UHGV virus genome: UHGV-0298230
Origin: a virus
Length of the DNA stretch: 24,011 nt
Reading direction: 5' to 3' (one strand)
Shown: piece after piece, positions 1 to 24,011 of the stretch
Layout of the letters: every line of letters starts with the position of its first letter
Numbering within the stretch: the stretch's first letter is position 1
Translations under genes and position numbers: made by a program
Notes under the pieces: generated by a model
Told to the model about the DNA's origin: nothing
What the model saw: only the letters and a program-made list of their open reading frames with translations
The model's database searches: none

Positions 1-25
1 AAATAAGCTCTTAAGCCGCGCCAAT

Positions 26-46
26 GGGTAAAATAGCGGGTAAAAT
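26..46 (+). repeat. Two tandem direct copies of the 9-mer GGGTAAAAT (26-34 and 38-46, 3-bp spacer); candidate integrase arm-type binding sites
   Basis: Exact 9-mer repeated twice; the same 9-mer recurs in both orientations at 236-280 on the other side of the putative core. Confidence 0.45.
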
Positions 47-104
47 TTTTTTCACATCTAAAAAACACCATTCCAATCAATCCCCTGCCGCTTCAAGTAG
101 ATGT

Positions 105-119
105 CTGCAGGGGACACCA
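105..119 (+). other. Candidate att core: CTGCAGGGGACACCA, resembling the 3' end of a tRNA (T-stem 3' half, acceptor 3' strand, discriminator, CCA)
   Basis: Ends in ...GGGGACACCA; resembles the 3' end of tRNA-Arg argW as I recall it; no matching 5' acceptor strand 60-90 nt upstream, so it is a fragment and not a complete tRNA; lies between the two 9-mer repeat clusters and just upstream of int. Confidence 0.5.
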
Positions 120-235
120 TTTATCAGTTCGCTCCCATCCGTACCAGTCCGCAAAATCCCCTGAATATCAAGCCTTCCGTAGATTCACAGTTCGTCATGG
201 TTCGCTTCAGATCGTTGACAGCCGCACTCCATGAC

Positions 236-280
236 GGGTAAAAAGTGGATAAAATAATTTTACCCACCGGATTTTTACCC
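236..280. repeat. Cluster of the same 9-mer in both orientations: GGGTAAAAA 236-244, GGATAAAAT 247-255, ATTTTACCC 257-265 (inverted), ATTTTTACCC 271-280 (inverted); candidate arm-type sites overlapping the int translation start
   Basis: Direct reading of sequence; the repeats end 1 nt before the int ATG at 281. Confidence 0.45.
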
Positions 281-1438
281 ATGCTCACCGTTAAGCAGAT
301 TGAAGCAGCAAAGCCGAAAGAAAAACCATACCGCCTTCTCGATGGTAATGGCCTGTACCTTTATGTCCCTGTATCCGGGAAAAAGGTATGGCAGCTTCGC
401 TACAAGATTGACGGTAAGGAGAAAATCCTGACCGTCGGAAAATATCCGCTTATGACTTTGCAGGAAGCAAGGGATAAAGCATGGACTGCGAGGAAAGACA
501 TCTCGGTTGGCATCGATCCGGTAAAAGCGAAAAAGGCTTCGTCTAACAACAATTCCTTTAGCGCCATTTACAAGGAATGGTACGAGCACAAGAAGCAAGT
601 CTGGTCTGTAGGGTATGCGACTGAACTTGCAAAAATGTTTGATGACGACATTTTACCTATCATCGGCGGCCTTGAAATTCAGGATATTGAGCCGATGCAA
701 CTGCTGGAAGTAATCCGCAGATTTGAAGATCGCGGTGCAATGGAGCGAGCCAACAAAGCCCGCAGAAGATGCGGCGAGGTTTTCCGTTACGCTATTGTTA
801 CTGGTAGGGCTAAATATAACCCGGCACCTGACCTTGCTGACGCCATGAAGGGGTACCGCAAGAAGAACTTCCCGTTTCTTCCTGCAGACCAGATCCCGGC
901 ATTCAATAAAGCACTGGCAACATTTTCAGGAAGTATCGTATCGCTCATTGCCACCAAGGTTTTACGCTACACTGCCCTAAGAACGAAAGAGCTTCGTTCC
1001 ATGCTATGGAAGAACGTCGATTTTGAAAACAGAATTATCACCATCGACGCCAGTGTGATGAAAGGACGCAAAATTCATGTGGTCCCGATGTCAGACCAGG
1101 TGGTTGAACTTCTCACTACGTTAAGCTCCATCACCAAACCAGTATCAGAGTTTGTTTTTGCCGGGCGCAACGATAAGAAGAAGCCAATCTGCGAGAATGC
1201 GGTACTGCTTGTGATCAAACAAATCGGCTATGAAGGTCTGGAAAGCGGTCACGGATTCAGGCATGAATTCAGCACGATTATGAACGAGCACGAATGGCCT
1301 GCTGACGCTATTGAAGTACAACTTGCACATGCCAACGGCGGATCTGTGCGCGGGATTTACAACCATGCTCAGTATCTCGATAAACGCAGAGAAATGATGC
1401 AGTGGTGGGCGGACTGGCTTGATGAAAAGGTGGAGTGA
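281..1438 (+). CDS. intS: Tyrosine integrase, P4/IntS-type (N-terminal DUF4102-like arm-binding domain plus C-terminal catalytic domain), 385 aa
   Basis: ORF 245..1438 begins with GTG; the first ATG is at 281 (MLTVKQIEAAKPKEKPYRLLDGNGLYLYVP...), a typical P4-family integrase N-terminus. The sequence matches my recollection of E. coli CPS-53/KplE1 IntS. C-terminal HxxR...Y-type region is present. Confidence 0.9.
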   Translation: MLTVKQIEAAKPKEKPYRLLDGNGLYLYVPVSGKKVWQLRYKIDGKEKILTVGKYPLMTLQEARDKAWTARKDISVGIDPVKAKKASSNNNSFSAIYKEWYEHKKQVWSVGYATELAKMFDDDILPIIGGLEIQDIEPMQLLEVIRRFEDRGAMERANKARRRCGEVFRYAIVTGRAKYNPAPDLADAMKGYRKKNFPFLPADQIPAFNKALATFSGSIVSLIATKVLRYTALRTKELRSMLWKNVDFENRIITIDASVMKGRKIHVVPMSDQVVELLTTLSSITKPVSEFVFAGRNDKKKPICENAVLLVIKQIGYEGLESGHGFRHEFSTIMNEHEWPADAIEVQLAHANGGSVRGIYNHAQYLDKRREMMQWWADWLDEKVE

Positions 1439-1590
1439 TCCACCTTAACCACTATCGAAGAGCACAAAGCCTTGCAATCCAGCGCAACGCTTTGTGTGTC
1501 TCAGTTTTGTCTCATCAACCATAGCAAGTATCGATCGATTGAGACTTGGATGATAGACTTCATGCCTTTCAGAATTCATTGATTAAATAA

Positions 1591-1953
1591 ATGTTAAAGC
1601 TATTTGCAAAGTACACCTCGATTGGCGTGCTGAACACACTTATACACTGGGTGGTTTTTGGTGTATGTATCTATGCCGCGCATACCAATCAGGCTCTGGC
1701 AAACTTCGCAGGTTTCGTTGTGGCTGTGAGTTTTAGCTTCTTCGCGAATGCAAGATTCACATTCAAAGCATCGACTACAACGATGCGCTACATGTTATAT
1801 GTCGGGTTCATGGGAACACTGAGTGCAACTGTTGGATGGGCTGCTGATAGATGTTCACTTCCTCCAATTGTCACTCTCATCACCTTCTCAGCCATCAGTC
1901 TTGTGTGCGGTTTCGTCTATTCAAAGTTCATTGTCTTTAGGGATGCGAAATGA
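1591..1953 (+). CDS. gtrA: GtrA, bactoprenol-linked glucose flippase (120 aa, 4-TM small membrane protein)
   Basis: Size, hydrophobicity and sequence ([24 protein letters not shown]...) typical of GtrA/YfdG; stop overlaps the gtrB start (ATGA at 1950-1953). Confidence 0.9.
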
Positions 1954-2873
1954 AGATATCTCTTGTAGTTCCTGTCTTCAATGAAGAAGAAGCAATACCA
2001 ATTTTTTATAAAACGGTACGTGAATTCGAAGAGTTGAAGCCATACGAAGTGGAAATTGTTTTCATAAATGACGGCAGCAAAGACGCTACGGAGTCAATTA
2101 TTAATGCTCTGGCTGTTTCAGATCCTCTAGTTGTTCCGCTGTCATTTACACGAAACTTTGGTAAAGAACCAGCATTATTCGCAGGGTTAGACCATGCAAC
2201 AGGCGATGCTGTTATTCCTATTGATGTTGACCTGCAAGACCCGATTGAGGTTATTCCTCATCTGATTGAAAAGTGGCAAGCAGGTGCCGATATGGTGCTT
2301 GCTAAACGATCTGACCGATCAACGGATGGCAGACTGAAGAGGAAAACCGCCGAGTGGTTCTATAAGCTACATAACAAAATTAGCAACCCGCAGATCGAGG
2401 AAAACGTTGGTGATTTCCGCTTGATGTCTCGCGAGGTGGTGGAAAACATTAAGCTCATGCCAGAGCGCAACCTGTTTATGAAGGGCGTGCTGAGCTGGGT
2501 TGGCGGACGCACCGATGTCGTTGAATATGCACGAGCAGAACGAGTCGCAGGCAGCACTAAATTTAACGGATGGAAACTGTGGAACCTTGCCCTTGAGGGG
2601 ATAACCAGTTTCTCAACATTCCCGCTGCGCATGTGGACTTATATCGGATTGTTCGTTGCTGGAATTGCTTTTCTTTATGGTGCATGGATGATTTTTGACA
2701 CGCTTGTATTCGGCAATGCTGTTCGTGGATATCCATCGTTATTGGTCTCCATTCTTTTCCTTGGAGGTATTCAACTTATCGGTATCGGTGTACTTGGTGA
2801 ATATATAGGAAGAATTTATGTGGAAGTAAAATGCAGACCACGATATATTTTAAAGAAAAAGGAACAATCATGA
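1950..2873 (+). CDS. gtrB: GtrB, bactoprenol glucosyltransferase (GT2 family, 307 aa)
   Basis: N-terminal GT2 motifs ([10 protein letters not shown]..., DGSKD, D-x-D region) and two C-terminal TM helices; classic position after gtrA. Confidence 0.92.
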
Positions 2874-4141
2874 ATAGCATAAACACAAACAGAATATTTT
2901 TGTTTTTGATTATATTTGTTATATGTTTCATCATATTCTGCATGCGTCGTCCTGATATTATTTCACACCCTCAACTATGGGCAGAGGATGGACGGGTATG
3001 GCTTGGTCAGGCTTATGCATTGGGCCCTCTGAAATCTATAATTTTAGTACAGGATGGTTACTATCAGACAATTTCAAAACTTGTTGCGACATTCTCCATG
3101 CTGTTCCCATTATATCTATCACCTTTTATTTTCACTGTTATTGCATTATCGATAAGATGCGTAATAATAACCTTCATACTATCTAATAGATTCAAAAGCG
3201 TTTCTATATATCCAAGAATATTAATTTCAATCTTCATTTTAACTATGCCACACCTTGAAGAGGTGCATGCCAACGTAACCAACACTCATTGGTATATGGC
3301 AATATGGCTATTCTTGGTGCTGGTAGCAGATAGAACTGATGGATTATATTGGAAAGCACACGACTTTTTGGTGATGGTTGTGGCTGGCCTAAGTGGGCCA
3401 TTCATTGTTTTTTTAGCTCCTGTTGCCTTACTAAGAATTACAAACGGAGATATTCTAAAAACTCCTATCAATGCAGTAAAAAATGCATTCAGAAACTTAA
3501 ACTTATTCTACATAACTTTCGCAATAGTGTGTTTAATTCAGATAGCCGCGATACTTCTCTCTTCTAAAGGCTCTCGACCGACCGCGCCACTTGGTGCAGG
3601 TGTAGGGATTTTGATGGATATACTATCCTCCAGAGTATTCCTTGGCTCATTTCTTAGTGAGAGCTTATCAAGAAAGGTGTGGGATCTGCATGCTTTAAAT
3701 TACTTTGTTTCTTTATGTGGCCTATCAATTAGTGCATACGTGCTATTAAAAGGGAACTGGAAAGAAAAAGCATTAGTGATTTTTCCTTATCTTATGTTGG
3801 GATTTGCCCTTGCCAGACCAGTCATTGCAAGAGACCAGCCTCAATGGCCTCTCTTACAAATAGGACCAGGACAAAGGTATTTTGTCATACCGGCCATATT
3901 TTGGGTGTCGATACTTCTAGCATTCACTAATATGCTTCATGGGCATGTAAAGAAATTAGCATTTTGCATAGTGGCTTGCTCAGTAATTATATCTGGAATT
4001 GTTAGCTTTAAAATTGAAAAAAGACCTAACAATGGATGGATACAAGAGGCATACAAATATGAGACAGCAGAGCCAGGGAGTCGCGTGAAAATGCACACAC
4101 TACCACACTCAGGATGGTATTTAGATATAATAAAAAAATAA
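2831..4141 (+). CDS. Serotype-specific O-antigen glucosyltransferase (GtrC-type polytopic membrane protein), 436 aa; alternative start at 2870 (423 aa)
   Basis: Highly hydrophobic multi-TM protein directly after gtrB; visibly AT-rich compared with flanking genes, as is typical of type-specific gtr genes. ATG at 2870 overlaps the gtrB stop (ATGA) and has AAGGAA 6 nt upstream, so it may be the true start. Confidence 0.8.
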
Positions 4142-4142
4142 G

Positions 4143-4170
4143 TTAAGGGCGGTATTCGCCCTTAATTTTA
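4143..4170. terminator. Bidirectional rho-independent terminator between the convergent gtrC and tailspike genes
   Basis: Perfect hairpin TTAAGGGCG-gtatt-CGCCCTTAA (4143-4165), flanked by an A-run upstream and TTTTA downstream; sits between stops at 4139-4141 (+) and 4168-4170 (-). Confidence 0.75.
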
Positions 4171-6060
4171 TCTAACTCTTGTTATCATAAAGTCAAAATC
4201 TGCATCAGCCAAGTTGCCAGAGTTATCAGTGGTCACGATCCTGATGGCTGTTGTGCTTGGCTTGCCTGCATATAGCACCTTAAACCCGTTAGTTTTAGTA
4301 CTTGCTACTACCTGAAAGTCATTTACTGTTGGTCCATATAAGAAAGCGCTATCAATTGAATATACCCCTGTGGATTGTTTTGCTATTGTTAAATAAGATG
4401 GTGCATACGCAACACCTGCCGACGTTACACTTCCAGAAATCACCGATGAAGTGCTTACCGTAGATATAGACTTGCTTATGTCCTCACTAAAATGACAGGT
4501 ATCCATTCCATTTAAAGTCATATAAGCACCTCCTGAGATAAATGGTCTCGAAGCGCTAGGTATGTATCCAAAAGCTGTTTGAGTAAAAAAATGACACCCA
4601 TTAAGGTTAACAATGACACGCCCACCACCAGTGCTTAACGCTCTAATCACATATGTACAATAACCGCCTGATGAATTCCCCCTTATAAATGTGCATGAAT
4701 TGATATTTACAATAAGAGGTGAAGATGTCATGTTATTAACCTGAATGTCTGATATTCCTTGATTTGCTTCAAAATAGCAATCAGATATATTTATCACAGA
4801 CATTGGTTCTTTAGCTCTTAGGTAAACACCTCCTGTACCAGTATCTCCCTGAGTTCCATTACCCTCAAAATTGCAGTTGTTTAGATTTATCCTTGTGCCT
4901 ATCTCTCCTTCAATTCCAAATTTTGAGTTACCACTAAAAACACCATTTATTTTTAGTGCGTTAACTGTGCTGTTTGTTCCTCCGTTGATGTACATACCGT
5001 AGTTATTATATTGAGAGTTAATTCTGTTAAATTCACTGGTAAGAACTCCTGTTATTACCAAGCCTGAATTATTTCTTACGAGATACACATCCTCAACTTT
5101 TAGGTATGCAGCATTGCTTAACCTTAATCCAACTCCAGAGTTACCAGTACCATAAACAGTGAAATTAGATAACTTCATACCGCTATGCACACCCTGCCCG
5201 CCCCCTTCTGAATTACCTATATACTCAAGGAAATCATTGCCATTGGTGTTAAATGCAGTATTCGCCATTGACTCGCCAGTAAAGTCAAACCTCTTACTTT
5301 TTCTTCCCATTACAGGAAAATTTGATCCAGAGTGGTTTACTGTAACTTTTGTGGTAGAATTGTATTGCCCATCCTTAATTTCTATACCTCCAGTACCAGT
5401 ATTAAGCATATTTTGAATAGCAGGTGAAACCTCTGTTCCAGATTTCACGCCAAACCATGAAGCCATTTTTGCGCCATTATATGAACGCTTCCAGCGACGG
5501 CCTACTGCATCAATTAATACTGTTCCATCATCATCTTCTGTCGTTGTATCATCTGAATCAAGGAAGAACCATCCTTCTCCTCCATCCTGATTATGTTCTC
5601 TTCCTACGCATTTTATTTGCGTTCCAGAAACGTTAGATGTCCTTATTTGTTCATAAGTCGCCCCAACAATATAAGATTCACCATCAACTGCTGCTAATTT
5701 GTTTATGAAAGCTGGCAATGCCTGATCGGGGTCATACTTCAGCACATTAGGAAAATAGAACTGCTGCGTACCATACGCATCATAAACAGCCATAGAATGG
5801 CCTTGCACGGTAACGAATTTGGCAATCTGTCCGTTATATACAGGGTAACCAGCCGCATTAATGATGATTGGTTGCGAAACAGGAACGTGAGAACCATCTT
5901 CGTTCTCTACATAAACCTGAATCTGGTTTTCAGGATTTACCGGGTCAGTGTCAATTTTACCGATATAAATTTTGCCATTGGCAACCGCTTTAAAAGAACG
6001 CGCCATAGTGAAGAGTTGCGAAGGCATACTCACTACAACATTGGCTGTAATGTCTGTCAT
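4168..6060 (-). CDS. Tailspike protein (630 aa): conserved P22-type N-terminal head-binding domain plus parallel beta-helix receptor-binding/O-antigen-cleaving domain
   Basis: N-terminal ~113 aa ([43 protein letters not shown]...KYDPDQ) closely resembles P22 gp9 head-binding domain; remainder has beta-helix-like repeats ([33 protein letters not shown]). Confidence 0.9.
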
Positions 6061-6135
6061 TTAATTTGCTCCAGATACAAGGAATCGCCGCAGCGTGGCT
6101 ACGGTTGGTATTTGTTGCATACCGAAACGGTACGA

Positions 6136-6164
6136 TTGTTGATTTGTACAGTAGGTTTTACGAT
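6136..6164 (+). promoter_or_regulatory. Candidate sigma70 promoter for the second mnt-like gene (-35 TTGTTG 6136-6141, 17-bp spacer, -10 TACGAT 6159-6164), adjacent to palindrome TACCGaaaCGGTA (6120-6132)
   Basis: Hexamer match and spacing only; weak. Confidence 0.3.
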
Positions 6165-6192
6165 GCCATTCCACCCATTTGGTGAGGCATTG

Positions 6193-6450
6193 ATGATGTA
6201 CAGCAAATACGATGAGGCGCAGTTCCACTTGAGGCTTACGCACGAGTTGCACGCCAAGATTAAGCAACGTGCAAAAATGAATAACAGGTCTATCAATTCC
6301 GAAATTGTGGCTACGATGGAAGAATCGCTCTCCAAACCATCACCTGTAAGCGGGTATCGTGATGAAGAAGAGAGGCTTGCCTCATTAATCTCGGAACGAG
6401 TAAAAGAAGTTGCGGCTGATATTCTTAGAAAAGAAAAAACCCGCGATTAA
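6193..6450 (+). CDS. mnt: Mnt-like ribbon-helix-helix repressor (Arc/Mnt family), 85 aa
   Basis: Sequence MMYSKYDEAQFHLRLTHELHAKIKQRAKMNNRSINSEIVATMEESLSKPSPVSGYRDEEERLA... closely parallels P22 Mnt as I recall it (…NGRSMNSE…SKPSPVTGYRNDAERLA…); SD GGTGAGG 6 nt upstream of the ATG at 6193. The long ORF 5797..6450 in the track is an artefactual N-terminal extension antisense to the tailspike. Confidence 0.8.
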   Translation: MMYSKYDEAQFHLRLTHELHAKIKQRAKMNNRSINSEIVATMEESLSKPSPVSGYRDEEERLASLISERVKEVAADILRKEKTRD

Positions 6451-6458
6451 GCGGGTTT
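6437..6458. terminator. Hairpin terminator AAACCCGC-gattaa-GCGGGTTT between the convergent mnt-like gene and the ant operon
   Basis: 8-bp GC-rich stem; on the minus strand it is followed by a T-run (TTTTTCTTTTC); the loop contains the mnt stop codon. Confidence 0.6.
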
Positions 6459-6464
6459 AATTGG

Positions 6465-6686
6465 TTAGTTATCAAAAAGTCCGTAAGTTTCTTCTTCTTC
6501 AGGTGTAAGGGGAAGAATCTCTACTCTATCTATAGATACCTTTTCAATGTACCCATGAGGTCTACTTAAAATTAAAGCTCTCTCATGCCACAGAACTCCA
6601 AGAATGTGATACCTTCCAGCATCTCCTTTTACCCTGGCTCTTCCTTTGATTCTTGGCGGCATAATGCCATATCTTTTCTTTGCCAT
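6465..6686 (-). CDS. Hypothetical small protein (73 aa), basic N-terminus and acidic C-terminus
   Basis: Start ATG overlaps the stop of the upstream gene (TAATG), indicating translational coupling; MAKKRYGIMPPRIKGRARVKGD...LTPEEEETYGLFDN; no family recognised. Confidence 0.55.
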   Translation of the reverse strand: MAKKRYGIMPPRIKGRARVKGDAGRYHILGVLWHERALILSRPHGYIEKVSIDRVEILPLTPEEEETYGLFDN

Positions 6687-7414
6687 TATGCAACATTGCT
6701 CCCATGAATCAGGTGTTGTAGTGCTTTAACACCCTCCGCATTGTAGCGGAATGCTTCCACCTGTTTGCTTGAATGCGCAGATTTATCCAAGAAGAACTTC
6801 CCGTACTGCTCAGTTTTGAGGTTGTTTGCGTTAGCAATGCGACCAATCTTGTTGGCCGTTACTCCAAGCTGCTCTGCAACCTCCCCTGCTGAGTAGTAAT
6901 GCTCTTCTATTGCCGGAAGAGGTATTGCATTAAAACCAACGAGCGGGTTGATTATACTTGCTGCCGCTGTCTGCTTTGCCTCCGGCGCAAGATTTGGCAT
7001 CAGATCGAACAGATTGGTAACAGCTTCAACCGTCATTTTCAATGTTCGCGCTTGACGATACTCAACAAGTCCACTCGCTGATTTACCGCTTTTAATGTGC
7101 GCTTCTTGCATACTTTCAAGTTGGTCTACCAGTGAGCGGCGAACGGCTTTTGACTCGCGAGCGGCAACTCGCAATGCTTGCTTGATTGACATCTCAATGA
7201 TAACCATCGAAGTTTTGTTCGCTTTTTGCACTACACTTTTTGTGTAGTGCTCTCCATCCAATTCATCTTCAATTTTCTCGATGAATTTGTTATTACGAAC
7301 CTCCGGCTCACCGCACTGTCTACGAGCCTGATTTACCATCTCAAGCAGGCGCTGGCTGTCAATGGTTTTATCCGTGACAACGGATCCGATGTTTGCTACA
7401 TTCTTAAAAGTCAT
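6686..7414 (-). CDS. Antirepressor-type regulatory protein, possibly Rha/ORF6N-like N-terminal region and KilA-C/ANT-like C-terminal region (243 aa from ATG at 7414)
   Basis: AAGGAA 6 nt upstream of the ATG at 7414; C-terminal ...YYSAGEVAEQLGVTANKIGRIANANNLKTEQYGKF resembles antirepressor KilA-C-type motifs; the ORF track start at 7501 is a TTG directly after the upstream stop. Confidence 0.65.
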   Translation of the reverse strand: MTFKNVANIGSVVTDKTIDSQRLLEMVNQARRQCGEPEVRNNKFIEKIEDELDGEHYTKSVVQKANKTSMVIIEMSIKQALRVAARESKAVRRSLVDQLESMQEAHIKSGKSASGLVEYRQARTLKMTVEAVTNLFDLMPNLAPEAKQTAAASIINPLVGFNAIPLPAIEEHYYSAGEVAEQLGVTANKIGRIANANNLKTEQYGKFFLDKSAHSSKQVEAFRYNAEGVKALQHLIHGSNVA

Positions 7415-7482
7415 TAGGCATTCCTTATGTGGTAGTAAGGGTGTGACATAGGCCGCCAGCAGCACACTGGCGGTTTTCTTTT
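7409..7482 (+). ncRNA. Candidate sar-like antisense RNA complementary to the start codon and SD of the 6686..7414 gene
   Basis: Plus-strand terminator CCGCCAG-cagcaca-CTGGCGG followed by TTTTCTTTT (7453-7482) lies in the intergenic gap of a minus-strand operon; candidate promoter -35 GTGACA (7374-7379), -10 TACATT (7397-7402); the transcript would contain UUCCUU, anti-SD to AAGGAA. Confidence 0.4.
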
Positions 7483-7501
7483 GCGCCGTCCTGTGCACCA
7501 A

Positions 7502-8140
7502 TCAATGAATCCATTCCTCGCCGCGAAGTTTTGCCAGCATTGGCTGAGCGTTCTTTACGACAAAATTGTTGGTATCAAGATTCTTCATTTCACGAAGAAG
7601 CGATTTCTTGGTTTCTTCTGACATGTAGCGAGTCTCATATGCAATATCGTAAATCCTTCCAGAAAGCTCAGAACCAATTTGCTTCATTCCTGGGTAGATG
7701 TGTTTGCACATTTGTTGACTCTTCTCCATCCACAATTGTAAGTAGCAGAGATTAACCAGCTCTTCGTCAGTAAACTGTTTTGCAATCGGTGAGCATTCTG
7801 CCTGCCGATCCAAAATATCCAGCACCCAGCGGCGGAACTCTTTGGCCTTGGGCGTAGAAGCAAACATCGCCACCAAGTGAGCGCCTCGGAGCGAGTAAAC
7901 TCTGACCGATTTGTTACGTAAGCTATTGTTTATCCCGTTGACCTTCATATTGAGGGTCAATGACATTGAGTCGGAAAATTCGTCAGCATTACGGGCATAA
8001 ATTTGGCTGATGGCATCAGTTTTTTTATAGCCGAGAGCCTTAGCTAGTTCGGCGGAGGTGAACCAGATAGACCCGCCCTCTGTTACAGGGTTAAAAGTGA
8101 ATCCTTGGAAGTTATAATCTGATTTTGCTACAATATTCAT
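7502..8140 (-). CDS. Antirepressor-type protein with Bro-N/AntA-like N-terminal domain (212 aa from ATG at 8140)
   Basis: AAGGAA 6 nt upstream of the ATG at 8140; N-terminal region (FNPVTEGGSIWFTSAELAKALGYKK...VRVYSLRGAHLVAMFASTPKAKEFRRWVLDIL) matches the Bro-N/AntA pattern; the track's longer ORF start at 8224 overlaps the arc-like gene and lacks an SD. Confidence 0.7.
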   Translation of the reverse strand: MNIVAKSDYNFQGFTFNPVTEGGSIWFTSAELAKALGYKKTDAISQIYARNADEFSDSMSLTLNMKVNGINNSLRNKSVRVYSLRGAHLVAMFASTPKAKEFRRWVLDILDRQAECSPIAKQFTDEELVNLCYLQLWMEKSQQMCKHIYPGMKQIGSELSGRIYDIAYETRYMSEETKKSLLREMKNLDTNNFVVKNAQPMLAKLRGEEWIH

Positions 8141-8215
8141 GTTAGTTTCCTTGGGTACGGTTACTGACATAGAGGCCCGGTTTGTGTTCGCGCACTTCCG
8201 GGCTTCACTATTTTT
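8141..8215 (+). ncRNA. Candidate sar-like antisense RNA covering the SD and start of the Bro-N antirepressor gene
   Basis: Plus-strand candidate promoters (-35 TTGGAA 8105-8110 / -10 TACAAT 8129-8134, or -10 TATAAT 8113-8118) inside the 5' end of the minus-strand gene; imperfect stem-loop 8173-8205 followed by TATTTTT (8209-8215) in the arc-ant gap; arrangement matches P22 sar RNA. Confidence 0.4.
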
Positions 8216-8390
8216 ACTGGGCATTAGCTCTTTCCTCTCTCAGGCTTTTAGCCAGTCGCTGCACAATCGCAGAGTTGATAGAAATTCCATCCATTTCAGC
8301 TACGCGTCTGATCTCCTCCTTCATTCGCGCTGGCAAACGAAGCTGGAAACTCTGACTTTTACGACCACTGTAAAGAACATCGCTCATCAT
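8214..8390 (-). CDS. arc: Arc-like ribbon-helix-helix repressor (58 aa from ATG at 8390; track ORF extends to 8405)
   Basis: ...SQSFQLRLPARMKEEIRRVAEMDGISINSAIVQRLAKSL... has the Arc/Mnt RHH signature; GGAG 6 nt upstream of the ATG at 8390; divergent from the mnt-like gene across an operator-rich region, as in P22 immI. Confidence 0.75.
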   Translation of the reverse strand: MMSDVLYSGRKSQSFQLRLPARMKEEIRRVAEMDGISINSAIVQRLAKSLREERANAQ

Positions 8391-8401
8391 CAATATCTCC
8401 G

Positions 8402-8475
8402 TCATAATGACATCACCGTGATGTCATGACACCATTATGATGCCATTGCTCATAATGTCAATATGATGCTACTGT
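8402..8475. promoter_or_regulatory. Divergent promoter/operator region: 21-bp perfect palindrome ATGACATCA-ccg-TGATGTCAT (8407-8427), repeated TCATAAT/ATTATGA half-sites, and a strong minus-strand promoter (-35 TTGACA at 8461..8456, 16-bp spacer, -10 CATAAT at 8439..8434)
   Basis: Direct reading; the palindrome lies at about +1 of the minus-strand promoter, consistent with an operator for an RHH repressor. Confidence 0.55.
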
Positions 8476-8510
8476 GTTTTTTATTGCTCATATGCCTTGC
8501 GAATAAGAAA

Positions 8511-8762
8511 ATGTCAGAAAAAGACGAATCAAATTTCATAGAAAGATTTACGGTTAGAATGCCTGAAGGCATGCGTAGTGCTATTGCGGAAAGGGCTAAA
8601 CGAAACGGTCGATCTATGAACTCAGAGATAGTTCAAATTCTTGAGGATGCGTTATCATCTGACGTCTCATCAGTAGACAAATCATTAGATCTTAAACAAA
8701 TAAAATCTTTACTTGATAAAATTTCCAACGAGTTACTGGATAGAATCCCAAAAGACACATAA
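8511..8762 (+). CDS. mnt: Mnt-like ribbon-helix-helix repressor (83 aa from ATG at 8511)
   Basis: MSEKDESNFIERFTVRMPEGMRSAIAERAKRNGRSMNSEIVQILEDAL... has the Arc/Mnt signature (NGRSMNSE); same length as P22 Mnt; the track start at 8463 lies inside the operator region. Confidence 0.75.
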   Translation: MSEKDESNFIERFTVRMPEGMRSAIAERAKRNGRSMNSEIVQILEDALSSDVSSVDKSLDLKQIKSLLDKISNELLDRIPKDT

Positions 8763-8808
8763 CAAAACATTATCATCCGGTGTTCTGCTCAAAACTAAGG
8801 AGGTTGGT

Positions 8809-9129
8809 GTGTATATATCGCTATCTACCATTTTTTTCATCTGCTTAGCTATTTGGCTTTTAAGAATATGGCAGGATTGCTCTGTCAGCCATGCTGCTGC
8901 GGTGAGAAATAAAAACGCCCTCATAAAAGAAGCTGAAAACGTTGTCTTATCAATGGATCACCTTTCATGGACCGAGATGACTACAGGGCAACAAGAGGTT
9001 TATGAGTGTGCGATTGAGCGGTTAAGGCTGCTTAAATCGTACAAAAAGAACCACGCACCCGACTCATTCCCATTCCTGAAAGAATGGCCGAGATGGTATG
9101 ACCCGAAAAAAGCAACCATCAACCGCTAA
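8809..9129 (+). CDS. Hypothetical small membrane-anchored or secreted protein (~106 aa) at the position occupied by sieA in P22
   Basis: Strong SD AGGAGG (8798-8803) 5 nt upstream of in-frame GTG at 8809; N-terminal hydrophobic segment (YISLSTIFFICLAIWLLRIW) then a soluble domain; no family recognised. Confidence 0.55.
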   Translation: MYISLSTIFFICLAIWLLRIWQDCSVSHAAAVRNKNALIKEAENVVLSMDHLSWTEMTTGQQEVYECAIERLRLLKSYKKNHAPDSFPFLKEWPRWYDPKKATINR

Positions 9130-9137
9130 CCAACTTT

Positions 9138-11144
9138 TTACTGCTGGGCTTTCTCACTTGAAGCCTGAATTAGAGGTGTAAGAGTTTCAGATACCCGTCT
9201 GATCGCTCTATCATAAGCAGTACTTCCTTTTGGTGTGTTTGCTAACTTTAGTAATGCGTTCCTCATCGCGCGTGACTCATAGCCCCTGCCAGCCATACCG
9301 ATACCAGCTCCAACTGCCGCAACTTTTGCAAACATTGGATTTGTAACAGATGCAAGAGCTGTTATCAGCGCTGCTGGACCAGCTACCATTTGCCCTGTTA
9401 GTGGGCTTGCGGCAGCAGTAGCTGCCTGTCTAGTGGAATCAAGATATTTCATTATCCCATCAAGCTGTTTCCCATGCTCTCCTCTGAAGAACGTCTCAGC
9501 CTGCTTCCGATTCCTTTTCATTTCATTAATAAACTTCTCAACGCTAAGCTTTCCTGAATCGCTTGTCGCCTTATCCATTGCACGCTGAACAAGTGCTGCT
9601 CTAGCATTTTGACGCCCACTATCATCAAGCAATCGATAAAGTTGCGCCCTTTCCGCTGGGCTTTGGCTGAATACTAGTTTAGTGACATCTTCTGGCGTTG
9701 TTTTACCACTCTGAATAGCTTTTTGGACACGTGTATTGCTCATCATGTCGTTGAACTTTGCCCAAGAACGATCAATACGCGACATGTTTTGCGCTTCCTT
9801 CGCACCTAGTTTTGCGCCAACCGCTTTTTTCATGTCTGTTGTGTATGCGTTATAAACAGACTGCGCAGCTTTCTCCAGCGTATCTCTATCGACCTCGTCA
9901 GGTGCTGCCATAAAGCGCTTACGTAAGTTTGTACGGTTTTCTCTAGCTAATTGCAGGTTATTTGGACCGCTGGTGATGTCATTTCTAAACTGTTGAAGGA
10001 CAGAAACAGCTGAGCGGTCTTGCGATACTCCTGGGCGAGTTAACTTGGAAATCTGCTCATCAATTGCTTTCACTGTTCCAGTGATGTCAACAGGAGTATC
10101 CCCCATCAAACTGATGATCCTGTCGTACCGCTTGCCAGCAGCCTGAATAAATTGCTGCTGACCACGAGTAGCTGATTGGTAAAGTTGTGCGTCAGATATT
10201 CCACCAACATTATCGCTAAATGTTCTAACTAAATCTTCCCTGGCCTTTTGCTGTGCATTTCTTATCCCACCTGTTCCGGCTATTGGGATTCGCTCAGCCA
10301 TAGCTCGTGCTTGCTTACCAATATTTGTTCCCGGTTCCACAAGATCTGTTGTCATCAGTGGCAAGTTGTTCTGCTTGGCAAAGTCAATCTGAGCTTGTTT
10401 TTCAGGAGCAATCTTACCCATAGCAGAACGAGACACTGCGCTTGCGGTGTTTTCTACACCCTTCAGTACCCCACCAAGACCAGCAGAAATTGCAGTTTGA
10501 ACTGGATTAACATTCTCACCGCCAGCGATCTTTGTGGCACCCTGTAAAGCTAAATCAGTAGCGCCTGATTTTAGTGTTGCACCTACAACAGACGCAGCTC
10601 TACCTGCTGGAGTGAATGCAAGAGCATTTGCCAAGAATGACGTTATATCCTGCGGTGACAAACCAGGCTTGTTAAGTGCATATTCCCCTGAAGGAAGGGT
10701 GACTATGGAATTTCCCTTCTCATCCTTCCGGATTTTCCCGCCAATACTTTGCAGTATTTTCTCCTGTGAAGCGTCGGAACCAAATAGCTGCCCCAATCCA
10801 GCACGCAGCGCATCAGTGCTTAAGCTATTAAGCTCTGGAGCAGACCCAACATTTTGCAGTCTCTCCATTTCTGGTGTCATTCGGCTTTCACCGGTAACGG
10901 CATCGCGCATTGCAGCACCTAAAACAGCCCCTTGCTCAGCAGATCGATCTAGTCCTTCCTTCTGCTGAGTGGCAAGCTGTGCATATCCTGATGCAAGTGA
11001 GTTGTCTGCTGGCGATTGCTGAACACCTTGTTGTGTTGGTGCTGACTGACCAGCAAAATACTCATCAATGGCGGTGCCAATATCTTCGGTGCTCGTACCA
11101 TCAGGAAAGGTAAATGTCTTACCGTTTGCAGTTACTTTCATCAT
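9138..11144 (-). CDS. Ejection (internal virion) protein, P22 gp16-like (668 aa)
   Basis: Position and order after gp7/gp20 homologues; N-terminus [30 protein letters not shown]; start overlaps the upstream stop (ATGA). Confidence 0.85.
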
Positions 11145-12556
11145 TCCACCGTAAATTGAATGCCTGATTTTGAGGTATATGATCCAACCTGATTCCGTGG
11201 TTCTCCTGAAGGTGTCGAATCTTGTGCTGGCGCTGCGTCAGTATTCATTGACATATACCGCTTAACGGCACTCCCCAATGATTCACCTTTTTTAACATCC
11301 AACCCCAATATCTGACCGCCATTACGCGATTGTCCAGGGTTGCCATTCGCGCTCATCCACTCGGCTTTAAACTCATTAAACTGCGCGTTTCGTCGCTCAA
11401 GGTTTGCCATTGCATCAAGCCATCTTGCGACCGTCTCAGGGTTATCCATGTCAGTTGGCGCACCCTGTCGAACAATCTCAACGTCTTTATCCGTTGCTGG
11501 GCCGGGAGGTAGGAATTTAAGAACCTGACTGTTAACAAGGGCATTTTGGCGAATGCGCAAATCACGCAATGTCGTATCGCTTCCGGTAAGTTTTGCGAAC
11601 ATGTTCTGTGCGTTACCGAACAAACCTGTCGTTGGTTTTTCTGCTCTGAACTGTTGAGCAAGCGCACTCATAGAATTGGCTGAGTTTGATGATGCTGTAG
11701 CATTGTTTACAGCCGTCTCGATGCCTTTTTCCATGTTTACTGACAGCTTAGGTGCTTCGCTAATCAACTGCTGAGCCTTTTCCTGTGCTTGCTGCATCTT
11801 AAACCCGAACTCTTGCTGATCCAGAGCCAAGCGTTGTGCTGCGATATTGTGTCCAGTCATTGCTGACTGATAGGAAAGGTTTTGCCCTCTCGCCTGAAGT
11901 GCTTCTCCAGCCTGATTGCTGCGGATTGTCTCTGCCAGTCTGCCTCGGTCAATCTCACGACCAGCCATCTTGTCCTGAACAGCAAACGCCTTTTCTGGCC
12001 CAAGCGCACCGAGAGACATAGTAGTCAGCATGTGTGATAGCTGCTCTGGATTCTGGATACCTGTCTGAATCATCCAGTCAGCATTCGCCCCCACGCGATT
12101 TAACCTGTCCTTGTTGTCAGTAATGAATTTACTGTAGGCTTCCGGTCCCTGAGAAAGAGCGACGTTAGCCCTCATGGCTAAATCGCCCATATCGTTGCGT
12201 TGCTGCTCATTAAGACCAGAAAACGCCTGTTGTGCCTGTGCAACAAACGCTGGATTTTCCTGGGCAAACTTAAATAGTCCCGATGGATCACCAGAAGCCC
12301 ATGCATCAGCGTGAACCTTATTGAACGCACTAATAGCTTTCTGTTGCTGTTCCTGATTGTAAATATCAGCAACTCCAGCCAGACCACGTAACGCGGTCAG
12401 GCCAACGTTATTTGCACCTGAGCGAGCCAGTTCATTGTTTTCGCGGATCAGACCAAGCGTTGCGTTAATGTCGCTTGCCTTTGGCGCATTCTCATTTTGC
12501 GTACCGATGCCAGCCAGAAAACCACCAGAATTAATACCCTGTTGCCACGCAGCCAT
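11141..12556 (-). CDS. Ejection protein, P22 gp20-like (471 aa)
   Basis: Same length as P22 gp20; conserved synteny gp7-gp20-gp16. Confidence 0.85.
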
Positions 12557-12566
12557 TGATTACCCC

Positions 12567-13262
12567 TTAATAAAGCAGTGAACCAAGCAGACCGATACCA
12601 GCACCGATACCAGCACCCCACGGAGTTGATGAACCAATTAATTTCGCAAGTCCAGCCCCAGCAATAGCACCAGACGCACCTCCGCCAATAGCAGATTGCA
12701 TTGCTGATGGTCTGTTGGCATTTGCCGCTGCAAGAGCCGCACTTTGCTGCGAAATCTGACTCATGTTGTTGGCATATGTCTGCCCGGCGTTTGCCTGACC
12801 TTGCAGTGCGCCAAGACCAATATTTGCCAGATTCTGGTAGTTGTTCATCTGACCAGATAGCCATTGCTGACCAAGCGTTGGTGCGATTGTTGCTAACTGA
12901 TTACCGGTTGCAGTGGAACCCAATCCACCTGTTGCTTCCGCTGCAGCCAGACTCTGATAGCGAGCCTGACCTGCAAGGTCTTTATACTGCTGAGAGTTGT
13001 AATACTGGTTAAGCGCCTGACCTTGCCCTTCCAGAGACGATAAGTTCTCGAGGCTGCCGACATACTTATCAGCCAGAGGAGTAAACGGCTTCAGGTTGTT
13101 CATGATGGTGTTGAACTGCTGATTTTGCAGATCTGCAGCATACTTCTGAGCTTCTGCTGCATACTTTGCGCTTTTATCAGAACTGCCACCTTTCCCGCCT
13201 TTTTCAGGGGAAAAAGGTTCCTCGCCGCGCAGTTTTCTGCCCAGCTTAAATGCATATAACAT
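12567..13262 (-). CDS. Ejection protein, P22 gp7-like (231 aa)
   Basis: Gly/Ala/Gln-rich low-complexity protein with hydrophobic C-terminus, typical of gp7; synteny. Confidence 0.8.
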   Translation of the reverse strand: MLYAFKLGRKLRGEEPFSPEKGGKGGSSDKSAKYAAEAQKYAADLQNQQFNTIMNNLKPFTPLADKYVGSLENLSSLEGQGQALNQYYNSQQYKDLAGQARYQSLAAAEATGGLGSTATGNQLATIAPTLGQQWLSGQMNNYQNLANIGLGALQGQANAGQTYANNMSQISQQSAALAAANANRPSAMQSAIGGGASGAIAGAGLAKLIGSSTPWGAGIGAGIGLLGSLLY

Positions 13263-13264
13263 GG

Positions 13265-13723
13265 CTATCTCCTGTGATTCAGGAAGTCGATTAGTTCTTC
13301 GCGTGTGGCGCTGTAAAACGTCACGTCATCCACGCCTTTGAAGTATTTCTTGATGGTTCCTACACGCTTAAGGCCAATCATTGCGCAGTACATCTGCCCG
13401 TGGCGGAATTTGCGTGCAGCGAACGATGTGACGCACTGAACAGTGGTGTTAGTCAGAATGTATCGCCAGAACGCCAGCCCGATTTCCTTGCTGAAGCCGC
13501 GAATCTCTGGCAGGTACATGGCGTGGCAATCGAATGTCAGCGGCTGAATCTCCTGATAGTAAACAATGCCGCCGAACTGCCCGTGCACGCTCACCTCAAA
13601 GTAACGGCATTCAGGCTTGTAGTCGTATCCATCCCCGTTGTTGCTTCCGGCAATAATGTCAGGGTGATTTCCGACTGCTTCGATCAGGTCGATGTTTCGC
13701 GTTGGTTTGAACTGAATCATCAC
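13265..13723 (-). CDS. P22 gp14-like virion assembly/DNA-transfer protein (152 aa)
   Basis: Position between tail needle and gp7 homologues as in P22 (26-14-7-20-16); assignment by synteny and size. Confidence 0.65.
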
Positions 13724-14568
13724 TGCTCCGCAATGATTTTGATTGTTGTGGCAGTAAACGCTGCACCATTTGACTGAATGGTTAACGTACTGCCATTTGT
13801 GGCAAGAAAGCCGTCTTTATCCACGCTGAAGAACGTAGCTAACAGGATGTTGTCGGTTGTTGTCGCCGCATTACGACTGCTGACCAACGTGTCAGGAACA
13901 GAGCCGGAAAAGGTTAGCTGCATTGACCTGTTTGCGGTTCCACTGGGCCATGTCCCGACAATCGACAGCTTGAAGAGCAAGGTTTTGTTCTCGTTGAACA
14001 CAACGATCTTGTTGTTAACGGTGTCGAAGAATGGTGCCAACGTGCCGGATGACGGAGTGAGCGTTTTCAGCAGGCTAACAAGGTTGGTCGGCGCTGTCGG
14101 GATGGTTACAGATACGCCAGAGTAAACAACCTCTGACTTTTTGCGAGTAGTGGCATACTCCAGAGCATCAATGCGCGTTTCATGGTCTGAAAGCGTGTTT
14201 TGAATGGCGATAACTTCATCAGTCAGATAATCAATATCGTTTTCTGCTGTCGTTAATCGGGAATCAAGGCCGACTATCGCCGATTCTGCGTTAGTGATCC
14301 TTGTTTCGTGGTCCTGAATCTTCGCTTCAGCTGATGCCAGTCGAATTTCGTGATCGACCAGAATCACATCCTGCTCATCGTTCCTGACTTGTGCGTCATA
14401 AGCGCCCTGTCCGGCCTCGTTGGCCTTGTTCGCCACGTTACCAACATCAGTACCCTGTGCGATAACGTACAGCAGATATGACTGCGAGAAGATATTGCGT
14501 GGAAGGACTGATGTGTCGAGCCGCGTAGCCTGGATGATTACCGGCACATTGAGATTCGAATCCGCCAT
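13720..14568 (-). CDS. Tail needle (P22 gp26-like) with extended C-terminal knob domain (282 aa)
   Basis: N-terminus [27 protein letters not shown], heptad-rich coiled-coil middle, C-terminal beta-rich extension as in Sf6-type needles; synteny. Confidence 0.85.
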
Positions 14569-15986
14569 TACTCAATCCTTATCTGGCAGCCAGACAGAGT
14601 GACAGGTGACTTCGTGATAACGCGCAATTTGAAGCCGACATTTTTCCTGATGCGCCCGACTCGCTTCCACAAAACACGTTTGTCATAAACGAACGGTTCA
14701 TTCTGCTCAATCATCTGCTCACGCCCGTAATTGATGCCGTCAGTGGTTGCAGAGAGGAACAGGCGGTCGGCGTACTGCGCAACGCCAGTTGACGATTCAA
14801 CCTCAAGGTCGAAAACTCTGGCGTTATCCGCTTTGAACAGTGGAGTAAACAGCAGGTGTTCCTGTTGCTTGTCGTACTGGCTGCTGATATCGAACTGCAA
14901 TTTCCCGGTAACAGATTCCAGCTTATCGCCGCACGTTATCTGATTGCCTTCGTAAATGAAGTCGATAGCGCGGTACACATCGTCATACAGGCCTGTTTTC
15001 AGCACACACCATTGCGGACCATTGGCGCTTGAAGATGCGTCGTAAACAAGAACATGGCGCGGCAGGTGAATAATCAGCAACTCATGAGCATCAAACCGCA
15101 ACGATTCCATCACGCCATCAGCCAGTTCATCAGCAGTGTAGGAGCGGAGGATTTTCTCAATGCTCGCGCTGGCGATTGGTGACACCTGACCGGAGCCAAT
15201 GATGTATACAGACGGCGCACCTGTTGCCGGATTGCTGATGAATGCATAGGAATCAGCAAACGGCGTTTTGCAGTAAGTCCCGGCGATGCCTTTTTGCACC
15301 ATCAGCGATGGCTGTGCGACATACAAAGCAGCACCAACGGTGGTTGCGCCAGTCAGGGAGAAATATTCAATCGTCGATGAACCAAAGCAGACGATGAAGT
15401 CTCGCCATGTGCCGATACCGATGATGCCGTCAGGCTGAGACTCTGCACGATATTGTGCGCTGTATCGGTCAGGGTGCGATTCGTCTTCAAGGTCAGTGAT
15501 AAACCATGAATCAGTTCCGTCTTTTGACCACGCATAACGCCCACGTAAGCGCGTAATATCGCGGACTGAGCCTAACTCATACTGAGTGAATCCGCTGTCT
15601 GTAGGCCAGTTTGAGACGGTTTTAACCGTGCCATCATAGCGATACTCGACCAGTTGACCATTAACGCCTACCGCCTGTGATGTCCTACCATGCGCCATTG
15701 ATACGCGACCACTTCCGGAGACGTCACCGACTTCGCTTTCGCCTTTGTACAGCTTGCCGCCACACACACGATAAACAGCATTCTGCGCCATGTTGTACTC
15801 GACTCCACGCGATACACCGTTTACATCAGAGCGTTTGGCAATGCCCGGGAATGAGCGAAGATATCCGCTGCTGTTGAGTATTTCTTTGGGTGTAGCCAGC
15901 ATATTCACTGGCAGATAGTCGATATAGTCAGCGTTTCTAAAGTCTTTGCCGACACCTTTCATAAGCGGAAGTTGCTGAATAGGCAT
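14568..15986 (-). CDS. Tail accessory/hub protein, P22 gp10-like (472 aa)
   Basis: Same length as P22 gp10; synteny. Confidence 0.85.
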
Positions 15987-15994
15987 TTATTCAC

Positions 15995-16477
15995 CTATGA
16001 GTTTGGGATATCGCCATCAATCAGAGGGAGATCGCCTGGATAATATCGGTCAGATGTGAACACGTCATATTTATTACCCTGTCCTACAGGAAAATCTCCA
16101 CGTCGTCGCATTGAAGGAACAACCAGAGTGTCGGTCATCAAGGCATCATATGAGCGTTGGGCGTTACTGAGAACTTGCGGAGTTGGTTCAAGGCTGTAAT
16201 CAGATAGCATTCTCAGCAATAACTGATAGCCTACTGCGTGTTTGTATTTTCTTGGAAGACCTGACTCATCATCTGGTAATGGCTGCTCATCTCCAGTTGC
16301 GAAAGCGTAACCGATGTCGCCTGGGTTAATCATCCACTCGGACATCATATCTTCCAGATCATTTACACCATCTTCAATTGATTGCGGCTCAACATCAGTC
16401 AGCGATGCATTAGAAGCAATAGCAAACTTACGAAGCGCAAAAAGGACGATCTCACCCTTTGTCAGTACTGTTGCCAT
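15995..16477 (-). CDS. Head-to-tail adaptor, P22 gp4-like (160 aa)
   Basis: Motif ...[23 protein letters not shown]... parallels P22 gp4 (…[23 protein letters not shown]…) as I recall it. Confidence 0.85.
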   Translation of the reverse strand: [160 protein letters not shown]

Positions 16478-16637
16478 TGTCTGCCGCCTTACGACCTCGC
16501 TTACTGGTCGGTTTCAATTCATCAACTGAGGCAACAAAGCCCAACTTTTCGAAAAACTGGAAGTCTTTTTCTGCGATAACGGCCTGTACATGCCCGGATT
16601 CGTTATCTGCGGCAAGGAATACACTCATGCGATCCAT
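16452..16637 (-). CDS. Hypothetical small protein (61 aa) between coat and gp4-like genes
   Basis: AAGGAA 6 nt upstream of ATG, directly after the coat terminator; overlaps the gp4-like start in another frame. Confidence 0.5.
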   Translation of the reverse strand: MDRMSVFLAADNESGHVQAVIAEKDFQFFEKLGFVASVDELKPTSKRGRKAADNGNSTDKG

Positions 16638-16645
16638 ATTGTTTC

Positions 16646-16681
16646 CTTAAAACATAAAAGGGGCGTAAGCCCCTTGTTTTT
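16646..16681 (-). terminator. Rho-independent terminator immediately downstream of the coat gene
   Basis: Hairpin AAGGGGC-gtaa-GCCCCTT (16658-16675) followed on the minus strand by TTTTATGTTTT. Confidence 0.7.
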
Positions 16682-17951
16682 ACGGATTACCGAAGAACTG
16701 ACCGCCCATGTGAGGGTTAAAGCACACATATGCAGGCAGTAAGTCAAAGCGCATTTTTTGCACGTTGGCATCGCCATCTGCGTATTTATGTACGCGGATG
16801 GAGAAACCTTCATATGTTGCAACAGCAGAATCAATACTGTGCAGTTTCGGCAGTGGGATAGAGCCAAGTCCACAGAAGAACTTGTTATAGAACAGGTTTG
16901 GCTTCATTGTCTGGCTAGCAGTGCCTACTACAGATACGGCATCGCCTGCCTCTACCTGACGACTTACAGAGTTGTACTGCGGGTTTGTAGTGTCATAAAT
17001 CGGAACACCAGAAAGCGTAACCGTCACATCGCCACCGCTGTCTGAATTAGCATCAGCAGTAACCGTTGCAGTGAAGCTAATTGGTGTGGCTCCGTTATAC
17101 AACGCCTGTTTGGTCTGCTGTTGCAGCCAGTAGGTATTGGTGAATTTAACCTGATCACCAGCTTTCAGAAAACCTGTAACGCTGGCTGTCGCTCCGGTCA
17201 ATGTTACAGTGAACTGGTATGAGTCTTTAACTGCGTTATAGGTAACAGTTGGCTGTGTTTTGACTGTCAGTGTTCCGCCAAATGCCCCCTGCGTACGAGA
17301 GGCAAGCCCATTAGACATCAGTGCGCGAATGCCGCCAAAATTGGTTGGGATCTGTGCATTCTCCCATGCAGTACGAACCAATTGATCTGAAGCGTGCAAA
17401 CCAGTCTGCGCATCAGCAAGTCGCTGTGCAGACCATGGATCCATTACAGCATAGTTTTCACCTTCATTAACGCCGAGGTCTTTCAGGAAAGATGCCGTCT
17501 GCGCAACATCAGACCATTTGGTGATTGGAGTATTGGGGCTACCAAGTGACAACGCACCGTTATTCATCATGAAGTGAGCAAGCTCTGTTTCAAGGTCGGT
17601 AACGATTCGCTGGCGAACCGGCGCGAGAATTTCCTCCAGTTGGTTAAGCTTGATCGCTTCCTCCAGTTGCTGATATTCAACAGCAACAGTGATGTAGTTA
17701 CCTACACGCCCCGTAGCTTTACCTGAGATCAGGTTGTTTTTATTTTGCCCTGAAATATCACCAGTGGGAGTACGGAGGGATGAGAATTGATGCGGACGTT
17801 TAAAGCTAACGCTATCGCCAGTGCTGGAGTTGATTTCACCTGCCAGCAACTGACGGTCTACGGTTTTCGCCAGAACTAAATCTGACATAAAACCAGGAAG
17901 GAATTTTTTCAGAACGATTTGACTGACGTTACTGTCGAGATTGTTAGGCAT
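16680..17951 (-). CDS. Major capsid (coat) protein, P22/Sf6-type (423 aa)
   Basis: Length and sequence match my recollection of Sf6 gp5 coat; position after scaffold. Confidence 0.92.
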   Translation of the reverse strand: MPNNLDSNVSQIVLKKFLPGFMSDLVLAKTVDRQLLAGEINSSTGDSVSFKRPHQFSSLRTPTGDISGQNKNNLISGKATGRVGNYITVAVEYQQLEEAIKLNQLEEILAPVRQRIVTDLETELAHFMMNNGALSLGSPNTPITKWSDVAQTASFLKDLGVNEGENYAVMDPWSAQRLADAQTGLHASDQLVRTAWENAQIPTNFGGIRALMSNGLASRTQGAFGGTLTVKTQPTVTYNAVKDSYQFTVTLTGATASVTGFLKAGDQVKFTNTYWLQQQTKQALYNGATPISFTATVTADANSDSGGDVTVTLSGVPIYDTTNPQYNSVSRQVEAGDAVSVVGTASQTMKPNLFYNKFFCGLGSIPLPKLHSIDSAVATYEGFSIRVHKYADGDANVQKMRFDLLPAYVCFNPHMGGQFFGNP

Positions 17952-17962
17952 TTATCTTTTCC

Positions 17963-18847
17963 TTATTCGATTTTTGCGCCGGGGCATAATTTGTTGAATT
18001 CGTCTTGTTTCGCATCAGCACCGCCACCACGTACTTCCGGCTCTGGCTTGATGGCTTTCTTTGGTTTTGGAGCAAGGCTTACCTGTTTGCTAATCTGCCC
18101 CAAGAGGAATGCTGCGCGAATTGGATCTGTCTCAGCGGCTACACGCTGGCGTAATTGCTGGCTCTTACCTAAGCCATAGGCGAGTAGTTCAGAGCCTTCG
18201 TCTGCACAGTGAATGATGATTTCCTGCTGAATTGGTGGTAGCTCACTAAGAACAATGGCCTCCATTTCCTGATAATCTTTCACAGGAAGTTTGGCTGCCC
18301 GTTGTTTATGCGCTTCTACCCTTTGCTGGAAACGCTGTTGGTATTCCTGTTGCTGACGTAGTTTTTGTTGCTGCTGCTGTTCGACACGGCCTTTTTTCTC
18401 ATGCCAATCAGTCAATGCCTGTTCAAACGCCTGTTCGTCATAATCACACGACTCAAGAGTCGGTTTTGGTGGAATAGCGTCTGGTTGTGGTTGCTGATGT
18501 TCCGCAGGCTTGGCTAATGCTTCCTCAAGCTGGCGGCGCAACTCACGGTTTTCTTTCTGTGTTTCTTTGAAGCCTTTGCGAAGATCTTTCACCCATTGCG
18601 GTGCAGGTTGCCCGTCAATGTGATCATCATCGTCAGCGTTAAGCTGAATTTCTTCATCACCAATACGCAAGGCGTAATCTTCTGGTGTCTCTTCGGTTTT
18701 TTCAGGATCAGTTGCCATCTCTTTTCCGTTGTCATCCTGGCTTTCATTCTCAGGCTGTGACTCTGTTTGGATGATGGTTTCTTCTGCATTTTCCTGTGTT
18801 TCAGACAGGTCAATAACCTGACCGTCGATGATCAGTTCGTTTTCCAT
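17963..18847 (-). CDS. Scaffolding protein (294 aa)
   Basis: Acidic N-terminus, Gln/Glu/Arg-rich coiled-coil middle, basic helix-turn-helix-like C-terminus; between portal and coat. Confidence 0.85.
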   Translation of the reverse strand: MENELIIDGQVIDLSETQENAEETIIQTESQPENESQDDNGKEMATDPEKTEETPEDYALRIGDEEIQLNADDDDHIDGQPAPQWVKDLRKGFKETQKENRELRRQLEEALAKPAEHQQPQPDAIPPKPTLESCDYDEQAFEQALTDWHEKKGRVEQQQQQKLRQQQEYQQRFQQRVEAHKQRAAKLPVKDYQEMEAIVLSELPPIQQEIIIHCADEGSELLAYGLGKSQQLRQRVAAETDPIRAAFLLGQISKQVSLAPKPKKAIKPEPEVRGGGADAKQDEFNKLCPGAKIE

Positions 18848-18860
18848 TGATTACTCCTGG

Positions 18861-20987
18861 TTAACTCGGCATTAAGTCTGCCGGTGACTGTGGTGGTGAC
18901 TGGAATTGCTGTTGTTGTGACTCGGCGACATCTTTCAGAAGGCGTATTGCCTCCATCACTGCTTTGTCATCGATGTTTCTGGCTTGAGCCAGTTTATAGA
19001 CAGTGTTTGCCTGACTCTCCATCGCATCCTGCTGGGCAGTAAATGCTTTGATTTGAGTTTGAGCAGTTTCGTTAGTTGCTTTTTGCGCTTCTGCCTGCGC
19101 TGCTACCATTTGCGCCTGAGCGAGAACCATTTCAGGATTTGGCTGGCTTTGTGCTGCCATTTGCGCCTGTTGAACAATCTGCTGCTCTTTCTCATTGCGT
19201 GGTTTTGCAATGCCAGATATCAGCAGTTGGTTTCGGTTGTACTCTTTGAAGTCATCAAGGCCTTCGCCATCGATATTGTCCAGAATAATACCCTGAATTG
19301 CCGGACGCATTGGGTCTGTTGGAAGCATAGAGCTAAGGACATTTGTCAGTACAGAAACCGTTGCATCACGTCGTGCTGTGTAGCTTGGTCCAACATCAAC
19401 CGTCACATCGTATCGACCGACAGAAAGGTCATTTAACGCAACAACAGCCCCTGTTTGCCTGTCAACAACCTGTGCGCTCAGGACAGCGATATCATCACTT
19501 CCATCTTCGTTAACGATGCGCACTTCACGCTCTGAACCGTACACTTCACGAGCCATTGACAGCCATACTTCACCAGCGCGTTTAAGACTTTTCGCCATAT
19601 TGTCCAGATAGATAAACGAAGCCATATCTGCTCTGTTCATCAAGTTGTTAACCGTTTCCTGAGCAATATTACTTGGCATCTGCTGCATGGCCTGACTGCC
19701 GCCTGTAACCTCCTGAATATCAGCACTGGTTTGCTGTAGTAATGCAGCCAATGCCTGATTCATAACCGCAGGCTGTGTATATCCTGCCGGGGTAGCTCCA
19801 GCGATAATGTTGCCAGATTTATCTCTCACTTCGCGCAACGGCAAGAACGCTGGGCGCTTCTTGTTGCGAGCCTCCCAGTGCTTCTCAAGTCCACGAATTT
19901 GCTCCATGCCAACTATAGGGATCTGACCGGGGTCTTGTGCTGCAGTATCAGCCAGCATTGATACCTGAAGGTTATACAAACGCTGTGGATCCATTGCTTT
20001 TGCAATGTGCCCTTCGACACGCTCAATGTCATCAATGAACCAGCGTTTTCCATAAACCGGGATGAGGGGGATATGCTCACCAGGAATACGTCGAGGTTTC
20101 TCAAGGAAACCATCACCATCCACTACGGATACATACACACGACGGCGCTTCACTGAGCGCCTTGCCACTTCCTGAAATCCAGCTATTGCCAGTTCATCTT
20201 CAATATCTTCAACCTGATCACTGTCGTATGTTGCAACCTCTCCAGTGATTGGATGTCGATAACTGATGACGTCAACAGACTCTTTACGAACTTCGTAATA
20301 CTTCGCTATGTAAATAACATCTTCATCAAACCAGTCATATTCCCAACTGGTCATAGACGTTACGTCCAGAGAAGCAGGAGGTTTCTTTCCGTATTCAGCC
20401 TCATATTTTTCAGGTGACAACGAATACATGCAGAACGCCCACAACGCGTCAGATTTGTCGTACTTCTTAGCGTCAGGGTCAAACCACACAGAGCGCGACG
20501 GGTCGTATATTGGTTCAATAGCAATACGCTGACGATCGTCCATGGGGTCGTATTCATTGACCAGCATCGACGTCAAACGGAAGCAACCGAAACCACCGGT
20601 AGCAGCGTCGTCAAATGCATTATCGCAAGCCTCACCTCCATCAGTTTCTTCGTAGTCAGCACGGAACAGACCATTTAATTTATTGGCTAACTCTTCGCTT
20701 GCCTCTCTGTCACCAGGACGAAACTTAACGGTGATTCTGTTATTGCGGTATTCTGCAATGATGCGGTTAAGTTCAGTTGCTACCTTATTGATTTCAAACT
20801 TAGGATACTTCTCGAACTGCTCATCAAGCTTAGTTCCAGCCGCCGTTGCTCCTTCCCATTGACCTCCGGGGACACGAGCAAACCTCGTAGCTTCAATGCA
20901 CTTTTCGCGCACTTCCTGCTGTGGAGAATAGGCGCGGTCAAACCTGAGCATGATCCGCTCATGTTTTTTCTCTAATGTCTCTGCCAT
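18861..20987 (-). CDS. Portal protein, P22-type (708 aa from ATG at 20987)
   Basis: P22-portal-like motifs (…GEHIPLIPVYG…, RRSVKRRRVY) and a long C-terminal Gln/Ala-rich barrel region; the track ORF start (21059) would overlap terminase by 70 nt, whereas the ATG at 20987 sits 2 nt after the terminase stop. Confidence 0.88.
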   Translation of the reverse strand: MAETLEKKHERIMLRFDRAYSPQQEVREKCIEATRFARVPGGQWEGATAAGTKLDEQFEKYPKFEINKVATELNRIIAEYRNNRITVKFRPGDREASEELANKLNGLFRADYEETDGGEACDNAFDDAATGGFGCFRLTSMLVNEYDPMDDRQRIAIEPIYDPSRSVWFDPDAKKYDKSDALWAFCMYSLSPEKYEAEYGKKPPASLDVTSMTSWEYDWFDEDVIYIAKYYEVRKESVDVISYRHPITGEVATYDSDQVEDIEDELAIAGFQEVARRSVKRRRVYVSVVDGDGFLEKPRRIPGEHIPLIPVYGKRWFIDDIERVEGHIAKAMDPQRLYNLQVSMLADTAAQDPGQIPIVGMEQIRGLEKHWEARNKKRPAFLPLREVRDKSGNIIAGATPAGYTQPAVMNQALAALLQQTSADIQEVTGGSQAMQQMPSNIAQETVNNLMNRADMASFIYLDNMAKSLKRAGEVWLSMAREVYGSEREVRIVNEDGSDDIAVLSAQVVDRQTGAVVALNDLSVGRYDVTVDVGPSYTARRDATVSVLTNVLSSMLPTDPMRPAIQGIILDNIDGEGLDDFKEYNRNQLLISGIAKPRNEKEQQIVQQAQMAAQSQPNPEMVLAQAQMVAAQAEAQKATNETAQTQIKAFTAQQDAMESQANTVYKLAQARNIDDKAVMEAIRLLKDVAESQQQQFQSPPQSPADLMPS

Positions 20988-20989
20988 GT

Positions 20990-22402
20990 TTACCAACCGG
21001 AGGATGAGGGAACGTATATTTCTGTTTCTTCGCGGACCAATGCCGGGCAATGCATACACATCATCAGCGCATCAGCCAGGTTAGGAGATGGAATACCGAG
21101 CTTCTGCTTCATTTCGACCTTAGTCATTAGCTCCAGCTTCCCGTTGTTATTGAATTTGCGCTGAATCTGCGTCAGTTCTGCAAACAGCTTCTCCAGCATC
21201 TTCTCGCCTATCGCTTCTTTGTCGAAACTCAGCATGTCGTCAGGATCTGCGTACTCCCCATGGACAACCGCCCGATATGTCAGATACAGCCTGTCAGCCA
21301 GTGCGTAATAGAATTGCGCTCGCTTATTGCGGAACACATCACCAATAGTGCGAACGTTGTCGCCCTGTACGACTTCATCAGCCCATGCTCCGGCCTGATA
21401 AGGCGCATCTTCATCGAATGGCGATTCGCTGCCCTTGAACATCGTGGCGGTGATTTTCTTACCGGAGAACGCTTCCGTTGTCTGTCTGCGTAGCCCTGCA
21501 CCAACACCATCACCATCCCACAAGTAGTGGTCAGCGCCGTCTTCAATCGCCAGCGAAGTAGCCCAGTCAGCACCCTCGTTGATGTCCATCAGCAGACCTT
21601 CGGCAATGCGCTTAACTACCGAACCGTGACGCGATGCGTAACCTTTAGCATCTGGCCCTGTATCTGACGGGTCATGCGCAGAGACAACCGCACCCTTCGC
21701 TTTCCATCCGAGTTTCTTGTGCGCATCGGTTGCGGCTTCAAGCCATTCTCGTTTGATGATTGCCATATCACTTGCGCTTACCGGCTCACCAAGCCAGATG
21801 TGACGATACAGTGTCGGATTTCTGCGTTTACACTCTTCCATCTCAAGACGGAGAACTTCAGGAAAGTGCGGATTGTCGGTGTAGTTCACCGTCAGCAGAC
21901 AAATATCATCGGGAGGATTTACGACGAATCGCTGATAGGTATCGTCGAGGATGTTTTTCGGGTTAAAGCTCACCCATATTTCGGAAAACGGCTTGCGGAT
22001 GGTTGGTATCAGGATATCCCATGATTCCTTCGTTACCGCTTCCGCTTCTTCCACCCAGCAGATATCAATACCTTCGAGCGATTTAATCTTCGTCGGGTTG
22101 TTTTTGATGCCGTAGAACATGAACTCAGCATTCGTTCCGAGATGACGAATCATTGAACGCTGAATTTCAAACTCAGCCGAATACCCTTCCCGCTCTATGG
22201 TGTCTTCAAGCAACCGGATTACCGAATCGCTGATACTGTTTTGCAGTTCACGAGCGCAGAGAATACGCACTGGCTGACGACGCGCCGCTTCAACAAGCAG
22301 CCTCGCAATTGCCCATGATTTACCGCTACCTCGACCGCCTTTGGCGACTTTGTAGCGATGCGCCTCAATGAACGGTTCAAAGATAGGATTAATCGAGGTC
22401 AT
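20990..22402 (-). CDS. terL: Terminase large subunit (470 aa), Walker A GGRGSGKS
   Basis: N-terminal ATPase P-loop KGGRGSGKSWA plus C-terminal nuclease region; sequence matches my recollection of Sf6 gp2. Confidence 0.95.
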   Translation of the reverse strand: MTSINPIFEPFIEAHRYKVAKGGRGSGKSWAIARLLVEAARRQPVRILCARELQNSISDSVIRLLEDTIEREGYSAEFEIQRSMIRHLGTNAEFMFYGIKNNPTKIKSLEGIDICWVEEAEAVTKESWDILIPTIRKPFSEIWVSFNPKNILDDTYQRFVVNPPDDICLLTVNYTDNPHFPEVLRLEMEECKRRNPTLYRHIWLGEPVSASDMAIIKREWLEAATDAHKKLGWKAKGAVVSAHDPSDTGPDAKGYASRHGSVVKRIAEGLLMDINEGADWATSLAIEDGADHYLWDGDGVGAGLRRQTTEAFSGKKITATMFKGSESPFDEDAPYQAGAWADEVVQGDNVRTIGDVFRNKRAQFYYALADRLYLTYRAVVHGEYADPDDMLSFDKEAIGEKMLEKLFAELTQIQRKFNNNGKLELMTKVEMKQKLGIPSPNLADALMMCMHCPALVREETEIYVPSSSGW

Positions 22403-22824
22403 TTTCCGAATAGAGTACTCATCGGTGATGTTTCAATCTGGATTGCGCCGCCGTCTTTGCCGACAAGCTCGTTAGTTACCTTGTCGCCATACTTACGGGG
22501 ATTCATTCGGGCCAGCGCCCATTTGCGGGTATCAACGCGAAGTCTCGCCTTTGCCACCTCAGCAGCATCTGGAATCGCATTGTCAGCAATTTCGAATATC
22601 TCTTCGAAAATAGAATCAGCTCGCGCCTCAGTTGCCTTCGCGTACTTGTCTCTAAATTCGTCATGCTCTGACAGCCAGCGAAATACAGTAGCCTTTGCTG
22701 GCATGCCGGGGCGCTTGCAAACCTTAACCAGACTTTCCCCGGAGGCAAGCAGCGCACAGATATCATCAGCCACCTCCGGCAGGTAATCCGAAGGGCGACC
22801 GACATTCTTTTTCTCAGTCGCCAT
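22399..22824 (-). CDS. terS: Terminase small subunit (141 aa)
   Basis: Immediately upstream of and overlapping terL (ATGA); N-terminal HTH-like region; matches my recollection of Sf6 gp1. Confidence 0.9.
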   Translation of the reverse strand: MATEKKNVGRPSDYLPEVADDICALLASGESLVKVCKRPGMPAKATVFRWLSEHDEFRDKYAKATEARADSIFEEIFEIADNAIPDAAEVAKARLRVDTRKWALARMNPRKYGDKVTNELVGKDGGAIQIETSPMSTLFGK

Positions 22825-22903
22825 ATTGATTATTTCCCTTCTGCTTGCTTATCCCATTCATCGCGGAATTTGGATGGGTTGTCGAAACCTTGAGTTGCCA
22901 TGT

Positions 22904-23146
22904 TTATGCTCCGGTAGTGAACAGGTCTAACGCTTCCTTCGATTTACGCACCGCTTCGATTGTGCGGGTCGTGATATCTGAATTAGCGCCGCCTGACTGG
23001 AAGTGAATTTTGAATAGCTCAAGCTTCAGCTCGTCAGTGCCAATGAACTGAAATGCTTCCTCTGCTGCTGCGTTCTGGTTCATGACCAGTTTGTAAATCT
23101 CTAACTGGAATTTCTGTTCTTCAGTCATGGGAATAATCTCTGCCAT
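22904..23146 (-). CDS. Hypothetical small protein (80 aa from ATG at 23146), positional equivalent of P22 orf80 upstream of the small terminase
   Basis: GGAG 6 nt upstream of the ATG at 23146; size and position. Confidence 0.5.
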   Translation of the reverse strand: MAEIIPMTEEQKFQLEIYKLVMNQNAAAEEAFQFIGTDELKLELFKIHFQSGGANSDITTRTIEAVRKSKEALDLFTTGA

Positions 23147-23440
23147 TGTTGGCTCCATTTATCCGTTAAAAGGGATATCAGTTAAGTTATCCCGTGTAGG
23201 GTATAAGCCATTGTCGAGACCACTCATTGAATGGTCTCTGCAATAACCGATGTCTTTCCATCAGTCCGCCACCACAAAGAATCTTTTTTGCCATAAGGCT
23301 GGAGGTTCATCTTTCAGTGGCTGCCAGTGTTATTTCCCCACTTACTGGCTTGGGTTGTTTCGCTGTACTGCCGTAACTGGTTGCCAAGAATAAATTCTGG
23401 TTTCATTATCAAGCCCACCCGTAGATAGGCTTTGTAATGG

Positions 23441-23728
23441 CTACTTCTTCAGAACTGATTCGATGAATTCACGTCGGGGATGACGATAGTTCAGAATATC
23501 TTCTGGCATCCTCATAAAGCGGTTGTTGCCGTCTTTGGCAGTAACAAAACAGCTGTGAACTCCGCAGACATCCGTTTTGATTGTGTCGCTATACTCAAAA
23601 AGCAACTGAGCCATCTTCTCTTGCCATTCTGGCGGCATAGCCTCCATGAATACTCGCGGCATCACGCAGAACGGCGCATGCGTAAGACCAAACCACAGTT
23701 GCAGGTCTTTACGATATTCTTCATCCAT
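23441..23728 (-). CDS. Hypothetical protein (95 aa), Cys/His-containing, between the lysis cassette and packaging genes
   Basis: ORF with a plausible SD-like AGGTAA upstream; preceded by its own upstream terminator; no family recognised. Confidence 0.5.
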   Translation of the reverse strand: MDEEYRKDLQLWFGLTHAPFCVMPRVFMEAMPPEWQEKMAQLLFEYSDTIKTDVCGVHSCFVTAKDGNNRFMRMPEDILNYRHPRREFIESVLKK

Positions 23729-23745
23729 CGTCTTTACCTTTGTTG

Positions 23746-23772
23746 CAATAAAAAGCCCCGCGAATGCGAGGC
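23746..23772 (-). terminator. Minus-strand rho-independent terminator (GCCUCGC-auuc-GCGGGGC with one G-U pair, then UUUUUAUU)
   Basis: Hairpin is strand-specific (the plus-strand version has a C-A mismatch); lies downstream of the Rz-like gene end. Confidence 0.5.
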
Positions 23773-23946
23773 TAAATCCTGGTATTTGTAATGACTGGCT
23801 CTTATCTCAACGCAGCCCCTTACCGCGCGCAAGATGCTCAATATCAAGCATCAGCAATGAGATGTTTAATCTGGATTCACTCCAGAAGTGATCACCACCC
23901 TGTCTACAGAGCCAGATGTGAAGGATGATGAGTAAAATTATCGCTA

Positions 23947-24011
23947 TCATCGAAGGCATTGCGTCCTGATGTATTCCTGAAGCGTTCTCAGTGCTGTTTG
24001 GTCGCGGATAA
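23947..24011 (-). CDS. 3' end of a gene running off the window edge, possibly Rz (i-spanin)
   Basis: Minus-strand frame open from the window edge to the stop at 23947-23949; C-terminus ...LQEYIRTQCLR resembles the lambda Rz C-terminus (...QKYINEQCR); position is consistent with a lysis cassette upstream of packaging genes. Confidence 0.35.
   Translation of the reverse strand, partial: IRDQTALRTLQEYIRTQCLR

What the first reader, a model, noticed from the sequence alone, without database searches (positions are those of the whole stretch)
8402..8475. Operator-dense divergent control region with a 21-bp perfect palindrome
ATGACATCA-ccg-TGATGTCAT (8407-8427) is a perfect inverted repeat, nested inside a larger TCATAAT...ATTATGA inverted repeat, with a further CATAATG copy at 8451-8457. 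A strong minus-strand promoter (TTGACA-16-CATAAT) would start transcription at the palindrome edge. This is the expected layout for mutual control by the arc-like and mnt-like repressors.
Basis: seen in the sequence. Interest (0 to 1): 0.5.

Follow-up and report, generated by a model that had tools for sequence, protein, structure and literature searches.

The report
Mnt-type operator in phage antirepressor switch
This is the on/off control region for the antirepressor gene of a P22-like E. coli prophage. The palindrome is most likely the binding site of the neighbouring Mnt-like repressor, making this an ordinary but uncharacterised version of the classic phage P22 immI switch.

Summary
ATGACATCA-ccg-TGATGTCAT (8407-8427) is a perfect palindrome. 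It starts 6 nt after the -10 of a near-consensus minus-strand promoter (TTGACA-16-CATAAT) and ends 16 nt before the arc-like ATG. That is the same geometry as Omnt at Pant in phage P22.

The window is a P22-like prophage "ant moron": mnt-like (+) | control region | arc-like, ant (-), plus a sar-like antisense RNA.

Comparison of about 180 related loci shows that the palindrome follows the Mnt-like protein's N-terminal reading head (..IERFTVRMP), not the Arc-like protein. The same Arc-like protein (SFQLRLP) occurs with at least five different Mnt heads, each with its own palindrome. The exchanged block (~8380-8550) is exactly the operators plus the first ~17 mnt codons.

The conserved core is CAYCA-N3-TGATG. 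It recurs at O2 (8430-8442, over the -10) and in weaker form at O3 (8456-8468, over the -35). The central bases are free to vary.

The second, P22-type mnt (6196-6450) has a different head and its own palindrome elsewhere.

The Arc-like operator is unresolved; there is only a weak candidate at 8443-8458.

Verdict: a new specificity member of a known system, of low to moderate interest.

The parts
8407..8427 (.). O1: primary operator palindrome ATGACATCA-ccg-TGATGTCAT (core CATCA-N3-TGATG, 8411-8423). It lies at about +1 to +21 of the Pant-like promoter.
   Evidence: establish the sequence. Its geometry equals P22 Omnt. The core is present in all loci with the ERFT[VI]RMP Mnt head and in none of about 75 loci of other classes. 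The central bases 8417/8418 are the only variable positions among E. coli copies.
8426..8446 (.). O2: imperfect copy ATGACACCAT-T-ATGATGCCAT (core CACCA-TTA-TGATG, 8430-8442). It overlaps the Pant -10 and the candidate Pmnt -35. Inferred to be a secondary Mnt-like site.
   Evidence: (D1, I1). It is invariant or nearly so across Yersinia, Klebsiella, Lonsdalea and Hafnia loci found through the protein. Other Mnt classes carry class-specific secondary sites at the same place.
8452..8472 (.). O3: weaker copy (core TGTCA-ATA-TGATG, 8456-8468). It overlaps the Pant -35 and the candidate Pmnt -10. Possibly a third Mnt-like site, or merely the two promoter hexamers.
   Evidence: D1 third copy, 72%. 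It is conserved in all W-type loci. The resemblance may be partly forced by the -35 and -10 hexamers; this caveat is inference.
8434..8461 (-). Pant-like promoter TTGACA-16-CATAAT, driving arc-like, ant and two downstream ORFs.
   Evidence: 11/12 match. TTGACAT is the only block shared by all related control regions.
8440..8467 (+). Candidate Pmnt-like promoter ATGCCA-16-TATGAT. It overlaps Pant back-to-back.
   Evidence: 9/12. Both hexamers are conserved in W-type loci of other genera (ATGTCA-16-TATGAT). Its function has not been tested.
8443..8458 (.). Weak candidate Arc-like operator: ACATT-N6-AATGG on the Pant strand, at the same place as Oarc in P22.
   Evidence: (C/x)CATT lies exactly 8 nt before TGTCAA in 44 of 51 distinct control regions paired with Arc SFQLRLP, against 4 of about 22 with other Arc classes. 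The comparison is confounded by common descent.
8511..8762 (+). mnt1: Mnt-like ribbon-helix-helix repressor, 83 aa, with reading head MSEKDESNFIERFTVRMP.
   Evidence: Pfam Arc 4.7e-18. PDB AmrZ 2.9e-8 and Mnt 1.9e-7. The model shows helices 21-32, 36-50 and 61-78, and the fold matches AmrZ/Arc.
8214..8390 (-). Arc-like gene, the first gene of the ant operon. The likely start is the ATG at 8390 or 8387, after GGAG at 8400-8397.
   Evidence: Pfam Arc 8.7e-12. PDB Arc 1.7e-5. PGAP start in relatives.
7502..8140 (-). Antirepressor (Bro-N + P22_AR_C).
   Evidence: for the domains; for the PGAP-equivalent start.
8105..8216 (+). sar-like antisense unit. Promoter TTGGAA-18-TACAAT (8105-8134); the RNA runs from about 8141 to 8216, complementary to the ant start and RBS; hairpin 8172-8180/8198-8206; T-run 8211-8215.
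   Evidence: The consensus fold with P22 sar has 9 pairs, 4 with compensatory changes and none broken. There is no Rfam match.

Best explanation
The 21-bp palindrome is the primary operator of the adjacent Mnt-like ribbon-helix-helix repressor (mnt1, 8511-8762). It is the functional counterpart of Omnt in the phage P22 immI region. It covers the start site and first ~20 transcribed bases of a near-consensus promoter that drives the arc-like gene and the antirepressor gene. In a lysogen, Mnt-like protein, probably as a dimer of dimers reading CAYCA and TGATG through its N-terminal arm and beta-strand, would sit on O1 and keep antirepressor off. Because the divergent mnt promoter overlaps Pant, clearing RNA polymerase from Pant should favour mnt transcription, as it does in P22. 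The weaker copies O2 (over the Pant -10 and Pmnt -35) and O3 (over the Pant -35 and Pmnt -10) would fill at higher repressor levels, tightening Pant repression and limiting mnt expression. Arc-like protein, made from Pant itself, and the sar-like antisense RNA add the P22-type negative feedback on ant. What is shown: the sequence features, their conservation, the P22-identical geometry, and the covariation of operator with the Mnt head. What is inferred: binding, stoichiometry, promoter activity, the start site, and the roles of O2 and O3.
For: Gene order and families match P22 immI. The geometry matches the annotated P22 region: a 6-nt gap after the -10, a symmetric operator, then 16 nt to the arc ATG. 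Window and E. coli 55989-type prophages have the same Arc-like protein from residue 9 onward, but different palindromes and different Mnt heads. The identity profile is 87-100% over 8140-8365, about 50% over 8380-8545, and 70-87% over 8560-8635, so the exchanged block is the operators plus the first ~17 mnt codons. Five loci found through the protein alone, from Yersinia, Klebsiella, Lonsdalea, Hafnia and Morganella and sharing the ERFTVRMP head, all carry CAYCA-N3-TGATG sites at the same positions. About 75 loci of more than 30 other head classes carry none, and many have their own class-specific palindromes at the same place. The Yersinia control region is 83-90% identical to the window over 8419-8464, although the flanking genes are more diverged. 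The central bases vary freely while the arms are fixed. In P22, N-terminal residues set Arc/Mnt specificity (Knight and Sauer 1989, cited in PMC3325190), and Pant and Pmnt are divergent, overlapping promoters (PMC2724298).
Against: There are no binding or expression data for this protein or site. Twenty-one of the 28 positive loci were retrieved with a DNA pattern that contains the O2 core, so only about 7 are independent. The operator and the Mnt head are physically adjacent, so co-inheritance would produce some covariation even without function. The palindrome alone is not statistically rare. O1-O2 spacing is 19 bp in E. coli but 18 bp in other genera, which argues against rigid cooperative binding between them. 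O3's resemblance may be a by-product of promoter hexamers. The mnt1 C-terminal tail has no detectable similarity to the P22 Mnt tetramerisation domain, and mnt1 lacks a good Shine-Dalgarno sequence.
Confidence: 0.8

Rival explanations
1. The palindrome is the operator of the Arc-like protein, giving autoregulation of the arc-ant operon at its own +1.
For: Arc-family proteins bind partly symmetric 21-bp operators, and the site lies immediately upstream of the arc-like gene.
Against: Arc-like proteins with the same reading strand (SFQLRLP), and in E. coli identical from residue 9 onward, are paired with at least five unrelated palindrome families. The only words of 5 nt or more shared by all these control regions are those of the -35 block. 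In P22, Oarc lies in the promoter spacer, not at +1.
Confidence: 0.04
2. The second, P22-type Mnt (mnt2, 6196-6450) also binds this region, so two Mnt proteins share it.
For: Both are Arc-family proteins in one ant moron. Natural chimeras of the mnt2 head with the mnt1 tail exist (P0015).
Against: The mnt2 head is AQFHLRLT, different at every specificity position. It has its own conserved palindrome, TACCGAAACGGTA, at 6120-6132 just upstream of its gene, and that palindrome occurs nowhere else in the window. No FHLRL[TP] locus carries the CAYCA-N3-TGATG core upstream.
Confidence: 0.03
3. The palindrome acts mainly as RNA: a 5'-terminal hairpin on the arc-ant mRNA that stabilises it or hinders translation.
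For: If transcription starts near 8427, the transcript begins with a 9-bp stem and 3-nt loop of -9.7 kcal/mol.
Against: The energy is no better than shuffles (z = -0.11). In other genera the stem shrinks to 5-6 bp while the CATCA/TGATG words are kept. The same words recur upstream of the start site at O2 and O3, where no RNA would exist. The sequence tracks a DNA-binding protein's reading head.
Confidence: 0.05
4. It is a chance palindrome in an AT-rich intergenic region, with no specific function.
For: 12% of shuffled windows contain a palindrome at least as long.
Against: Its position is identical to P22 Omnt. Its arms are conserved across genera with a free centre. The association with protein class holds.
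Confidence: 0.03

Closest known systems
Phage P22 immI control region (Pant/Pmnt, Omnt, Oarc, sar)
   Same: The gene order is the same: mnt | arc-ant. There is a strong Pant with TTGACA. A symmetric operator starts 6 nt after the -10 and ends 16 nt before the arc ATG. The divergent promoters overlap. An antisense RNA sits at the arc-ant junction, with a hairpin that aligns with sar.
   Different: The operator sequence differs and is longer (21 vs 17 bp). The Mnt head differs (RFTVRMP vs HFNFRMP), as does the C-terminal tail. There are two further operator-like copies over the promoter hexamers, whereas P22 is annotated with a single Omnt. No Oarc-like sequence is recognisable. A second, P22-type mnt lies at the tailspike side. 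The shared centre CACGGTG is not conserved among relatives, so it is coincidence.
'Ant moron' of P22-like phages (Villafane et al. 2008, PMC2629481)
   Same: It sits between the gene-16 and tailspike homologues. It is highly mosaic and contains mnt, arc and ant homologues.
   Different: This particular type, with two mnt genes and this operator, is not among the annotated phage records searched. It was found in 24 of 5426 complete E. coli genomes, plus IMG/VR contigs.
E. coli 55989 / Salmonella phage Oslo / Klebsiella KP12-type arc-mnt modules
   Same: They have the same Arc-like protein and antirepressor, the same architecture, and TTGACA at the same place.
   Different: The Mnt head is MDRFN[IV]RLP and the operator is TTGGTTCTAGAACCAA. 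The tails are longer.
AmrZ of Pseudomonas aeruginosa (PDB 3qoq)
   Same: It is the closest solved structure to mnt1: an RHH with an extended N-terminus, 52-56% identity over the RHH, rmsd about 1 A. It binds two sites on its own promoter (PMC3325190).
   Different: It is a chromosomal global regulator, not a phage immunity repressor, and it recognises a different DNA sequence.

Membership tests
P22 immI-type antirepressor control region | A divergent mnt-type RHH gene faces an arc-ant operon inside the late-operon 'ant moron'. | tested here: met
   ORFs and Pfam; flanked by gp16-like and tailspike genes.
P22 immI-type antirepressor control region | A symmetric Mnt operator overlaps the Pant start site. 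| tested here: met
   The 6-nt gap after the -10 and the 16 nt to the arc ATG are identical to annotated P22.
P22 immI-type antirepressor control region | Operator specificity is set by the N-terminal arm and beta-strand of Mnt. | tested here: met
   Covariation across about 180 loci and the cassette boundaries. This is correlative, not biochemical.
P22 immI-type antirepressor control region | Overlapping divergent promoters Pant and Pmnt. | tested here: inconclusive
   Pant is 11/12 and the Pmnt candidate 9/12, and they overlap. The hexamers are conserved. There are no transcript data.
P22 immI-type antirepressor control region | An Arc operator in the Pant spacer. | tested here: inconclusive
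   No shared word beyond the -35 block. The weak candidate is ACATT-N6-AATGG.
P22 immI-type antirepressor control region | A sar antisense RNA across the ant ribosome-binding site. | tested here: met
   Promoter, complementarity and terminator hairpin with compensatory changes, alignable with P22 sar. No Rfam family matched.
P22 immI-type antirepressor control region | Repressor binding and repression of ant in the lysogen. | not testable with these tools
   Needs EMSA or footprinting, reporters and 5' end mapping.
Mnt repressor (P22 Mnt family) | An N-terminal ribbon-helix-helix domain. | tested here: met
   Pfam PF03869 4.7e-18; 1mnt 1.9e-7; fold matches to AmrZ/Arc at about 1 A.
Mnt repressor (P22 Mnt family) | A C-terminal tetramerisation domain homologous to that of P22 Mnt. 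| tested here: not met
   The alignment with 1mnt stops at residue 52, and the tail is unrelated in sequence. A single predicted helix at 61-78 could serve the same role, but that is inference. mnt1 is therefore filed as 'Mnt-like in role', not as a P22 Mnt orthologue. mnt2 (6196-6450) does carry the P22-type tail (read by eye).
Arc repressor family | A small RHH protein encoded as the first gene of the ant operon. | tested here: met
   Pfam Arc 8.7e-12; 1arq 1.7e-5; position.

The most novel reading that the evidence does not exclude
Immunity specificity in these ant morons may be carried by a portable cassette made of the operators plus only the first ~17 codons of mnt. This cassette swaps between phages while a near-universal Arc-like protein stays constant and reads a cassette-independent site next to the -35 (ACATT-N6-AATGG). 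The three graded Mnt sites would then form a concentration-dependent switch that first favours and then limits mnt transcription, which P22 itself is not known to have.
Probability: 0.25. Interest if true: 0.45.

Novelty: new member of a known kind. Interest (0 to 1): 0.3.

Why it matters
It gives a concrete, testable operator/reading-head pair (CAYCA-N3-TGATG with ..ERFTVRMP), along with a panel of natural alternative pairs. That panel is useful for understanding how ribbon-helix-helix proteins encode DNA specificity and how prophage antirepressor immunity types diversify by cassette exchange. It does not change the known picture of how immI works.

Tried and rejected
1. An exact search for the palindrome in viral contigs found nothing, because relatives differ at the centre. 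Searching with the O2 sequence worked.

2. The shared centre CACGGTG with P22 Omnt looked like homology. It was rejected because the centre is CCG, CTG, CCA, CTA, TTT, CTT or ACA in relatives.

3. Three candidates for the Arc-like operator were rejected. GCTAYYGT after the -35 failed because G5 is not conserved. ACACCAT failed because it is present with many Arc classes, and L157 has ACATCA with the same Arc. TAGCA-type half-sites failed because they show no dyad.

4. The Rfam scan of 5500-9500 at E<=1 found no hit, including for the sar-like RNA.

5. The RNA hairpin reading was not supported: z = -0.11.

6. One search was a malformed alignment request and carries no information.

7. Berggrun and Sauer 2001 (PMC30133) is not held. 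Statements on Mnt tetramer binding and on Mnt stimulating Pmnt therefore rest on my own knowledge of the P22 literature (Vershon, Youderian, Susskind and Sauer, 1985-87).

8. The 99-aa ORF from the ATG at 8463, called by several databases (P0001), was considered and rejected. Its extra 16 residues (MMLLCFLLLICLANKK) are hydrophobic, are not conserved in other genera, and would precede the DNA-reading arm.

Full report
**What is in the sequence.**
Positions 8407-8427 read ATGACATCAC-C-GTGATGTCAT, a perfect palindrome. On the minus strand, TTGACA (8461-8456), 16 nt, CATAAT (8439-8434) matches the sigma-70 consensus at 11 of 12 positions. Six nucleotides after the -10 the palindrome begins, and sixteen nucleotides after it ends comes the ATG at 8390, preceded by GGAG. 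The flanking TCATAATG/CATTATGA repeat and the third TCATAATG copy exist. However, the outer repeat is off-axis by 4 bp, its right arm is just the -10, and its left arm is not conserved elsewhere.

A palindrome this long occurs somewhere in 12% of shuffled windows, so length alone proves little. Context supplies the evidence.

**Context.**
The window is a P22-like (Lederbergvirus-type) E. coli prophage, closest to phages N7, Sf6 and HK620. Between the gp16-like gene and the tailspike lies an 'ant moron' (term from PMC2629481):
- a small ORF at 8809-9129 (+)
- an Arc-family gene that I call mnt1 at 8511-8762 (+)
- the control region
- an Arc-family arc-like gene at 8214-8390 (-)
- a Bro-N/P22_AR_C antirepressor at 7502-8140 (-)
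- two further ORFs (-)
- a second, P22-type mnt (mnt2, 6196-6450, +) next to the tailspike

The control region is present, with at least one base difference, in 24 of 5426 complete E. coli genomes and in IMG/VR contigs. It is in no annotated phage record searched.

**Comparison with P22.**
The annotated P22 record places Pant and Pmnt almost on top of each other. Oarc lies in the Pant spacer, and Omnt lies right after the -10. Reading the P22 sequence gives TTGACA-17-TATATT, 6 nt, AGGTCCAC-G-GTGGACCT, then 16 nt to the arc ATG. The window has the same two spacings.

A sar-like antisense unit is also present. A TG-extended promoter sits inside ant (8105-8134). The RNA is complementary to the ant start and RBS. 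A hairpin (8172-8180/8198-8206) with a T-run aligns with P22 sar and shows 4 of 9 pairs with compensatory changes and none broken. Rfam has no match.

**Which protein reads the palindrome.**
Four lines of evidence point to mnt1.

1. *Same Arc, different palindrome.* E. coli 55989-type prophages encode an Arc-like protein identical to the window's from residue 9 onward. Their control region nevertheless carries TTGGTTCTAGAACCAA, and their Mnt-like head is MSKFPSHEMDRFNIRLP rather than MSEKDESNFIERFTVRMP.
2. *Cassette boundaries.* The identity profile puts the exchanged block at about 8380-8550, which is the operators plus the first ~17 mnt codons. Both flanks are 70-100% identical.
3. *Independent loci.* A scan of one genome per species with an alignment of Mnt-like proteins returned loci from many genera. 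Each head class has its own palindrome at the same position: ATGTCAC-C-GTGACAT for DKFMLRFP, CACGGTGAAATGATTTCACCGTG for APFGLRMP, CCCCAC-C-GTGGGG for PVFNLRMP, and the P22 sequence for HFNFRMP. The five loci with the window's head (Yersinia, Klebsiella, Lonsdalea, Hafnia, Morganella) all carry CAYCA-N3-TGATG sites.
4. *Counts.* Overall the core is upstream of 28 of 28 FT[VI]RMP genes and of none of about 75 genes in other classes. Twenty-one of the 28 were found with a DNA pattern that includes the core, so about 7 are independent.

Conversely, the Arc-like class SFQLRLP is found with at least five Mnt classes and operator families. The palindrome therefore follows mnt1, not Arc. mnt2 has a different head and its own conserved palindrome at 6120-6132, found nowhere else in the window.

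**Anatomy of the operator set.**
The conserved unit is CAYCA-N3-TGATG.
- O1 (core 8411-8423) is perfect.
- O2 (core 8430-8442, CACCA-TTA-TGATG) lies over the Pant -10 and is nearly invariant across genera.
- O3 (core 8456-8468, TGTCA-ATA-TGATG) lies over the Pant -35 and is weaker. It may partly reflect promoter hexamers.

Other head classes also carry class-specific secondary sites at these places. This supports O2, and less strongly O3, as real sites. O1-O2 spacing is 19 bp in E. coli and 18 bp elsewhere. Among E. coli copies the only variable positions in 90 bp are 8417 (C/T) and 8418 (G/A), and all four combinations occur. The window's 10-1-10 form is thus one allele of a 9-3-9 operator, and the centre match to P22 Omnt is coincidental.

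**Proteins.**
mnt1 and the arc-like protein both hit Pfam Arc. mnt1 is closest to AmrZ and Mnt among solved structures, and the arc-like protein is closest to Arc. The mnt1 model (pLDDT 72) shows the two RHH helices and a C-terminal helix at 61-78, and it superposes on AmrZ/Arc at about 1 A. The tail is not similar to the P22 Mnt tetramerisation domain, so tetramer formation is inferred, not shown.

**Arc-like operator.**
This remains unresolved. The only words of 5 nt or more shared by all control regions paired with SFQLRLP are those of the -35 block. A weak candidate is ACATT-N6-AATGG on the Pant strand (+ strand 8443-8458), at the place Oarc occupies in P22. (C/x)CATT sits exactly 8 nt before TGTCAA in 44 of 51 such regions, against 4 of about 22 with other Arc classes. 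Common descent could explain this.

**Mechanism proposed.**
mnt1 protein on O1 blocks Pant and so keeps Arc-like protein and antirepressor off in the lysogen. Relief of promoter competition favours the overlapping mnt promoter, and O2/O3 add autoregulation at higher levels. Arc-like protein and the sar-like RNA damp ant after a burst. Published P22 work states that Arc represses the divergent, overlapping Pant and Pmnt (PMC2724298) and that N-terminal residues set Arc/Mnt specificity (cited in PMC3325190). That Mnt stimulates Pmnt in P22 is from my own knowledge.

**Rivals.**
An Arc operator, mnt2 binding, an RNA hairpin (z = -0.11) and chance are each disfavoured, as detailed in the rival entries.

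**Verdict.**
This is a new specificity member of the P22 immI family with some variant features: three related sites, two mnt genes, and cassette exchange. Interest is low to moderate.

Noticed in passing
window 8105-8216 (+): A sar-like antisense RNA unit at the arc-ant junction. It has a promoter inside ant, complementarity to the ant start and RBS, and a terminator hairpin with compensatory changes that aligns with P22 sar. No Rfam family matched.
   Followed up: yes
window 8417-8418: Among E. coli copies of the 90-bp control region, the only polymorphic positions are the two central bases of the palindrome, and all four combinations occur (CG, TG, CA, TA). CG>TG and CG>CA are the pattern expected from cytosine deamination on either strand in the loop of an extruded hairpin, so the window's CG form may be ancestral. 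Alternatively the centre is simply unconstrained.
   Followed up: partly
window 6061-6450: A second, P22-type mnt (mnt2, head AQFHLRLT, P22-like C-terminal tail) is divergent from the tailspike gene. Its own palindrome, TACCGAAACGGTA, lies at 6120-6132 just upstream of a weak promoter-like site, and is conserved as TACC-N5-GGTA in phages JEP4 and VSe13. In this lineage the conserved Pro after the beta-strand is Thr. What mnt2 controls is unknown.
   Followed up: partly
L100 2501-2746 (protein P0015): A natural chimera has the mnt2 head fused to the mnt1 tail. It sits between tailspike and gp16 with arc and ant missing. It looks like a deletion of the whole arc-ant block by recombination between the two mnt paralogues at the conserved NSEIV stretch.
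   Followed up: partly
window 8511-8663; L001, L183-L186: NCBI's pipeline marks mnt1 as a pseudogene ('missing C-terminus') in all five E. coli genomes inspected. But 81-84-aa relatives with the same short tail exist in Salmonella, Citrobacter and Hafnia, so the gene is probably intact.
   Followed up: partly
window 10104-10116: A third exact match to the operator core (CATCAAACTGATG) lies inside the gp16-like gene. Its chance expectation in the window is about 0.05. It is also present in two close relatives. Its significance is unknown.
   Followed up: partly
L181 3651-4565 (phage JEP4): JEP4 shares mnt2 through ant with the window (95.5%). Upstream of ant, however, it has an unrelated 57-aa small protein and a divergent C2-like helix-turn-helix repressor in place of arc-like/mnt1. 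The control module has been replaced wholesale.
   Followed up: no
window 8809-9129 (+): A small ORF with a hydrophobic N-terminus, good SD and GTG start lies downstream of mnt1. It occupies the position that sieA and orf59a occupy in P22. It has no family match.
   Followed up: no
L185 (NZ_CP146561.1, 39.9 kb circular 'plasmid'): Two E. coli wastewater isolates carry the same control region on a 39.9-kb circular record annotated as a plasmid. This is probably the circular phage genome.
   Followed up: no

What the first reader, a model, noticed from the sequence alone, without database searches (positions are those of the whole stretch)
8796..9129. Small membrane/secreted protein at the sieA-equivalent position
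It has a strong SD and GTG start, an N-terminal hydrophobic anchor or signal, and a ~80-aa soluble domain with no family I recognise. It is co-oriented with mnt-like #1 and so would be expressed in the lysogen. Location and topology fit a superinfection-exclusion or other lysogen-expressed moron. Its stop lies only 8 bp from the convergent gp16-like stop, with no terminator between.
Basis: inference. Interest (0 to 1): 0.55.

Follow-up and report, generated by a model that had tools for sequence, protein, structure and literature searches.

The report
Uncharacterised prophage membrane protein, sieA slot
A real, conserved 106-residue membrane-anchored protein of unknown function sits where phage P22 keeps its superinfection-exclusion gene, and its few relatives always lie in an operon with a prophage repressor, which makes it a good but untested candidate for a new phage-exclusion factor.

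Summary
GTG 8809 to TAA 9129 (+) encodes 106 aa behind an AAGGAGG Shine-Dalgarno. It has one N-terminal hydrophobic helix and an ~84-aa helical domain, and its stop lies 8 nt from the convergent gp16-like stop, with no terminator between.

The gene is real. Relatives 29-76% identical keep its length, start and transmembrane helix. Synonymous sites are saturated while pN is about 0.2.

The family (phrog_10450, "unknown function") is tiny: 12 representatives among 1.84 billion proteins, from Escherichia, Salmonella and Morganella. It has no Pfam, NCBIfam, PADLOC, PDB or fold match and is not homologous to SieA.

New here: members occur in only two places.
- At the end of the mnt operon, abutting gp16, in P22-like prophages (8 contexts).
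- Directly after cI in lambda-like phages such as mEp043 (3 contexts).

Both are prophage-expressed slots. Charge distribution predicts N-out/C-in, a cytoplasmic domain on an anchor rather than a secreted protein.

Best reading: a lysogen-expressed inner-membrane exclusion or defence factor. This rests on context and is unproven. Its presence in a siphovirus argues against strict specificity for P22 ejection proteins. Interest is moderate.

The parts
8440..8467 (+). Pmnt-like promoter candidate (ATGCCA-16-TATGAT). It faces a strong leftward Pant-like promoter (8461..8434, TTGACA-16-CATAAT) and is the likely start of the mnt-like/small-gene transcript.
   Evidence: Consensus scan only. The arrangement mirrors the annotated Pant/Pmnt pair of P22.
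8511..8762 (+). Arc/Mnt-family ribbon-helix-helix repressor gene. The ORF opens at 8463 and the probable start is ATG 8511. It is the upstream gene of the presumed operon.
   Evidence: Pfam Arc PF03869, E 7e-18. PGAP annotates 8511-8663 as a partial Arc-family gene.
8785..8815 (+). Leader, SD, start codon and first two codons, 100% identical to the 5' end of epsilon34 gene 14 (hkcB-type). This is a mosaic joint at the start of the ORF.
   Evidence: Megablast hits H3/H4; alignment A2.
8797..8803 (+). Shine-Dalgarno sequence AAGGAGG, 5 nt upstream of the GTG.
   Evidence: Sequence. An SD is present at the same place in all homologous loci.
8809..9129 (+). The gene: a 106-aa single-pass membrane protein, member of phrog_10450.
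8812..8868 (+). Codons 2-20, the N-terminal transmembrane helix (YISLSTIFFICLAIWLLRI).
   Evidence: Hydropathy. The AF2 helix 5-48 runs through it.
8875..9126 (+). Codons 23-106, the soluble domain. It is a helical hairpin (helix to residue 48, helix 59-77) plus a conserved extended tail (SYKKNHAPD...EWPxW).
   Evidence: AF2 mean pLDDT 88.4. Invariant K35 I39 E41 A42 A68 L72 W93 P94.
9130..9137 (.). 8-nt spacer between the convergent stop codons; no terminator.
   Evidence: In homologous loci the spacing ranges from +17 nt to an 11-nt overlap.
9138..11144 (-). gp16-like ejection (DNA transfer) protein, 668 aa. It is the constant convergent neighbour.
   Evidence: phrog_770, E 2e-177; PGAP 'injection protein'.

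Best explanation
The ORF is a genuine gene for a 12.5-kDa bitopic inner-membrane protein. Its N-terminal helix (residues 2-20) anchors it. Its 84-residue helical-hairpin domain most probably faces the cytoplasm (N-out/C-in).

The gene is read from the Pmnt-like promoter together with the Mnt-like repressor, so it should be made in the lysogen. During lytic growth it would be opposed by late transcription, which must cross it in antisense to reach the tailspike gene. That need explains why there is no terminator between it and gp16.

It belongs to a very small family that exists only in operons with prophage repressors: the mnt operon of P22-like prophages and the cI operon of lambda-like ones.

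I take it to be a prophage-expressed exclusion or defence factor acting at the inner membrane on incoming phage. The most likely mechanism is interference with the membrane step of genome delivery, functionally analogous to SieA, HK97 gp15 or T4 Imm but evolutionarily unrelated to SieA.

Shown: the gene is real, the family exists, the anchor and fold prediction hold, the two genomic niches are consistent, and there is no homology to known families. Inferred: lysogen expression, topology, and the exclusion function and its mechanism.
For: - Coding and selection: searches show a conserved start, length and TM, with pS saturated while pN is 0.2-0.4.
- Anchor and topology: all 14 aligned members have 0 K/R before the TM and 1-4 K/R in the 15 residues after it, and 10 of 14 have a single Cys in the soluble part. 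C24 is not conserved, there is no lipobox, and the SHA/AA site is not conserved.
- Fold: the AF2 model is confident at pLDDT 88.4.
- Niche 1: the member is the last + strand gene after Mnt/Arc (0-2 genes between) and abuts gp16. This holds in the window, N7 and E2865, L008, L009/L010, L013, L015 and L016, down to 37% identity.
- Niche 2: the member lies 3-15 nt after a Peptidase_S24 cI gene, co-oriented, in mEp043, L012 and L017.
- Slot equivalence: P22 sieA occupies the same slot.
- Background knowledge: the genes immediately downstream of cI in lambdoid phages are typically exclusion functions (lambda rexAB, HK022 nun, 933W stk, BTP1 bstA).
- Terminator: none found anywhere in 8100-9500, which covers both the mnt-like to gene gap and the gene to gp16 gap.
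Against: - No expression or phenotype data exist for any member.
- mEp043 is a lambda-like siphovirus with a tape-measure protein and its own Cor exclusion protein. A mechanism specific to P22 ejection proteins therefore cannot hold for the whole family.
- The positive-inside rule is fallible for short bitopic proteins. Lambda Rz has a basic post-TM segment yet is periplasmic (background knowledge).
- In one context (L004) the upstream gene is on the opposite strand, 30 nt away. Transcription there cannot be simple operon read-through unless it crosses that gene in antisense.
- The family is rare, at about 1% of complete E. coli genomes. It is therefore not a widely successful defence.
Confidence: 0.45

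Rival explanations
1. It is a defence gene, but of the abortive-infection type. The membrane-anchored protein is triggered after phage DNA has entered, and it then oligomerises to depolarise or permeabilise the membrane, or recruits or inhibits a host factor. The cell dies or the infection stalls, as with RexB-like or small-membrane-effector systems.
For: - It occupies the rex position after cI in the lambda-like clade.
- It occurs in both podovirus and siphovirus backgrounds, which fits a target-agnostic mechanism better than an entry block.
- The long continuous helix 5-48 could bundle.
Against: - No partner sensor gene is conserved next to it. Its neighbours differ in every context.
- A single TM and a small, well-packed hairpin domain give no hint of a pore.
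- There is no PADLOC hit.
Confidence: 0.2
2. It is a lysogen-expressed accessory with no role against other phages. It could be a modulator of a host inner-membrane protein, for example a protease such as FtsH (as lambda CIII is), a transporter or a division protein. Such a role would stabilise lysogeny or change host fitness.
For: - The only constant in both niches is co-transcription with a lysogeny-maintenance repressor, Mnt or cI.
- The predicted cytoplasm-facing small helical domain on a membrane tether would suit binding the cytoplasmic face of a membrane protein.
- Mnt operons also carry other conversion genes, for example a Rap1a T6SS immunity gene in L009.
Against: - There is no similarity to CIII or any known modulator.
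- Persistent abutment to gp16 over deep divergence has no obvious meaning under this model.
- This is pure inference.
Confidence: 0.2
3. The topology is the reverse (N-in/C-out signal anchor) or the N-terminus is a cleaved signal peptide. The helical domain would then work in the periplasm, like T4 Spackle or an i-spanin-like stalk, for example against the periplasmic part of an incoming phage's conduit.
For: - The alternative cassette at the same slot (epsilon34 gp14/hkcB type) has the same TM-plus-helical-stalk layout and gives weak Rz-like spanin hits (E about 1e-3).
- Ser-His-Ala/Ala in this allele resembles an AXA site.
- This window's allele has two Cys in the soluble part.
Against: - No member has a basic n-region, and all carry K/R just after the TM.
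- The putative cleavage site and C24 are not conserved.
- Ten of 14 members have an odd, single Cys.
- AF2 models TM and stalk as one uninterrupted helix.
Confidence: 0.13
4. It is a chance or decaying ORF with no function.
For: The family is very rare and has no annotation. The adjacent Arc-family gene is flagged as partial by PGAP.
Against: - There is strong purifying selection, and start, SD, length and motifs are conserved down to 29% identity across two genomic niches and at least three genera.
- The fold prediction is confident.
Confidence: 0.02

Closest known systems
P22 SieA (types A-C), the inner-membrane superinfection-exclusion protein of P22-like prophages (PMC10883804)
   Same: It occupies the same genomic slot, convergent with the 3' end of gene 16 in the gene 16 to gene 9 'ant moron' region and on the mnt strand. 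Both are small inner-membrane proteins, are prophage-encoded, and are restricted to Enterobacterales P22-like prophages.
   Different: There is no sequence relationship (hhalign probability 0.5%). This protein has 1 TM and 106 aa, against 3-4 TM and 162-200 aa for SieA. The FxRYPxEAxxFNK motif is absent. SieA has its own promoter after an mnt terminator, whereas this gene follows mnt with no terminator. This family also occurs after cI in a siphovirus. Its function is untested.
hkcB-type proteins (epsilon34 gp14, CUS-3 and HK620 hkcB; phrog_5962), function unknown
   Same: They occupy the same slot and strand. They have almost the same length (107 aa) and layout: the TM starts at residue 2-4 and an ~85-aa helical region follows. 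Epsilon34 shares an identical 31-nt leader/SD/GTG-TAT start.
   Different: The sequences are unrelated (BLASTP E 3.4) and fall in a different PHROG. The hkcB type is a low-complexity coiled coil. This family is a compact hairpin with a conserved aromatic/proline tail.
Genes in the rex position of lambdoid phages (lambda rexAB, HK022 nun, 933W stk, BTP1 bstA), exclusion genes co-transcribed with cI
   Same: The mEp043/L012/L017 clade of this family sits 3-15 nt after cI and is co-oriented with it. RexB is also an inner-membrane protein.
   Different: No homology to any of them was detected in Pfam, PHROG, PADLOC or NCBIfam. It is a single small gene rather than a sensor/effector pair.
HK97 gp15 and T4 Imm/Sp, small membrane-associated proteins that block phage genome entry (background knowledge; Cumby et al. 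2012 is cited in PMC10883804)
   Same: They are the same kind of object: small, prophage- or phage-encoded proteins that work at or near the inner membrane (Sp in the periplasm).
   Different: The sequences were not compared directly here. None surfaced in the PHROG, PDB or fold searches.

Membership tests
phrog_10450 (unknown function) | Full-length match to the family HMM | tested here: met
   E 3.2e-52, residues 1-103 on profile positions 1-98 of 98. mEp043 gp49 matches the same profile at E 2.5e-54.
SieA | Detectable sequence or profile homology to P22 SieA | tested here: not met
   hhalign of the family profile against P22 SieA gives probability 0.5% over 12 columns of TM only. tblastn with SieA finds only Salmonella SieA-type records.
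SieA | Three (type A) or four (types B, C) transmembrane segments, 162-200 aa | tested here: not met
   This protein has one hydrophobic segment and 106 aa. The same script finds 3-4 segments in SieA, consistent with PMC10883804.
SieA | Conserved C-terminal motif FxRYPxEAxxFNK | tested here: not met
   The motif is absent from the sequence and from the family alignment. The motif is as given in PMC10883804.
SieA | Location between gene 16 and gene 9 homologues of a P22-like prophage, convergent with gene 16 | tested here: met
   Window compared with the P22 map.
SieA | Blocks DNA injection by P22-like phages; escape mutations map to gp16/gp20 | not testable with these tools
   This requires phage challenge experiments.
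hkcB family (phrog_5962) | Sequence homology to epsilon34 gp14 / HK620 hkcB | tested here: not met
   BLASTP E 3.4; different PHROGs.
Moron (autonomous prophage-expressed transcription unit) | Own promoter upstream and terminator downstream | tested here: not met
   There is no terminator-like site in 8100-9500 and only 8 nt to the gp16 stop. The only nearby + strand promoter-like site (8693-8722, 9/12) lies inside the mnt-like ORF. Gaps to the upstream gene are 11-46 nt in most contexts.
Moron (autonomous prophage-expressed transcription unit) | Expressed from the repressed prophage | not testable with these tools
   Expression is inferred only from operon position behind Mnt or cI.
Sec signal peptide / lipoprotein | Basic n-region, h-region, and a conserved AXA cleavage site or lipobox Cys | tested here: not met
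   There are 0 K/R before the hydrophobic segment in 14 of 14 members. The SHA/A site and C24 are not conserved, and WQDC is not a lipobox. No dedicated predictor (SignalP, DeepTMHMM) was available.
Known anti-phage defence systems (PADLOC-DB 2.0) | Match to any defence-protein HMM | tested here: not met
   There were 0 hits at E up to 1 for this protein and three relatives.
HK97 gp15 / T4 Imm / T4 Sp entry-exclusion proteins | Sequence or fold similarity | not tested

The most novel reading that the evidence does not exclude
phrog_10450 is a previously unrecognised family of genome-entry blockers whose cytoplasm-facing hairpin caps or mis-assembles the inner-membrane end of an incoming phage's DNA conduit. 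The P22-like clade would have co-diverged with the adjacent gp16 ejection protein. The sister clade after cI in lambda-like phages would have been retargeted to the tape-measure/ManYZ-type entry route. That would make it one small scaffold adapted to two different injection machineries.
Probability: 0.15. Interest if true: 0.65.

Novelty: new variant of a known kind. Interest (0 to 1): 0.4.

Why it matters
About two thirds of P22-like phages lack sieA (PMC10883804). What fills that slot in them is unknown.

This work defines one of the fillers as a real, selected family. It also shows that the slot exchanges non-homologous cassettes of the same layout (TM plus an ~85-aa helical domain) at a shared ribosome-binding site. 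The family is linked to a second lysogen-expressed position, after cI.

If it proves to be an exclusion factor, it would be a minimal 106-aa, single-TM tool for probing how ejection-protein conduits cross the inner membrane. It would also give a rule of thumb for finding more such genes: small TM proteins in an operon with prophage repressors. If it has no phage phenotype, it remains an ordinary rare prophage ORFan.

Tried and rejected
- Family libraries: Pfam gave only a sub-threshold RETREG hit (E 0.038). NCBIfam, PADLOC and a PDB sequence-profile search gave nothing.
- The search for related loci with the family alignment failed because no stretch was conserved enough, so contexts were gathered with the look-up of encoding contigs instead.
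- Homology to SieA was rejected, as was homology to the hkcB type.
- A lipoprotein or cleaved signal peptide was rejected on conservation grounds.
- A terminator between the convergent genes does not exist.
- I checked whether upstream neighbours (N7 ORF15/16, and the L013, L016 and L008 genes) are SieA-like or belong to known families. They do not. The exception is a Rap1a domain in L009 and a weak XhlA-like hit in L016.
- Literature searches on the accessions, the PHROG id and mEp043 found no functional study. The HK97 gp15 paper (PMC3430355) is not held.
- Co-divergence with gp16 was examined. gp16 proteins next to family members are 31-51% identical to each other and 24-28% identical to epsilon34 gp16. 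This is suggestive but rests on too few loci to be decisive.

Full report
**1. What is in the sequence**

The window is the late-operon/immI part of a P22-like (Lederbergvirus-type) prophage. It is 100% identical over the 501 bases compared (8700-9200) to E. coli KSC207 (annotation). On the minus strand lie the gp20-like (11141-12556) and gp16-like (9138-11144; phrog_770, E 2e-177) ejection protein genes. To the left lies an immI-like block:
- two antirepressor genes (6686-7501 and 7502-8224, both on the minus strand);
- an Arc gene (8214-8405, -);
- a divergent Arc/Mnt-family gene (8463/8511-8762, +).

The finding is the next + strand ORF. AAGGAGG lies at 8797-8803, the start is GTG 8809, and the stop is TAA 9127-9129, giving 106 aa, 12.5 kDa and pI 8.8. 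Its stop lies 8 nt from the gp16 stop, and no terminator-like hairpin exists anywhere in 8100-9500.

**2. It is a real gene**

- PGAP annotates exactly this ORF (WP_000275950.1, 'hypothetical protein') in KSC207 and in other E. coli genomes. Phage N7 ORF14 and phage HZ41 encode the identical protein.
- Fourteen homologues of 97-114 aa, 29-76% identical to it, align from the first residue. All have the hydrophobic N-terminus. Invariant residues are K35, I39, E41, A42, A68, L72, W93 and P94, and recurrent motifs are KNxLIxEA, SWxEM, ECAIERL, SYKKNHAP and EWPxW.
- The start is ATG in several loci, and an SD precedes it in all of them.
- Synonymous sites are saturated while nonsynonymous differences stay low: pS 0.90 and pN 0.21 against L015, pS 0.76 and pN 0.215 against L016, and dN/dS 0.085 against the 98%-identical E2865 copy.

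**3. How big is the family and is it known?**

- It matches phrog_10450, 'unknown function' (E 3e-52).
- There are no significant Pfam, NCBIfam, PADLOC or PDB sequence matches.
- An exhaustive HMMER pass over 1.84 billion representative proteins found 12 with E at most 1e-3. One of these is a weak (E 2.9e-06) partial match to an 1831-aa protein that was not examined.
- A word-indexed search of 5.8 billion proteins found 14 clusters with the single sequence and 32 with the family profile. Wherever a source gives a name it is 'hypothetical protein'. Named sources are E. coli, E. fergusonii, Salmonella Newport and Morganella morganii.
- In complete E. coli genomes, 103 of 5426 have a match and 57 carry most of the 501-nt query.
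- No paper mentions the accessions or the PHROG.

**4. Structure and topology**

All 14 members have no K/R before the TM (0-2 residues) and 1-4 K/R in the 15 residues after it. Ten of 14 have a single Cys in the soluble part. The Ser-His-Ala/Ala site and Cys24 of this allele are not conserved, and there is no lipobox. By the positive-inside rule the protein is N-out/C-in, a cytoplasmic domain on a membrane tether. This is a prediction. Lambda Rz shows that such rules can fail for short bitopic proteins, so I put it at roughly two to one.

**5. Genomic context, the most informative result**

(a) P22-like clade. The member is the last + strand gene after an Arc/Mnt repressor, with 0-2 variable genes between, and it abuts the 3' end of gp16. 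This holds in:
- the window;
- N7 and E2865;
- L008 (43% identical), L009/L010 (Morganella, 37%) and L013 (38%);
- L015 (72%) and L016 (67%) (identities to the window protein).

MFDS1019527 is the exception: there the immediate upstream gene is on the opposite strand. In L008 there is no Mnt gene at all, and the upstream gene is a 263-aa membrane protein. Spacing to gp16 ranges from +17 nt to an 11-nt overlap. P22 sieA sits in exactly this slot, convergent with gene 16 at a 22-nt gap.

(b) cI clade. In the lambda-like siphovirus mEp043, gp49 is 38% identical over the core (BLASTP E 7e-13) and matches the same PHROG (E 2.5e-54). It has the same N-terminal TM and starts 15 nt after the cI stop, co-oriented. 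mEp043 has lambda-type tail genes and a Cor gene. Two metagenomic relatives (L012, L017) sit 3-4 nt after a Peptidase_S24 repressor.

In every informative case but L008 the family thus lies downstream of a lysogeny-maintenance repressor, and in most of them in a single operon with it. This is independent, convergent support for expression in the lysogen. It remains inference.

**6. Mosaic structure**

- E. coli matches begin at window 8761-8791, just upstream of the SD, and run through the gene into the first 63 nt of gp16, where the query ends. The upstream genes differ from locus to locus.
- Epsilon34 gene 14 (hkcB type, also in CUS-3, SEN22 and HK620) shares a 31-nt identical leader/SD/GTG-TAT (window 8785-8815). 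It then encodes an unrelated protein (BLASTP E 3.4) with the same layout: a TM starting at residue 4, an ~85-aa helical region, and 107 aa in total.
- The slot therefore exchanges analogous, non-homologous cassettes at a common translation-initiation region.
- In the phage collection, SieA type A occupies the slot in 41 records, the hkcB type in 8, and this family in 2.
- gp16 proteins next to family members are 31-51% identical to one another, against 24-28% to epsilon34 gp16. The small proteins are 25-44% identical. Linkage to gp16 is old, but the sample is too small to prove co-evolution.

**7. Why there is no terminator**

The tailspike gene lies further along the minus strand (KSC207 annotation). 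Late transcripts must therefore cross this gene, mnt, arc and ant in antisense, as in P22 (background knowledge and the map). A bidirectional terminator at 9130-9137 would cut off tailspike expression. The tight convergent arrangement is thus expected, and it also implies that late transcription opposes expression of the small gene during lytic growth.

**8. Interpretation**

Best-supported: a lysogen-expressed, inner-membrane-anchored protein acting as a superinfection-exclusion or defence factor. Interference with genome delivery at the inner membrane is the single most likely mechanism. The combined statement has confidence 0.45, and the entry-block mechanism alone about 0.25.

Supporting knowledge:
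- The genes directly after cI in lambdoid phages are typically exclusion genes (background knowledge).

Against:
- There are no data on expression or phenotype.
- There is no match to known defence models.
- The family occurs in a siphovirus, so it cannot be universally specific to P22 ejection proteins.

Rivals are an abortive-infection-type membrane effector (0.2), a lysogeny or host-physiology modulator at the cytoplasmic face of the membrane (0.2), reversed topology with a periplasmic domain (0.13), and a non-functional ORF (0.02).

**9. Membership and novelty**

It is a member of phrog_10450. It is not a member of the SieA family, because homology, TM number and motif were all tested and not met; only position is shared. 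It is not an hkcB homologue. It does not meet the structural definition of an autonomous moron, since it has no terminator and no clear promoter of its own.

It works, at most, 'like' SieA. I rate it a new variant of a known kind: small prophage-expressed membrane proteins in exclusion slots. Interest is moderate at 0.4. It is a clean, testable candidate with a new two-niche context argument, but its function is unproven and the family is rare.

Noticed in passing
window 8785-8815; L002 (epsilon34) 4001-4031: A 31-nt leader/SD/GTG-TAT is 100% identical to the start of epsilon34 gene 14 (hkcB type). Its product is unrelated in sequence but has the same TM-plus-helical-domain layout and length. 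This looks like a recombination joint at the translation start that swaps analogous cassettes.
   Followed up: partly
L009:4641-4988 and L010:971-1318 (Morganella morganii P22-like prophage): A Rap1a-family gene (T6SS immunity protein, Pfam PF18602, E 8e-18) sits in the mnt operon between mnt and the family member. This suggests a prophage-borne orphan T6SS immunity gene as a lysogenic-conversion trait.
   Followed up: partly
L011:5001-6747: One family member (P0018) lies in what looks like a rearranged or degraded P22-like prophage (gp7 and a short gp20, no gp16). It is immediately beside an Hcp / Tlde1-domain T6SS effector cluster.
   Followed up: no
window 8463-8762: The Mnt-like gene hits only the Arc domain (no Repressor_Mnt C-terminal domain). 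It is only 35% G+C against 46% for the window, and PGAP flags it as a partial gene (8511-8663). It may be a hybrid or truncated repressor.
   Followed up: no
window 6686-8224 and ~6196-6450: Two different antirepressor-type genes lie in tandem (Bro-N/P22AR_C at 7502-8224; phrog_1726 at 6686-7501). A second Arc-family gene lies next to the tailspike (KSC207 annotation). This is a more complex immI region than that of P22.
   Followed up: no
window 11013-11144 (gp16 N-terminus): The first 44 residues of the gp16-like protein are 86% identical to epsilon34 gp13, while the full-length proteins are only about 28% identical overall. This points to a mosaic joint inside the ejection-protein gene.
   Followed up: partly
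E. coli 0H24/0H26 records NZ_CP081778.1 and NZ_CP081786.1 (39,448 bp 'plasmids'): The gene also appears on 39.4-kb records labelled plasmids in strains that carry the same sequence in the chromosome. These are probably excised circular copies of an active P22-like prophage.
   Followed up: no
L001:3429-3938, L013:4528-4989, L016:2554-2886: The variable genes between mnt and the family member also encode membrane-anchored coiled-coil proteins: N7 ORF15 with a central TM, and two tail-anchored proteins, one weakly XhlA-like. The mnt operon seems to collect envelope-directed small proteins.
   Followed up: partly

What the first reader, a model, noticed from the sequence alone, without database searches (positions are those of the whole stretch)
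23441..23772. Moron-like 95-aa gene with its own upstream terminator between lysis and packaging genes
A strand-specific terminator (23746-23772) separates the Rz-like gene end from a 95-aa Cys/His-containing ORF of unknown family, which is followed by a 280-bp gap. Insertions at the lysis-terminase junction are a known hotspot for accessory genes in lambdoid phages.
Basis: inference. Interest (0 to 1): 0.4.

Follow-up and report, generated by a model that had tools for sequence, protein, structure and literature searches.

The report
Swappable accessory gene after phage lysis genes
A real but uncharacterised 95-residue phage protein gene occupies a known swap-in/swap-out slot between the lysis and DNA-packaging genes of a P22-like prophage; the hairpin terminator in front of it is the conserved end of the lysis cassette, not the gene's own signal, so this is ordinary phage mosaicism.

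Summary
A 95-aa ORF (23441-23728, minus strand) lies 25 nt downstream of a strand-specific intrinsic terminator (stem 23754-23773, T-tract to 23744). The ORF is a real gene: dN/dS is 0.03-0.15, and it has standalone ~95-aa homologues in many phages.

- It is cargo in a mosaic hotspot. About 2,596 of 5,426 E. coli genomes match at least part of this junction, but only 72 carry the ORF. Among phage records only HF4s shares it here.
- Other phages carry Rha, KilA-N, Bro-N, HNH or GIY-YIG genes at the same place.
- The terminator is the shared left junction, present whatever the cargo, and annotated as a terminator in phage epsilon34.
- I found no promoter and no downstream terminator, so this is not a classical moron. 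It is most likely expressed only by Q-antiterminated late read-through.

The Cys and His residues are not conserved. The protein belongs to a large family absent from Pfam (1,382 cluster representatives) with no structural relative found. A few relatives are fused to Lar-type zinc ribbons, so an anti-restriction or host-takeover role is a weak guess.

The "280-bp gap" is conserved, structured scaffold. It contains a 97% match to the P22 small RNA P22G.

Interest is low to moderate.

The parts
23947..24011 (-). 3' end of the Rz-like spanin gene, which runs off the window
   Evidence: Coordinates mapped from the near-identical E. coli S56 prophage annotation.
23807..23959 (-). 50-aa ORF like Sf6 gene 65, overlapping the end of Rz; function unknown
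   Evidence: PHROG 11822, E 3.9e-38. Annotated as gene 65 in Sf6 and gene 67 in epsilon34. It is in the same frame as the 95-aa ORF (sequence).
23744..23773 (-). Intrinsic terminator: 8-bp stem at 23754-23773, loop ATTC, T-tract at 23744-23753. It forms the left junction of the cargo slot.
   Evidence: dG -13.6 kcal/mol. Conserved with and without this ORF. Annotated as a Rho-independent terminator in epsilon34.
23729..23743 (-). Translation leader with Shine-Dalgarno sequence (AAAGGTAAAGACG)
   Evidence: Sequence. A near-identical leader is kept in almost all homologues down to about 69% protein identity and in the Sasha- and Carvaje-type phages at 60-63%.
23441..23728 (-). 95-aa accessory protein gene: PHROG 3527, no Pfam family, 11.4 kDa, pI 5.9
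23391..23447 (-). Conserved right-junction block beginning at the ORF's stop codon. It holds a 14-bp interrupted hairpin (dG -18.3 kcal/mol) with no T-tract.
   Evidence: 87-91% identical downstream of the unrelated cargo genes of HK620 and APC_JM3.2. Fold.
23231..23374 (-). Homologue of the 3' 146 nt of the P22 small non-coding RNA P22G
   Evidence: 141 of 146 nt identical to the sequence printed in PMC13397905.
23159..23440 (-). A second cargo insertion point lies at 23247/23249.
   Evidence: 89-98% identity in 207 phage records, including P22, HK620 and HK022. Fold z-score is -5.2 on the minus strand against -2.9 on the plus strand. A Gp49-family gene is inserted at 23247/23249 in other prophages.
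22904..23158 (-). DUF2560 gene (hkbM / P22 ORF80 homologue)
   Evidence: Pfam PF10834, E 1.3e-43.
22399..22824 (-). Sf6-type small terminase subunit gene
   Evidence: Pfam PF20901, E 1.3e-44; PHROG 1482.

Best explanation
The locus is a small, recombinationally mobile cargo cassette (leader plus one 95-aa gene). It sits in the first of several accessory slots between the lysis cassette and the terminase genes of a P22-like (Lederbergvirus) prophage.

**Slot boundaries.** Two conserved hairpin-containing sequences bound the slot. On the left is the intrinsic terminator that ends the lysis cassette. On the right is a 57-nt block that starts at the stop codon. Homologous recombination in these shared sequences exchanges unrelated cargo genes between lambdoid phages.

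**Expression (inferred).** The gene has no promoter of its own. It should be transcribed only as part of the late operon, when Q-type antitermination lets RNA polymerase read through the terminator. Without Q the terminator keeps it, and the virion genes downstream, silent. It is then translated from its own conserved SD.

**Protein function (inferred, low confidence).** The product is a soluble, mildly acidic, mostly helical single-domain protein from a very large phage family that no library names. It is dispensable and acts on its own. Its relatives are sometimes fused to Lar-type zinc ribbons and often lie in phage regions that hold DNA methylase or replication genes. My best guess is a host-takeover or anti-restriction type effector that binds a host or phage macromolecule, rather than a virion, lysis or packaging component.

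**Shown:** anatomy, boundaries, patchy distribution, selection, family size, and absence of known domains or folds. **Inferred:** late-only expression and the molecular role.

**Confidence split.** About 0.75 for the architecture and the late read-through expression, and about 0.2 for the molecular role. The single figure given (0.6) is a compromise between the two.
For: **Boundaries.** blastn against HK620 and APC_JM3.2 gives conserved flanks at 22906-23384 plus 23391-23447, and at 23748-24011.

**Same slot, different cargo.**
- Rha, KilA-N plus hkbL, GIY-YIG and HNH genes occupy the slot in other phages.
- The cargo proteins are unrelated to this ORF.

**Same gene in different phage backgrounds.**
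- It occurs in prophages with Sf6-type, P22-type and lambda-type terminases.
- Of ten upstream neighbours scanned, seven are Rz-like spanins spanning at least four PHROG families.

**Terminator.**
- Structure and stability.
- The stem is conserved while the loop varies, and one locus has a compensatory outer-pair change.
- It is annotated in epsilon34.
- The motif precedes Rha, KilA-N, Bro-N and HNH genes in IMG/VR loci.

**Transcription logic.**
- No minus-strand promoter-like site in 22300-24011.
- A Q antiterminator gene lies upstream of the lysis genes in the near-identical S56 prophage.
- HK620 has an annotated late terminator tQ.
- Read-through of terminators by Q-modified RNA polymerase is established lambda and P22 biology.

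**Real gene.**
- dN/dS 0.03-0.15.
- Standalone 93-99-aa homologues in Sashavirus, Carvajevirus and Vibrio phages.

**Rarity.** 72 of 5,426 E. coli genomes carry the ORF; 2,596 match at least part of the junction region.

**Family.**
- 1,382 representatives at E<=1e-3.
- No Pfam, NCBIfam or PADLOC hit.

**Functional hints.**
- Lar_restr_allev is the only recurrent fused domain, in 4 of 94 long members.
- Two Lar-context prophages have DNA methylases in the same operon.
- Other members lie in replication or DNA-modification neighbourhoods.
Against: - There are no expression data for this locus.
- The promoter scan is a simple sigma-70 consensus and would miss weak or non-sigma-70 promoters.
- The hairpin and leader travel with the ORF into lysis cassettes with unrelated spanins. 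The terminator could therefore be counted as part of the mobile unit rather than the backbone.
- Anti-restriction and anti-defence genes are usually early genes, whereas this one is in the late operon.
- Lar fusions are a small minority (4 of 94), and Pfam's Lar family is largely a generic zinc ribbon.
- Neighbourhoods of distant homologues are heterogeneous: directly upstream of terS in Vibrio phages, inside the head module in Sasha, and in early regions elsewhere.
Confidence: 0.6

Rival explanations
1. It is a classical moron or lysogenic-conversion gene, expressed from the repressed prophage under its own signals and benefiting the host.
For: It is present or absent between conserved flanks. 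The neighbouring slot in P22 holds a true moron, pid (PMC3573128). In Sasha-like phages the homologue heads a small divergently transcribed operon inside the structural module.
Against: No promoter-like site was found, and only 25 nt lie between the terminator stem and the ATG. An upstream terminator blocks read-in. There is no downstream terminator, and the downstream hairpin lacks a T-tract. The gene has the same orientation as the late operon, unlike pid. Its G+C is not anomalous.
Confidence: 0.08
2. It is a lysis-associated accessory protein, for example a modulator of spanin or endolysin function or of lysis timing. This would explain its position right after the spanin genes.
For: In enterobacterial lambdoid loci the ORF directly follows Rz-like spanins of several unrelated families. 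The Sasha annotators predicted a transmembrane segment at residues 10-29. In seven IMG/VR loci the ORF is fused in frame to the membrane-anchored 50-aa upstream ORF.
Against: Most phages with the same lysis cassette lack it. Distant homologues are not next to lysis genes. The confident AF2 model is a compact globular domain, and R25 and E29 lie within the 'hydrophobic' stretch. A separate terminator sets it apart from the lysis genes.
Confidence: 0.1
3. It is a DNA-packaging helper working with terminase, in the way HNH proteins help some cos phages.
For: It lies directly upstream of terS in Vibrio phages Seahorse and ValSw3-3 and two genes upstream of terS here. HNH endonucleases are alternative cargo in this region.
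Against: It is associated with three unrelated terminase types and is absent from most phages using each type. It has no nuclease or DNA-binding motif, and its Cys and His residues are not conserved. Many homologues are far from any terminase gene.
Confidence: 0.07
4. It is not an intact gene but the C-terminal remnant of a longer (~230 aa) protein left behind by a deletion.
For: The PHROG 3527 match covers only profile positions 139-230 of 233. Many relatives carry N-terminal extensions of 50-400 aa.
Against: Standalone homologues of 93-99 aa with their own SD are common across genera. The same conserved leader and ATG are present. Purifying selection is strong. AF2 folds the 95 aa as a complete domain.
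Confidence: 0.02

Closest known systems
Variable gene slot after the lysis genes of P22-like phages (P22 ORF201/rha, HK620 hkbK-hkbL, epsilon34 gp68 GIY-YIG)
   Same: Identical position and identical conserved flanks, including the terminator on the left and the conserved block on the right. All are single or paired non-essential-looking genes in the late-operon orientation.
   Different: The protein is unrelated to Rha, KilA-N, Bro-N, HNH or GIY-YIG cargo. It is much rarer: one cultured phage, HF4s.
P22 pid moron (Cenens et al. 2013, PMC3573128)
   Same: It is a small ORFan accessory gene in the same lysis-to-terminase interval of a P22-like phage, at a site where relatives have no insert or another insert.
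   Different: pid lies in a different slot, between orf25 and orf80, next to the DUF2560 gene. It is transcribed divergently from its own promoter and has its own 3' terminator. The gene here is co-oriented with the late operon and has neither signal.
Morons of lambdoid phages as defined for HK97/HK022 (Juhala et al. 2000; recalled from my own knowledge)
   Same: Extra DNA between genes that are adjacent in related phages.
   Different: The defining promoter-gene-terminator unit and the atypical base composition are absent.
Lar (Rac prophage) restriction-alleviation family, Pfam PF14354
   Same: A few relatives of the 95-aa domain carry an N-terminal Lar-type zinc ribbon. Those prophage operons also encode DNA methylases.
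   Different: The window protein has no Lar domain and no conserved Cys. No functional link has been shown.
P22G small non-coding RNA of phage P22 (PMC13397905) - relates to the 'gap', not the ORF
   Same: 97% identity over 146 nt, same strand as the late operon, same position downstream of the cargo slot.
   Different: The 5' 58 nt of P22G, which overlap the 3' end of ORF201, have no counterpart here because the cargo differs. Expression in this phage is untested, and the function is unknown even in P22.

Membership tests
Moron (autonomous promoter-gene-terminator insert) | Present or absent between flanks that are contiguous or differently filled in relatives | tested here: met
   Flanks are shared with HK620 and APC_JM3.2 and the cargo differs. 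72 E. coli genomes carry the ORF, against 2,596 that match at least part of the junction region.
Moron (autonomous promoter-gene-terminator insert) | Own promoter immediately upstream | tested here: not met
   No minus-strand sigma-70-like site in 22300-24011. Only 25 nt lie between the terminator stem and the ATG (15 nt after the T-run). The consensus scan has limited sensitivity.
Moron (autonomous promoter-gene-terminator insert) | Own terminator immediately downstream | tested here: not met
   The only terminator-like site is upstream. The downstream hairpin has no T-tract.
Moron (autonomous promoter-gene-terminator insert) | Base composition different from surrounding genes | tested here: not met
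   ORF G+C is 46.9%, against 44-46% for its neighbours and 46.2% for the window.
Moron (autonomous promoter-gene-terminator insert) | Expressed from the repressed prophage | not testable with these tools
   This needs lysogen RNA-seq or a reporter.
Intrinsic (Rho-independent) terminator | G+C-rich stem, short loop, 3' U-tract on the transcribed strand | tested here: met
   8-bp stem (6 G-C), 4-nt loop, TTTTATTG tail, minus strand only. dG is -13.6 kcal/mol.
Intrinsic (Rho-independent) terminator | Structure conserved in relatives | tested here: met
   The stem is constant while the loop varies (ATTC, ATTT, AGTA, ACTC, AATA, ACTA, ATTA, AAAC, ATCT). L050 has a G-C to U-A outer-pair change, and L054 has a re-shaped hairpin.
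Intrinsic (Rho-independent) terminator | Terminates transcription in vivo or in vitro, and is overridden by Q | not testable with these tools
   It is annotated as a terminator in epsilon34, but I found no experimental evidence.
PHROG 3527 (phage protein family of unknown function) | Significant match to the family profile | tested here: met
   E 1.6e-54, covering residues 1-95 against profile positions 139-230 of 233.
Lar restriction-alleviation family (PF14354) | Lar-type zinc-ribbon domain | tested here: not met
   No Pfam hit for the window protein. Cys residues are not conserved. The domain is present only as an N-terminal fusion in 4 of 94 long relatives.
Rha / KilA-N / Bro-N regulators (usual cargo of this slot) | Phage_pRha, KilA-N or Bro-N domain | tested here: not met
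   No Pfam hit. BLASTP against HK620 hkbL and APC_JM3.2 Rha was not significant.
Zinc-finger or metal-binding small protein (implied by 'Cys/His-containing') | Conserved Cys/His ligand set | tested here: not met
   The invariant or near-invariant residues are R25, Y81, L9, W12, F13, L15, P24, M28, M31, P32, W35, Q36, M39, L42, L43, P75, R82 and P84. None is Cys or His.
P22G sncRNA (for the gap element) | Sequence homology on the same strand and in the same position | tested here: met
   141 of 146 nt identical, minus strand, 23374..23231.
P22G sncRNA (for the gap element) | Accumulates as a discrete small RNA | not testable with these tools
   Reported only for P22-infected Salmonella (PMC13397905).

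The most novel reading that the evidence does not exclude
The 95-aa protein is the minimal form of a very widespread phage domain that no library names. The family has at least 1,382 clusters at 50% identity across Enterobacteria, Vibrio, Pseudomonas, Stenotrophomonas, Acinetobacter and Caulobacter phages, and the model has no detectable relative among solved structures. In this reading the domain is a new kind of anti-restriction or host-takeover effector that in some phages is coupled to a Lar-type zinc ribbon or an HExxH module.
Probability: 0.15. Interest if true: 0.6.

Novelty: new member of a known kind. Interest (0 to 1): 0.3.

Why it matters
As it stands this is a textbook case of lambdoid mosaicism: a small unknown gene in a known hotspot. 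Three points have some value.

1. The cargo slot is bounded by two conserved hairpins, one of them the lysis-cassette terminator. That gives a concrete picture of how unrelated genes are exchanged here, and it shows that an upstream terminator should not be read as a gene's own signal.
2. The protein belongs to a large phage domain family that is not in Pfam and has no structural relative. A cultured phage (HF4s) and many inducible prophages carry it, so it is a cheap candidate for anti-defence or host-takeover screens.
3. The supposed empty gap carries a conserved structured element matching the recently reported P22G small RNA. This extends that RNA to E. coli P22-like phages and to HK022-like siphoviruses.

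Tried and rejected
- **Domain libraries.** Pfam, NCBIfam and PADLOC scans of the ORF gave nothing. PHROGs gave only families of unknown function.
- **Solved structures by sequence.** Profile searches with the shallow and the deep alignment found nothing credible.
- **First structure model.** The AF2 model from 33 close homologues was poor (pLDDT 55) and was not used.
- **N-terminal extensions.** Pfam scans of about 114 longer family members found only Lar_restr_allev (4 members) plus scattered weak hits.
- **Literature.** I searched the supplements of two phage accessory-gene screening papers for family peptide motifs and found no occurrence. The papers on the E. coli HS phages and on BTP1 transcriptomics gave nothing specific for this locus.
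- **Truncated-gene idea** (from the PHROG profile coordinates): rejected.
- **Zinc-binding idea:** rejected.
- **HF4s annotation.** Its 114-aa CDS starts at an ATA codon and runs through the terminator. The DNA is identical to the window there, so I treat it as an over-extended call.
- **Rfam** scan of 22800-24011 at E<=1: no family.
- **Covariation** in the gap element: the homologues are too similar (91-99%) to be informative, with 1 compensatory pair of 81.
- **Simple greedy gene caller.** My script was confounded by the antisense ORF and was used only for neighbour picking.

Full report
**1. What is in the sequence**

All genes at this end of the window are on the minus strand. In order of transcription they are:
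- the last 65 nt of an Rz-like spanin gene (stop at about 23947);
- an overlapping 50-aa ORF (23807-23959);
- a hairpin with a T-tract (23744-23773);
- a 95-aa ORF (23441-23728);
- 282 bp without a credible ORF;
- a DUF2560 gene (22904-23158);
- an Sf6-type small terminase gene (22399-22824);
- the large terminase gene (20990-22402).

The region is 96-99% identical to P22-like phages (Lederbergvirus) and to E. coli prophages. In the near-identical S56 prophage the upstream order is Q antiterminator, holin, endolysin, Rz. This is therefore the late operon.

**2. Checking the observation**

The terminator scan finds exactly one site in 22300-24011. It is on the minus strand: stem 23773..23754 (8 pairs, 6 G-C), loop ATTC, tail TTTTATTGCA. 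The hairpin has a dG of -13.6 kcal/mol and dominates the local fold.

One such site is no more than shuffled sequence gives (mean 1.6). Its significance comes from conservation instead:
- Across dozens of loci the two stem arms stay constant while the 4-nt loop takes at least nine forms.
- One locus changes the outer pair on both sides, and another has a re-shaped but intact hairpin.
- The epsilon34 GenBank record annotates the same element as a Rho-independent terminator.

The ORF is a real gene. dN/dS against homologues of 82-95% protein identity is 0.03-0.15, and 0.13-0.23 at 55-61% identity. A conserved leader AAAGGTAAAGACG precedes the ATG.

Two details need correction:
- The ORF immediately upstream of the terminator is not Rz or Rz1. 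It is a homologue of Sf6 gene 65 (PHROG 11822, function unknown). In Sf6 and epsilon34, Rz1 is embedded inside Rz.
- The three Cys and three His residues are not conserved in the family. 'Cys/His-containing' therefore carries no functional meaning.

**3. Whose terminator is it, and what exactly is swapped**

Alignment with HK620 and APC_JM3.2 shows conserved sequence at 22906-23384, at 23391-23447, and from 23748 onwards. Only about 23448-23747 differs. That interval is the leader plus the ORF.

The hairpin and T-tract belong to the flank shared with phages that carry quite different genes here:
- KilA-N plus hkbL in HK620;
- Rha in APC_JM3.2 and others;
- GIY-YIG in epsilon34 and g341c;
- HNH elsewhere.

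These cargo proteins are unrelated to the 95-aa protein.

In a sample of IMG/VR contigs that carry the exact hairpin motif, the next gene is variable. It is Rha (with or without ANT or ORF11CD3), KilA-N, Bro-N, HNH, or, in other contexts, a tail sheath gene. Only two loci in the sample had the 95-aa ORF.

The converse also holds. Homologues of the ORF down to about 69% identity nearly always have this hairpin 25-28 nt upstream, even where the upstream lysis genes are unrelated. Of ten upstream neighbours scanned, seven are Rz-like spanins from at least four PHROG families.

The simplest reading is that the hairpin is the shared left junction of a cargo slot. It is neither purely backbone nor the gene's private signal.

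The right junction is a 57-nt block that begins at the stop codon. It contains a 14-bp interrupted hairpin (dG -18.3 kcal/mol) without a T-tract. The Sf6 record carries 'boundary sequence' features of this kind.

**4. Distribution**

- Among 50,697 phage records only HF4s has the gene at this place, at 98.9% identity.
- 72 of 5,426 complete E. coli genomes carry it. By contrast, 2,596 match at least part of a 672-bp junction query, which itself includes the ORF.
- The identical protein (WP_000343115.1) occurs in prophages with an Sf6-type terminase (S56) and a P22-type terminase (ETEC1739). A 95% DNA-identical copy of the gene (WP_000343118.1) sits in a lambda-type prophage of O104:H4.
- The exact sequence is on 666 contigs in public data, always labelled hypothetical.
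- G+C is unremarkable.

**5. Is it a moron?**

Not in the strict sense.
- No sigma-70-like promoter was found on the minus strand. Only 25 nt separate the terminator stem from the ATG, of which 15 follow the T-run.
- Any transcript that started further upstream without antitermination would stop at the hairpin.
- No terminator follows the ORF.

The gene is co-oriented with the late operon. From established lambda and P22 biology, Q-modified polymerase reads through terminators across the whole late operon, so expression should be late and Q-dependent. This is an inference; I have no expression data.

P22's genuine moron pid offers a contrast. It lies in a neighbouring slot of the same interval, is transcribed divergently, and has its own terminator (PMC3573128).

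**6. The protein**

Close homologues are 94-105 aa, all unnamed, and lack Pfam domains. A profile search of 1.84 billion representatives finds 1,382 at E<=1e-3. These are either standalone proteins or carry the domain at the C-terminus of proteins of 100-490 aa.

- The nearly invariant residues are R25, Y81, R82, P84, W12, F13, P24, W35, Q36 and several hydrophobic positions.
- A deep-alignment AF2 model is confident (pLDDT 89.7). It shows a compact, mainly helical domain with a short beta-hairpin.
- The only recurrent fused domain is the Lar-type zinc ribbon (PF14354), in 4 of 94 long members. Two members carry an HExxH motif.

Genomic neighbourhoods of distant members vary:
- early-left operons with DNA methylases in two prophages;
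- between a RepB-type primase and a VapE-like helicase;
- a glycosyltransferase/methyltransferase/Tad6 cluster;
- immediately before terS in Vibrio phages;
- a divergent small operon in the head module of Sasha-like phages.

No partner gene is conserved, so the domain probably works alone.

I commit, at low confidence (about 0.2), to a host-takeover or anti-restriction type accessory function. The alternatives are a lysis-associated role, a packaging helper, a prophage-expressed moron, or a gene remnant. Each has the specific evidence against it listed under the rival explanations.

**7. The 'gap'**

The 282 bp are not spacer.
- They are 89-98% identical in 207 phage records. These include P22 (directly downstream of ORF201), HK620, Sf6, and siphoviral lambdoids such as HK022 and mEp234.
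- The minus strand folds far better than shuffles (z = -5.2, against -2.9 for the plus strand).
- The 35-aa ORF inside the gap is broken by A-run indels in relatives.
- Positions 23374..23231 are 97% identical to the 3' 146 nt of P22G. This is a small RNA detected in P22-infected Salmonella, with no known function (PMC13397905).

Other phages insert a Gp49-family gene at 23247/23249. P22 inserts pid closer to the DUF2560 gene. The lysis-to-terminase interval is therefore a conserved, structured scaffold interrupted by at least three cargo slots. The finding concerns the first of them.

**8. Verdict**

- Observation: confirmed.
- Interpretation: partly supported. It is hotspot cargo of unknown family. 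It does not have 'its own' terminator and is not a moron by definition.
- Novelty: a new member of a known kind.
- Interest: low to moderate (0.3). The family's size and its lack of any annotation or structural relative are the only unusual aspects.

Noticed in passing
window 23231-23374 (minus strand), within 23159-23440: The 'gap' contains a 97% match to the 3' 146 nt of the P22 small RNA P22G (PMC13397905). The whole 282 bp is conserved in P22-like podoviruses and in HK022/mEp-type siphoviruses. It folds with z = -5.2 on the late-operon strand, and no Rfam family matches.
   Followed up: partly
window 23247/23249, and about 23160-23188: Two more cargo insertion points lie in the same interval. 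A Gp49-family gene (PHROG 322) is inserted at 23247/23249 in ETEC1739, Sf6, Huey and several IMG/VR prophages. P22's homology ends at about 23188, and its pid moron lies in the stretch from there to the DUF2560 gene.
   Followed up: partly
window 23807-23959 and 23441-23728; loci L016, L017, L019, L026, L027, L028, L030: The 50-aa gene-65-like ORF and the 95-aa ORF share a reading frame. In seven IMG/VR loci the TGA of the upstream ORF is TTA. This gives one 172-aa ORF that runs through the terminator hairpin and would add an N-terminal membrane anchor to the domain.
   Followed up: partly
L001 (phage HF4s, MT833387.1) 728-1072: HF4s annotates the homologue as 114 aa, starting at an ATA codon upstream of the terminator. 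The DNA is identical to the window there, so this looks like an over-extended gene call.
   Followed up: yes
window 23729-23743 and homologous loci: The leader AAAGGTAAAG(A/G)CG before the ATG is kept almost unchanged even in homologues with only 60-63% protein identity (Sasha, Carvaje). It is thus more conserved than the coding sequence.
   Followed up: no
window 23159-23227 (minus strand): A 22-codon ORF (ATG at 23227) ends with TAA at 23161-23159, directly abutting the ATG at 23158 that opens the longest form of the DUF2560 ORF. This is a possible coupled leader peptide, or a chance arrangement.
   Followed up: no
window 23480-23791 (plus strand) and 23381-23409 (plus strand): A 103-aa antisense ORF overlaps the gene, and a weak promoter-like site points into it. 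The ORF has no PHROG match, and the promoter count is below the shuffle expectation, so both are probably chance.
   Followed up: partly
proteins P0072, P0110, P0049 (relatives, not in the window): Some family members carry an N-terminal HEFGH (HExxH, metalloprotease-like) region, and one has two tandem copies of the domain.
   Followed up: no
window 1-6100: ORF sizes and order suggest an integrase, a gtrABC-like O-antigen modification cluster and a tailspike at the other end of the window. That would fit a complete P22-like/Sf6-like prophage, but no tool was run on these ORFs.
   Followed up: no
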